A stretch of DNA of 63,529 nt, filler included, from Octopus bimaculoides (Eukaryota): assembly GCF_001194135.2 (NCBI RefSeq). It is 7 parts of 7 records of this genome, joined end to end, with 100 filler letters (N's around TTAATTAATTAA, not from the genome) between each part and the next. Parts side by side here need not be neighbours in the genome. Positions count along the whole stretch, not along the records: positions 11,405 to 17,412 come from NC_069004.1; 6 more parts are not named here. One strand, written 5' to 3'. The translations under genes and the position numbers were made by a program. The notes beneath the pieces are model-generated. The model ran no database searches. It saw only the letters and a program-made list of their open reading frames with translations, and had not been told where the DNA came from. This document shows, piece after piece, positions 1-63,529 of this stretch; position 1 is the first letter of the stretch; each line of letters starts with the position of its first letter.

Positions 1-37
<37 letters not shown>

Positions 38-1104
38 TATGTATTATGTATCCAGACACATATATGCATTATATACATGTATACAGTATGCACATACGTT
101 ATATACACTCACGTATAAGCACAAACGCGCGCGAGGTCACATATATACACATATATGTCTCCATGCGTAAGTGCATGCGTACGTGCGTGTGTTCACATGT
201 ATATATATGTGTGTGTGTATATATGTATGTGTGTGCTTATACGTCACCATATTCCTTGTGTTTCTCAACGCACACACGTACGCGTGCGCGCGTTAAGAGC
301 AAGAGCGAGAGCGAGATAAAGGAAGAGAAGAAATGTGTTGAGAAGGAAGCAGACGTTTTCGGAAATCTACTTGAACATGATTCTATGAACAGATATAAAA
401 CTATTGATAACGTTTGTAAAACACTCAACAGCAGCAACATTAACAACAACAACAACGACGACAACAGCTACAATGACACGATCTACAATAATCACAACAA
501 TATAAACAAAATCTAAAACCCGAACAACAATAACAAGAACTATTATTATAGAGCCCAAAACAAGATGAGATGAAGAAAATCGACAACAACAAGGAGGGAA
601 GCGACAGCAACAGGAGATAGAAGTAGCTTGTAAATTGAGTTATGTTAAACAGTTAGCTTGTATATATTGTATATAATGGAGAGGAGGGGGAAAACACATA
701 TAGATGTGCTTAGCTTCAAATATTAGCATTAGAAACGTGTTTTGTGTTTATAATTTCTGCAGAAAATATGAACAAGTTCGATCTGGAATTTTATATTTCT
801 GGCCAATGTTTGGTTTTACTCGAGTTTTTAAGTTCAGCCAATATCAGAGCCGCTGTGTCTGGTCAACAGAGCTGCAAGAAATAACAACTAAATCTACTTG
901 CAATAGCTCAAGCATTTGCAGGCTGTCTGGTCGTCCTCAAGTTTCCAAGTTGGTGTACAACCGATAAGAGAGCTTGTAGGAGGGCAACAGAGAAGCTAGA
1001 AATAGCAATTATATCAATCTTAAATCAATTGTGGGCAATGTTTTTTATTCACTCATGTTTTCATATTGCTATTCAGTTAATGACAGGAACTATATATGGT
1101 TAAT

Positions 1105-1170
1105 AGAGATGTTAGAAATAGCAGCCAAATCTATTTAGGATCACTCTAATCCTCTTTACATATTAAAAGA
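1105..1170 (+). repeat. Fragment of an unclassified interspersed repeat (AGAAATAGCAGCCAAAT motif family)
   Basis: The motif recurs at 1113 (+), ~4925 (+, degraded), 11992-12015 (-) and 16795 (+). Confidence 0.55.
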
Positions 1171-1459
1171 ATGTTTACATGAAATATGTTTGCTGTTATT
1201 ATCGAGTATGTATGCATGTGTCCTGTGTCTATGTGACTCTGTGTGTCGGTATTAGCATCTCTTTTCATGTTTACAACGGTTTAAAAGTCATTCTTGTATA
1301 TATCCTAGAATTTTACGTGTCGAAACCAAGCTGTTCGAAAAATAAATATCAACAAAACTGGTACCAAACTGAAATGATTAATGGGGCCAATAAGAACATA
1401 TAAACGTTTAAAAAAATCGACACTGCAGCATGTCTACAACTGTTAATAGAATAATTTAT

Positions 1460-1678
1460 TCGAAGGGGAACTGAGAATTTTCTGGTTCTAGTGTATCGCT
1501 AAAAGCCTGGTTGGAAACCTGACATTCCGAGTTATTTTACAGGCCTCAGATAAATTAAAGGACCGGTGGAATAAGTCTGTGGATCTGAGAGAGGAATATA
1601 CTAAATAATAACATAATCAACTGATGCTCCCGTATTTCCTTTACCCAAAGTCAAGAACTTCTTCAGCACCGTCTCGTA
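1460..1678 (+). mobile_element. Mariner transposon relic: transposase C-terminus plus right TIR
   Basis: Frameshifted reading AWLET*HSE..DKLKDRWNKSVDLREEYTK* (stop 1606-1608) resembles mariner transposase C-termini (..KL..RW.KC..L.G.Y.EK). It ends in AAGAACTTCTTCAGCACCGTCTCG-TA, a mariner-like TIR with a TA site. Confidence 0.7.
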
Positions 1679-2423
1679 TTCACTTATTTAGATGCGAAAG
1701 CAAATGAATTTAATATCATATGTGTAGAATACAAAAAAGTAAAACTGGTGCTTACGTAAGACTTACTTTATAATAAATTTTGTGACGGAATGAAATGCTG
1801 GAGACTTGCGAATTTGCTAAAAGGCATGAGCAATAAATTAATGCTTTGTTTAATTATTTCCGTCTCTAATTAGTTACATCGATGACTTTTATTACAGCTG
1901 AGTAAACTTGCCGCTCGCATATAAGTATTACGTCTATATCTGGCACCCAAGAAGTGCACACCTTAAAATTGGCATCAGATCAGTACTTAGTAAACACAGG
2001 CACAAAGTTTTGAATATTTTCTTGGCTCTAACTCGACATTTATATGCACTCAAAGACATATATTTACTGGTATGTTATTATTCTTCCCTCACCCTCGCAT
2101 GCGTATTCTCCAAATCTCTCTCACACACACCTATATACACACACATACACACATACACACATACATAATAACAAATAAATAGTTGGCGATTACGTCTTTA
2201 TCAGGGAAAAAAAAAGACATATTTAGTTTGTTGTAATATTATATTTATATTACGATCCATAAAAAATGAACTATAGAATGGTAGATGCTGATTTATCTTG
2301 ACTTCTAGACTTCGTACACTCCTATTAGTTTCTCTGTAATCAATAGTAAATGGTTTCCGGGCAGACTACGTATAGTCTCTCTCTCTCCCTCTCTTCATTT
2401 CACTCTCCCCCTCTCTCTCTTCA

Positions 2424-2496
<73 letters not shown>
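2424..2496. repeat. (TATC)n microsatellite
   Basis: Perfect tetranucleotide run. Confidence 0.97.
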
Positions 2497-2500
<4 letters not shown>

Positions 2501-2525
2501 CTCTGGCTGTCTGTATGTGTGTATG

Positions 2526-2564
<39 letters not shown>

Positions 2565-2609
2565 CTATGTATGCATGTATGTATGTATGTAGGTATGTAT
2601 TATAGAGGT

Positions 2610-2900
2610 TTGTATCTTTGTGGTAAGGGTGTTGTGCTCATGATAGTAAGATTATGGTTTCGATACCCAGACTGGGCGATGAGTTGTTCTGATGAGCAAA
2701 ACACTGAATTTCATGTTGCTCCAATACACTCAGCTGCCAAAAATGAGTAACTCTGCAACGGCAACGGCGTTGCACCCAGGAAGGGAATATACATAGGGTA
2801 CAGTTTCGAGGAGCATATAGCTCGGGGAGGATCTGTCTGCCTCGAATCACCTCCTAACTATCCTCAACTTAATGAACATGACTGGGTGGTCTGTGACATA
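2610..2900 (+). mobile_element. Degraded tRNA-derived SINE-like relic
   Basis: B-box-like GGTTTCGATACCC and GACTGGGCG..GAGCAAAACAC resemble the SINE-C head at 22755-22803. A CORE-like TTGCTCCAATACACTCAGCTG follows. Confidence 0.4.
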
Positions 2901-4235
2901 TACTTCAACAGGATGGGCCATCTTTGTCACAAGAGAGCAAAAGTAGTAATCCTCTTTCGTTTAATTCTTTCTTTCTTTTATACTTTCCATATTTATTTTT
3001 CTGCTGCAAGAATATCGTCAGATAAATATGCCGAAGAAAGTATACTTATGTATTTGTATATTCATACATAAATACCCAGAAGTGCTGTGTGTATGTACAT
3101 GCGTATCAATATGTATGTAGGTATGCATGCATGTATGTATGTATGTATGTATTATGTATGTATGTATGTACGTGCGTATACACACATATTTATTTAATGT
3201 TTTCGATCAAGAGATGTCAAGTACGTATACAACAATTATGTAATATAATAAATGTTAAATATAAAATGTTGTATTGAAGACAGAGTCAATTGTTGATAAG
3301 GACCCGGCTACTTCATGAATCGTCTGCAGTTATATTATCGTCGCCATTTTCATGTAACTGTAGATTTGACAATTGTGAATGGCGGCTCAGCTCATCTAAC
3401 AGCTAGTATATAACAAAGAGGAGAACTGTTTATAGAGGTGATAAATAATAGAAATTTAAAGCCGATGGAATGTTGATTTCACAAACGACTGCAGTTATAG
3501 CAGTGAATTACGAGCTGAGGACGACATCTTTGTGTGATCAGTAGGCTTGTAGGGTATGACAACAGATATTCCCTCAAATCGCACACTACTGTCTGAAATA
3601 AAGAAGCATTCATTGCGCAATGGGGAACCTGATACACAAAAATGACAGATGATTACGTCTAGGATATTTTTTTTTAGTACAGTTGCACAGAATAACGACT
3701 CCTGCAGCAAAATCTAAGTGCGTTCTAGAATTACGTATGCCAATGTCGGAAAATCTGCTGAGTGCTGGTCACCGAATACAACACTTCACTCGGACAATTA
3801 AATGACACATTGAATATTATTGTAATACAAGATACGCTATGTCAGTGTTAGCTGGCCAAACTTAGACTATACGTTTACATGAAAACTGACTTAAACAAGA
3901 ATTTTAATTCGGATGAAAGGCCGAATATTCCCCTGTGAATATTCCACAATGAATTCTTGACTTTTATAAACAGTGGACAGCTTCTTGCATGAAATCTTAC
4001 CGGAATTTTAAGGCTCCCATGAAAATATTGCAAACATTTGAGACAGAAAATAAGCATTTATCATTGAGGTATTTCTGTAATAGGAGCTGTCTTAACAGTA
4101 CAATTCGTTTCCCTACTACTGGGCCTCGATTTCAGTTTTATGACCCAGAACACGTTGAAAGTGTCTTCTGTCACACACCTCTGATTTTGAGTTCAACCAA
4201 ATTGACCGAAAATGCTCTTCCACTAAGCGTTGAAA

Positions 4236-4557
4236 ATGGTGAACGTACCCCAAACCCGGCGGATCTACCGCAAAGGTAAAAAAAATGCGGGAAAAATTCT
4301 TCACGCGGTTTCACAGTACAAGGCTGGTAAAGCCTCGTTATATACCCAAGGTAAGAAACGTTACGATAGAAAACAAAGCGGTTACGGTGGTCAGGCCAAA
4401 CCTATATTTCACAAAAAAAGGCCAAGATCATCAAAACAATTGTCCTTCGAATTTAGTGTACAAAATGTAAATATAGGAAACAACTGCCAGTTAAACAGTG
4501 CAAGCACTTCGCGCGCTTGTGGGTGACAAGAAGAAGGGACAGATGATTCAGGTTTAA
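4236..4557 (+). pseudogene. RPL36A: Processed pseudogene of 60S ribosomal protein eL42 (L36a/L44)
   Basis: [56 protein letters not shown], then after a +2 frameshift [29 protein letters not shown], then after another shift [13 protein letters not shown]. No introns; premature TAG at 4454-4456; indels in A runs. Confidence 0.95.
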
Positions 4558-5238
4558 AGTGCTTCTTAGGAATATATGTGAAAGAGAGAAAAGAATAACT
4601 TGATGGAAAATGTTTAGAAGCCTATCGAAGGTACATTCCTATACTGAAATGCCACACTTTAAACTGTTGCGTTGTTTGACGCTAGTCTGTAACAAAGTCT
4701 TTAGAAGGGCCTATCCTACTGCAAAGACTTGTGAGATATTGGAAGATGTTTGCATTTTTGTTGGCGCTATCACAACCAATAAAAAATCGTCAGCTTTTTA
4801 TCATTTCCTCCAGAGATTCTTGGTTGATTACAAATTGTTGACCATCCACTAAATTCCAGTGAAGATTAAACAAATGAAGTTCCACGACTTAAACAATGAT
4901 GAAACATCTAAGGATTCGATCAACCTGCAAAAATAGCGGTGGCACTTGAATCTCCTTCAAATTGCATCTTAACGGAAGAACAGATTATAATGTAGCCCCA
5001 GAGACAATATTACTGTATGAAAAAAATAAAATTCGAGTGCCTTTGATCGTATGATGCTCGATAGGGTTTGACCTAGGGTTAAAGAACAACGATATATAAA
5101 GATTATGAGATTTTGAAATAATTCTGAAAGGAAGTGAAAAGCGCGAAACGAAGAGGGGAAAGTTAAAAGTAAAAGGGTGTCTGTCACGTGTTACATACAC
5201 CCACAAATTTACATAATAAAAAAAAAACAGAAATCACT

Positions 5239-5240
<2 letters not shown>

Positions 5241-5287
<47 letters not shown>
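5241..5287. repeat. (CA)n microsatellite
   Basis: Perfect dinucleotide run. Confidence 0.97.
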
Positions 5288-5291
<4 letters not shown>

Positions 5292-5919
5292 GTATTATAC
5301 ACACTGGTGCGTAGACACACTTATACACTCATGTACACACGAACACACGTACTCTTGTGTTCACTGACACTCATTTATTCAAACAAATACACCGCATACA
5401 CACACACACACACACATAGACTGACGCATATGCACACACTCGCACACATATGCACGCAAATTTATACACACATTCATTCACATTCACACTCGTTCACATA
5501 CACGCATCCATCCATACATACATATATATATATATATATTTATACATACATACACACACACAAAGCCACTCATTTTAACATTCACTCATATGTTCACACT
5601 CTCTGTTATACATATGAGCACACAAAGATTCGCTCACACCCACGCACACACACTCGCGCTCACCCTCTAAGATGCCGCCATTTATTACGATTCCCATTGC
5701 CAAGGCTGTTATCTCTACAACAAAAACGATGACCAACGAATTCATTGCCGATGCAAACAATGATACAAAAGGAACATCCCTGTTATTAGTGACGATTAAC
5801 GATGGTGAGGCCCTCTAGTGGCTGATTTGGTCGTCGTGAGGGTTAGGACAGTGGCTACACTGATGGCGCTGGTCTTGTTTGTGTTACAGATACCGAACTA
5901 GTATTACAAATATCGATGT

Positions 5920-6150
5920 GGTAGTTGTGGTAGTAGTGGTGAAGGTGTTCGTGTCGGCGGCGGTTGTAGGGACGATGGTTCTTGGTGGTGATAGTGGTGA
6001 CTGTTTTTGATGGTGGTGGTCATGGTAGTGTTAATGCTGATGTTTGTGGGAGGAGAATTGACGGAGAATTTGCAATGGCGGTAGCGGCGGCAGCAGTGGT
6101 GGTGACGGTAGTGGTGGTAGTGGTGGTGTTAGTGATTGTGCTGCTAGCAG

Positions 6151-6181
<31 letters not shown>

Positions 6182-6320
6182 GGTGGTGGTGGGGTTGTAG
6201 TGGCTGTGCTGGTGCTAATAATCGTGGTAATGGTAGTGCAGCTTTATTGTTGCTGATGTGGTGGTGGCGTTGGTGGTAGTGGTGACGTTGGTTGGTGGTG
6301 TGGGTGGTGGTGTTTAGTGG
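5920..6320. repeat. Degenerate (GGT/GTN)n low-complexity tract
   Basis: Interrupted GTG/GTA/GTT triplets. Confidence 0.85.
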
Positions 6321-6767
6321 TGGGTTCATTAGCCAGTGTAATTGTGTCAATCGCGTGATGTCGTCCATCAAAGCTAATCCTGTTAATGTGATCATAAATA
6401 CAACTTTGAAAATGTTCCTCCAACGCTTTCATACCATCACACACACACACACACACACACACGCGGACACACACGTGATATAGGAGGGGTGTAGTGAAGG
6501 TAACATAGGGAGAGGGAAGGGAGGGGAACGTGAAGTGCGCGGGAGGAAGTGAGGGAGGGAGAGAGTAGGGAATTAAAAGAACAAGGGACATTAAAAGTAA
6601 AAGACTGTCCTGGAGTCACACACAAACACACACCATATGATCCCTCCCTCACACTCTCAAACACATCCCCACACGCACATCCATCGTATATAAACATATG
6701 CTACTCACACACACACACTCACACACATACATACACATACATACACGCATACACTCACATTAACACA

Positions 6768-7240
6768 CTGACAAATAAACGACATATATACATACTCACA
6801 AGAACTCACACACGCATACACAATGGCATTCTCACACACACACACACACAAACGCCCACAAAATTCACACACAAACACACACATTAACACACACGCACAC
6901 ATACAAACACATATACCTACACGCACAGAAACACAAACATACACACATGCATAAACACGCTCTGACAATTAAACAATATATACACATTGTCACAAGAACT
7001 CACACACGCATACACAATGGCATTCTTAAACACACACTCAAACTTCGAAACGCTCACACAATACACACATTAATACACACATAGAAACACACTCACTTAC
7101 AAGCACAGATACACATGCATACACACACGTACATACGCAGTCTGATAATTAAACAACATATATACTCACAAGAACTCACACACGTATACACAATGGCATT
7201 CTTACAGACACACCCAAATGCTCACAAACACACACACACA
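6768..7240. repeat. Three tandem ~180-194 bp units built on CA-rich sequence
   Basis: CACAAGAACTCACACACG..ACACAATGGCATTC recurs at 6797, 6991 and 7167. Confidence 0.9.
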
Positions 7241-7453
7241 GAGACACGTACACACACACACACAGACACACACACACACACACACAGACGCACATAAAGA
7301 AACATACATACTTTTATATACCGAGACAGAGTGAATGGATTTACGAAACAAACGAGTTTGAGTCTTGGAAGAGAAGGAGACAGAGAGAACGAATGTAGAA
7401 ATGAAAGAGAGAAAAGAAAAGGAAGATAGAACGAAAGGCAAGACGGGTAAGCC

Positions 7454-7457
<4 letters not shown>

Positions 7458-7528
<71 letters not shown>
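7458..7528. repeat. (GA)n microsatellite
   Basis: Perfect run. Confidence 0.97.
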
Positions 7529-7537
<9 letters not shown>

Positions 7538-8069
7538 GGAGATTTAGAATGAGTAAGCCTAGGAAGAGGATGAGCAAGAATAAATTGAAGGAAATAGAAA
7601 GAAAGAAAGGAAGAAAGAAAGAAAGAAAGAAAGACAGAAAGAAATAATGGAAGAAAGACAGAAAGAAAGAAAGAAAGGGTGTGGGGTAGGAAGAGGAAGA
7701 ATTAGAGACTCAAAAGAAACGGAAGAAATATGAAAGAGAGAATGAAGGATTTGCGACTACGAGAAAGGATGTTTATGGAATGTGTTAATCGATAGAAGAC
7801 ATGCCCAGATGGTTACCGAAGGAATCGACCAGACAGGACTGATCGATGTGGGCCGATATGGGGCTAAACTACCTCAACAACGACGACGAAAACAACACCA
7901 AGGAGAAGAAGAAGAACAACAACAATGACAAAGGAAGGACTCACAGCATATAAGAAATGGAGTGATAGATTGACAAATCTAAGAAGACACTGAACAGGGA
8001 ATTGAGTGTGTGAGGGTGAGAGTGAGTGAAGGCGTGAGTGAGAAGTGTAAGTGCATGTTGGTGGGTGTG

Positions 8070-8435
8070 TGTAAGGGTGTGTGTATGAGGGCGTGAGTGA
8101 ATGTGGGTGTGAGTGAGTGAGTGTGGTGTGATTGAGTAAAGGTGTGTGTGAATATAAGACGCATGTGAGTTAAGGTGTGAGTAACTGTGTGTGAGGGAAG
8201 GAGGGAGGGTGAGAATGAGGGTTTGAGTGAGCGTGAGACATGTGTGTGTGTGTGTGAGTGTGTGTCTGAGTAAAGGTGTGTGTATGATGGCGTGAGTGAA
8301 TGTGGGTGTGAGTGAATGTGGTGTGATTGAGTAAAAGTGTGAGTGAATAAGACGCATGTGAGTTAAGGTGTAAGTGAATGTAGACGTGAGGGAAGGAGGA
8401 AGGGTTAAAATGAGGGTTTGAGTGAGCGTGAGAGA
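8070..8435. repeat. Tandem duplication (~193 bp period) of a GTGA-rich unit
   Basis: AAGACGCATGTGAGTTAAGG occurs at 8156 and 8349, and the flanking motifs are also duplicated. Confidence 0.88.
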
Positions 8436-8743
8436 TGAGTGAATGTGTGAGTGTGTGAAAGTGTAAGGAAAAGAGGGTGTTAGTAAACGAGTCGTACGTG
8501 AGTGAGTGTGACTGAGGATGGGTGTTAGTTTGGTCAAATCCCTCCACCAGCTAGAAAGAAACACCGAATCACCATCAAATGGCACACCACCATAAAAGCC
8601 GAAGGACACATTAGATATTGAAGTCTAGCAAACACTTTAAAAGGACGTTTCGATTACCGTCAGAATGCCATTGATCAAATTCTTGGGCTGCAACAGCAAG
8701 GACAGCAATACTCCTGTTACACACATAGATAGTTAGAAGACTC

Positions 8744-8948
8744 AGGTGGTGAGTTGGCAGAAACGTTAAACACGCCGGGCGAAATGCTTAGCGATATTTC
8801 GTGTCTTTACGTACTGAGTTCAAATTCCGCCGGGGTCATCCTTTCAGGATCAGTAAATTAAGTACCATTTGCGTACTATGGTCGATCGAATCGACTGGCC
8901 CCCTCCCCAAAAAATTCAGGCCTTGTGCCTAGAGTAGAAAAGAATATT
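8744..8948 (+). mobile_element. tRNA-derived SINE, family A
   Basis: Head GGTGGTGAGTTGGCAGAAACG, B-box GAGTTCAAATTCC; body and tail shared with more than 10 copies in this window. Confidence 0.9.
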
Positions 8949-9061
8949 TAGTAGACTCAAAATTATGTTTAAACGGTTGTTGCCCACGCCGATGCAAGAA
9001 GAATCGATCCAGGAAGGATGGAATTGTGAGGCGATCTTTTGTAGCACGTGATTATGAAAAG

Positions 9062-9111
<50 letters not shown>

Positions 9112-9879
9112 GGATAGAAACGAGACGGTAAGAAAAATAAGCTGATTGAATGGGACAGGGATAGAGATAAGGATAGAAAAGAACGAACGGGATAAGAAAA
9201 AAGAAAAAGATTGGAAGAATGAAGGAAATTTTTGATGATAAGAAGAAGAAATATTGAAGAGAACGAATAATCAAGGCTCAAACCATTTTCTTTCTAAAAA
9301 TGGCGACCAACGTCCATAAACTTGCTAAACGTGTTCAGGTGAAACGATGATGAATAAAATATATTTGTATTTTTTTAAATGGGGATTAAATAACTAAACT
9401 GCAAATTATGAAATAACTCCAGCACTGCATTATAATTGATTTAGAGTGAATATCATAATTATTATGTTTATGTTTTTTCTTTGTATTTATTTACTGCAAT
9501 GAAGATTTGTAAAAAAGAAACAGAAAAAATGTTTTAACGAGAATTTATGGAAATTTTTCTCTTTTAACGGAAAACAGCTATTTTGGGAAAATGAAATATT
9601 AATTATTAAGATTAATGTTAACATTTTTATTAAGTGAATTGCGGAATTGGTAGGTCATCAGATAAAGTATAAGGTAATGCATTATTGCGAAGCAGCATGT
9701 TGTATGTTCAGATTTTTCCAACTCTGACTACCATTTTATCTCAGCTATTGATCTTTCTTGGGAAGAAGCTGTGATACTTATGCCATCACAACTTCCTTCC
9801 GATATTCGATATTACACAGCCGATGATAATATGATCGACCTAGATCCTAACCTACATCTAATACAACCCCCTCTTATTT

Positions 9880-10080
9880 TGGTACGGGGACATCAGTTTT
9901 AGAAGGATGAAGAAATGAGTTACAAACACCCTGTGCTCATCGACCCTAGTGTTCAACTGGTACTTATTTCATCGAAACCGGAATGATGAAATGCGTCGTC
10001 GAACTCGGCGTATTTGAACGTAGAGCTGACGAAATGCCGCGAAAGCATTTTGTCTGACCTACTAATTATTTTGACAGCTG
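9880..10080 (-). mobile_element. SINE family A, degraded
   Basis: ATCGACCCTAGTG..ACTGGTACTTA..AACTCGGCGTATTTGAAC..AAGCATTTTG matches the reverse complement of family A. Confidence 0.7.
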
Positions 10081-10089
10081 CATTTCACA

Positions 10090-10290
10090 TAATCCTTTCT
10101 ATTATAGTCCTGGACGTTGCGGGAGGAGGTTAGACTATTGCAGCGACTACAGTGTTCCACTGGTACTTTTTCATCAACCGTGAAAGGATGAAAGGGAAAG
10201 TCAACCCCGGCGGAATTTGAACTCAGAACCTTCAGATAGACGAAATGTCGCTAAGCATTCTCCTCGACGTGCTAACGATTCTGCCAGCTC
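10090..10290 (-). mobile_element. SINE family A
   Basis: GAAAGGATGAAAGGGAAAGTCAACCCCGGCGGAATTTGAACTCAGAAC..GCTAACGATTCTGCCAGCTC. Confidence 0.9.
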
Positions 10291-10307
10291 TGTAATAACT
10301 GTTAGTA

Positions 10308-10528
10308 AAGCGGCGAGCTGGCAGAGCCGTTAGCCCGGCGGACAAAATGCTTAGCGATATTTCGTCTGTCGGTACGTTCTGAGATCAAGTTCCGGCGAGG
10401 TTGACTTGACCTTTCATCCATCCATTTGCGGTCGATAAAACAAGTACCAGATGAACACTGGGTTGATGTTATCCATTTATACCATTACTTGGAATCGCTT
10501 GTCATTTGCCAAAATTTGAAAACCAATA
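10308..10528 (+). mobile_element. SINE family A
   Basis: AAGCGGCGAGCTGGCAGAGCCGTTAGC..GTTCTGAGATCAAGTTCCGGCGAGG..GCCAAAATTTGAAAACCAAT. Confidence 0.9.
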
Positions 10529-11067
10529 CAATACGTCTTTTTTTTTATTATTAAAATCCGTAAAAGTGAGGAAAATATTGCAGGGTATGTCTAGTTACAA
10601 GACATAGTAGGTAAATCTTCCTCTATCGTTAAAAAAAAAGACACAAACGGTCATAGAGTAAACCTATACACCTAATCTGAGAGCATTTCGGAAATATTTC
10701 TTTGATTATTATTATTTTAGAAACCTCGGTTAGGACCTTGATTTAAACTGAATAAGTAATTATGGAATGGTTAAAGTGCTTGTTTTGTTTTTCCCTCAAG
10801 ACTCAACTGGGGCGAAATAAAAACAACAAGGAAGGCTATTTATGAATTGAGGTGAACTCATGAAATGAGGACACTGACGCTATGTTAAAATGTTAACACC
10901 CGTAATTATTTTGTCAACTGACTTGAAATCCAATGCTTCCTCTTACTCCGCCCTCCACCTTAGTCTAAAAACATTAAAGCAATTTTAAATACCTGACACC
11001 ATATGAAACACGATCAGACAGGAACGATAATTACACATGCATACATACATACATACATACATACATA

Positions 11068-11304
11068 CCGAGAGAAGAACAATTAACAAAAAAATTTAAC
11101 CGCAACCAGACAGGAGTATACAGAGACATGAGAGGAGCAGCAGTAAACATTACGGGAGCTCCTTCACGAGAAGACATAAACTCCTTCTGGGGGAAAATCT
11201 GGAGCGAAAAGAAGGAATTTAACCAAGATGCTCTGTGGCCGACCGATTCGCGGAACACCTCCGAGATATCAACGTCGGCAATGACACCCCGGTGTTACGC
11301 CACT
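11068..11304 (+). mobile_element. R4/Dong-type (RLE) non-LTR retrotransposon fragment, pre-RT region
   Basis: KKFNRNQTGVYRDMRGAAVNITGAPSREDINSFWGKIWSEKKEFNQDALW matches the family pattern KF..N...FY......P....FW..IW.....N..A.W. Confidence 0.65.
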
Positions 11305-11404
11305 NNNNNNNNNNNNNNNNNNNNNNNNNNNNNNNNNNNNNNNNNNNNTTAATTAATTAANNNNNNNNNNNNNNNNNNNNNNNNNNNNNNNNNNNNNNNN
11401 NNNN

Positions 11405-11457
<53 letters not shown>

Positions 11458-11526
11458 TATATATACACACACATACATATACACACACACACTCATACAC
11501 ACATATATGTATGTATATATACATAT

Positions 11527-11689
11527 ACGAACCACTTCTTTCAGTTTCTGTCTGCTAAATCCACTCACAAAACTTTGGTTTCTTGGTCTATAGTAGAAGA
11601 CACTTCCTCAAAGTACCATGAAGTGGGGCTGTACCCAGAACCATGAGCTTGGGAAGCAAGCTTCTTACCACACAACCACACCTGTGCCT
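11527..11689 (-). mobile_element. SINE family B, 5' half
   Basis: TTCTTTCAGTTTCTGTCTGCTAAATCCACTCACAA..AGTAGAAGACACTT..CTTACCACACAACCACACCTGTGCCT, next to a (TA)/(CA) tract. Confidence 0.85.
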
Positions 11690-11849
11690 ACTGTTTACTG
11701 TTTATTTTGGGAAAAATTTCTATTTCAATCCATCAAATACAGAATTCCTTTCTCATTGATAGGAGTTAGTTTGGTTAGGACTGGCCTGGGTTGAAGCAAC
11801 ACCAGAAATTTGTCATCAAAGAAGGTCCTATTTGATTGTTTTTGCATAG

Positions 11850-12030
11850 CTCTAGGTGAGCCCTGATCAAGTAAAGTTATGATAATCAAAGCCTTCCAAT
11901 CGTGACCAACATGTTTTTCTTATGTGGAGGGAACTTAGGGCCTATATAATCCAATTTGTTCATATCTAAAATGGTGAGCTCTGATTTTAGGGAGATTTGG
12001 TTGCTATTTCTTGCAGGATGTGCGACAATA
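11850..12030 (-). repeat. Unclassified repeat fragment (AGAAATAGCAGCCAAAT family)
   Basis: GAGATTTGGTTGCTATTTCTTGC is the reverse complement of the motif at 1111-1132. Confidence 0.55.
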
Positions 12031-13173
12031 TATGGACTCCAGCTAGAAATTTCCCCCGCATCATACTCTAACAACTTGAAAAAATAAAAGAAAGGAAAAG
12101 ACACTGGATAAGGTAGCCCCAAGTACACTGTGCCTGGAAAAAAGAAAAAAAACTACACCAAAAGATGAGAAGGTCGTGGGTGGAGTGCTGTGGATCACAG
12201 GTCTGTCTGACCTGAGTTGACTTGGAGTGAAACAACAATAACAACAACGACAACATCAACAACAGTGAGGAAGAAGAAGAAAGAAAAACAATAACAGTGA
12301 AAAAGAAGAAAAAGAATAACAACAGCAAGGAGGAAGAAAAGGAAGTAGAGGAAGAAGGAAAAGAAGAAGAACAAGAATGGTGAGGGAGAAGAAGAGGAAG
12401 AAGAGGAAGAATAACAACAACAGCAACCGACACAAAAATGTCATTGATGTGTTAAGAATGAGTAACGAAACGAAATGGGTTGGTCAAAAAGTTGAGTCAT
12501 TCTGTTTGAAAAGAGTTGTTTTGTTAAACGAACAACCACTGCAGTGGTTTGTTCAACCTTTTTAAGAGTTGCCCTAACCTGCTGTCTTCATAAAAAATCA
12601 CATAACATGCTATGAATATTCTCATTTAATCAATTAAAACATTGCGTTAACTGTGTAGAAGACTCTATTTGATTGAGCTCAGATGTTGGTGTGAGAAATA
12701 AATGTTTGGTTAACATTTAAGTTTGTTTAATATAGACTGATGTGAAACATTCATAGATTAGAACATTCTGAACTTTGACAATTTTGTGACATATCTTTAC
12801 TGTAATTTAGAGACAAAGGTTCAGAAGTACAGCTCTCTCTCTCTCTCTCCCTCCCCCACTGTGTGTGTGTGTGTGTGTGTGTATCAAGCTTCTAATCTTG
12901 GTACTCCAGGTCAGGCATGATAAACTATTGCATTCTACAAAAGTACAGAGTACATTTTGGTGAGTGTGTAAATATAAAGTCATAAATGACAGAAATAGTT
13001 TGATAAAATTTTATTTAACAATAAGAAAATTCTAATCCCATGACAAATTGTTTCATAACTTAAAAACATGTAAATAATTTATATTATTATACTCAATAAT
13101 AAATAAACTACTTACATGTTTGCATTGATGCAAAATGCTAAAAACCCTTCAAAATAATGCAAGTAATTTATTT

Positions 13174-13260
13174 ATTGGAGCCTGGTGCAGCCATCTGGTT
13201 TCACCAGTCCTCAGTCAAATCGTCCAACCCATGCTAGCATGGAAAACGATAATGACGATA
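13174..13260 (+). mobile_element. SINE/LINE 3' tail fragment
   Basis: TGGAGCCTGGTGCAGCC..CAGTCAAATCGTCCAACCCATGCTAGCATGGAAAA is homologous to 14660-14730 and ends in GAT-like repeats. Confidence 0.65.
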
Positions 13261-13360
13261 ATAATTATTTACATGTTTTTAAGTTATGAAACAATGTGTT
13301 GTGATATTATTTATCATCATTTACATTTGATGGGTATTTGTCCTCATCTTGTTTGATGTT

Positions 13361-13406
13361 AACACAACGTTTCGGCTGATACACCCTCCAGCCTTCGTCA
13401 GGTGTC
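13361..13406 (-). ncRNA. Minimal type I hammerhead ribozyme motif, intact core
   Basis: GACAC-CUGACGA-A-GGCUGG(AGGGUGUA)UCAGCC-GAAAC-GUU-GUGUU. Stem I is 5 bp, the core CUGANGA/GAAA is conserved, stem II is 6 bp, and stem III is the palindrome ACGU. Confidence 0.82.
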
Positions 13407-13484
13407 TTGGGGAAATTTTGAACCTGGGTTTTCATTCCTAAGGTATTCTTCGATGTTATTATTATTATTATTGTTATTATTATT

Positions 13485-13557
13485 CAGGTCACTGCTTGGA
13501 ATCGAACTCGGAATCTTGAGTTTAGTAGCCCCGCACTCTTAACCATTACGCCATATG
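13485..13557 (-). promoter_or_regulatory. tRNA-derived head with Pol III A and B boxes inside the PLE terminal region
   Basis: A box TGGCGTAATGG, anticodon-like loop CT-ACT-AA, B box GAGTTCGATTCC. The acceptor stem is not intact, so this is not a tRNA gene. Confidence 0.75.
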
Positions 13558-13890
13558 TCCGTGGGCAATTATGGAGTGAGTTTTAGGGCTTATAAATCTG
13601 ATATTTTTCTATTCTTCCTTAATACCGGTTCCCATATGCTGCTCATATCTGCACTCAGTCTGCTTAGGAGGTTGTTGTGTCCTAGCATATGTGCTGCTTC
13701 TTTTAGTTTTCGTATTGTTAAATAAAATTTCATCAAACTGTTTCTCTATCATTTATGACTTTATACACTCCTATCATTTTCCCTTATATCGTACTATATA
13801 TTCTCTGTGTTTTGTACAATGATACATTAAGGAGATTTTTCTATGAGTATTATTGGATTACTTGAATCCATATATTGTTACATAAATATA

Positions 13891-13960
13891 TGTGTCTGTG
13901 TGGTAAGAAACTGGCATCCCAACATTGTTCTGGGTTCAGTCCCACTGCATGGCACCTTTG
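13891..13960 (+). mobile_element. SINE family B head fragment
   Basis: CTGTGTGGTAAGAA..GGGTTCAGTCCCACTGCATGGCACCTT. Confidence 0.75.
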
Positions 13961-13974
13961 TAAACAATTCCTAA

Positions 13975-14097
13975 TAATATTTAATTATAAAAATACAGTA
14001 GGACCGTTTTTAAATACGTTCAACAGCTATGGAGGTCCACCCAAGTAAAATAGGAATCAAAGGGGTCCATAAGCAAAAAAAGGGTTGAGAACCACTG
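13975..14097. mobile_element. hAT-like MITE terminal fragment
   Basis: Ends in GGGTTGAGAACCACTG (reverse complement CAGTGGTTCTCAACCC, a hAT/Charlie-type TIR) and has subterminal GGTCCA motifs. Confidence 0.6.
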
Positions 14098-14163
14098 CTT
14101 TAACTTTTTAATAACTTGAGATTCAGAATCTTATAGGAGAGAAAAAGGGGCACAATGTTGATA

Positions 14164-14357
14164 TACTCTTTTACTCTTTTATTTGTTTTATTTACGACGG
14201 GCTTCTTTCAGTTTCCGGCTACCAAATCCACTCACAAGGCTTTGGTTGGCCCGAGGCTATAGTAGAAGACACTTGCCCAAGGTGCCACGCATTGGGAATG
14301 AACCCGGAACCATGTGGTTGGTAAGCAAGCTACTTACCACACAGCCACTCCTGTGCA
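14164..14357 (-). mobile_element. SINE family B with internal deletion
   Basis: 5' half at 14194-14357 is joined directly to the terminal TACTCTTTTACTCTTTTA tail (14164-14181). The microsatellite and 3' body are absent. Confidence 0.85.
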
Positions 14358-14411
14358 CATGGAAAAGTAGGTTATAAAAGTTCTTCATAGAAGCATCCAG
14401 ATGTATGGTAT

Positions 14412-14755
14412 AGGTGCAGGTGTGGCTGTGTGGTAAGAAGCTTGCTTCCCAAACACATAATTCCAGGTTCAGTCCAACAGCATGGCACCTTGGGCAAGTG
14501 TCTTCTATAGTCTCAGACCAAAGCCTTGTGAGTGGATTTGGTAGACGGAAACTGAAAGAAACCCAGTGAAATCATAGCTGTGACCAGTGCTGGTGACACA
14601 TAAAAAGCACCCATGACACTCTGTGGGGTGGTTGGTGTCAGCCATAGAAAACAGATGACTGGAGCCTGGGGCAGCCCTCTGGTTTATCAGTACCAGTCAA
14701 ACCATCTAAACCGTACCAGCAAGGAAAATAGATGCTAAATGATGAGGATGATGAC
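14412..14755 (+). mobile_element. SINE family B head with alternative 3' tail
   Basis: Head and body at 14412-14563 are followed by a tail homologous to 13174-13260, ending in GATGA repeats. Confidence 0.8.
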
Positions 14756-14779
14756 ATGTGTTCATTTTTGTGTATGCGT

Positions 14780-14880
14780 TTATCCCCCACCACTGCTTGA
14801 GAACATGTGTTGGTGTGCCTAAGTCCCTGTAACTTAGTGGTTCAGCAAAAGAGACTGACAGAAGAAGTACCAGGCTTTTA
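14780..14880 (+). mobile_element. SINE family B, 3' half fragment
   Basis: CCCCACCACTGCTTGAGAAC..TGGTGTG..GTAACTTAGTGGTTCAGCAAAAGAGAC matches 15335-15410. Confidence 0.75.
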
Positions 14881-14918
14881 TAAAATATGTATATAAATAT
14901 AAATAAATATATATATGT

Positions 14919-15081
14919 AGGTACAGGAGTGGCTCTGTCGTAAGAAGTTTGCTTCCCAACCACAAAGTACCGGGTTCAGTCCCACTGTGTGGCACCTTGG
15001 GCAAGTGTCTTCTACTATAGCCTTGGGTCGACCAAAGCCTTGTGAGTAGATTTGCTAGATGGAAACTGAAAGAAGCCCATC

Positions 15082-15132
<51 letters not shown>

Positions 15133-15518
15133 CACATATATATATGCATATATATATATATGCATATATATATANNNNNNNNNNNNNNNNNNNNNNNNNN
15201 NNNNNNNNNNNNNNNNNNNNNNNNNNNNNNNNNNNNNNNNNNNNNNNNNNNNNNNNNNNNNNNNNNNNNNNNNNNNNNNNNNNNNNNNNNTATATATATA
15301 TATGTATATATGTATTTGTGTGTCTGTGTTTGACCCCCAGCATCACTTGACAACCAATGTTGGTGTGTTTACATCCCTGTAATTTAGCGGTTCGGCAAAA
15401 GACACTGATAGAATAAATACTAGGCTTACAAAGAATAAGTCCTGGGGTTGATTCAAAGTATCATGCCCCAGCATGGCCATGGTCTAATGACTGAAACAAG
15501 TAAAAGATAAAAGATATA
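14919..15518 (+). mobile_element. Full-length SINE family B with internal (TA)n array (partly gap)
   Basis: tRNA-like head, body to GAAAGAAGCCC, (TA/CA)n, 3' body and GTAAAAGATAAAAGATA tail. Confidence 0.9.
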
Positions 15519-16134
15519 AATGCTTCTGTAGAATGCATTTTAAATATCGTAGATTATGATTCAGACTAATCTAAAAAAAATTATGAAAATCGGTAAAGCT
15601 GAAAAATTACAGAAAAGGGAAAAAAATTATACATACTACTCCATGAAGATTTTTTTTATTTTGCAGTATACTAATCTATGACGCTTAAAACAAATTCACC
15701 TGAAGAAATCATTATTTTTGGTGCAGTAGTTAATTACTATTTCTATTCTTTAGGAACACCTATACAGTCTAAAATCTGAAGAAATTATGGTAAGCCTACA
15801 TCTATCTGTCCATCTGTCTAACTGACATGTCTGTTTGTCTGTCTACCTCTCTGTCTGTTTGTCTACCTCTATCTATTAATCTATTTATCTCTCTGTCTCC
15901 GTCTCTCTCTCTATCTGTCTAGCTGTCTATTTATCTATCTACCTATCTATTTATCTATGCTTTTGTCTGTCTGTCTGATTATATATATAGTCTGACTATA
16001 TATCTACTCACCCAGACATCCAAACATGAAATAGCTTAATGTGTGCGTGGATGTGTATAGATGTCCACACACCTAAAGAGGAAGGGTATAGTTCATTGCA
16101 CATAATCTGACTATATATATATATTGAGTATGTG

Positions 16135-16179
<45 letters not shown>

Positions 16180-17350
16180 TCATAGACAAATACAGGTATA
16201 TCAAATACCATACAACATAAACTCTTGCTTTATTAAAATTATCTCCACCTCTTGAGGATGTGATGTAATTACCAAATAGCAATTGAAACCAGCTCTATTT
16301 GAGAAGAGGGGATAAGGTCAAGATTGAAGACTTCTCAAAAACTGACATGCCATTAAGCAAAAGGATAGGTTTATTATCTGGAGATAAGAGGACAGTCATG
16401 AAGACTTGTTTCTGCCTATATAGGCATCATCAGCAAAACAATTGTCTTAACCCGCACTCCATGTAGACTTTTAAGCTAGCTTCTGCAGAGGGCCAATTGG
16501 GCCTGTAGCTCAAAACTAAAGAAAGCTAAATAGCATGACTATAATACGTCTATAATGACTATATGCCCTGGTGGTGTTTGATCAGAGGTTAAAGATGGAT
16601 GAGAATTAATTCTGTAATGAAAATCTTCTATTGTTCCAGTCCCAAGTTGAATTCCAACTGTTGGCCAATTTGTCCCAAAGTTCTCATCTCAACGTAAAAT
16701 TAATGAAGTGGATGTCATTTATCTCCCCTTTGATATCTGACATCATATGACAAACACCAACCAAGATGGCATGAATCAGCCAAGCTTTATCTTCTAGAAA
16801 TAGCAGCCCAAATGTATTTAAATCAGATCCCAATGTTGAATGTTCAAGAACCAAATCAAGGGCAGATTTTCAATCCCAGGATCATCCTGATTCCAAAAGG
16901 TATAATATGTCTATGTAGACCAAATATAGACTGAGATCAGGGGTCCCAGACAGACGGAATTTCATGTTTTATTATTATAAAAGAGTAGAACACATTTAAA
17001 CTGGATATATTAAACAGCCCAAATATTCTATCTGTTTTATGCTCAAACTGGCCAGATTTAGTCTCTTACACCTACCTTGCAATGTCATTTTGGAAATAAG
17101 TAATTACATATACAGACTGAAACAAGGAAAAGATAAAAGATATCTTTGACACGTGAAAGAATTTACTGACAATGTTGCAATGAAATTCCCTGAAGATAAA
17201 ATTACAGGTGTTATGTAACGATACCTGTGATGGTTTTACTGTGGACTCAAAAAGACATTACACAAACACATCTTGTAACATTCTGTTCAGTTCAACATGT
17301 CATCAGTTTTAGAATAACATTTTGTCGTTCTTTTCATGCAATTAAGTACA

Positions 17351-17412
<62 letters not shown>

Positions 17413-17941
17413 NNNNNNNNNNNNNNNNNNNNNNNNNNNNNNNNNNNNNNNNNNNNTTAATTAATTAANNNNNNNNNNNNNNNNNNNNNNNNNNNNNNNN
17501 NNNNNNNNNNNNTCCCCATCATCGCCACCGTTACCTCCTCCTCCTCCTCCTCCTCCTAACCACCACCACTCCCCCGCTATTTTCACCATCATCGACTCCC
17601 CCCTATTCCTCCCCTCCATGCTGCACTATTTAACAAATTGTCACAGACGCCTGTCGTCTGACGAGTTTTTTCTTTTACATTACGACGTGACAGCATTGTG
17701 CGTGTGTATGTGTATAACGGTGTGTATGCGAGTGTGTGTGTGTGTGTGTCTGCGGGAGTGTCTCTGTGTACACAATGTTTGCATGTATGTGTATGTGTGT
17801 GTATGTGTGGTGTGTGTGTGTGTGTGTGTGTACTAGAATATGTGTGCCTTTATAAGATGCATTTGCCCACCTGTATGTGTATTACAAGTGTGTGTTTATG
17901 GATTTGAATGCCTGAGAGTCTGTGATATGAGGGCACGCGCA

Positions 17942-17985
<44 letters not shown>

Positions 17986-18104
17986 TCTTCTGAATGTGTT
18001 TCTGTATGTGTATGTAGGTAAATATTTCTGTTTGTATATGTTTGTAAACCCATTTGTCTGGCAGCATGCACGCATGCGCTTTGTCAAACGTGTCTACTAT
18101 TCAT

Positions 18105-18144
<40 letters not shown>

Positions 18145-18289
18145 TAATAATAATAATGATGATGAGGGTTTCGAATTTTGGCACAAGGCCAGCAATTTCG
18201 GTGGTGGGGGNNNNNNNNNNNNNNNNNNNNNNNNNNNNNNNNNNNNNNNNNNNNNNNNNNNNNNNNNNNNNNNNNNNNNNNNNNNNNNN

Positions 18290-18407
18290 GAAAGGATGAA
18301 AGGGAAAGTCGACCTCGGCGGAATTTGAATTCAGATCGTAACGGCAGACGAAATACCGCTAAGCATTTTGCCCGGCGTGCTAACGATTCAGCCAGCTCGC
18401 CGCCTTA
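18290..18407 (-). mobile_element. SINE family A, 5' part
   Basis: GAAAGGATGAAAGGGAAAGTCGACCTCGGCGGAATTTGAA..GCCAGCTCGCCGCCTT. Confidence 0.9.
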
Positions 18408-18419
18408 GTAATAATAATG

Positions 18420-18482
<63 letters not shown>
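18408..18482. repeat. (AAT)n microsatellite
   Basis: Near-perfect run. Confidence 0.95.
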
Positions 18483-18483
<1 letters not shown>

Positions 18484-18549
18484 ATTGTTTTGTCTTGGTA
18501 TAAAAAGATGGGCTACAGCAAATATTCTGCTTAATAATAATAATAATAA

Positions 18550-19430
18550 TATCAAAGCCTGCTTACCAGAAATTACTAGGTCAACGTTTTCCGAAACGGT
18601 ACTGACTCTAAATGCAGATTCTGCGACTCATTTGACGGAACAATAAATAATCTTGTTTCAGGATGTCCTGTGCTGACATCAAACGAACAGAAAAATCGCT
18701 ACGATAGGGTAGGACAGTATCTACATAAGATAAAATTATGTAAACACTACAAACTGGACACTCCTGCTAACTGGTAATAACGTCATCTTGAGCGCCAGTC
18801 GTTGAAGGTAAATATGTCACCATCCTCTGGGATTTTCCAGTTAACACTGACCGAACGATCAAAGCTAATCTACCAGACATAATTATTAAAGACAGGGAAG
18901 AAAATACTTGAAGGCTAATAGATGAAAGTTTTCCCACTGATAAAAATATATCTGTAAAGGAATTCGACAATTCGATAAAGTTAGTAAATATAAGGACCTG
19001 GAAATTGAAGACCTGGAATCTTAAAGCAAAAATTGTTCCTATTATTGTAGGTACCCTAGGTATGATTAAAAAAATAACGTCATCTTGAGCGCCAGTCATT
19101 GTAGGTAAATATGTCAACAATCTCTTGGATTTTCCAGTTAACACTGACCGAACGATCAAAGCTAATCTACCAGACATAATTATTAAAGACAAGGAAGAAA
19201 ATACTTGTACACTAATAGATGAAAGTTTTCCCACTGATAAGAATATATCTGTAAAGGAATTCGACAAAGTTAGTAAATATAAGGACCTGGAAATTGAAAT
19301 ACAAAGATGTGGAATCTTAAAGCAAAAATTGTTCCTGTTGTTGTAGGTGCCCTTGGTATGATAAAATAAAAAAGGGATGTCAGAAACATCTAGATAGCAT
19401 CCTAGGAGAACCATGTTTCAAGGAAATCCA
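18550..19430 (+). mobile_element. R4/Dong-type LINE 3' fragment: zinc knuckle plus restriction-like endonuclease
   Basis: KCRFCDSFDGTINNLVSGCPVL (decayed CCHC knuckle), RYDRVGQYLH, ILWDFPVNTDRTIKANLPDIIIKDKEENTCTLIDESFPTDKNISVKEFDKVSKYKDLEIEIQR (PD..D..K motif). Frameshifted, with an internal 297-bp duplication. Confidence 0.88.
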
Positions 19431-19434
19431 AAAG

Positions 19435-19512
19435 CATTGGGGTCGATGAAATTGACTTACCACCTTCCCCACAAGTTGCTGGCCTGGTACAAAAACTTGA
19501 AATCAATTTTAG
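19435..19512 (+). mobile_element. SINE family A, 3' tail fragment
   Basis: GGGGTCGATGAAATTGACTTACC..GCTGGCCTGGTACAAAAACTTGAAATCAAT matches the tails at 26775-26840 and 50270-50341. Confidence 0.7.
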
Positions 19513-19662
19513 GGTTGATTTTTTTTATTCGTTTCTTTTTCTTCCTCTCCGAAAGGAATCGAGTATGGTCAGATCCCAGAGATGGAGGAACTTTGCTAAG
19601 TTTAGAGATCTCGCAGGCTTATATTATTGCAGTCTGCACATAACAACAGAAGTTTTTCTCTT

Positions 19663-19738
19663 TATTTACATTGTTTACATTATTTACATTATTTTGTCCT
19701 CATCCTCTTTGTTGTTATGGCGTAGTGGCTAAGAGTGC
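19663..19738. mobile_element. Fragments of the tRNA-hammerhead module: inverted tail fused to forward head
   Basis: 19663-19716 resembles 13319-13360 (ATTTACATT..TTGTCCTCATC..TGTT). 19717-19738 ATGGCGTAGTGGCTAAGAGTGC matches the head at 62851. Confidence 0.7.
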
Positions 19739-19907
19739 TGGTGTGTTTACGTCCCCGTAACTTAGCGGTTCGGCAAAAGAGACCGATAGAATAAGCACTA
19801 GGCTTACAAAGAATAAGTCCTGGGTTCGATTTGCTCGACTAAATGCGGTGCTCCAACGTGGCCGTAGTCAAATGACTGAAACAAGTAAAAGAGTAAGAGT
19901 AAAGATA
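19736..19907 (+). mobile_element. SINE family B, 3' half
   Basis: TGCTGGTGTGTTTACGTCCCCGTAACTTAGCGGTTCGGC..GACTGAAACAAGTAAAAGAG. Confidence 0.92.
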
Positions 19908-21945
19908 NNNNNNNNNNNNNNNNNNNNNNNNNNNNNNNNNNNNNNNNNNNNNNNNNNNNNNNNNNNNNNNNNNNNNNNNNNNNNNNNNNNNNNNNNNNNN
20001 NNNNNNNNNNNNNNNNNNNNNNNNNNNNNNNNNNNNNNNNNNNNNNNNNNNNNNNNNNNNNNNNNNNNNNNNNNNNNNNNNNNNNNNNNNNNNNNNNNNN
20101 NNNNNNNNNNNNNNNNNNNNNNNNNNNNNNNNNNNNNNNNNNNNNNNNNNNNNNNNNNNNNNNNNNNNNNNNNNNNNNNNNNNNNNNNNNNNNNNNNNNN
20201 NNNNNNNNNNNNNNNNNNNNNNNNNNNNNNNNNNNNNNNNNNNNNNNNNNNNNNNNNNNNNNNNNNNNNNNNNNNNNNNNNNNNNNNNNNNNNNNNNNNN
20301 NNNNNNNNNNNNNNNNNNNNNNNNNNNNNNNNNNNNNNNNNNNNNNNNNNNNNNNNNNNNNNNNNNNNNNNNNNNNNNNNNNNNNNNNNNNNNNNNNNNN
20401 NNNNNNNNNNNNNNNNNNNNNNNNNNNNNNNNNNNNNNNNNNNNNNNNNNNNNNNNNNNNNNNNNNNNNNNNNNNNNNNNNNNNNNNNNNNNNNNNNNNN
20501 NNNNNNNNNNNNNNNNNNNNNNNNNNNNNNNNNNNNNNNNNNNNNNNNNNNNNNNNNNNNNNNNNNNNNNNNNNNNNNNNNNNNNNNNNNNNNNNNNNNN
20601 NNNNNNNNNNNNNNNNNNNNNNNNNNNNNNNNNNNNNNNNNNNNNNNNNNNNNNNNNNNNNNNNNNNNNNNNNNNNNNNNNNNNNNNNNNNNNNNNNNNN
20701 NNNNNNNNNNNNNNACATACATATATGCACATATATACATATGTGTGTATGTATCTATGTATATATATGTATCTATGTATATATATGTATGTATGGATGT
20801 ATGTATGAATGTAGGTATGTATGTATGTATGTGGGAGCACTTGTCATACATAAATTACTTCGTTCCAGTCATTAAGGATAATTGAAACACGTGTGTATAC
20901 GTTTGAGTGTATGCACGTAAGGAAGTAGATTTGTGTCAATGCATGCGCGCACGGATCTCCAACTCATTTGCATGCGTGATTCTACTCTGTTACATACATA
21001 CTACATAATACATGCATATTACATACATGCATGCATACATACATGCATACACAAACACATATACATACACACACACATATATATATATGTTAATAAACAT
21101 ACATGCAAACATATATACATACATGCATACATAAATGCATATATGCTTGCACACACTTATATATATTACAGACGTACACATATATATTTATATACATACA
21201 TTCTTGCATACATACACACTTGTAAATATAATATATGATATATACTATATATATTATATATATGTATACATGCACGCACACACACACACATATATATATA
21301 TATACATTTGTTTATATACATACATACGTACATACGCTCTTACACACAAACATACATACATATATACATACCTGCATATACACATACACACACACACGCC
21401 CCCCCCACATATATATACATAAATGCACATGGCGACTGTTGTGCGAGTTGAAGCGTAATCAGTGGGAGCACTGAAATGGTGCTGGTGTTGATGATGTGAG
21501 CGCTCGTGGTGGTGGCGACGGTGGCACTGGTGGTAGTGGTGGTAATGGTAGTGGTGGCGCTGGTGGCGCTGGTGGTTGATGGTGTTTGGCGGTAGTTTCC
21601 ATCGAGAAAATATTTCATAAGGAGATTCCTCAGTCGCGACTGGGATTCCAAGTTACGTTACGTGAAGGATTGGAATGCAAACGGCGGGAGGGTGGTGGCG
21701 GTGGTGGTGGGGTTTTTTTGTGGGGAGGAGCGGCGGGAGAGGAGAGGTGGTGAGAAACGGGAAGAGAGTGGTGTTGGTGGTGAGAAAGAGAGACGAAAGA
21801 GGAAGTGCAGTGGGCAGCTNNNNNNNNNNNNNNNNNNNNNNNNNNNNNNNNNNNNNNNNNNNNTTAATTAATTAANNNNNNNNNNNNNNNNNNNNNNNNN
21901 NNNNNNNNNNNNNNNNNNNTATATATATATATATCTGTATGTATA

Positions 21946-22110
21946 CATATCAAAATAAGCAACAGGATATCAAGAGGTGATGCAGTACGATCGTTTCAAG
22001 CGACTCCATTTAATTGAACTATCGTCAGATTGCATTGTTCTATCAAATGGAGTCGCTTGAAACGATCGTACTGCGTCACCTCTTGATATCCTGTTGCTTA
22101 TTATGATACG
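21946..22110. mobile_element. Palindromic MITE flanked by TA (Tc1/mariner-type TSD)
   Basis: 66-bp arms within the element (76 bp including flanks, 3 non-Watson-Crick positions) around a 33-nt centre. TA at 21944-21945 and 22111-22112. Confidence 0.75.
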
Positions 22111-22126
22111 TATACATACAAGAAAC

Positions 22127-22160
<34 letters not shown>

Positions 22161-22701
22161 CAAACACACACACACGTGCTCACAAACACAGACATGAGAC
22201 GAATTTCTTCTATTTTCCGTCTACCAAATTTACTCACAATGTTTTGGTCGGTCCATTTCTATACTGGAAAACATTTGTCTATGAATATATTTCTGTGAAT
22301 GAGAGAGTCTGATTCCGTTGCATTCTTTTTCGTGTCTTAACGTCATAAGGTTTCGCTTAAATGCTTCTTGAGTACATGAACACGCATTGCATGCTTAAAA
22401 TCTTCGCTCCAAAAACCAATAGTCTCAGGTTCTGATTCAGATGGAAGCAAACTTTGAGAGGGCTTCATATTGGTGATATCGGAGTAGGACTTTAACAAAT
22501 TTATCTGACTGAATGTTTCAACGAACAATTAATCAAACATTATGTTAGATAATTGGTTAAATGACTAACCAATTGGCTAATAATAATAAAAGAAGTGAAA
22601 TACAGCTTAATATCGCATTTCATAAATTGAACGTAATTATACCTTTTTGTCTCTGTAAATTTATATGTGTCTAGTTAATTACCTTCTATTACAACTACGT
22701 C

Positions 22702-23077
22702 GAGGCGCAATGGCCCAGTGGTTAGTGCAGCGGACTTGCGTTCATAGATTCACAGTTTCGATTGCCAGACCGGGCGCTGTGAGTGTTTATTGAGCGAAAA
22801 CACCTAAAGTTCTACAAGTCCCCGGAAGGGTATGATGGCGAACCCTGCCTCTTTCACCGCAATTTTCTCTTACTCCTTCTTCCTGTTTCTGTTGTACCTG
22901 TATTTCAAAGAGGCCAGCCTTATCACACTCTGTGTCATGCTGAAGCTCCTCAAGAACTACTTTAAGGGTACACGTGTCTGTGGAGAGCTCAACCACTTGC
23001 ACGTTAATTTCACGAGCAGGCTGTTCCGTTGATCGGATCAGCTGGAACCCTCGTCGTCGAGACCGACCGAGTGCCAC
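22702..23077 (+). mobile_element. Full-length tRNA-derived SINE, family C, with 11-bp TSD
   Basis: Head GAGGCGCAATGGCCCAGTGGTTAG..GTTTCGATTGCC. ATTACAACTAC at 22688-22698 and 23079-23089. Homologous copies at 53045-53266 and 55941-56308. Confidence 0.95.
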
Positions 23078-24770
23078 GATTACAACTACACACTTACAAA
23101 CACATACGCGCACTCGCACACAAACGCACATGCATATAGTTCAATCTGACCGGTTAAATAATTTTGTCTGATATAAATATTTTCAAGAAATATCTTGATC
23201 TTTTGCTGTCCAAGGTCACAAATGAACAGCTATTACGACAAGAAACTCATAAGAGGGCAGCACTATAGAACTCCCTCCGTCACCAAACGCCAATCATAAA
23301 AGAGTGGCCATTGAAAAGGTAATAACACAGCCGTTGTCTCCGCATGACCACGGCGTTTGAGCTGAAACGCACAAAAGAACAGAAGAATTGGAAAAATCTA
23401 TTTTTACTATTTCTTCAGATAAAATGCTTTACCAATCTAGATGCGATAATGTTCGCATGTTTGCATGTCGTTACTGAAATATATAAATGGAATTTCTTCA
23501 CACGAGATTTACCAATTTCTTACACTCCAAAGCATATTCAATTCCGAAAGGATTAAAGTTATCCAATCGGTAAACCGAGAATGCAAGAAATCAGACTTTC
23601 TGCGGTCGGTTGATCTGCTAGAAATATCAGAGGAATCGTTAGGATGTCGAAACAAACCGAGGAAACGTACATTTGTAAATGAAGTCACTCATATGAAAAT
23701 AAACACAATGGTCGTGGCTGGAACGTCGATGAAAATATATTTATTTACCTAGACGTGATAAATATCCTAGTGAGGTGTATACTGCAGGCTCCTCGTCAGG
23801 TCAAGGGTGTCTTCAATAAATGAAAGTTTACATTATCGCAAGGAGGTACATGTTAAAGCATGGAAGATTCAATCAGAATGTGTAGACGGCACGGTAGGGG
23901 GAGAGAACATAAATGTAGAAGGAAATTGGTGGTATAAAAAAGAAAATAGAAAAGAAAAAGACAAAGGAATAAAAACGTCAGGAAGTGGGAGATTTGAGGA
24001 ATTTAAAAATGGTCATTTGACTGGTAGTTTTCAATAGGGATAGTTCGACTGAGTGGTAGAGATTTGTGAAGGGAGTGGGATATGAAAAAAAGTATAGAGG
24101 GAAGAGGAAGCGAAAACATTTGTGGTCAAGGGGGGAGGGAGAAACATTTGTGGTGAAGTATGTTTAAAGTGAAGGGTAGTATTAGAATTGGAATTCAAGG
24201 CAGAATATGGAGTAATTGTAGTGATTACTACAAGCTAGAAACTAAGGAATATATATTGTTGCGTGTGATCGCGAGTGTTTACGGTGTGAAATTGTAGAGG
24301 TGTATGTGAACGTATGTACTTTCCGGTTTACAATGTGAGAGGAGGCAGGTAAACTAAGATAAAAAAAACAGGGTATAAATGGTAAGGAAAGATGAATAGA
24401 AATATATGAAAAAAAAGGAGTTAAAGGGAATATAATGGGAATACATTGATGGTTCAATATATAGTGGTTGTGAGGGCAAATAAGGGAGATATATCTATGA
24501 AAGTTGGGGGAAGGATGCGGACCGAATGCTACGAGTCGGATATATGTCCCCCTCCCTGGGGTCGAGTAATAGCCATTTCAAAAACATCCGTTCTATCTGC
24601 TGCACTCGGTACTTCACCATTGTGTCTATGAGTATTTCTACGTGTAAATGAATGTTTATATGTATGTATGTTGGCATGTATCTATGTATGTGTGTACGTA
24701 CAATATTTATCCGTACATGTTTGTAAGTATATGTGATATTTTAATATCTATAAACATTATATTTTGTCAG

Positions 24771-24818
24771 ATGACATGCAGGGCTACGTCTATTTGTTGA
24801 AGTTCAAACTAACGCCTG
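24771..24818 (+). CDS. Candidate internal micro-exon (48 nt, phase 1/1) of an unidentified gene
   Basis: Acceptor attatattttgtcag, donor CTG/gtgagt. Reads (D)DMQGYVYLLKFKLTP and joins in phase to 26902. Confidence 0.55.
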
Positions 24819-25386
24819 GTGAGTGAGAGCTAATAATTGAACTGTCAACAATGCGCTTGTTCTATAAAAGTGATTGGATATTTTTCCGACGAAGATGGCG
24901 TTCACCTATTTTCAATAACGGCAAAGATTTGTAGGCTTCTGCAAGACATTGTCTGTGTAAGATGTCGAAGGGATATGAATATATAAGTACAAAGTACACT
25001 TGTATGAGCATATGTTTATGTGCAAACGTGCGTGTTTATGCATTATGTATGTATATATACATAAACACATATATATGCATATATTGCATGTATATATATA
25101 TATATATATATATGCAAATATTTGTATATATATATGCATATATATATATATATATATANNNNNNNNNNNNNNNNNNNNNNNNNNNNNNNNNNNNNNNNNN
25201 NNNNNNNNNNNNNNNNNNNNNNNNNNNNNNNNNNNNNNNNNNNNNNNNNNNNNNNNNNNNNNNNNNNNNNNNNNTACATGCATATATTTTTATATGTATA
25301 GATGAGTGCATACATATGTGTTTGTATATAGGTATATATATGTATTTGTATATATATATATATATATATATATTATATTTACATAA

Positions 25387-25432
<46 letters not shown>

Positions 25433-25577
25433 GCGAGCACGTGTATGTAGTTCTATGTAAATACATGTGTAAACATGTATGTATATTTACTTTGTGTTTG
25501 TATGTATTGCTATATGTGTGCACATATATGGAGAGTTACATTTGTATGTATGCATCCATATATATATATATATATAT

Positions 25578-25580
<3 letters not shown>

Positions 25581-25638
<58 letters not shown>
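25581..25638. repeat. (GATA)n microsatellite
   Basis: Perfect run. Confidence 0.97.
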
Positions 25639-26077
25639 CAAGTACATTCATATTTATTGATTATAGACACGTACTCATGTGCTTGTGTTAATTTGTATGT
25701 GAGTATATTTCTCTTTGTGTATATGTGTATGGATGCGTTTGTGCGAGCAGCAATGCGCCTACATTTGAGAATGGTGTTTGAGTAATCATGAATATTAGTT
25801 GTAACGTCTGATGTGTTTGATCGTTTTGCTAACATCTTCTATGGTATTTCCTTTCACTTGTAATTGCAATGCAGTTGACCAGACGAGGTGAAAACATTAC
25901 TGATTCACGTGGATTTCAGACATGCACTGTCAACGCGTCTAGTGTTTATATTCTTAATTATATTTCCAACTAGAGTGCGAGCGACTGCGACAGTCAGTAG
26001 TAGGTTTCCAAGAGAAAGAATTTCACGTGAATCACTTACATGTGATTATATGAACGCGTCAATGTTGAGAGAATATT

Positions 26078-26270
26078 CTTTTCTACTCTGGGTACAAGGC
26101 CCAAAATTTTAGATCGACACCAGTGCATAACTGGTATTTAATTTATCGACCCCAAAAGGATGAAAGATAAAGTCGACCTCGGCGGAATTTGAACTTACAA
26201 CGTGGAAACAGACGATATACCATTAAGCATTTTGCTCGGCGTGCTAACGTTTCTGACAGCTCACTGCCTT
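26078..26270 (-). mobile_element. Full-length SINE family A with 17-bp flanking direct repeat
   Basis: AATGTTGAGAGAATATT at 26061-26077 and 26271-26287. Confidence 0.93.
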
Positions 26271-26381
26271 AATGTTGAGAGAATATTAACTGATATGAAC
26301 ATTGAAAAAGTTTCTCATCTTGTACAGACAGAATGGTCGAGAATGCCACAACCTTAGTTGTGGCATTACATTTTTACCATT

Positions 26382-26580
26382 GAGGCGGCGAACTTGTAGA
26401 AACGTCAGTCTTTACGTTCTGAGTTCAAATTCCACCGAGGTCAACTTTGTCTTTCATCCTTTAGGAGTCGATTAAATAAGTATCTGTTAGGCACTGGGGT
26501 CGATGTAATCGACTTAATCTCTTTGTCTATCCTCGTTTGTCCCCTCTATGTTTAGCCCCTTGTGCGCACCAAAGAAATAA
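26382..26580 (+). mobile_element. SINE family A, head-internal deletion, alternative tail
   Basis: GAGGCGGCGAACT..GTTCTGAGTTCAAATTCCACCGAGGTCAAC; tail shared with 34860-34931. Confidence 0.88.
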
Positions 26581-26631
26581 TTACTTTTGAAATATTTACT
26601 AAAGAATGAACGATATTCTTTATTAATGTTT

Positions 26632-26840
26632 AGGGGAGAATGGTTGACACACCGAGCATAATGATTAGCGGTATTTCGTTCATCTTCATATTCCGAGTAC
26701 AAATTCCTCCGAGGTCAACTTTGCCTTTCGTCCATTTCGGGGTCGATAAAATAAGTACGAGTTAAATACTGAAGTCGATGTAATTGACTTACCCCACCTC
26801 CAAGATTGTTGGCATTGTGTGCAAATTTGAAACTAATATT
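26632..26840 (+). mobile_element. SINE family A
   Basis: TTAGCGGTATTTCG..CCGAGGTCAACTTTGCCTTTCGTCC..GGGGTCGATAAAATAAGTAC..AAATTTGAAACTAATATT. Confidence 0.85.
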
Positions 26841-26901
26841 TAGAGGATACGTGTGTGTGGTTTTGAAATTTGCTTTGCAAATACGTGTTTTCTTCTCGCA
26901 G

Positions 26902-26939
26902 ATGGCACTTGGAAAGATAGACTTGTCATATTGCCGAAG
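26902..26939 (+). CDS. Candidate internal micro-exon (38 nt, phase 1/0)
   Basis: Strong acceptor gtgttttcttctcgcag, donor AAG/gtaata. Reads (D)GTWKDRLVILPK in frame with the 24771-24818 exon. Confidence 0.55.
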
Positions 26940-28758
26940 GTAATAATTTGTGAATAGAATTCAGCAGGTAAAATGTGCTTAACTAAAGGACGTCGCACAG
27001 TGATAAGGCTTCAAGGAAGTTATAATTGAAAGGTCGAATGGTGTAGGCAGATGTTAATATAATTTATTTGGAGTAGTACAGTGTGATTAAAGAATCTACT
27101 TCATGAAATATCCAACCAAATCAAAGTATTTCTTAGCCATTAGCTAGTAGGTCCAAGCACTGCCAGCAACCAAGTCTTCGAATTCCAGAGCAGGTGTACG
27201 AAGACGTTGCTCTGTCTGGAACCATTTATTTGACGCAATGATCGATTTTTCGGACACGTTTCTTAATATTCAATCCGCATCGATGCGGATATTCTGAACT
27301 ATCTTTTCTGGAAATCTTTCAAATCAACTATTATGAACCATTTCTCAAATATTTGTGCCGACGGACATGTCTACCTCGATATAAGCCCTGTATTCTATAC
27401 TGTTTTAATGTGATGGACGGCAAACTTCCATCGATGCTCTAGCTTAGTGCCCACGTTGTACTACTTCAAAGATGTCGCCCGGTTGCTATCCCATGGTTCG
27501 AGTTACACCCACTGGTCATTGTGAAGATATCTTTTTGACAAGGAAAAGCATCTTGTGCCTCCACTGTTTGCAGTTTATGAATAAATTATTTTCCTGTACG
27601 GTGTTGAAACAGCTGAGAACAATGTCGTCTGCCCCGTTTATTTTCATTGATTTTGAAGTAACATTGTTTCAGCGTAGAAGATAGTGAAACATGTATTCTT
27701 TTCTCCTTATTTGTCCTTCGTTGTCTGTATTCCACATCGGGAGCTAATGTCTAATGTTTTGAAAACATGAACAGAGTCCTTAGTTATTTTCTGCTGATGT
27801 AGATTAATTTGAATTAATTTTGTGGCTGTTGCGATGAGAGTCACGACGCCCCGTTGCAAGAAATAGACTGGACCGGGCGATCATAAGTAGTTGCGGTCGG
27901 AGTGAAGTTAGTTCGAGTTCGAAGTGAAGTCGGAAGGAGTCGGTTGGTTATTTCGTTTGGAATATTGATTGATGATTCCTGCAGAGATTGTTCGATTCTT
28001 ACGTTTATTATTACGGCTGCATCGTTATCACAATGTCGTGGCGGCACCACGAAATTTGGAGACGGAGGATACAACAGTGTCTTTTATGTTTATATCACTA
28101 TGGAGCGTGTCCCTGACACTCGAATTTCTGTTCTTATTTTTAGTTGATGTTTAAAGTTTCGCTGCTTTTTAGATTCCCATTCTTTCAATATTTCCAAACT
28201 TCCCACGTTACTATGTTCAATATATAGTTTTAGACCCTATCACTCTCACACACACACACTTCTTTTCTCCCTCTCTCTCTCTCTCTCCCCTCATGCTCTC
28301 TCCCTCATTCTATGGAGCGCTCTCTCTCTCTCTTTTTCTCACCTCTTCTCTGTGTCTCTGATATTAAGGTGCTTGCGTAGTTTCAGATTCAATCCAGTTC
28401 GGTTTTTTTTTTCTTCTTTTAGACAATATACTAATAGCAAGACTTATTTCGTTTCATATTACTTCATTTGTCGACTGATCCCTCTTCGCCCTTTGACGTT
28501 TAAATCTTCTGTTTTGCTATTTCTGTTGTTCGTAATTTTATTGTTTAATACTTTTTCGTAGTTTGCATTTATATATCTTTTGTTTATTTGTCCTTTCAGA
28601 AGAAATGTTGCTTGTACACATTTAGCATAACCTCTTTAAATATGCAATAATATATTTAGAATAGATTAGAGTAGAAACTTCTCTCCCATATTAACTCTAT
28701 ATGTTGGGGTTAGCCTCGTTAGGAGGTTAAAGTTACAAGTGCGCTACATACATATATA

Positions 28759-28803
<45 letters not shown>

Positions 28804-29427
28804 GTATATATATTATTGTACAACACATTTCTTTAGGTAGGGACTATTTATGACCTTTTTGTTTTATGTGTAAATACAAGTAAAAATGTTTATTCGTTTC
28901 TCATAACGTAGAATTTCCAAGCCCTTTATTTTTTTATATTACTTGCTTACCAGGTTCCTTGACTATACGGAACAATTTCTTCTGTTTCTAATTTGTTTTT
29001 CTGGAAGTATTCGGGGGCTATTTATATTAATCTGCAATCATTTCCTGCTATATACTTATATAAACTCACAATAACTGCCTTATAGTAATTCTGTAATTAC
29101 ACGACGCCTTTCTGCCCGTTGCCAGCGGTAAATATAACCTGTCGGTATCCACTTTGATGTCGTTTGTTCTAAACATAGTCATTATTTTCCTTATTTATGT
29201 TTGTATTGTACCTGATCTGTCTAGCACGTACATCTGTGAATTTATTCCGATCAAATTATAGCTGTTTACAGATATAAAATTACGGCTGATCCTCATTACT
29301 AGACTGTACTTCCACTTTCACTATCAGATGTCGTTATTTCCATTTATTCTAGATATTTGTCCTTATTCTCAACCCTTAATTCTACTGTATTTATCTGGCC
29401 TTCTTTTATGTAGCTTTCCTCTTGCTA

Positions 29428-29465
29428 TGATTATTATTATTATTATCATTATTATTATAATTATA

Positions 29466-29506
<41 letters not shown>

Positions 29507-29507
29507 G
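29428..29507. repeat. (ATT)n microsatellite
   Basis: Near-perfect run; similar arrays at 29750-29879 and 32004-32066. Confidence 0.95.
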
Positions 29508-29808
29508 GAGTGAGAGAAAGGTGTATGCCGTCAAAGTGACACCGGCGTAAAATATAGGAAGCCCAGAATACTCACCGTGACTACCCGTCTGCAAAGAGCA
29601 CACAAGTCACATGCGCCACAACCATGTGTACGCCACATGGTGATCTCATATCAATATAAACACTACATGACCTTGCAGGTGGGGACCAGTTAGAATATTC
29701 TCCGTGTCGAGTAGCCTATCCTGCTCAAAGTTCCTTGAATAAGGGTTGTTATTATAGTTATTATTATTATTGTTGCTGTTGCTGTTATGGTTGTTGTTGT
29801 TATTATTA

Positions 29809-29872
<64 letters not shown>

Positions 29873-30299
29873 TATTATGCTGTTTTTTTCTTCTTTCCTC
29901 AAATTTTCTTCCATTTCTCACCGAGTGTTTTCCGTACACCTAGGGCAGAGAAGTTCATTGTATGCATTCCCAGTTTACACACGCAAATTCATAGGTAAAA
30001 TATGTATTTAAAAAAAAGAAAAAAATTAATAAAATAATGTCTGGAAATCTCATGACATACTGAGATTGTTGAAAAAATCGATAATAGGGCCCTTGGAATG
30101 GATGCTTATATATATCTTATATATTTTCTTTTAACAGCCAAGGGAAATAACCCATTTAAATTCCTAAATTATTTGGGGTAAATTAAATTGAGTATGCTTA
30201 TTTCTTAGTATTTGAACTGTTCGCAATTTATCCAGTACAACCCTTAAACAAGTAAATAGTATTTTCCTAAATAACAGACCCATTTATTTCGGTTAGCGA

Positions 30300-31620
30300 C
30301 TTATTCACGAATATACCAACACTAGCGCCGCCGTGGGCAATATTATCTGGGAACGCATAAAAGACCTTTGCAGAGTTATTTACTTTGAATTGTTATTATC
30401 TCATATCCTTGGGGTTTTGCATCAGTGCTACCGTTTCCTTGGCTAATGCCTTGCGGATTCGTATAAGTATATTCAACCAATAATTTGGGATTTGATCGAC
30501 TCCTGGCGAGTTCCGTTTGTGTGTTTTGTTAATGGCCTGTCTAAGCTCTGCCACTTTATTTTCTATCCATTGTTGTTATTTCATATTATTCACGGTTTTT
30601 ATTTTCCCTGTTGTTTCAACCCGTTTCCTCATTATATTCTTTTCACTTACTCCAAATTTCCACCCGTAAAATTTCTATTCTTCATTTCTATTGAGTGCAT
30701 GCTTTATTTCTAGTATTCGTTTCCCCCATTTCTTTTTAAAATTTCTTTGTGTCTGTTTGGAAAATCTAGTTTTGTCTATGGAATTTACTTCTTTATTCTT
30801 ATCATCTAGCCCGTTCTGCTTTGACTGGTACGAGTTGGTTCCAACTGTCTTTGATGTAGGGACACTTAGTTCATCTGTTATTTTGTATTTTCCGTCTGTG
30901 TTTCATGCTTTGCCAATCTTGACATTTATTCCCTTCGAAAGGTCATTTTAAGAATATACAATCCTCCTCAAGATGCTTAATTTATCTTTTATCTTTTTTG
31001 TATTTTGATTTTCTACTTGGTTGGCTGTTGACATGTTTGTTATTTCATTTATTTTAAGTACAATTTTGTTACTCAAAGCCTTCACTGTAGAGTATATAAC
31101 ATTACTGATGTTGTCTCTCAATATTTCCTTCATTGTTGCGTTACATACTTTAAACTTATATGTTTTCGAATTTTGGCAGCTAGTCTCTGTCGTTCGTTTC
31201 AGTGCATAAGTTTATATTCAATTCTCCAAAGATGACTTATTCGTCTGCTCTGATTTCTCTCTTATGTCCTTCCATAACTGAAATATCATCTTCATTGCCT
31301 TCCTTTTCTAAGACCTCATTATTGGCTTCATAATTTTCCTAGTTTCCGATCTCACTTTCGTTTTGATAGATTGGTTCCTTAGTCATGTAATATAGAAGAA
31401 TATTTGCATTTTTTAGTTTCATTTTGTAAAACCTCTTCATATGCTTCAATTTTGGACCCTTATTACATTCGGTTCAGTCTCTGTGAGTCTTTTTCTTTCC
31501 GTGTATATCCCTACGTGTACAGCCTAGCTTATTGGCGCTCATATTTTGTCATTCGATGTATATCTGTTCTATGATACTACGTTAAGGTCTTTTAGCGCTG
31601 TTCAAAATACTTTCAATAAC
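30300..31620 (-). mobile_element. Decayed R4/Dong-type LINE ORF, N-terminal to pre-RT region
   Basis: Minus-strand remnants: MSANKLGCTRRDI; VKAERAR**E*RSKFHRQN*IFQTDTKKF*KEMGK; NSPGVDQIPNYWL (family motif W.APG.D.I.N.W). Many stops. Confidence 0.7.
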
Positions 31621-32004
31621 GACGCATGCGCTTTACCATACAAAATGTTGATTTGTCTCACTATATTCCATTAGGTTCTTTCCATAACCCTGTGCATGAT
31701 AGACATCCACACATCTTTTGCTTTCCAAATTTACTCGAGAAATACTCATTCTGGGTCTATAGCGGACCACAGAACCAGGAACTACGAGGTTGCAAACCGA
31801 AGTTCTTCACCCAATAACGACGCATGCGCCTTAGCATATACAAGATGTTAATTTGTCTCACTATATTCCATTAGATTCATTCCCTAACCCTTATTTTCTG
31901 CGTATCCTTGAATATTTTCTATCCCTGTTTTCTCAGAGGCGACTTGTAGTGTATTTATGTGGGCTTCTAACGAATGAAAATGTCAGGTATATTTTTGATT
32001 TTGC

Positions 32005-32066
<62 letters not shown>

Positions 32067-33254
32067 GCTGAACTGTTATTGTTATCGTTATAATCATCGA
32101 CAAGATTTTAATAAATACCTACATATATCTATCTATCTATCTATCTACGTATCTACCTATCTATCAATACATATATATGCACACGCACACACACACACAT
32201 ATATATATATATNNNNNNNNNNNNNNNNNNNNNNNNNNNNNNNNNNNNNNNNNNNNNNNNNNNNNNNNNNNNNNNNNNNNNNNNNNNNNNNNNNNNNNNN
32301 NNNNNNNNNNNNNNNNNNNNNNNNNNNNNNNNNNNNNNNNNNNNNNNNNNNNNNNNNNNNNNNNNNNNNNNNNNNNNNNNNNNNNNNNNNNNNNNNNNNN
32401 NNNNNNNNNNNNNNNNNNNNNNNNNNNNNNNNNNNNNNNNNNNNNNNNNNNNNNNNNNNNNNNNNNNNNNNNNNNNNNNNNNNNNNNNNNNNNNNNNNNN
32501 NNNNNNNNNNNNNNNNNNNNNNNNNNNNNNNNNNNNNNNNNNNNNNNNNNNNNNNNNNNNNNNNNNNNNNNNNNNNNNNNNNNNNNNNNNNNNNNNNNNN
32601 NNNNNNNNNNNNNNNNNNNNNNNNNNNNNNNNNNNNNNNNNNNNNNNNNNNNNNNNNNNNNNNNNNNNNNNNNNNNNNNNNNNNNNNNNNNNNNNNNNNN
32701 NNNNNNNNNNNNNNNNNNNNNNNNNNNNNNNNNNNNNNNNNNNNNNNNNNNNNNNNNNNNNNNNNNNNNNNNNNNNNNNNNNNNNNNNNNNNNNNNNNNN
32801 NNNNNNNNNNNNNNNNNNNNNNNNNNNNNNNNNNNNNNNNNNNNNNNNNNNNNNNNNNNNNNNNNNNNNNNNNNNNNNNNNNNNNNNNNNNNNNNNNNNN
32901 NNNNNNNNNNNNNNNNNNNNNNNNNNNNNNNNNNNNNNNNNNNNNNNNNNNNNNNNNNNNNNNNNNNNNNNNNNNNNNNNNNNNNNNNNNNNNNNNNNNN
33001 NNNNNNNNNNNNNNNNNNNNNNNNNNNNNNNNNNNNNNNNNNNNNNNNNNNNNNNNNNNNNNNNNNNNNNNNNNNNNNNNNNNNNNNNNNNNNNNNNNNN
33101 NNNNNNNNNNNNNNNNNNNNNNNNNNNNNNNNNNNNNNNNNNNNNNNNNNNNNNNNNNNNNNNNNNNNNNNNNNNNNNNNGCGTCTGTGTGTATGAACTG
33201 GTAAATTTGTGAGCTGGTAATGTGTTTATTTAATGTAGACTATCCCATTTTCTC

Positions 33255-33302
<48 letters not shown>

Positions 33303-33439
33303 TTCATTTATTTGCCACAAGGGCGAAGGATAAAGGGGACAATACAGAGACAGCCATAAAGTGTGGGGGTTTACATATAATAATGAAATGATAAAAAATA
33401 ATGATATTATTATTATTATTATTATCAGTAGCATTACCA

Positions 33440-33476
<37 letters not shown>

Positions 33477-33490
33477 CAGTAGCATTATCA

Positions 33491-33585
<95 letters not shown>

Positions 33586-33586
33586 G
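33255..33586. repeat. Compound (AAT)n/(ATT)n arrays with a SINE-A tail relic (33300-33375) and a ~54-bp duplication
   Basis: ATTATCAGTAGCATTA occurs twice; long ATT runs. Confidence 0.85.
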
Positions 33587-33884
33587 GAAGGGTTAAGAAC
33601 AAATTACACACAAAATACATGCCCACCAGCAAAATCACTGAAATAACACCAAGAACAACAAAAATAAAATAGACTTCCGCCTCCACAATCCAAAATGCTG
33701 TAATACCCACGTCAACAACGCTACCAACAATTTCAGAAGCAACGCAAGCAAATACAAATAGAAGACCACATCAGATCAACATCGTTACAAGATAAACAAC
33801 TGTGGGCTCATGGAGATGGTAACAAAATAATGTAAAGACGAAATAGCAGAAGTAGGCTGAAGGACTTGATAAATTCATCTTCAA

Positions 33885-34049
33885 AATACTCCGACCCCCA
33901 GTGTTCTACTGATACCTATTTTATCGACCCCGAAAGCAGGAATGGTGAAATCGACTTCGACTGAATTTGAACACAGAACGTTTAGTCGAACGAAATTCCG
34001 CTAAGAGTTTTGCCCGGTGTGTTAACGATTCTACCAGCTCGCCGCCATC
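33885..34049 (-). mobile_element. SINE family A
   Basis: TTTTATCGACCCCGAAAG..GAATTTGAACACAGAAC..ACGATTCTACCAGCTCGCCGCC. Confidence 0.85.
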
Positions 34050-34697
34050 TAAATATAAATTATTAATAAAAAATATCAGCAGACGCTTATATTACTCTAT
34101 TGGAGTTTTTAGAAAAAGAATACACACGGCACTATTACAAAACGCTCCTGACATGACTCCTACCCACATGAAGAATAGAGAAAAACTGTGTTTCTCGAAG
34201 ATAATGGTAAGTGACCTCTGCCTCTATTTTCTTCTATGGACACGGTGTCATTCAAAGCAGAGTTTGTAATAGCATGCAGATTTTGATTAGCTCGGAAACG
34301 AAGTTATTTCCTCAATGGCTTTACACAGCTATACATATTAAGCCATCACCGAGACCAGAACTTCTGGAACGCACGCATCTAAACCCGTTTGTGATGACTA
34401 CAGCCATACATATTTTGCGTTCAGACAGAATTGGGTGGAGGAGCGGCACAGTTATTTCGGAATATACAACGTTTAGAAATACAGGTGTTCTTGTATCTGG
34501 GAGGGGTTACCGAACGTAACTGGCAGTTTTCTACAAAGCAGCGTTTCTACAATCGGGAATGCTTTTTCACCTACCAAAGACGATTAGTCTGCTTTCTTTG
34601 GACGTCCAGAATTTTCCTAGGAAAAAGTCTTTCCTCAGAATATTCGTTGCAAGGCTATCATCTGAAACAGTTCCAAAAGTAGAAGGCGGTACAATAA

Positions 34698-34931
34698 AAG
34701 GGCGGTGAACTGGCAGAATCGATAGCACACCGGGCGAAATACCTAGCAGTATTTCGTCTGCCGTTATGTTCTGAGTTCAAATTCCGCCGAGGTTGACTTT
34801 ACCTTTCATTCTTTCGGGGGTCGATTAAATAAGTACCAGTTACGCACTGGGGTCGATGTAATCGACTTAATCCCTTTGCTTGTTCTTGCTAGTCCCCTCT
34901 GTGTTTAGCCCCCTGTGGGTAATAAAGAAAC
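34698..34931 (+). mobile_element. Full-length SINE family A
   Basis: AGGGCGGTGAACTGGCAGAATCG..GAGTTCAAATTCCGCCGAGG..AATAAAGAAAC. Confidence 0.93.
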
Positions 34932-37549
34932 TTTAAAAAATAACATTAACAATAGAAGCAACAACAGAGTCATTCTTTATCAGATACCTTTTCTTCACAG
35001 ATCCTCTGTTCCACGGGGTTTCTTCCAGAGCCAAACGAAGACCAGATCCGGACGTCTAGCATCTGGAATTTTGTCAAATACACATACACCTCTAATGGCT
35101 CAATAATGTGAGCAGTGAAAATTTCACGGCAGGTTTCTGCAAAGGGCAAATGCTGAAGATCACTGGATTTTTGAGAAAATCATCTGTGTAGTTTGTTCTA
35201 GATGTTATCCTATGATAACCTTGCTTAGAATTTTCCCGGACATCACTACTTGTCTAACATATATTTTCATTAACATGAGTGTATGGTACATGACACTTAA
35301 CCAATATCCTGCACAGTGCTACAGAACCTGAATACATGCAGCTACGAGGCCAGCTTCTGAACAACGCAGACATGTATTTACCAATGATTATTGGTCATTT
35401 ATCGGACTTCGATTTTTACTGGTCAGATCAGTCCACCATCCTTACTAATCAAGTGAGGTCAATCCCTTCAGTAATGTGTACATGTTTACACTTCATTATT
35501 GCAGTTCGGTCATTGACCTCATTGTCAATATTTGCGGTTATATTAAGAATATTATCGATAATCGGTGAATGCTTCAATTGTTCGGAACTTTCTCTGCTTT
35601 GAAATGAATCGAAGAATTCTCATGTTAATTTCCTCACATTGAGTGAATAATCACCTTGTTAGAATCTTCCATGTATACATGTATTCCCTTCCTCTTGATA
35701 TAATAGCACCAGACAAAATTACTCCTGTATAGAGATATAGACTAAATATAATTTTACACTTTGACCACTTTCCAATGTTTACGATAGAACAAGCGTCCTT
35801 AATTTCCCCAACGTTACAATTTAGAAACCATAAGATTGAAAATTTTAGCTATTATTTAACTTCGTTTAATACACGGTGAATACAACGATGGATTTCCCTG
35901 ATAATTATGAAGTACTTCTATTTTCCGATGCGTCATATATGCTTTACAAATTTCAACTTGTGTATATTAAGCGGTCAGTAAACTTGATAAATACAGCAGG
36001 CAAAACTCCAAGAAATCACCCTTGATAATTATGGCGAGGATGGATTTAGTCATTGATCTGCAACAAATGCAACTTCGACCTTCATAGGATGAATGAATAA
36101 TATATGATATTTTCTGTATGGCTAAGATCATTATGATATTCCAATTTTAATGTCTACTGACCATTGCAAACTTCGAATACTCATTTCATTTACTTAATGA
36201 AAAGCAGAAACGCACTCTTCGTGACTAGTTAGAAGAATGGTGGAAATTGTCTGAAGACTTGAAACAGAGATGGACGGTAGTAACGTCCCTGATAGCTAAC
36301 TATAATACCATGCCACAGGAAAGTATTTTGATCTTGTGCAACGATATAAACTCGTTCACTACCGTTTGTCACTTCATACAAGAAATCAGATCAACTTGTG
36401 CATATGTACCTGACGCTTAGAGAAGGAATCTCCTGAACCCTCGGAGCAATCAGTTCTGAAGTTAATATCCCATTTTGGATATATCACTTTAGCATCAATG
36501 ATGTTATTGTTCAAATATTTCGAAGGTTAGAAAATGGTAGAAATTTAAGTACCATGAAGGCATGTATGACCAATATATTTATGTGAAGTTGGATTACAGC
36601 CAATAACTTTATGTGAAAAAGATACAATATCGTGGTTATAGAAAGTATTAAATTTGCTCTTGTTATTGTTGTTGTTTGACTAAATCTCAGCTTTGATCAA
36701 AGCATTTCAGTCGTAATAATTCCGGCGTTTTGCTATGTACAGGAAAAGCAGACCCGTTTTTTCGAGAGTGATCTTTCCCAAGTCAAACAACCACGTAGAA
36801 TACCGTTTGTCGCAAAATACATTTGGGAATCAATGATCTAGACGGTTAAAATAATGAAAGACACCAGCATCGAACCAACAGATTGAACTTGTGACACTAA
36901 TGACCCTGAGAAAGATCTTCAATTGTACACCAACACTCTATCTCTCAATTGAATGTTGACCTAGACAATTTAACTATACATAAAATCGTGAACAGCATTA
37001 TTATCAATAAGACTTTTACCACAAAACTACAACAACAATATTGAGAATCATGAAAATAAAACTAAACAGAATATAAAAAAAAAGTGAATAACAATAAAAA
37101 TCGATAACAGCAACTACAGCAAGAAAAGTAATAACCTATATGATGAAACACAAAACCAACATTAGTAAATGAAGATGTTTAGAAAAATATCTGAAATATG
37201 TCATATCTGTCAATGACTTAATTTGCAAATATGACAATGCTAATTAATTCTGTCTCCTGAAATATAAACTTAAGTCTTCTACAAACCCACATACTGGCTT
37301 GGCTTTTCTTTCCATTCCTCTCTCTTCACCACCACTACCCACCACCACTACCCACCACCACCACTATCCACCACCACCACCACCACCACAATCATCATGC
37401 TTCAATTTCTTTCTCTCTCTCTCACTCACTCTCTTACTCTCGGTAACGGTCTCCGGACTTCATCAACACTTAATCTACTACTACTACTACTACTACTGCC
37501 ACTACATACAAAGGCACACTCGCACATGCACACAGACACACGCGTGCGC

Positions 37550-37580
<31 letters not shown>

Positions 37581-39057
37581 TNNNNNNNNNNNNNNNNNNN
37601 NNNNNNNNNNNNNNNNNNNNNNNNNNNNNNNNNNNNNNNNNNNNNNNNNNNNNNNNNNNNNNNNNNNNNNNNNNNNNNNNNNNNNNNNNNNNNNNNNNNN
37701 NNNNNNNNNNNNNNNNNNNNNNNNNNNNNNNNNNNNNNNNNNNNNNNNNNNNNNNNNNNNNNNNNNNNNNNNNNNNNNNNNNNNNNNNNNNNNNNNNNNN
37801 NNNNNNNNNNNNNNNNNNNNNNNNNNNNNNNNNNNNNNNNNNNNNNNNNNNNNNNNNNNNNNNNNNNNNNNNNNNNNNNNNNNNNNNNNNNNNNNNNNNN
37901 NNNNNNNNNNNNNNNNNNNNNNNNNNNNNNNNNNNNNNNNNNNNNNNNNNNNNNNNNNNNNNNNNNNNNNNNNNNNNNNNNNNNNNNNNNNNNNNNNNNN
38001 NNNNNNNNNNNNNNNNNNNNNNNNNNNNNNNNNNNNNNNNNNNNNNNNNNNNNNNNNNNNNNNNNNNNNNNNNNNNNNNNNNNNNNNNNNNNTATATATA
38101 TATATATATTGATGTGGACACTGACATACGCACACGAACACACACACACACACATATATGTACACCCAACTACATATTTGTTTATGGTTATAATGTTTAC
38201 ATATACGAGCTAACGAGTAAGCTATTAAAGAAACGCTCAATCTACGCAAAACAGTAGCTGTATCTCCCTAAAATTAGTCGTAACAAGACATACGGCTTAT
38301 TGTATAATGTTGTCATACACGATTTAAATAAAAGCCTGGGTGATCGCGACATTAGCGTTCTGTTCCGAGCTCTGCTGGGTCATCGCAAACCTGGCGCTGA
38401 CAACGTTTACTTTATATGTACGCGATGTTCGTACGCACATTATTAAGTGAAATCAGGTGTTCACAATTTTAGATTATCGCTCCTTATGAGAATAATCGGT
38501 TGTAGTTAATTACCTGCCTTGAACAGACACTGGTTTTCTCTCTATTTCGGTTTGTCCGTCTCTTTCTCTTTCTGTTTTCTTCATATTTCTGGGGGGTTTT
38601 TTTCTTTTTTTTTTTTGCTCCCTCTGGTTTGCAAACTGCTTATTTACCTTAAATGAACCCAACTCAACTCTTCCGCTATCATTCCCTATTTTCTTTTTCC
38701 TGTTCTCACAACTTCCTTTATCTCTTGTTTGCCTTATTTCTCACTGTTATTGCATTCATGATTACACTCGGTCATATATTATAGATGTCATACACACACA
38801 CACATGCACACGCACACACCAGTATATATATATATATATNNNNNNNNNNNNNNNNNNNNNNNNNNNNNNNNNNNNNNNNNNNNNNNNNNNNNNNNNNNNN
38901 NNNNNNNNNNNNNNNNNNNNNNNNNNNNNNNNNNNNNNNNNNNNNNNNNNNNNNNNNNNNNNNNNNNNNNNNNNNNNNNNNNNNNNNNNNNNNNNNNNNN
39001 NNNNNNNNNNNNNNNNNNNNNNNNNNNNNNNNNNNNNNNNNNNNNNNNNNNNNNNNN

Positions 39058-39091
<34 letters not shown>

Positions 39092-39093
<2 letters not shown>

Positions 39094-39243
39094 CGAAGTG
39101 CTCCTTTTTCAGTTTCCGTCTAATAAATCCACTTACAGTGCTTCAGTCGGCCTGAGGCTACAGTAGAAGACACTTGCCCAAGGTTCCACGCAGTGGGACT
39201 GAACCCAGAACCATGTGGTTGGGAAGCAAGCTTCCTGCCACAC
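39092..39243 (-). mobile_element. SINE family B, 5' half
   Basis: TTTTCAGTTTCCGTCT..AGTAGAAGACACTTGCCCAAGG..GGGACTGAACCCAGAACCATGTGG; abuts (GT)n. Confidence 0.88.
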
Positions 39244-39257
39244 TTTTAGTAGAAGCA

Positions 39258-39305
39258 ATTATAACTGTCCTAGATTATAACTGTCCTAGATTATAACTGT
39301 CCTAG
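39258..39305. repeat. Perfect 3 x 16-bp tandem repeat ATTATAACTGTCCTAG
   Basis: Units at 39258, 39274 and 39290. Confidence 0.97.
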
Positions 39306-39309
39306 GCCT

Positions 39310-39550
39310 TACACTCTGAGACTTTTGGTTGTTTTCCAAAGTGAAAGCGATGATGGAACAAGACGTGGCAAGAGTCTTGGACTCCTTTACATCGGAAGAC
39401 CTTCATGGGACCTTCACGAGGTGGCTGGAGCGCTGTAACAAGTATATCCAAATCAGTGGATCCTATTCTAATGGAGTTTAGAATTTTGTCCTTCTTTGAA
39501 ATTAATAAATACCTCCCTAAAAGAGTCTCGAAACATCCAAATGATATACA
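39310..39550 (+). mobile_element. Mariner transposase C-terminal relic
   Basis: DFWLFSKVK (cf. PCDF.LFPKLK), then VARVLDSFTSEDLHGTFTRWLERCNKYIQISGSYSNGV* (stop ends 39481), mariner-like W..RW.KCI...G.Y. Confidence 0.72.
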
Positions 39551-40164
39551 TATCTACTGCGTACTCGCTCTCATTCACACACAACTAAACTCCCTACAAA
39601 GGTACATAGAAGTCCACTTTCAAATACGTATGTATAAATATACTCTCGTGTTAAAAACAGACACCTCGTACACACTCGCACACTCACACATACGCGCACA
39701 CACAAGCTCTTGCACACCAAAGTGTGCATACATATGCTCACACATAAACCAACCCTCCATCATATAAAGACACGGCGAAAAATACATTCAAACATGCTTT
39801 TGTGCAGTGACACTCACAGAAACGTATACGCACATATAAACACTGATATTCAGATGCATTGCACACACACGCTCAAACGCACGCACTTACACAAGGAGAC
39901 ATACAGAGATATCCGTGCACCCGCAAGTGATTCCGTGAAAATGAAAGCTGATAGTTGCGTTTAATAGTGAACTTGTTACCAATTTGAATATTACCTGTCA
40001 GGATCGCTTACGAAATTACCTAAACGATTTCGAAGGAAATTTATTTGATATTTTCATAATTACGATAAAATATATTTGATATTTTGATAAATTGCATAAG
40101 GTATGGTAGGGGGTGAACGAATCGGTCTAATGGTGGAAAAATATATCTTGCAATTTGTCATTAA

Positions 40165-40440
40165 GCTAAGGCGACAGGATGCTAGAATCATTAGCACGCC
40201 AAGGAAAATGCTTAGTGGTATTTCACCCGCCTTTCGTTCTCAGTTCAGTTCCCTCCCTCCAACTTGCTAGCGTTGTACTAAAATTTGAAGTCATTATGTC
40301 GTGAAGCGAAGGTAACACGATGGCAGTTTATTTAGAACGTCGGAAAAAATGCTTTGCATCAGTTTCTTTGGCTTTACGTTCTGAGTTCAAATTCTGCCAT
40401 GATCAACAGTCCCGTTCACCCTCTGGGGATCATTTTATCC
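40165..40440 (+). mobile_element. Two degraded SINE-A head fragments
   Basis: AGAATCATTAGCACGCC..AAATGCTTAG at 40185 and TTTACGTTCTGAGTTCAAATTCTGCC at 40373. Confidence 0.65.
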
Positions 40441-41635
40441 AGGGAGAATGCTATGTTTCATAGGGTCTTTAAAAGCATTACCAACATTTGAACAAAATAC
40501 TTAATGGTTAATATCCATTACTTAAAATTATTGCCAGATTGTAAGATGCATTAAATAAAATAGGAGAAAGATTATGAAATTTCGTGAAGTGTCTACAATT
40601 TAAATTTAAAGAAACATCTTAAATTTATTTATTTTTCAACGTGATGTTGTAACTGTAAGATTGCAGATTTCTTCTAAGAAATATTAGCTTTATCAGGTCA
40701 GAATTTTTAAATTCAAATTCTTGTCATATATCTGTGATAATTTGTCATTACATAAATCTCTAAACTAATCCTCTTCTGACTTTACACTACGTTATTTATG
40801 CAGCATTATTAATATTAGACGACAGAAAGGAAATATAGTGAATACAACGAAGTTAATTTAGATGTATACTATCATTACCCTATGTTCATTTATATAATTT
40901 TATTGAAGGAATTATCTCCCCTGGATACATTCTGTGACATCACACCATTTTGCAAGTAGATTACCCTCGAATAACAAGCACAAATATAATATATTGTTAT
41001 ATATTTCTTCGATTCCTTTTGTCTATACTTTATTGTTATTTTTCCTTTATATCGATCATACTTCCTTTAAATCTTATATCCTGTTTGCTATTTTCTTTTT
41101 CTCTTCAACGCTTTGATCTTTTTTTTTTCTACTTATACCTTTTCTACTTTGATTTGTGCTTTCGCCTTTTATTTTCTCCTCATATATCTTATTTTCCTTT
41201 CTCTATCATTATTTAAATTTACCGGCTTTCCTTTGATTCTTTCTTTATAGTGAATACACTTTTTTTTTCATCGCACACTTCTTTGTTCCTATTTTCTCTC
41301 CAAGTATTATATTCGCCATTCATATATATATATATATATATATATANNNNNNNNNNNNNNNNNNNNNNNNNNNNNNNNNNNNNNNNNNNNNNNNNNNNNN
41401 NNNNNNNNNNNNNNNNNNNNNNNNNNNNNNNNNNNNNNNNNNNNNNNNNNNNNNNNNNNNNNNNNNNNNNATATATATACATATATATATATATGTGTAT
41501 ATATATACATATACATACATATACATATATATTTATATGTCTGTGTGTATGTATATATGTGTATATGTATAAGTACATATGTATACATATATGTATGTAT
41601 ATTTGTATAATTATATGTGGGTGTTTACGTGTGTG

Positions 41636-41675
<40 letters not shown>

Positions 41676-41685
41676 NNNNNNNNNN

Positions 41686-41728
<43 letters not shown>

Positions 41729-43250
41729 CTTTATTCGTGGTAAGTATATATTTGAGAATGAATGCGCTCGTGTGAGGTAACAACTGTTTCAAACTCATGA
41801 TTCTATATATATACTGCTGACCTTATATATATAGGCACCAGCAATCAGTCGATCAATAGATATATTTATGTGCGTGTGTTTGTGAGTGTGTATAGAAGTT
41901 CGAACTCTCCATTGAAGGGTGTTATTTTATTATCATTATTATTATTATTATCGCATCCACCTTCGTATTTACGAAATAAGAACAACCACCAATCGCCATA
42001 GCGTTTACATCATATCCACTGAAGAGAAAATACCTCGGCCGTATAAGCCTAACAGCATAAAATCTTTAAGTATGGATTTAAAATACTACCTTCTGGTTGC
42101 AAAAAAATGGAAGGGTTGCAAAAACAAACAAAAACAACTATATGTTTCTACAGAGAGAAACCACAAGCCTAAATCGATCACGCTTATGATTTCAAACAAA
42201 ACCCAATCTCACCACATGCCAAATATATTTCTTACGTTCATTTATTTTATATATATATATATATATATACCTCTACGTTTTTCTTGCTATCTTTCTTTGT
42301 TGCTTTATTCATTTCTTTGGGTAATGTTGCTCGAATGGCTTTAGTGTATTACAGTTATTCTGTATTTCTTTTATCCGAAGCTTCTTCTTTCGTTATATAT
42401 ATATATATATATANNNNNNNNNNNNNNNNNNNNNNNNNNNNNNNNNNNNNNNNNNNNNNNNNNNNNNNNNNNNNNNNNNNNNNNNNNNNNNNNNNNNNNN
42501 NNNNNNNNNNNNNNNNNNNNNNNNNNNNNNNNNNNNNNNNNNNNNNNNNNNNNNNNNNNNNNNNNNNNNNNNNNNNNNNNNNNNNNNNNNNNNNNNNNNN
42601 NNNNNNNNNNNNNNNNNNNNNNNNNNNNNNNNNNNNNNNNNNNNNNNNNNNNNNNNNNNNNNNNNNNNNNNNNNNNNNNNNNNNNNNNNNNNNNNNNNNN
42701 NNNNNNNNNNNNNNNNNNNNNNNNNNNNNNNNNNNNNNNNNNNNNNNNNNNNNNNNNNNNNNNNNNNNNNNNNNNNNNNNNNNNNNNNNNNNNNNNNNNN
42801 NNNNNNNNNNNNNNNNNNNNNNNNNNNNNNNNNNNNNNNNNNNNNNNNNNNNNNNNNNNNNNNNNNNNNNNNNNNNNNNNNNNNNNNNNNNNNNNNNNNN
42901 NNNNNNNNNNNNNNNNNNNNNNNNNNNNNNNNNNNNNNNNNNNNNNNNNNNNNNNNNNNNNNNNNNNNNNNNNNNNNNNNNNNNNNNNNNNNNNNNNNNN
43001 NNNNNNNNNNNNNNNNNNNNNNNNNNNNNNNNNNNNNNNNNNNNNNNNNNNNNNNNNNNNNNNNNNNNNNNNNNNNNNNNNNNNNNNNNNNNNNNNNNNN
43101 NNNNNNNNNNNNNNNNNNNNNNNNNNNNNNNNNNNNNNNNNNNNNNNNNNNNNNNNNNNNNNNNNNNNNNNNNNNNNNNNNNNNNNNNNNNNNNNNNACG
43201 TACAGTATAAAGATACTAAATGGTAGTAGTTGTCATATGTATATATGTGT

Positions 43251-43346
<96 letters not shown>

Positions 43347-43673
43347 ATATATATATATTGCATGTATATGTTCTATATATATACACACACATTATATATA
43401 TACGCACTATATATGTATGAACATTATATTATATATATATATGTATACCTATGGATATATATACACATTTTCTATGTATATGTGTGCGTGTATACGTGTC
43501 TGTGTGTGTGTGGTTGTGTGTGTATAAAGTGAGAGATAACGAGTACGTTTATATTCAAATATTTTGTGTCTAGAGACTAGTTTATTTTCCTGTATCTACG
43601 TAAACATTTATGTAAATATATACATATATACATTTGAGCGTACACACACACACATATCTTAATGCATATATAA

Positions 43674-43733
<60 letters not shown>

Positions 43734-43743
43734 GAATGTATAC

Positions 43744-43782
<39 letters not shown>

Positions 43783-44743
43783 AGTGCTTGTTTGTTTGTG
43801 CGCGTGTGTGTGTGTGTGTGTTTGTTTGTATACGTATGCTTATTATATATGTATATGGATGGATGGTTGATTGCATGCATATATGTATGCCTGTATGTAT
43901 GTATGGTTTCATGTGGCGGTGTTAAAGCGAACATACTTTATACTTTATATCTTAATAGTACAAATTCTAAGAGCCAGAGTATGTTTAACGATCCAACTCT
44001 AGGTGTGTCTTTTGCATGGCTGCATTAATTGATGGACGAGAGAACATTAATACACATAAACACACACATACATACACACACGTATATATAAAGATATACA
44101 TAAATGTACATATATATATATATGTGTGTGTGTGTGTGTNNNNNNNNNNNNNNNNNNNNNNNNNNNNNNNNNNNNNNNNNNNNNNNNNNNNNNNNNNNNN
44201 NNNNNNNNNNNNNNNNNNNNNNNNNNNNNNNNNNNNNNNNNNNNNNNNNNNNNNNNNNNNNNNNNNNNNNNNNNNNNNNNNNNNNNNNNNNNNNNNNNNN
44301 NNNNNNNNNNNNNNNNNNNNNNNNNNNNNNNNNNNNNNNNNNNNNNNNNNNNNNNNNNNNNNNNNNNNNNNNNNNNNNNNNNNNNNNNNNNNNNNNNNNN
44401 NNNNNNNNNNNNNNNNNNNNNNNNNNNNNNNNNNNNNNNNNNNNNNNNNNNNNNNNNNNNNNNNNNNNNNNNNNNNNNNNNNNNNNNNNNNNNNNNNNNN
44501 NNNNNNNNNNNNNNNNNNNNNNNNNNNNNNNNNNNNNNNNNNNNNNNNNNNNNNNNNNNNNNNNNNNNNNNNNNNNNNNNNNNNNNNNNNNNNNNNNNNN
44601 NNNNNNNNNNNNNNNNNNNNNNNNNNNNNNNNNNNNNNNNNNNNNNNNNNNNNNNNNNNNNNNNNNNNNNNNNNNNNNNNNNNNNNNNNNNNNNNNNNNN
44701 NNNNNNNNNNNNNNNNNNNNNNNNNNNNNNNNNNNNNNNNNNN

Positions 44744-44790
<47 letters not shown>

Positions 44791-44823
44791 TATATACATA
44801 TATATATACACATATATATATAC

Positions 44824-44855
<32 letters not shown>

Positions 44856-46744
44856 ATTTATATTTACATATACATATATATATATGTATATATATATGTG
44901 TGCATATATATATGTATATATTTATATGTACACACACACACACACGCATTAGACTATATATATCTATATATTTATATGCATATATATCTGTGCGTGTATG
45001 CTTGTTTGTCTGTGTGTGTTTGTGTTTGTGTGTGTGTATTTACTTGTGACGAGGCATAAATATCTGCACATCTACGGTTACAAATACTTACAAGCACATA
45101 TTTCCAGGAAGTTACACTTTTCAGCATCCACTGAAAGATTCTTGATCCTTGCATCGTAATTAGTCACGTTCTGAACTACACGTGGCTTTCTGGAACTCCA
45201 ATAAAGGGGAGAAATTCTTTCTCGAATTTCATCCTAGATTTTTTTGGAAAAGATTAACATAATACAACTCTGTGATCCTAGATTCATATTTACGATAAAG
45301 ATAAGACACAGGATGATAAAGACTAGAATGCTTTTGAATGGAACACCCTCTATAATTTCTCCTGTTGCTCAATATCTGCAGCAAGCTATTAACGTAGATC
45401 CCTACACAAGCAATGCAGGTTGTTTACGCAAATGGAAAACTGGCTGAAAAGCAAATCCATTATCCATTTGGCACACAAAGGCGATCTAACCAATTTGCTA
45501 TAGATGTACGAACTCTACCTCTGTATGATAACATCTTCGCTTGCATTACACTGTTGCGAGTCAAAACGGCATAGCTAAAGTGTTGCACTGTTTTTTTTTT
45601 GTTTTTTTTTCCTTATATCTATTGTAATGTAACAGCGATCGCCAACCATCTCACTTTGATCAATTGTTTTTCGCTAGCTTGGTTTAATCCTGCCTTTTCT
45701 TCCACGTTCAACTTGGAATCTTCAGTGTTAAGGTATTCGTAATTTATACACCTTCCTCAGAAATCTTCGAAGATTAGGAGCACTTAATAATAAATGAAAA
45801 ATCTATATAATAATTTACTTGTTCGTTCGCCTGTTATCCATTAGTGTCTTAGAGAGTGGAGGTAGAATAAGAGGTGGGGTAAGAGAGAGAAAGCGAGAGA
45901 GAAATGAAGGAGGAAGAGTGAAAGAAATAGAGAAAGGTGATTAATATTAATAGATATAGCCAAATATACACGTGATCAGCTGAAGGTACAGGCGGAGAAC
46001 GGGAGAAAAAGAGGCCGAGAGAAAAAGGAGATAGGTGTGTTGATGACGATCTGTGGGGTGCGGAAGAAATGCTTATTACGTGGTGAAAAGGTTAGCTGAA
46101 AGGAAAAGCAGATAGGGGGGATGTGCAGAGAGACAGAAATATAGCGGTTGTGGCGATGGTGGTATGTTGTTACTGAAAAGTATCTTTTTATTGAATTACT
46201 TATTTTATAGCGACCATTGCATACGCATAAGTGCAATTATTTGTCGTCTGCCTGCTTAAAAAAATTAATATTTGGATTAATTAGCCTCAGCTCTGGCTTC
46301 ACAAGAAACACTGTCGCAAACTTCCCGACAAAGAATGCGCAGACATAGAACACGGATCAAAGAGGAACAGCGAGAAAACGTAATAAAAAAGGGGGAACGG
46401 AAACGCGGGGAGATGAATGTAAACAAACGTCAAGAATTTTTTTTTTTTTTTTTAAGCTAGACTTTGAACTCTATAAAAATGCAAATAATCTTTTTTGTCC
46501 TAAATCGGCTCTATTAAGTTTTTCTATTCCGCGGAATTGCTACAGGGCCTGCTAACAAATACTAAATCGTTTTCATTTCGTTATACATTTTAAGTATCGT
46601 TGGAAAAATGTGTTATTTGTTCTGTCTTTAATTCCGCGTTGTTCTATTTAAATTTCGAACATTTCTTTCGACTTACAGAAATTCAGATTCTATCAGAAGC
46701 AACTGGTATTGATGTATCTGCGTTTATTTCAACTGGAGGAAATC

Positions 46745-46810
46745 AAACATGAACCCGGACCTATGTGGTTGGTAAGTAAGCTACTTACCACACAGCTACT
46801 CCTGCGCCTA
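46745..46810 (-). mobile_element. SINE family B head fragment
   Basis: GAACCCGGACCTATGTGGTTGGTAAGTAAGCTACTTACCACACAGCTACTCCTGCGCCT. Confidence 0.85.
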
Positions 46811-47099
46811 TATATATAATTTTGCTACAGGTACTCGTATTTCATATTATATTTTTTTTATCTCTGTTTCAATTCTGAGTAGTGTCAAAAGTAATTTGGT
46901 TCATCTTTGTGACTCTATAAATTTTCCGTATTTGCATCGCAAGCATACACTGTGAGAAATAACGGTTCTTCCGAAAAATAGCTGTTTTTCAGGAAATTTA
47001 TTTACTGAGTTGCACACGATAACTGCAAAATATTCTTCAGTTCTGCCACCACTTTATCACATTATGTGTGGTAAATATGAGAATTACTACTATTATACG

Positions 47100-47151
47100 A
47101 ATACTGTTGCTACTACTACTACTACTACTACTGATAATAATAATAATAATG

Positions 47152-47185
<34 letters not shown>

Positions 47186-47875
47186 TGATAATAATAATAA
47201 TAATTATTATTATTATTACTATTATTATTTTTATCATTATTATTATTATTATAGAACTACTAATTCTATTAAGAATTCAGCTGCTACTGTTTCTTTTAGT
47301 TTGTCACATCTGCTTTGCCAAGGTACTCTCTTGCACCACTCTTGACGATAATGCTAACAATACCGTAATAACGAAGAGTGAGAGTGGAGGAGGAGGAGGA
47401 GGAGGAGCAGGAGCAGGAGCAGGAGGAGCAGANNNNNNNNNNNNNNNNNNNNNNNNNNNNNNNNNNNNNNNNNNNNNNNNNNNNNNNNNNNNNNNNNNNN
47501 NNNNNNNNNNNNNNNNNNNNNNNNNNNNNNNNNNNNNNNNNNNNNNNNNNNNNNNNNNNNNNNNNNNNNNNNNNNNNNNNNNNNNNNNNNNNNNNNNNNN
47601 NNNNNNNNNNNNNNNNNNNNNNNNNNNNNNNNNNNNNNNNNNNNNNNNNNNNNNNNNNNNNNNNNNNNNNNNNNNNNNNNNNNNNNNNNNNNNNNNNNNN
47701 NNNNNNNNNNNNNNNNNNNNNNNNNNNNNNNNNNNNNNNNNNNNNNNNNNNNNNNNNNNNNNNNNNNNNNNNNNNNNNNNNNNNNNNNNNNNNNNNNNNN
47801 NNNNNNNNNNNNNNNNNNNNNNNNNNNNNNNNNNNNNNNNNNNNGGGAGGACGAGGGGAGGGGGAGGAGGAATGA

Positions 47876-47918
<43 letters not shown>

Positions 47919-48047
47919 AAGAACAACAACAGCAAGATTAAAAACAAAAATGAATTTATCGTGATAGAAAGTCTACAAGACAAAGTATGTTCTAATAAGG
48001 ATTTGTAATAACAGTGAATGTTGTTGTCGTTGTTGTTATAGTGTGCT

Positions 48048-48124
<77 letters not shown>

Positions 48125-48206
48125 CATTATTATTGATATTGTCAGGTGTTATAAAAATTAAGATGAGAGACAATATCCAACACACACACATACACTCACA
48201 CACTCG

Positions 48207-48247
<41 letters not shown>

Positions 48248-49066
48248 CTGTAACAAGATAAAGCAGAAATTCGAAGTATATAACGAAAGAGATAGCGGAG
48301 AAAAAGAAGAAGGACGGCAACAAGAAATATGAAAAGGAAGAAAAACAAGGAAGAAGAGAAATAGTACCGCAAGGAGAGGAGGTGGGAGAGGAGGAGGAGA
48401 AGGAGGAGAGATGAGAAGAAAAACAGCAATGATTAGAAGAAAAAAGATGGAGACGAAAATAAAGAAGAAGAAGAAGAAGAAGAAGAAGAAGAAGAAGAAG
48501 AAGAAGAAGAAGAAGAAGAAGAAGAAGAAGAAGAAGAAGAAATAGTGGGTGTCGAAGGATTGGCATAACTGAAGCATCGTCAATAATTCGATTGTTACAA
48601 CAAGGTCAGCTACAAAAAGAAATATGGGGGAAAGATGAAAATACAATAGTAGATGACAAAAATGAAGAAATGAAGGGAAAAAAATTAGTACGAGAAAGAA
48701 ACAGCGAAATAATAATGAGAGATGGTGAGAGAGAGGGAGAGAGACAGAGAGGAGAAGAAAATATGCTGAGAGAGGAAGAACAAAAAATAATGGTAGGAAT
48801 ATAACAATATGCAGAAAGAGTAAGGAAACTATGAAAAAAAAGAATAATGCCGGTAAAACGGAAAAGATGAGCATAAAAAAAATCGATGGAAATAAAAGTA
48901 CAATAGTAAAAAATATAAAATATTAATAACGAGAACAAAGAAAACAATAACGACAATACTACTACTACTACTACTCCTACAATCTACCACTACTACTATT
49001 ATTAATAATAATAATAATATTAATAATAATAGTATTATTAATAATTATAATAATATTAATAATAAT

Positions 49067-49122
<56 letters not shown>

Positions 49123-49135
49123 TGATAATAATAAC
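47100..49135. repeat. Cluster of trinucleotide arrays: (ACT), (AAT), (GGA), (ATT), (GAA)
   Basis: For example (ATT)n 48050-48137, (GAA)n 48460-48541, (AAT)n 48990-49135. Confidence 0.92.
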
Positions 49136-50229
49136 GTAATATGAAAAATACAAGGAAATCATTAACGGTAACAATATCAAAGAGTATAAATAAAGGTAAA
49201 TAAGAATTTAAATCACAATAATTGTTTATTTATATATTTATATATTTGGTTCTTTACGCCTTTATCGTTTTACATCGGTAAAGCATAAAAGGTGATCAAA
49301 GTACCTTTTATATCAGCCATCCAAATAGATCATTTTATCGATACGCACACTCCTATACATATATATATCGATACATATATATANNNNNNNNNNNNNNNNN
49401 NNNNNNNNNNNNNNNNNNNNNNNNNNNTTAATTAATTAANNNNNNNNNNNNNNNNNNNNNNNNNNNNNNNNNNNNNNNNNNNNTATATATGTATTCATAT
49501 ACATATACACACACGCGCGCGCATACAGACACACACACACACATATGGATACGTATGTATTTATACGCGCAAAACAGATAGTTTGCAGCAATTTCTAAAA
49601 CTAATTGATTCTTCGGCTGAATAATTTTGCTTGGATATTAAATTATACATTCTCCACATTTGTTCATCATCATTACATGTGCCACATATACGCACTTTAA
49701 TGTTTATATATTTGTGTATGCATAATTAATAATAAAAAAAGAGCTTAGGGAAATAACTCAGGGACATCATTGCTCTTATATGAACAACAAAAAAATAGAC
49801 GTAAACCAAACAACATAAATTCTTGTTTTATTAAAAGTATCTCTGCCTGTAGAGGTTGTATCACAGTTATCAAATGGTGATAGAGACCGGCACGATATGA
49901 GAAACGGAAATAATTTCAAGAATAAAGAATTCTCCAAATTTGACATTCCATTGAGGAAATGGACAAGTTTATTGTATGGAAAGTTTATTGTGGAGAGTGG
50001 TGAGCACCTTTTCTTCATCAGCGTGACAATGGCTCTACCTTATCAGCTGCAGACTTATATAAAAATTCTAGAACACAATTAAAACCAAGTTAATAATCTG
50101 GCTAAAATGACCCATTGTCTCCAGACAATAAATCTGTCCTTTTCCTTAATATTATCAAATTCTCCGTGGCATTCCTTCCGACTCATGAAGTTGTAACTTT
50201 AAATCCCTCGGAAGTCAAATTTACCGTTT

Positions 50230-50530
50230 ATCATTTCAGGGTCTAATAGATAAGATCCCGTCGAACACTCGGTGTCTATGTAATCGATCTAACCCCTACC
50301 CCGAAACTGCTGGCCTTGTGCCAAAATTTGAAACTAATATTAAGGGCGGTGAATTGTTAAAACCTTTAGAACGTCGTAATAACTGCTTTGCGGTATTTTT
50401 CCGATTCTTTTCGCTTTGAGATCAAATCCATTCAAGCTCCACTTTATCTTTCATCCTTTCAGATCCGGTGAAATAAAGGATCAATCAATTACTATGATCG
50501 ATATAATCGATATAACCTTTTCCCCATGTT
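50230..50530 (+). mobile_element. Two tandem degraded SINE-A copies
   Basis: Tail GCTGGCCTTGTGCCAAAATTTGAAACTAATATT (to 50341) is followed directly by the head AAGGGCGGTGAATTG. Confidence 0.7.
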
Positions 50531-53044
50531 TCTGTCTTTATACCTCTGTAAGAAATCATTGATAATGTTTATTCATCTAAACTCGTAACGTTTACAGAGA
50601 TCCTATTTTTAGTAATTTATTCCAAGATTACTTGATGCTAAAATCCTCATAAAGTAAAGGAAAAGATTCCCATGTTCACTCGCAATAATAGATTTGGAAA
50701 ATTCTGGCAGATCATGTGTATCGGAATATATGGAGATTACTTGGCACCGTGAACCCAAGAAATTTTCTCCCACATTACAGAACCGACTAGAGACACGGAA
50801 CAGCAATTTCACTCTATCGTATTGTGGCGATAGCCAAGACATGAAGCATTTGGCAAGGGGTGAGATTCCGTCAGAGACAGGGGGAAAAAAAAGAAGAGAC
50901 AAAATTGAGACTAGTGAGGTGATAGAGATCACTCATGAAGAAGCACCCGAAATAGAGTCACAAGCAAGATAGAGTTACTGATTTGATGCATGATAAGTAG
51001 AACATTGTACTGATTGAGGAATGGACGGAAGACACTTTTCCAAACAGCAGAATGGCAGGAATTTGCTGGAAACTACATCAAAATCACATCAACAACTGAA
51101 GTCGAATAGCCAAGAGAATGTGGATATTTCGTATATTAGTGAAAAGTTCGTGGGAAAATTTAGATATATTAATTTGCGGGCTGCGATCGTTGTGTTACTA
51201 GACCTACTCGTGAAGAACCCTGAATCCAGTCAGTTGGTGGTTTCTGACCCTTTGTAGGAGTTTATTTTGATGTGTGTCTTTTTCTGATGAATTTCTAGCC
51301 AGATATAATGTATTGTATTACGATTTACCCGGTCCCTGTTAATTATGCACATGGATATCTATTATCTCCACATGTTTTGTAGCTCATTTGTTTCACATTT
51401 TTGCAATATATGCATGGGACCTTGAGACCAATTAAGGAGATACTATTAGTACCGAGAACAAACTGTAAATAATTGGTATTTGGAATGGCGCTCACGCGTA
51501 GAAATCAGAACAAAAATTGGAAGTTGATGTTGTGCGAACAAATCTTGGTCCTCCAACACCACAAGAAAGCCAGCAACATCTAACGGGGAGATAAATTCGG
51601 ACAATGACGACACGACCAACATATATCTGCATGGGAAAGCGGTCGTAGCATGTTGATGATGATAAAAATGATGATGAAAGTGCTGATGATAGTGCTGATA
51701 ACAATGACGATGATGATGTTACAGCAAAGATGGTTTTGGGAGATTTACCTGCTGTTCTGGCTGGCTGATTGACCACTCAAAACAAAAGTTTAAGCTCGTT
51801 CGTAATCGTTCATCAAAAGAAGGAGAGGAGAAAAGGGTGGGGAGAAAGGCAGGAAGGACACGTGACGTGGTCATGCAGATCCATCCGCGTCTCCAGAAGA
51901 TAACATAGTTGCGGTTGAACTTTACTGACATCATCAGTGTATGTGCGCCTGTGTGTGTGAGTGTGCGTGTACATATATGTGTATGTGTAAGTGTGTCTCT
52001 GAGTGTGTTTGACAATGAAAGATGGAGAATTACACAGCTTTAATTAATATGTACAACATATAAAATGCCTCTACTTGTTTCTGTTATGCAAGCGTTTTGG
52101 GATACTTTGAGCGATGCTTCTACACACTAATTGGTTCATATTAAATCGACTATATTTTTATATAGATCCAAAGATGTACGGCAGCATTACATTTTCAAGG
52201 CATTCCCACTGAAGAGAATTTTACGTGAGATTCCTCGAAGCGAACTCCAATTTACTAATAGAACACGAGTACAACTACAATTGCATGCTCTTCATGTTTC
52301 GCAATGTTTCCTACTGGTCAATATAATTGATTTCGGGTAAGTTATCAGTCATCAATTCATCGCACGAGACTTCACCACCATCATTTCGCCACGAGGAAAG
52401 TACACTCCGAGGTAAGTTTACCGAGAAAATATATCTATTGTAGATCACCATTAATAGTTAAAAACTATTTTATTGAAAATAAATAAATAAATAAATAAAT
52501 AAATAAAAATAAAAATGAAAATAATGCAGATTAAAAAGTGAATTGACAACGGTCAACTTACTGGACACAGATATTATAATTAGCCAAGTTGGGATTAAAA
52601 CAAAGTATCCGCCTGNNNNNNNNNNNNNNNNNNNNNNNNNNNNNNNNNNNNNNNNNNNNNNNNNNNNNNNNNNNNNNNNNNNNNNNNNNNNNNNNNNNNN
52701 NNNNNNNNNNNNNNNNNNNNNNNNNNNNNNNNNNNNNNNNNNNNNNNNNNNNNNNNNNNNNNNNNNNNNNNNNNNNNNNNNNNNNNNNNNNNNNNNNNNN
52801 NNNNNNNNNNNNNNNNNNNNNNNNNNNNNNNNNNNNNNNNNNNNNNNNNNNNNNNNNNNNNNNNNNNNNNNNNNNNNNNNNNNNNNNNNNNNNNNNNNNN
52901 NNNNNNNNNNNNNNNNNNNNNNNNNNNNNNNNNNNNNNNNNNNNNNNNNNNNNNNNNNNNNNNNNNNNNNNNNNNNNNNNNNNNNNNNNNNNNNNNNNNN
53001 NNNNNNNNNNNNNNNNNNNNNNNNNNNNNNNNNNNNNNNNNNNG

Positions 53045-53266
53045 GCTGACCCTTTGAATTACAGGCACAACAGAAACAGGAAGTAAGAGTGAGAGAATGT
53101 GGTGGTGGAAGAGTACAGCAGGGTTCGCCACCACCCCCTGCCGGAGCCTCGTGGAGCTCTAGGTGTTTTCGCTCAATAAACACTCACAACGCCAGATCTG
53201 GGAATCAAAACCGCGATCCTATGACCGCGAGTCCGCTGCCCTAACCACTGGGCCATTGCGCCTCCA
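53045..53266 (-). mobile_element. SINE family C, 5' part (rest in gap)
   Basis: Reverse complement of 22702-22920; ends GCCCTAACCACTGGGCCATTGCGCCTCCA. Confidence 0.95.
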
Positions 53267-53619
53267 CATATATATATAATATATATATCTACAGTAAAGA
53301 CATATGTGCTGACGGTGCTGCTATTCTCCATCCTCGAATGCATAAGTCGACGTGTCATTAGGCGGGGAATCAGTTCTGTAGGTGTTTTAGCCCCTTCCAC
53401 ACATGCTGAAATATATATTTAAAAAAACAAAAACATTTATATCTAATGTTATTGCCAGTTCGAATATGCCATTCGTGCGTTCGGACTTGTACAGACTTGC
53501 TATTGGCATATTCGAAATGGTAATGCCATTGCATTTATACATATCAATGCTTAACACTCCCACTAATTAACTTAAACTTTTATAACATATACAAATATAT
53601 AGACAGGCTCACTTATGTA

Positions 53620-53633
53620 CTCACACACACACA

Positions 53634-53732
<99 letters not shown>

Positions 53733-53745
53733 ATACACACACATG
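53620..53745. repeat. Long (CA)n microsatellite
   Basis: Near-perfect run. Confidence 0.97.
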
Positions 53746-54317
53746 CACATATATATTATGTCATGACCCTCTCTTTGCTTGTAGCATATCTGTCAAAATG
53801 AGTGTGGAACAAGTTTTTCTTTTTCTTTTTTCTTTGCAAATCAAAGGTATCGATCGGTTTGATTGCCGTGTTTCTTTCCTTGAAACATTAAAAGTTTTTT
53901 GAAATGAAAAACAAAAACGAAAATTAATAACAACGACTACAACAAACACAAAAACAAAAAAGACAAGAAGAACAACAACAACAAAACAAATACAACAATT
54001 ACGACAATGGTAATGACGAAGATGATGATAAAATGGTAATGGTGACAACTGTTAGAATTGATTGGATAAAAAGTTCATTACCTGGGATTCGCCCACCGCA
54101 TCCATATTTAGGTAATCCGATTTGTGTTTGATAAAAGTAATAATCTCAATTGATATGGAAGATGAAAATATTTGAACTTACCTGCAAATGAAGAAAAACA
54201 AGAAATGAATATGTATATATATAAAGAAATATAGAAATAGTATACTCATTTACACACACACACACGACATCATACTAATCATATTATATATATATGCATG
54301 CATATATACATACATAG

Positions 54318-54350
<33 letters not shown>

Positions 54351-54579
54351 CATATACATATNNNNNNNNNNNNNNNNNNNNNNNNNNNNNNNNNNNNNNN
54401 NNNNNTTAATTAATTAANNNNNNNNNNNNNNNNNNNNNNNNNNNNNNNNNNNNNNNNNNNNTATATATATATATATATATATATATATCATGTATGCTTC
54501 TTCTTACACACACTTGTCTACACTTCACCGCACACACACATACACACGCGCACACGCAGACGCACGCACGCCCACACAA

Positions 54580-54634
<55 letters not shown>

Positions 54635-55007
54635 CACGTACGTGTATGCTTATATACGTCTGTATGTACAAGTTGCGCGCGTGTGTGTATAGAGATAGAT
54701 AGATAGATAGACTGACAGACAGACAGACAGACAGACTGACAGACAGACAGACAGACAGACAGATAGATAGATAGAGAGAGAGAGGGAGAGAGAGAGAGAG
54801 AGAGGGAGAATTGTGTGTACATATTTATGCAAAGATATATGTATAGATATATACTACAAAATGCATGTGTGCGTGTATGTGTGTTTGTGCGTGTATGTGT
54901 GTATGTGTGCGTGTATGTGTGTGTGTGTGTGTGTGTGTGCGTGGCTGTGTGCTTATGTGTATGTATGTAAGTATACATGCATATATATTTATATATATAT
55001 ATATATA

Positions 55008-55057
<50 letters not shown>

Positions 55058-55152
55058 GATAGGAATGTGCATGTGTGTATAAATCTATGTAAAAAACATA
55101 ATTGTTAGAAGAAGGAAACATGAAATTTCAGTATAAGACAGACAGATAGACA

Positions 55153-55199
<47 letters not shown>

Positions 55200-55940
55200 T
55201 CCAACGGTCTTAGAGACTGAAGAGCGTAAGAAAACAACGATTAATGATAGAAATAAAAACCAACAGAGGCATCATTAAATGTATGAAATATGATAAATTA
55301 TAGATGAAACGCCATATTGAAAGAGGAAGGAATTAGATAATTGGATTTTACGATGATATATAAATAGGAGAAAATCATTCTAAATACTGTAAGGCATTTA
55401 ATGTCATCGCAATCATTATGTTCTCGGTTCAAATCTGTACGATGTCTATTGTACCTTTTATCGTTCTAAGGGTCGATAAAGTTAGGTCACCAGTGAAGCC
55501 AAGGACGCAAGGTCGAATCAAACGACCTAATACGGCCTTCTTTCATTTTTTTTTTTTTTTTTTNNNNNNNNNNNNNNNNNNNNNNNNNNNNNNNNNNNNN
55601 NNNNNNNNNNNNNNNNNNNNNNNNNNNNNNNNNNNNNNNNNNNNNNNNNNNNNNNNNNNNNNNNNNNNNNNNNNNNNNNNNNNNNNNNNNNNNNNNNNNN
55701 NNNNNNNNNNNNNNNNNNNNNNNNNNNNNNNNNNNNNNNNNNNNNNNNNNNNNNNNNNNNNNNNNNNNNNNNNNNNNNNNNNNNNNNNNNNNNNNNNNNN
55801 NNNNNNNNNNNNNNNNNNNNNNNNNNNNNNNNNNNNNNNNNNNNNNNNNNNNNNNNNNNNNNNNNNNNNNNNNNNNNNNNNNNNNNNNNNNNNNNNNNNN
55901 NNNNNNNNNNNNNNNNNNNNNNNNNNTGTGTGTGTGTGTG

Positions 55941-56308
55941 TTGGCACTCCGTCGCTTACGACGTCGAGGGTTCCAGTTGATTCCGATCAACGGAACAGCC
56001 TGCTCGTGAAATTAACGTGCAAGTGGCTGAGCACTCCACAGACACGTATACCCTTAACGTAGTTCTCGGGGAATATTCAGCGTGACACATACTGTGACAA
56101 GGCTGACCTTGAAACAGGAAGAGAAACAGGAAGAGAGAAAGTTGTGGTGAAAGAGTACAGCAGAGTTCGCCACCATCCCCTGCCGGAGCCTCGTGGAGCT
56201 TTAGGTGTTTTCGCTCAATAAATACTCACAACGCCCGGTCTGGGAATCGAAACCGCGATCCTATGACCGCGAGTCTGCTGCCCTAACCACTGGGCCATTG
56301 CGCCTCCA
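55941..56308 (-). mobile_element. Near full-length SINE family C
   Basis: Reverse complement of 22702-23077 with a short internal deletion. Confidence 0.95.
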
Positions 56309-56985
56309 CGTACACGGACATAAAGAGCAGTAATAATTATGGACTTCCATTTTCTCTTGATGACTTAAAGACCCAGTCAAAACTAACTTTATAATAAATT
56401 CCATTCTAGTTTTAGTATTTAGAGGATGCATTGGCGGTTAAACGAAAGTTAAAATCCCAATGAAAACGAATTTGATAGCAAATTTATGACGAGTCTTAAG
56501 TATTTAATGGTTGAAAAAGCCATCAGGCGAAACTTGAAGTTAATCTTAAAATGAATTCTATCGCAAATTTTACTTCAGTTTCAGTATTAACTCGTTGAAT
56601 AAGCCGTCGGGTAAAACTTAAAAACCTGTCGAAAAGAATTTTATAACAAATTTTACGCTAGTGTTAGAATTTACTGGTTAAACAAGCTGTCCGGTGAAAC
56701 ATTAAGTCCGACTGAAAATAAATATTAGTATGAATTTCGCCCTATTTTCGGTATTGAGCACATCTATAAATATTCTATTGTTAGTCTCTAGGATCTCCTG
56801 CATCATCGCCACTATCCCCTCTCCCACATTCATTTTCTCTATTTCATGCCATCCAAAAACCATAGTGGAAAAGGAAAGGAATCAAGCTGGATGGTCATCA
56901 TGGAATGCGGCAAGAAAACTTGCAAAACAGAGAGATAAATGGAAAACGAGCGTAGAGGCTTTTTTATGTGCCAGCTGGCACGAAG

Positions 56986-56986
<1 letters not shown>

Positions 56987-57054
<68 letters not shown>

Positions 57055-57403
57055 TTCATGCCATATAAGACGCAGGTCTCTCTCTCTCCTTCTCTTTCGC
57101 TCTCTATCTATCTCTCTCTATATATCTCTCTCTCTCTCTCTCTTTTCTCAAAATCATATCTCAAAAATATCACTGGGCCCTTTACGAAGATGGACCTCCT
57201 ATAAGCTTTAATTCACTAAAAACTTTTTCCCTGAATATACTCTCCTGAGACTGAGGAGGGGTGCGTCTAATACCTCCATACGTCTTTTGTGCCATCAAAT
57301 ATGATACGTACTTAGAGCAAAGCTTAGTTATAGTTTGCTGACAACGGAGTTATCTACGGATTGCATTTTCAATCAGAATTTAGAATATGCTTCTCTCTCT
57401 CTC

Positions 57404-57479
<76 letters not shown>

Positions 57480-57834
57480 TCTCTTCTCTTCTTTATCTTC
57501 TCAGTGTCATGGTTCGGTGCTCCAGCATGGCATTAACTGCAACAATTTAGACTATAGAAGTGTCTATATCTGTCAAAATCTGTTGCTACCAAACTTTCTC
57601 TATTGAATATATATAGATACACATGTATGTATGCATGCGTCTTTCACGCATACGTGCGCACGCATACATTCATACACATAACTTTACATGACCAGACTAC
57701 ATTCGCATTAAAACGCAAACATAGTCCCTCATACGCACACACACACACACACACAGATTGTTTCATTCTATCTCACATCTCTTTTTTCTTTGTCTCTTTC
57801 TTTTTTTCTTTCTCCTTATCTCTCCCTCCTATTT

Positions 57835-57871
<37 letters not shown>

Positions 57872-57872
57872 T

Positions 57873-57903
<31 letters not shown>

Positions 57904-57908
57904 CTATC
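56987..57908. repeat. SSR cluster: (GATA)n 56987-57054, (CT)n 57392-57473, (TATC)n 57836-57908
   Basis: Direct inspection. Confidence 0.92.
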
Positions 57909-58231
57909 TCTCATTTTCCTTCACACTTTCGCCACCACCTCTTTCATCTCTGTCGTTGAATGTCTACATCCGACATCACGCGACTCAGTGCGCGCGAGCG
58001 TGCGCGTGAGTACGCGCGTGCGTTTGTGCATGTGTGCAAGTATGTCTACGTCTATGTTTATGTGTCTATGTGTATGTGAATGTGTGTATATGTTTGTACG
58101 TACGTGACGTGCACGCGAGTGTGAGTGTGAATTTCAGAGAGTACGTCTTACTGCGATTTACTGCGAGTAATTGCATGTATGTGTGTATCTATGTGTACGT
58201 ACATATGTATGTATGTATCTTTCTATCAACC

Positions 58232-58275
<44 letters not shown>

Positions 58276-58284
58276 CATGTATGC

Positions 58285-58318
<34 letters not shown>

Positions 58319-59383
58319 GTGTAAGTATGAATATGTGTGTATATATCTATGTATCTACTAATCTACGTACGAACGTATCTTTCTATTTACGTACCGATGT
58401 ATGTGTGTATCTATACGCCTATGTTTACGTATCTGCGGTTGTATATCTACAGTATATCTACGTGTATGTATCTACGTGTGCATATATCTCTCTATATATA
58501 TATAGGTCCGCGATCTCTAACCCTCATCACGAGCGGATTTCCCAGTTTCATCGATGTGTGAGAAGATGAATGAGAAGTAATCCGACTCTTCTAAAGTACG
58601 CTGCATTATCACAAGATCTAACATAAGGCTGCGCCGACGACATTACGTCTTGAACGTAAGAACCAACACCTGAGTTCAGTTAGTATCTTGTTTCAACAGC
58701 TGTTCCAACAGTTGTTGTCTTGTGTCTTTTTCTTTATATTTATTTGTTTATTTGTATATTTTATTCATTTCACTGATATTTTTGTTTTGTTTTTCGATGC
58801 TTCAAAGAATGATTCCAACCAAATATCAATCAGATGATTCGGTAACCTTGTTTGTTTCTATCTTCACATAACTAACTATTCAAAAACCTCTCTGCTACCA
58901 TCAAAGTATTACTGTGTGCCCTTTGGTAATTCTGTACATCGCCTCGTCTGTTTAAATAAACATAAGACTTTCTTATATACTCTTTCAGTTCTCTTTGTCT
59001 CATTCTCTCACTCCCCCCTCTCTCTCTCTCCCTCTCTCTATCTATCTAACTCTATATCTCTCTTTACGGATTGAGAGATAAGGCAGACAATGAAAGAAAT
59101 GCTGAATGAGGAAGGGGAAAAGTAAGAGAGAGAGAGAGAGAGAGACTAATGTTTTGAATATAGTCTTTGATAGTAATATCTATGAGTTTCTGATTCACTT
59201 CCTCTCACACATTCTTTCTCATCTTTTCTCTCGTTATCTTTAATTACTATTTACTCACACGCACAATTATATGCGTACACATATGCATACATACATACAT
59301 GCATACATCCATACATACATACATACACACAGATGTATATATGTGTATATATACAGATATATATAAATGTATATTTGCATATG

Positions 59384-59417
<34 letters not shown>

Positions 59418-61454
59418 NNNNNNNNNNNNNNNNNNNNNNNNNNNNNNNNNNNNNNNNNNNNTTAATTAATTAANNNNNNNNNNNNNNNNNNNNNNNNNNN
59501 NNNNNNNNNNNNNNNNNATAACCGTTACTGGGGAATACAACGAAAGACCATCACAGTTTGGGGAACTTGATTTTCATGCTACATGGTACGCTACATGGAT
59601 TGTATATATACGTGGGACACATGGGTTTGTATTGGAGATGGGTTGTTATGTTATAGATAGCTGTATGATATCGAATAGAGGGGTGTGACTAGGAAAGGGA
59701 TACACTGCGAGTTAACACGGTATCTCCTAACGACAATGTAAACTTTATGTAATCAAGGTATCCTTGGCATGACGAGTAGCTTGTGGTCTGCCCCTCGTTT
59801 GAACAATTACAACTTCTGAGGTTCCGCTAGCTATGAAACATATGTAGCCTAGATTTATTTTTACTCCATTCCTTAATTTTGGATGTTTATTCGCATATGA
59901 ATTGACTCCCGTTGCTAACCGTGAACTATCAAATAATCTTTTCTCAGCTTATCGTACTTCGATTCGTGAAAATTTCACAACCTTCTACGCCAATAAACCA
60001 CTATTGTTCCTGGAAGTTGTTTTTTATATCTTCTACGAACTGCTTGAAGCTCCTTAACTTCCTACACCTTGATCCTTGTATCTTACTTTTACACACACAA
60101 ACACAAATACAGAAGAAAACTGAGTTGTAGTGAATTCTTCGGTGTTCATTGAATTCTTGTTATCGCTGATGGATCCCTACATTGTGAAATCAACTTGAGG
60201 ACTAGAAATACGGAAATGGCGTCTAGGTCACTGGAGAAATGAATCTGATCTTTCCGCCAAGCTTTGTATATATCATACTTTTGTCATCATATTCCTTGTG
60301 TACTCATCTGACACATGAACCACATCGCACGATATCAACTTACTTGAATAACTTCATCAGAAATATCTTAGATATATATTAGGCAGCAGCTGGAAGCTTT
60401 TTCACACCTGAGATATGCTGGGAAATGTAAGCTGTTTCAGTATTGAAGCTCGCCTACAATTGTATGTATGTTTATGTACGTATGTATGAGTGCGTATCCA
60501 TCCATCCATCCATCCATACATACATACATATACACACACATAAATACACAGATGTATACACAAATATATACACACATGTATACATACATATATATACATG
60601 CATACATATATTTATATACAAACATATATATACACATATATAGATAAATAGGCACATACAGGGTTACGTGTGTGTATGTGTACCTGTATCTGTGTGTGTG
60701 CGTGTGAGTGAGAAAGAGTGAGAGACAGCGCTTCTTTTGGTGGTGCATGTTCTATACGTGTTTATATAATGACATGACTGATTCTCCTTTTTTTCCTATT
60801 TTGCAGAAATCACTATTTTTTTTATTTTGGAAAATATTTCTTGTATTATTTAGTCATAACTATTTCGTGTCACGATTCTGTAATTTTTGTTTCGGATATT
60901 TTAGGTTTCGTTGCATTTCATACTTTAGATGATAGCATTAGTTGAATTATACATGAAAATCGAATATGATTTGTTTGTCTACGGTTCTGATTACCCGTTG
61001 CAGGCAGACGCGGCACTAAATAAAGCGTTAAAAAAATTATTTTTGCTCTGCCCAAGTCAGACGATGAATGAGCAAAGTTATTATGAAGGGTATTTCAATC
61101 TTGATCATGCTTTCTTTTACGTTTATCTAGGATCATATTACATAAAAGTATGTGATCTGAGGGCAAGTTGCCTTACATTTCTATAGCTTTTTTCGTTCAC
61201 AATTATTGTCAAACAACTCACTCTAGTGGTATTTTCTCTTATAGATTTTTTTCAAACAAAATCTATGATAACTCCTCATTATAGCCTAAACACAGCTATA
61301 ACAATACATAGGGGGCAAAACGATATTGTCATAAATGTTCTAGATGTAAAACTAAAAGATCCAGTTTTTTCAAATGGTCAATAGTAAAATCTTATCGCAT
61401 TTACTACAAATGCTTCTAACATAGGTACAACCTAGTGATGAAGTTATTCAGTCG

Positions 61455-61608
61455 ATACTATCGACCCCAGTACTTGAATAGTACTTAATTCTGGACGAAT
61501 GGCAGGTAAATTTGACCTAGGTGTATTTTGAGCTCAGAACGAAACGAACAAGAAATTATACTTCAAGGAATTTTGTTTGACAATCTAATGATTCTGCCAA
61601 TCTGCCTC
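61455..61608 (-). mobile_element. Degraded SINE family A
   Basis: ATCGACCCCAGTAC..TTTTGAGCTCAGAACG..ATGATTCTGCCAATCTGCC. Confidence 0.65.
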
Positions 61609-61816
61609 GTTGTCTGCGTTTCTACTGATATAGTTCGCGATGGAGAATCTGTTCTCCTGTGCCGAATACAACATCGATTAGAATATATGCGTTCGAATCT
61701 GCCGGAACGTATTAAGAAGAAATATGCCTTTCGTTGATTCGAATCTCAATCTTCCCTGTACATAGAAAGATTTATTAATAATATGAACGTTGTAATTTTC
61801 TCATGTGAATTAGGAA

Positions 61817-61904
61817 ATCAAGGAGGTGCTCAAAGATCTTCCTAGGAACACAGAGCCAGGTTCCAGAGGCTGTGGCGGAAGCCGAGGGTGGTTACTTTGA
61901 GTAA
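61817..61904 (+). mobile_element. Tc1/mariner-superfamily transposase C-terminal relic
   Basis: IKEVLKDLPRNT..EAVAEAEGGYFE* resembles the R..AV..A.GG.FE* terminus. Confidence 0.55.
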
Positions 61905-62847
61905 GCCATTATCTCCCAGCCATAAATATTGACATTGTTTGATTTTTTAAATATTTTTTGTTTTTGGATGGGATATTGTGTTTTATTTTACCATTATGGA
62001 AACTGTTAAATTTAGCTCGATCACACTGTACTGCTTTTCGAAGTGTCCCATGTTTAAGAGCATGGATAAATTAGTAGAATAACAAAACTGGATATATTGT
62101 ATAGAAATCAAAATCTCCGCCTGAGTCCTAAACGTCTGTAATATTTATTTTCAAATTTCAATTGGTTTTTCACATAAACATAAAGTGAAATTAAAATTAC
62201 ATGCAACACGGACTATCGCATGAATATGAGATTAGCCCATAAAATCTTTAATTTCATCATTTCATTTTCCTAATATCAAAAATTAACTATGTAATAAAAT
62301 ATGAAAAAAAAAAACATTAGGCCATATTGTTTTAATAATAAATATATTCTAAAGAGATATGGAAACATTTATTAAAGCAAAAATATTAAGATATGTCAGA
62401 TCTGCTAAATTGGAATATCAAACAGGATGTAAATTTATGTGATTGAAAAACGCATCTTAATACAGTATGTTTGTTGTTTATGTGATTGACTGCAGAGAGC
62501 TTAGAGTTAATAAATCAGTCTGCTCGCAAATAGACTATAATGGACTCACGTTAATGGCCTTGTTTCGAAGTGCAGCACAAATTAACTTAATTCTGATACT
62601 GATAAAAACAATTTAAAGCAGAAAATGATGTCTGTCATTTTACAAATGTTTATTGAATAACGCGCAAAACATAATTCAGTTGATTAGATAACAGGTCTTA
62701 GACTGAACCTTCAAGGGCACTAAATCCATTCATCTTCCTGAGGTAAGTTAGCATATGTCATATTGATCAATTTCATATTCATAGCTCACTCTTCTACAAA
62801 TGCCTTCGATTATAACTATAGGCACTGGATAGTGTTTTACCAAATCC

Positions 62848-63130
62848 CATATGGCGTAGTGGTTAAGAGCGCGGGTTACTAACCCCAAGATTCCGAGTTC
62901 GATTCCAGGCAGTGACCTGAATAATATAATAATAATAATAATAATAACATCGAAAGCTACCTTGGGAATGAGAACCCACGTTCGAAATTTCCTCAAGACA
63001 CTTGATGAAGGGTGAAGGGTATATCAGCCGAAACGTTGTGTTAACAGCATACAAGATGAGGGCAAATATCCGTCAAATGTAAATAGTGTAAATTATGTAC
63101 ATAAATCCTCATTTCTTAAATACAGAACTG
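62848..63130 (+). mobile_element. Stand-alone tRNA-head + (AAT)n + hammerhead module (PLE-derived, SINE-like)
   Basis: Homologous to the reverse complement of 13319-13557. It starts at CATATGGCGTAGTGG, and upstream sequence is unrelated to the PLE ORF. Confidence 0.82.
62997..63042 (+). ncRNA. Minimal hammerhead motif, probably inactivated
   Basis: GACAC-UUGAUGA-A-GGGUGA(AGGGUAUA)UCAGCC-GAAAC-GUU-GUGUU: C3->U in the core and a G.G mismatch in stem II. Confidence 0.7.
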
Positions 63131-63273
63131 TAGGTACATTGATGTATGCACATTTTTTTTATTATTATACAGCATTACTGTCAGAGATACTAATACAATT
63201 TTGACACTTTGATTGAAGAAATGAAGTACATTGGAGATTGGTATAATTCAAGTTACCATTTAATATATTTGTA

Positions 63274-63480
63274 TACTCTTACTCTTTTACTCTTTTACTT
63301 GTTTCAGTCTTTTGACTGTGGCCATGCTGGAGCACCGCCTTTAGTCGAGCAAATCAACCCCAGGACTTATTCTTTGGAAGCCTAGTATTTATTCTATCGG
63401 TCACTTTTGCCGAACCGCTAAGTTACAGGGACGTAAACACACCAGCATTGATTGTCAAGCGATGTTGGGGGGACAAACAC
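63274..63480 (-). mobile_element. SINE family B, 3' half
   Basis: TACTCTTTTACTCTTTTACTTGTTTCAGTC..CCGAACCGCTAAGTTACAGGGACGTAAACACACCAGCA; runs into (CA)/(TA) at the window end. Confidence 0.93.
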
Positions 63481-63529
63481 ATACACACACGCACACACGC
63501 ACATATATATATATATATATATATATATA

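What the first reader, a model, noticed from the sequence alone, without database searches (positions are those of the whole stretch)
13361..13406. Intact minimal hammerhead ribozyme (Penelope type) on the minus strand
Seen: GACAC CUGACGA A GGCUGG-AGGGUGUA-UCAGCC GAAAC GUU/GUGUU. All core nucleotides are present, stem I is GACAC:GUGUU, stem II is 6 bp, and there is an extra A between A9 and G10.1. Stem III is reduced to the self-complementary ACGU. Established: Penelope-like elements carry minimal type I hammerheads with palindromic stem III proposed to act as dimers, and an extra nucleotide after A9 is tolerated in the CChMVd viroid hammerhead. Inference: self-cleavage after GUU, between 13366 and 13365. 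The second copy has A-U where this one has G.U in stem II, preserving pairing.
Basis: partly seen in the sequence, partly recalled or inferred. Interest (0 to 1): 0.85.

Follow-up and report, generated by a model that had tools for sequence, protein, structure and literature searches.

The report
Solo Penelope-type minimal hammerhead ribozyme relic
The sequence really does contain a complete minimal hammerhead ribozyme motif of the kind carried by Penelope-like retrotransposons. It is an isolated leftover copy in repeat-rich octopod DNA, a known and common kind of element rather than a new one.

Summary
The motif is present exactly as described, on the minus strand at 13406->13361. It reads GACAC | CUGACGA | A | GGCUGG-AGGGUGUA-UCAGCC | GAA | ACGU | U^ | GUGUU, with the predicted cut between 13366 and 13365.

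It shows every sequence feature published for Penelope-like element (PLE) minimal hammerheads:
- an extra nucleotide after A9;
- a G10.1-C11.1 pair;
- a 6-bp helix II;
- an open 5-bp helix I;
- no helix III, and a palindromic ACGU in its place.

Chance is unlikely. No full motif appeared in 500 Mb of random sequence.

A metagenome scan for the same core signature returned 93 loci, mostly animal host DNA. In three independent families the motif lies just downstream of a PLE reverse transcriptase/GIY-YIG endonuclease reading frame.

In the window itself the copy is solo. There is no second hammerhead, no RT or endonuclease remnant and no tandem repeat in the 6-kb piece.

It most likely sits in a ~131-nt 5'-truncated PLE 3' end inserted into an (AAT)n tract beside a tRNA-like pol III module. 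A composite SINE is the main rival.

Activity is untested. Folding energies and published assays predict little or no cleavage without a partner copy. This is a known kind of element, of low interest.

The parts
13361..13406 (-). Minimal type I hammerhead motif: helix I 13402-13406 / 13361-13365; core CUGACGA 13395-13401; extra A 13394; helix II 13388-13393 / 13374-13379; loop 2 13380-13387; GAA 13371-13373; palindromic ACGU 13367-13370; U17 13366. Predicted cut between 13366 and 13365.
   Evidence: Direct reading; core pattern once vs 0.01 expected; 0 full motifs in 500 Mb of random sequence; covariance model R1 38.7 bits, E 5e-10.
13324..13454 (-). Inferred 5'-truncated PLE 3'-terminal fragment (~131 nt) carrying the hammerhead: 48 nt upstream of helix I and 41 nt downstream of its 3' strand (42 nt after the cut). 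The downstream part is A/C-rich.
   Evidence: Bounded by (AAT)n upstream and a degenerate AAT-like run downstream. In the gutless-worm PLE family, conservation ends about 65 nt after the cut. Published PLEs carry the HHR near the 3' end and insert at AT-rich/ATT sites and microsatellites (PMC11167929, PMC8557442). The boundaries are inference; no other copy was available.
13456..13484 (.). (AAT)n/(TTA)n microsatellite, 9.7 units, immediately upstream of the fragment on the hammerhead strand. Proposed insertion target, or the tail of the neighbouring SINE.
   Evidence: Tandem Repeats Finder.
13310..13323 (.). Degenerate AAT-like run (TAAATGATGATAAA on the minus strand) downstream of the fragment. 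Possibly the other half of the split microsatellite.
   Evidence: Direct reading; inference.
13498..13553 (-). tRNA-like pol III type-2 promoter module on the hammerhead strand: A box TGGCGTAATGG (13553->13543) and B box AGTTCGATTCC (13508->13498), 34 nt apart, each one mismatch from consensus. It lies about 90 nt upstream of the hammerhead.
   Evidence: Box scan: 1 hit vs 0.003 expected per shuffled piece. Not recognised as a tRNA by ARAGORN or by Rfam.
13310..13706 (-). A 397-nt block present in only one arm of an older nested inverted repeat. It holds an unassigned 150-odd nt stretch, the tRNA-like module, (AAT)n and the hammerhead fragment. It is best read as one or more insertions into that arm.
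   Evidence: Arms A 12973-13029 / A' 13707-13765 (92-95% complementary) and B 13033-13084 / B' 13258-13309 (87%). A and B are 3 nt apart in one arm and 397 nt apart in the other. A possible target-site duplication, GAAAACTAA / GATAAATAA, is inconclusive.

Best explanation
The site is a genuine minimal type I hammerhead motif of the class carried in the terminal repeats of Penelope-like retrotransposons (PLEs). It survives here as a solo relic.

The most likely history (inferred):
1. A PLE transcript was reverse-transcribed from its 3' end.
2. The copy was severely 5'-truncated, leaving about 131 nt (13454->13324).
3. That fragment landed in an (AAT)n tract, which is the AT-rich/ATT kind of site that PLE endonucleases cut.
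4. The tract lay next to a tRNA-derived pol III module, inside one arm of an older inverted repeat in an octopod genome.

The RNA has no helix III of its own. Catalysis would need a second copy, so that the two ACGU tetranucleotides pair into a shared helix III and the helix I strands swap (a double hammerhead). Each copy would then be cut after U17, here between 13366 and 13365, leaving a 2',3'-cyclic phosphate and a 5'-OH.

No partner lies within 6 kb, so this copy is most probably catalytically idle.

Shown: the motif, its statistical significance, its match to the published class, the link between this class and PLE reading frames in other animals, and the absence of a partner or coding remnant here.

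Inferred: the insertion history, the fragment boundaries, the octopod host, and any catalytic activity.
For: Motif and class
- All core and stem features were read directly.
- Chance is excluded at the scale of the piece and is unlikely at genome scale.
- Every feature matches those listed in PMC4209133.

The class in other DNA
- A metagenome scan for the same core signature, with helix I and the inner part of helix II left free, gave 93 loci.
- Of 53 unique sequences, 58% have a helix II of at least 5 bp, against about 5% expected. Helix II sequences differ between families: GGCUUC/GAAGCC, GGAGGCA/UGCUUCC, GGUCA/UGACC, GGCAG/CUGCC, GGUAGG/CCUGCC.
- 7 of 10 pairs show changes on both sides.

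Link to PLE reading frames
- L067 has a 631-aa ORF with RVT_1 (E 1e-8) and GIY-YIG (22.9 bits, above Pfam's cut-off). A same-class hammerhead lies 128 nt downstream on the same strand.
- RT/EN remnants lie just upstream of the hammerhead in L030/L047 and in the gutless-worm family. In L053 the EN frame ends 31 nt before the HHR.
- The worm family loses conservation about 65 nt after the cut, which marks the 3' end of the element. In the window the block ends 42-56 nt after the cut.

Host
- PLEs are abundant and recently active in Octopus (PMC13282606).
- The window's SINEs match Argonauta hians DNA at 77-88%.

Insertion
- An insertion into one arm of an inverted repeat is shown.
- The PLE endonuclease's preference for ATT/AT-rich DNA and microsatellites is published (PMC11167929; PMC8557442).
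Against: - No other copy of this element from the same genome could be obtained. There is therefore no family consensus, no within-family covariation, and no direct proof that these flanks belong to a PLE.
- No RT or GIY-YIG remnant was found in the piece. Pfam on six frames over 12400-15000 found nothing. tblastn with the L067 PLE protein gave a best E of 0.18.
- Rfam's hammerhead models give no hit even at E<=10 on 111 nt.
- Nearest-neighbour energies do not favour the active fold. The monomer MFE is -14.4 kcal/mol and pairs core GACG with CGUU. The double hammerhead is -22.3, against -28.8 for two monomers and -33.2 for the best dimer.
- The covariance model and the metagenome set were ascertained with a pattern taken from this motif.
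- The fragment boundaries and the target-site duplication are weak.
- A tRNA-like pol III module on the same strand fits a composite SINE equally well.
Confidence: 0.7

Rival explanations
1. The hammerhead is the 3' module of a composite, PLE-dependent SINE. The proposed layout is a tRNA-derived pol III head (A/B boxes at 13553-13498), an internal (AAT)n tract, then a PLE-derived tail that includes the min-HHR and is recognised by a PLE reverse transcriptase. This is analogous to the Sm-alpha/Sj-alpha SINE-like elements of schistosomes. Pol III transcripts would carry the ribozyme.
For: - The A and B boxes lie on the same strand about 90-140 nt upstream of the hammerhead (1 hit vs 0.003 expected).
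- Head, microsatellite and hammerhead all lie within one 397-nt block that interrupts an inverted-repeat arm.
- The distance from the A box to the end of the block is about 245 nt, a typical SINE length.
- There is precedent: Sm-alpha is a tRNA-Gln-derived SINE bearing a hammerhead (PMC2770079).
- SINE tails commonly copy the 3' end of their partner element, and in PLEs that is where the HHR sits (PMC8557442).
Against: - The block begins about 140 nt upstream of where a pol III SINE should start.
- An (AAT)n tract directly after the tRNA-like part looks like an ordinary SINE tail. AAT-like sequence recurs after the hammerhead fragment, as expected if the fragment split a pre-existing microsatellite.
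- The tRNA-like part is not recognised by ARAGORN or Rfam.
- No second copy of the composite could be found.
Confidence: 0.2
2. It is a monomeric or decayed copy of a metazoan non-LTR retrozyme. These are short tandem repeats with type I hammerheads that spread through circular RNA.
For: - Retrozymes with type I hammerheads occur in molluscs and many other invertebrates (PMC7229834).
- A 2026 preprint derives them from PLE terminal repeats and reports monomeric copies (10.64898/2026.07.22.740005).
Against: - There is no tandem repeat of 150-450 nt around the site and no second hammerhead.
- Retrozyme hammerheads are canonical: closed helix I, loop 1-loop 2 contacts, a short helix II and a small helix III hairpin. 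This motif instead has the open 5-bp helix I, 6-bp helix II, extra A and missing helix III. PMC7229834 itself assigns those features to the 'atypical minimal variants' of PLEs.
Confidence: 0.05
3. It is a chance match to a short degenerate descriptor in AT-rich, repeat-laden DNA, with no evolutionary link to any ribozyme.
For: - The descriptor is short.
- Rfam finds no hammerhead.
- The MFE z-score is only -1.08.
- With relaxed stem thresholds, the partial frequencies extrapolate to about 0.6 full matches per ~5.6 Gb of double-stranded search space. A scan of a whole genome could therefore turn up one by chance.
Against: - There were 0 full motifs in 500 Mb of random sequence. The expectation at the observed stem lengths is about 0.04-0.1 per genome (inference).
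- Features that were not selected for also match the class: the extra nucleotide after A9, the helix lengths, and a position 42-56 nt from the end of an inserted block next to an ATT-type microsatellite.
- Octopod genomes are rich in PLEs.
Confidence: 0.05

Closest known systems
Minimal hammerheads (min-HHRs) in the terminal repeats of metazoan Penelope-like elements (Cercyon, Xena/Poseidon, Neptune; Cervera & de la Pena 2014, PMC4209133)
   Same: Type I topology with an open, short helix I (5 bp). Long helix II (6 bp). An unpaired nucleotide between A9 and G10.1. A G10.1-C11.1 pair. No helix III, and palindromic 15.2/16.2 (ACGU). The copy is dispersed and solo, as most genomic copies are reported to be.
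   Different: No PLE reading frame or second terminal repeat is nearby. The host lineage (an octopod cephalopod, inferred) is not among the species examined in that paper. No family consensus or activity data exist for this copy.
Metagenome locus L067 (Ga0137376_10073776): a PLE with an RT + GIY-YIG reading frame followed by a hammerhead of the same signature
   Same: Identical core signature CUGAUGA-A-GG...CC-GAAACGUU|G. Helix II is 6 bp (GGUAGG/CCUGCC) and helix I is open and 4 bp.
   Different: L067 keeps the 631-aa RT-EN frame 128 nt upstream of the hammerhead. The window keeps only about 48 nt upstream of the motif. The stem sequences and flanks are unrelated.
Sm-alpha / Sj-alpha SINE-like elements of Schistosoma (Ferbeyre et al. 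1998, via PMC2770079)
   Same: A tRNA-derived pol III module and a hammerhead lie on the same strand within a few hundred nucleotides.
   Different: Sm-alpha is a proven high-copy composite. Here the link between the head and the hammerhead is unproven and the motif is the minimal PLE type.
Dimer-dependent hammerheads of newt/axolotl satellite repeats (HHR_Amex1; PMC7229834)
   Same: Helix III is too weak for monomer activity. The palindromic sequence allows a double hammerhead between two copies.
   Different: Those are canonical motifs with loop 1-loop 2 contacts, arranged in ~330-nt tandem arrays. They keep one helix III base pair plus a tetraloop. Here there is no loop 3 at all and no tandem array.
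CChMVd (+) viroid hammerhead with an extra A after A9 (De la Pena & Flores 2001, cited in PMC4209133)
   Same: An additional nucleotide lies between A9 and G10.1.
   Different: That is a type III viroid ribozyme with full helices. The similarity is limited to this one position.

Membership tests
Hammerhead ribozyme, minimal type I variant of PLEs (min-HHR) | Catalytic boxes C3-U4-G5-A6-N7-G8-A9, G12-A13-A14, and U16.1-H17 at the cleavage site | tested here: met
   CUGACGA, GAA and U-U are read at 13401-13395, 13373-13371 and 13367-13366. The core pattern occurs once vs 0.01 expected.
Hammerhead ribozyme, minimal type I variant of PLEs (min-HHR) | One unpaired nucleotide between A9 and G10.1 | tested here: met
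   A at 13394. Listed as a conserved feature of the class in PMC4209133.
Hammerhead ribozyme, minimal type I variant of PLEs (min-HHR) | G10.1-C11.1 closing pair and a long helix II (6-8 bp) | tested here: met
   GGCUGG/UCAGCC: 6 bp, of which 5 are Watson-Crick and 1 is G.U, starting with G10.1-C11.1.
Hammerhead ribozyme, minimal type I variant of PLEs (min-HHR) | Short, open helix I (4-5 bp) | tested here: met
   GACAC/GUGUU, 5 bp including a terminal G.U. The flanks (A opposite A) do not extend it.
Hammerhead ribozyme, minimal type I variant of PLEs (min-HHR) | No helix III hairpin; palindromic 15.2/16.2, so that two copies can form a shared helix III | tested here: met
   A15.1-C-G-U16.1 = ACGU, which is self-complementary. 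The double-hammerhead pairing can be drawn without a pseudoknot, at -22.3 kcal/mol.
Hammerhead ribozyme, minimal type I variant of PLEs (min-HHR) | Compensatory changes in the stems among genomic copies of the same family | not testable with these tools
   No other copy from the source genome could be reached. Between-family covariation in unrelated animals was seen, but that set was ascertained with this motif's core.
Hammerhead ribozyme, minimal type I variant of PLEs (min-HHR) | Self-cleavage after H17 as a dimer or with the PLE protein | not testable with these tools
   This needs in vitro transcription. The literature reports low activity for this class (PMC4209133) and protein-assisted cleavage in PAc (PMC11167929).
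Rfam hammerhead families (Hammerhead_1 RF00163 and relatives) | Covariance-model score at or above the gathering threshold | tested here: not met
   No hammerhead family is listed even at E<=10, either on the whole piece or on 111 nt around the site. I do not file the motif under these Rfam families. The likely cause is the missing helix III, which is my inference and not something I checked.
Penelope-like element (as a retroelement copy) | Single ORF with a PLE reverse transcriptase and a GIY-YIG endonuclease next to the hammerhead-bearing terminal repeat | tested here: not met
   There is no ORF over 121 aa in the piece. Pfam found nothing on six frames over 12400-15000. tblastn with the L067 PLE protein gave a best E of 0.18. 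The locus is at most a short truncated fragment, not a PLE copy.
Penelope-like element (as a retroelement copy) | Hammerhead near the 3' end of the inserted unit; insertion at AT-rich/ATT or microsatellite sites; 5' truncation | tested here: inconclusive
   The block ends 42-56 nt after the cut and is flanked by (AAT)n and an AAT-like run. This is consistent and PMC11167929. However, the boundaries rest on one inverted-repeat comparison and the target-site duplication is weak.
Metazoan non-LTR retrozyme | Tandem repeats of ~150-450 nt, each with a canonical type I hammerhead (closed helix I, loop 1-loop 2 contacts) | tested here: not met
   No such tandem repeat. A single hammerhead. Helix I is open and there is no loop 1.
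Sm-alpha-type SINE with a hammerhead | tRNA-derived pol III promoter and a hammerhead in one repeated unit | tested here: inconclusive
   A and B boxes are present on the same strand, but no tRNA call was obtained. Whether head and hammerhead recur together could not be tested.

The most novel reading that the evidence does not exclude
The tRNA-like pol III head, the (AAT)n tract and the min-HHR fragment are one unit. That unit would be a cephalopod SINE that borrowed the hammerhead-bearing 3' end of a Penelope-like element and is mobilised by PLE reverse transcriptase. It would be a minimal-hammerhead counterpart of the schistosome Sm-alpha elements, and a concrete example of a PLE-dependent SINE.
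Probability: 0.2. Interest if true: 0.4.

Novelty: new member of a known kind. Interest (0 to 1): 0.15.

Why it matters
It matters little on its own. Minimal hammerheads of this type are already known to occur in thousands of dispersed, mostly solo copies in metazoan genomes that carry Penelope-like elements.

The copy adds an instance in what appears to be an octopod genome. It also shows that the motif class can be recognised from sequence alone even though Rfam's hammerhead models miss it.

Two modest points of value remain:
- Annotation pipelines based on Rfam will under-report these ribozymes in cephalopod assemblies.
- If the neighbouring tRNA-like module proves to be part of the same element, it would document a PLE-dependent SINE. 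That would bear on how PLE reverse transcriptases recognise their templates.

Tried and rejected
- **Rfam cmscan**, on the whole piece and on 111 nt around the site, at E<=10: no hammerhead family. The mir-297, mir-3149 and similar hits are (AT)n/(AC)n microsatellite artefacts.
- **Single-strand MFE**: z = -1.08, and the MFE pairs core GACG with CGUU. Thermodynamic folding does not single out the motif.
- **Other copies in the source genome**, all without result:
  - protein-database searches with six-frame peptides across the hammerhead and across the rest of the 397-nt block;
  - exact look-ups of three window ORFs, none on record;
  - a viral-contig scan with a family-specific pattern, 0 hits;
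  - the one Argonauta hians locus reached through a SINE peptide, which has no hammerhead.
- **BLAST of the window** against the 93 metagenome loci: only the microsatellite and the hammerhead core match, with no shared flanks.
- **PLE coding remnants in the window**: Pfam on both strands over 12400-15000 and tblastn with the L067 PLE protein were negative. Searches failed because the translations contained stop codons.
- **tRNA identity of the neighbouring module**: ARAGORN and Rfam were negative. Only the A/B box scan is positive.
- **PDB sequence search** with the L067 ORF: uninformative.
- **Rejected readings**: a retrozyme array (no tandem repeat), a gene-embedded conserved hammerhead (no coding or conservation evidence), and the idea that the inverted repeats are the PLE's own inverted truncated copies (the hammerhead block is in only one arm).

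Full report
**Observation**

Read on the minus strand from 13406 to 13361, the sequence is GACAC CUGACGA A GGCUGG AGGGUGUA UCAGCC GAA ACGU U GUGUU. This maps onto a type I hammerhead as follows:
- Helix I is GACAC/GUGUU, 5 bp, the outermost pair a G.U.
- The core C3-A9 is CUGACGA.
- One extra A follows A9.
- Helix II is GGCUGG/UCAGCC, 6 bp, beginning with G10.1-C11.1 and ending with a G.U. It is capped by an 8-nt loop.
- G12-A13-A14 is GAA.
- A15.1-C15.2-G16.2-U16.1 is the self-complementary ACGU, with no loop 3.
- H17 is U.

A core-pattern search finds one site only, and a covariance-model search finds nothing else above 9.5 bits.

**Is it more than chance?**

The core pattern alone is expected 0.01 times per window. 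I searched 500 Mb of random sequence with the piece's base composition, using a descriptor that allowed zero or one extra nucleotide after A9.
- 174 core matches were found.
- 44 of them had the palindrome, 7 had a helix II of at least 5 bp, and 6 had a helix I of at least 4 bp.
- None combined all three.

Multiplying these fractions gives about 1e-6 expected for the 6-kb piece. At the observed stem lengths it gives roughly 0.04-0.1 for a ~2.8-Gb genome read on both strands. That extrapolation is my inference and assumes independence. Chance is therefore negligible for the piece and unlikely even for a genome-wide scan.

Thermodynamic folding does not help. The MFE z-score is -1.08, and the MFE pairs core GACG with CGUU. 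Rfam lists no hammerhead family even at E<=10 on 111 nt.

**What class is it?**

Cervera & de la Pena 2014 (PMC4209133) describe the minimal hammerheads of metazoan PLEs. Their features are:
- a long helix II (6-8 bp);
- a short helix I (4-5 bp) with no defined loop 1;
- a conserved G10.1-C11.1 pair;
- palindromic 15.2-16.2 with no helix III.

They also report that these motifs are mostly dispersed as single copies attributed to truncated PLEs. The window's motif shows every one of these features.

**Independent look at the class**

No copy from the source genome could be reached (see below), so I scanned the metagenome collection. The pattern was CTGAYGAAGG-N14-22-CCGAAACGTTG, which fixes the core, the extra A and two helix II pairs. 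It leaves helix I and the inner part of helix II free.
- The scan returned 93 loci. Judged by contig-name prefixes (an inference; no sample metadata was returned), most appear to be animal host DNA from gutless-worm and termite-gut metagenomes. About eight GC-rich bacterial contigs look like chance hits.
- Of 53 unique sequences, 58% have a helix II of at least 5 bp, against about 5% expected. Different families use different helix II sequences.
- On a 27-sequence alignment, 7 of 10 pairs show changes on both sides. The covariation score is 0.51, against 0.17 for shuffles and at most 0.18 for slid partners. Those 27 sequences were selected for helix II pairing, so only the helix I result and the between-family diversity are unbiased.

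**Link to PLE reading frames**

[quoted passage not shown] The endonuclease motif reads IYKIDCLNCDASYVGET...R...QH. A hammerhead of the same signature lies 128 nt downstream on the same strand.
- tblastn with that ORF finds RT/EN remnants directly upstream of the hammerhead in L030/L047 and in the worm family. In L053 the EN frame ends 31 nt before the motif.
- In the worm family, conservation runs from about 110 nt before the motif to about 65 nt after the cut, and then collapses. Many copies have an inverted hammerhead about 300 nt upstream.

These patterns match published PLE architecture: the hammerhead near the 3' end, 5' truncation, and inverted truncated copies (PMC8557442).

**Context in the window**

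The piece is eukaryotic, AT-rich and full of microsatellites and SINE copies. It has no ORF above 121 aa.

A peptide from its commonest SINE matches a hypothetical protein of Argonauta hians. That locus shares the SINE at 77-88% identity. The host is therefore probably an octopod (inference). Octopus genomes carry many PLEs, with 31 recently active families in O. vulgaris (PMC13282606).

Around the hammerhead there is no tandem repeat, no second hammerhead, and no RT or GIY-YIG trace on either strand.

A nested inverted repeat gives a natural 'empty site' for comparison. Arms A (12973-13029) and B (13033-13084) are 3 nt apart. Their partners B' (13258-13309) and A' (13707-13765) are separated by 397 nt. 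On the hammerhead strand, that extra block contains, in order:
1. 150-odd nt that I could not assign.
2. A tRNA-like pol III module, with an A box at 13553-13543 and a B box at 13508-13498. The box scan gave 1 hit vs 0.003 expected, but ARAGORN and Rfam do not call a tRNA.
3. (AAT)n at 13484-13456.
4. A 131-nt stretch (13454-13324) with the hammerhead in the middle.
5. A degenerate AAT-like run (13323-13310).

A possible target-site duplication, GAAAACTAA / GATAAATAA, is too weak to count.

**Most likely mechanism and history**

The green anole PLE endonuclease cuts AT-rich DNA at 5'-ATT-3'. Its reverse transcription starts inside the RNA, 111-118 nt into the ORF, while the hammerhead cut lies 26 nt into the ORF. 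By my subtraction that places the RT start about 85-92 nt downstream of the cut (PMC11167929). PLEs also favour microsatellite targets (PMC8557442).

The simplest reading is that a heavily 5'-truncated PLE copy, consisting only of its 3' terminus with the hammerhead, inserted into a pre-existing (AAT)n tract. That tract was probably the tail of the adjacent tRNA-derived element, and the insertion split it.

As RNA the motif lacks helix III. It could reach an active fold only by pairing its ACGU with that of a second copy and swapping helix I strands. I could draw that double hammerhead without a pseudoknot, at -22.3 kcal/mol. Two separate monomers (-28.8) and a plain extended duplex (-33.2) are both predicted to be more stable.

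This agrees with three published findings. Monomers are inactive, dimers are weakly active (PMC4209133), and the anole PLE hammerhead needs its protein and is dispensable for insertion in vitro (PMC11167929). With no partner within 6 kb, this copy is most probably a silent relic whose sequence happens to be intact.

**Rivals**

- *Composite SINE.* The tRNA-like head on the same strand raises the possibility of head, (AAT)n and a PLE-derived tail with the hammerhead forming one unit, like the tRNA-Gln-derived Sm-alpha elements of schistosomes (PMC2770079). I cannot exclude it. Against it, the inserted block starts about 140 nt too far upstream, and AAT-like sequence flanks the hammerhead fragment on both sides. 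I give it about 0.2.
- *Decayed non-LTR retrozyme.* This is unlikely. Retrozymes are tandem arrays with canonical hammerheads (PMC7229834), and neither feature is present here.
- *Pure chance.* This is unlikely for the statistical reasons above, and because features that were not selected for also fit the class.

**What could not be done**

I could not recover any other copy from the source genome. Protein-database searches with six-frame peptides, exact look-ups of window ORFs and a viral-contig scan all failed. Within-family conservation and covariation, the true element boundaries, and the link or lack of link to the tRNA-like head therefore remain open. Catalysis is untested.

**Verdict**

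The element is a further instance of a well-described and very abundant class, here as an isolated relic. Interest is low (0.15). Novelty: a new member of a known kind.

Noticed in passing
window 11523-11707, 13891-13958, 14189-14356, 14411-14565, 14918-15088: Five full or partial copies, in both orientations, of one SINE-like repeat (GGTAAGAAGCTTGCTTCCCAA...GGTTCAGTCCCACTG...GACCAAAGCCTTGTGAGTGGATTTGG...GAAACTGAAAGAAGCCC), 76-92% alike. A peptide read from it matches a hypothetical protein of Argonauta hians, and that locus (L094 10040-10154) shares the repeat at 77-88%. The window is therefore probably octopod DNA.
   Followed up: partly
window 12973-13084 and 13258-13765: A nested inverted repeat: A 12973-13029 / A' 13707-13765 at 92-95%, and B 13033-13084 / B' 13258-13309 at 87%. 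One arm is interrupted by the 397-nt block that holds the hammerhead. The 173-nt spacer contains another repeat. The nature of the inverted repeat itself (MITE, foldback) was not determined.
   Followed up: partly
window 13498-13553 (-): Pol III A box (TGGCGTAATGG) and B box (AGTTCGATTCC), 34 nt apart and each one mismatch from consensus. This is the only such pair in the piece (0.003 expected). The stretch is not called as a tRNA by ARAGORN or Rfam.
   Followed up: partly
window 13554-13706 (-): 150-odd nt at the 5' end of the inserted block that I could not assign to any element. There is no protein-family or database match.
   Followed up: partly
window 13176-13201 and 14660-14685: A second short repeat family (TGGAGCCTGGTGCAGCCATCTGGTTT, 92% alike), continuing towards ...CCATGCTAGCATGGAAAAC. 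It was not characterised.
   Followed up: no
window 15175-15290: A run of 116 N (an assembly gap) flanked on both sides by (AT)n. The 'palindromes' I3/I4 and several long ORFs reported there are artefacts of the N run.
   Followed up: no
window 12227-12451: A purine-rich low-complexity tract, (AAC)n then (GAA)n-like, on the plus strand. It gives a strong GC/AT skew and spurious ORFs.
   Followed up: no
window 11412-11530, 15073-15174, 16111-16199: Rfam 'mir-297', 'mir-3149', 'mir-466' and similar matches (E down to 2e-6, all far below gathering scores) fall on (AT)n/(AC)n microsatellites and are artefacts.
   Followed up: yes
L067 589-2481 (-) and 426-460 (-); also 2727-2846 (+): A metagenome contig (26% GC around the motif) with an apparently intact PLE reading frame (RVT_1 + GIY-YIG), followed 128 nt later by a min-HHR. 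A 40-aa piece of the same RT is repeated in inverted orientation at the 5' side, which is the classic PLE inverted truncated copy.
   Followed up: partly
worm-family loci, e.g. L001-L002, L006-L008, L053, L070: A high-copy min-HHR family in contigs from what look (by contig-name prefix) like gutless-worm metagenomes (GGCUUC/GAAGCC helix II, only a 3-bp helix I). The end of a GIY-YIG frame lies 31 nt upstream of the motif. Conservation stops about 65 nt after the cut. An inverted hammerhead is often present about 300 nt upstream.
   Followed up: partly
L016, L058, L061, L084 (same sequence); L019, L023, L044, L074: GC-rich bacterial contigs that match the hammerhead core pattern but have only a 2-4-bp helix II and helix I of 0-1 bp. 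In L016, L023, L061 and L084 the match lies inside a long ORF. These look like chance matches and were left out of the model.
   Followed up: partly
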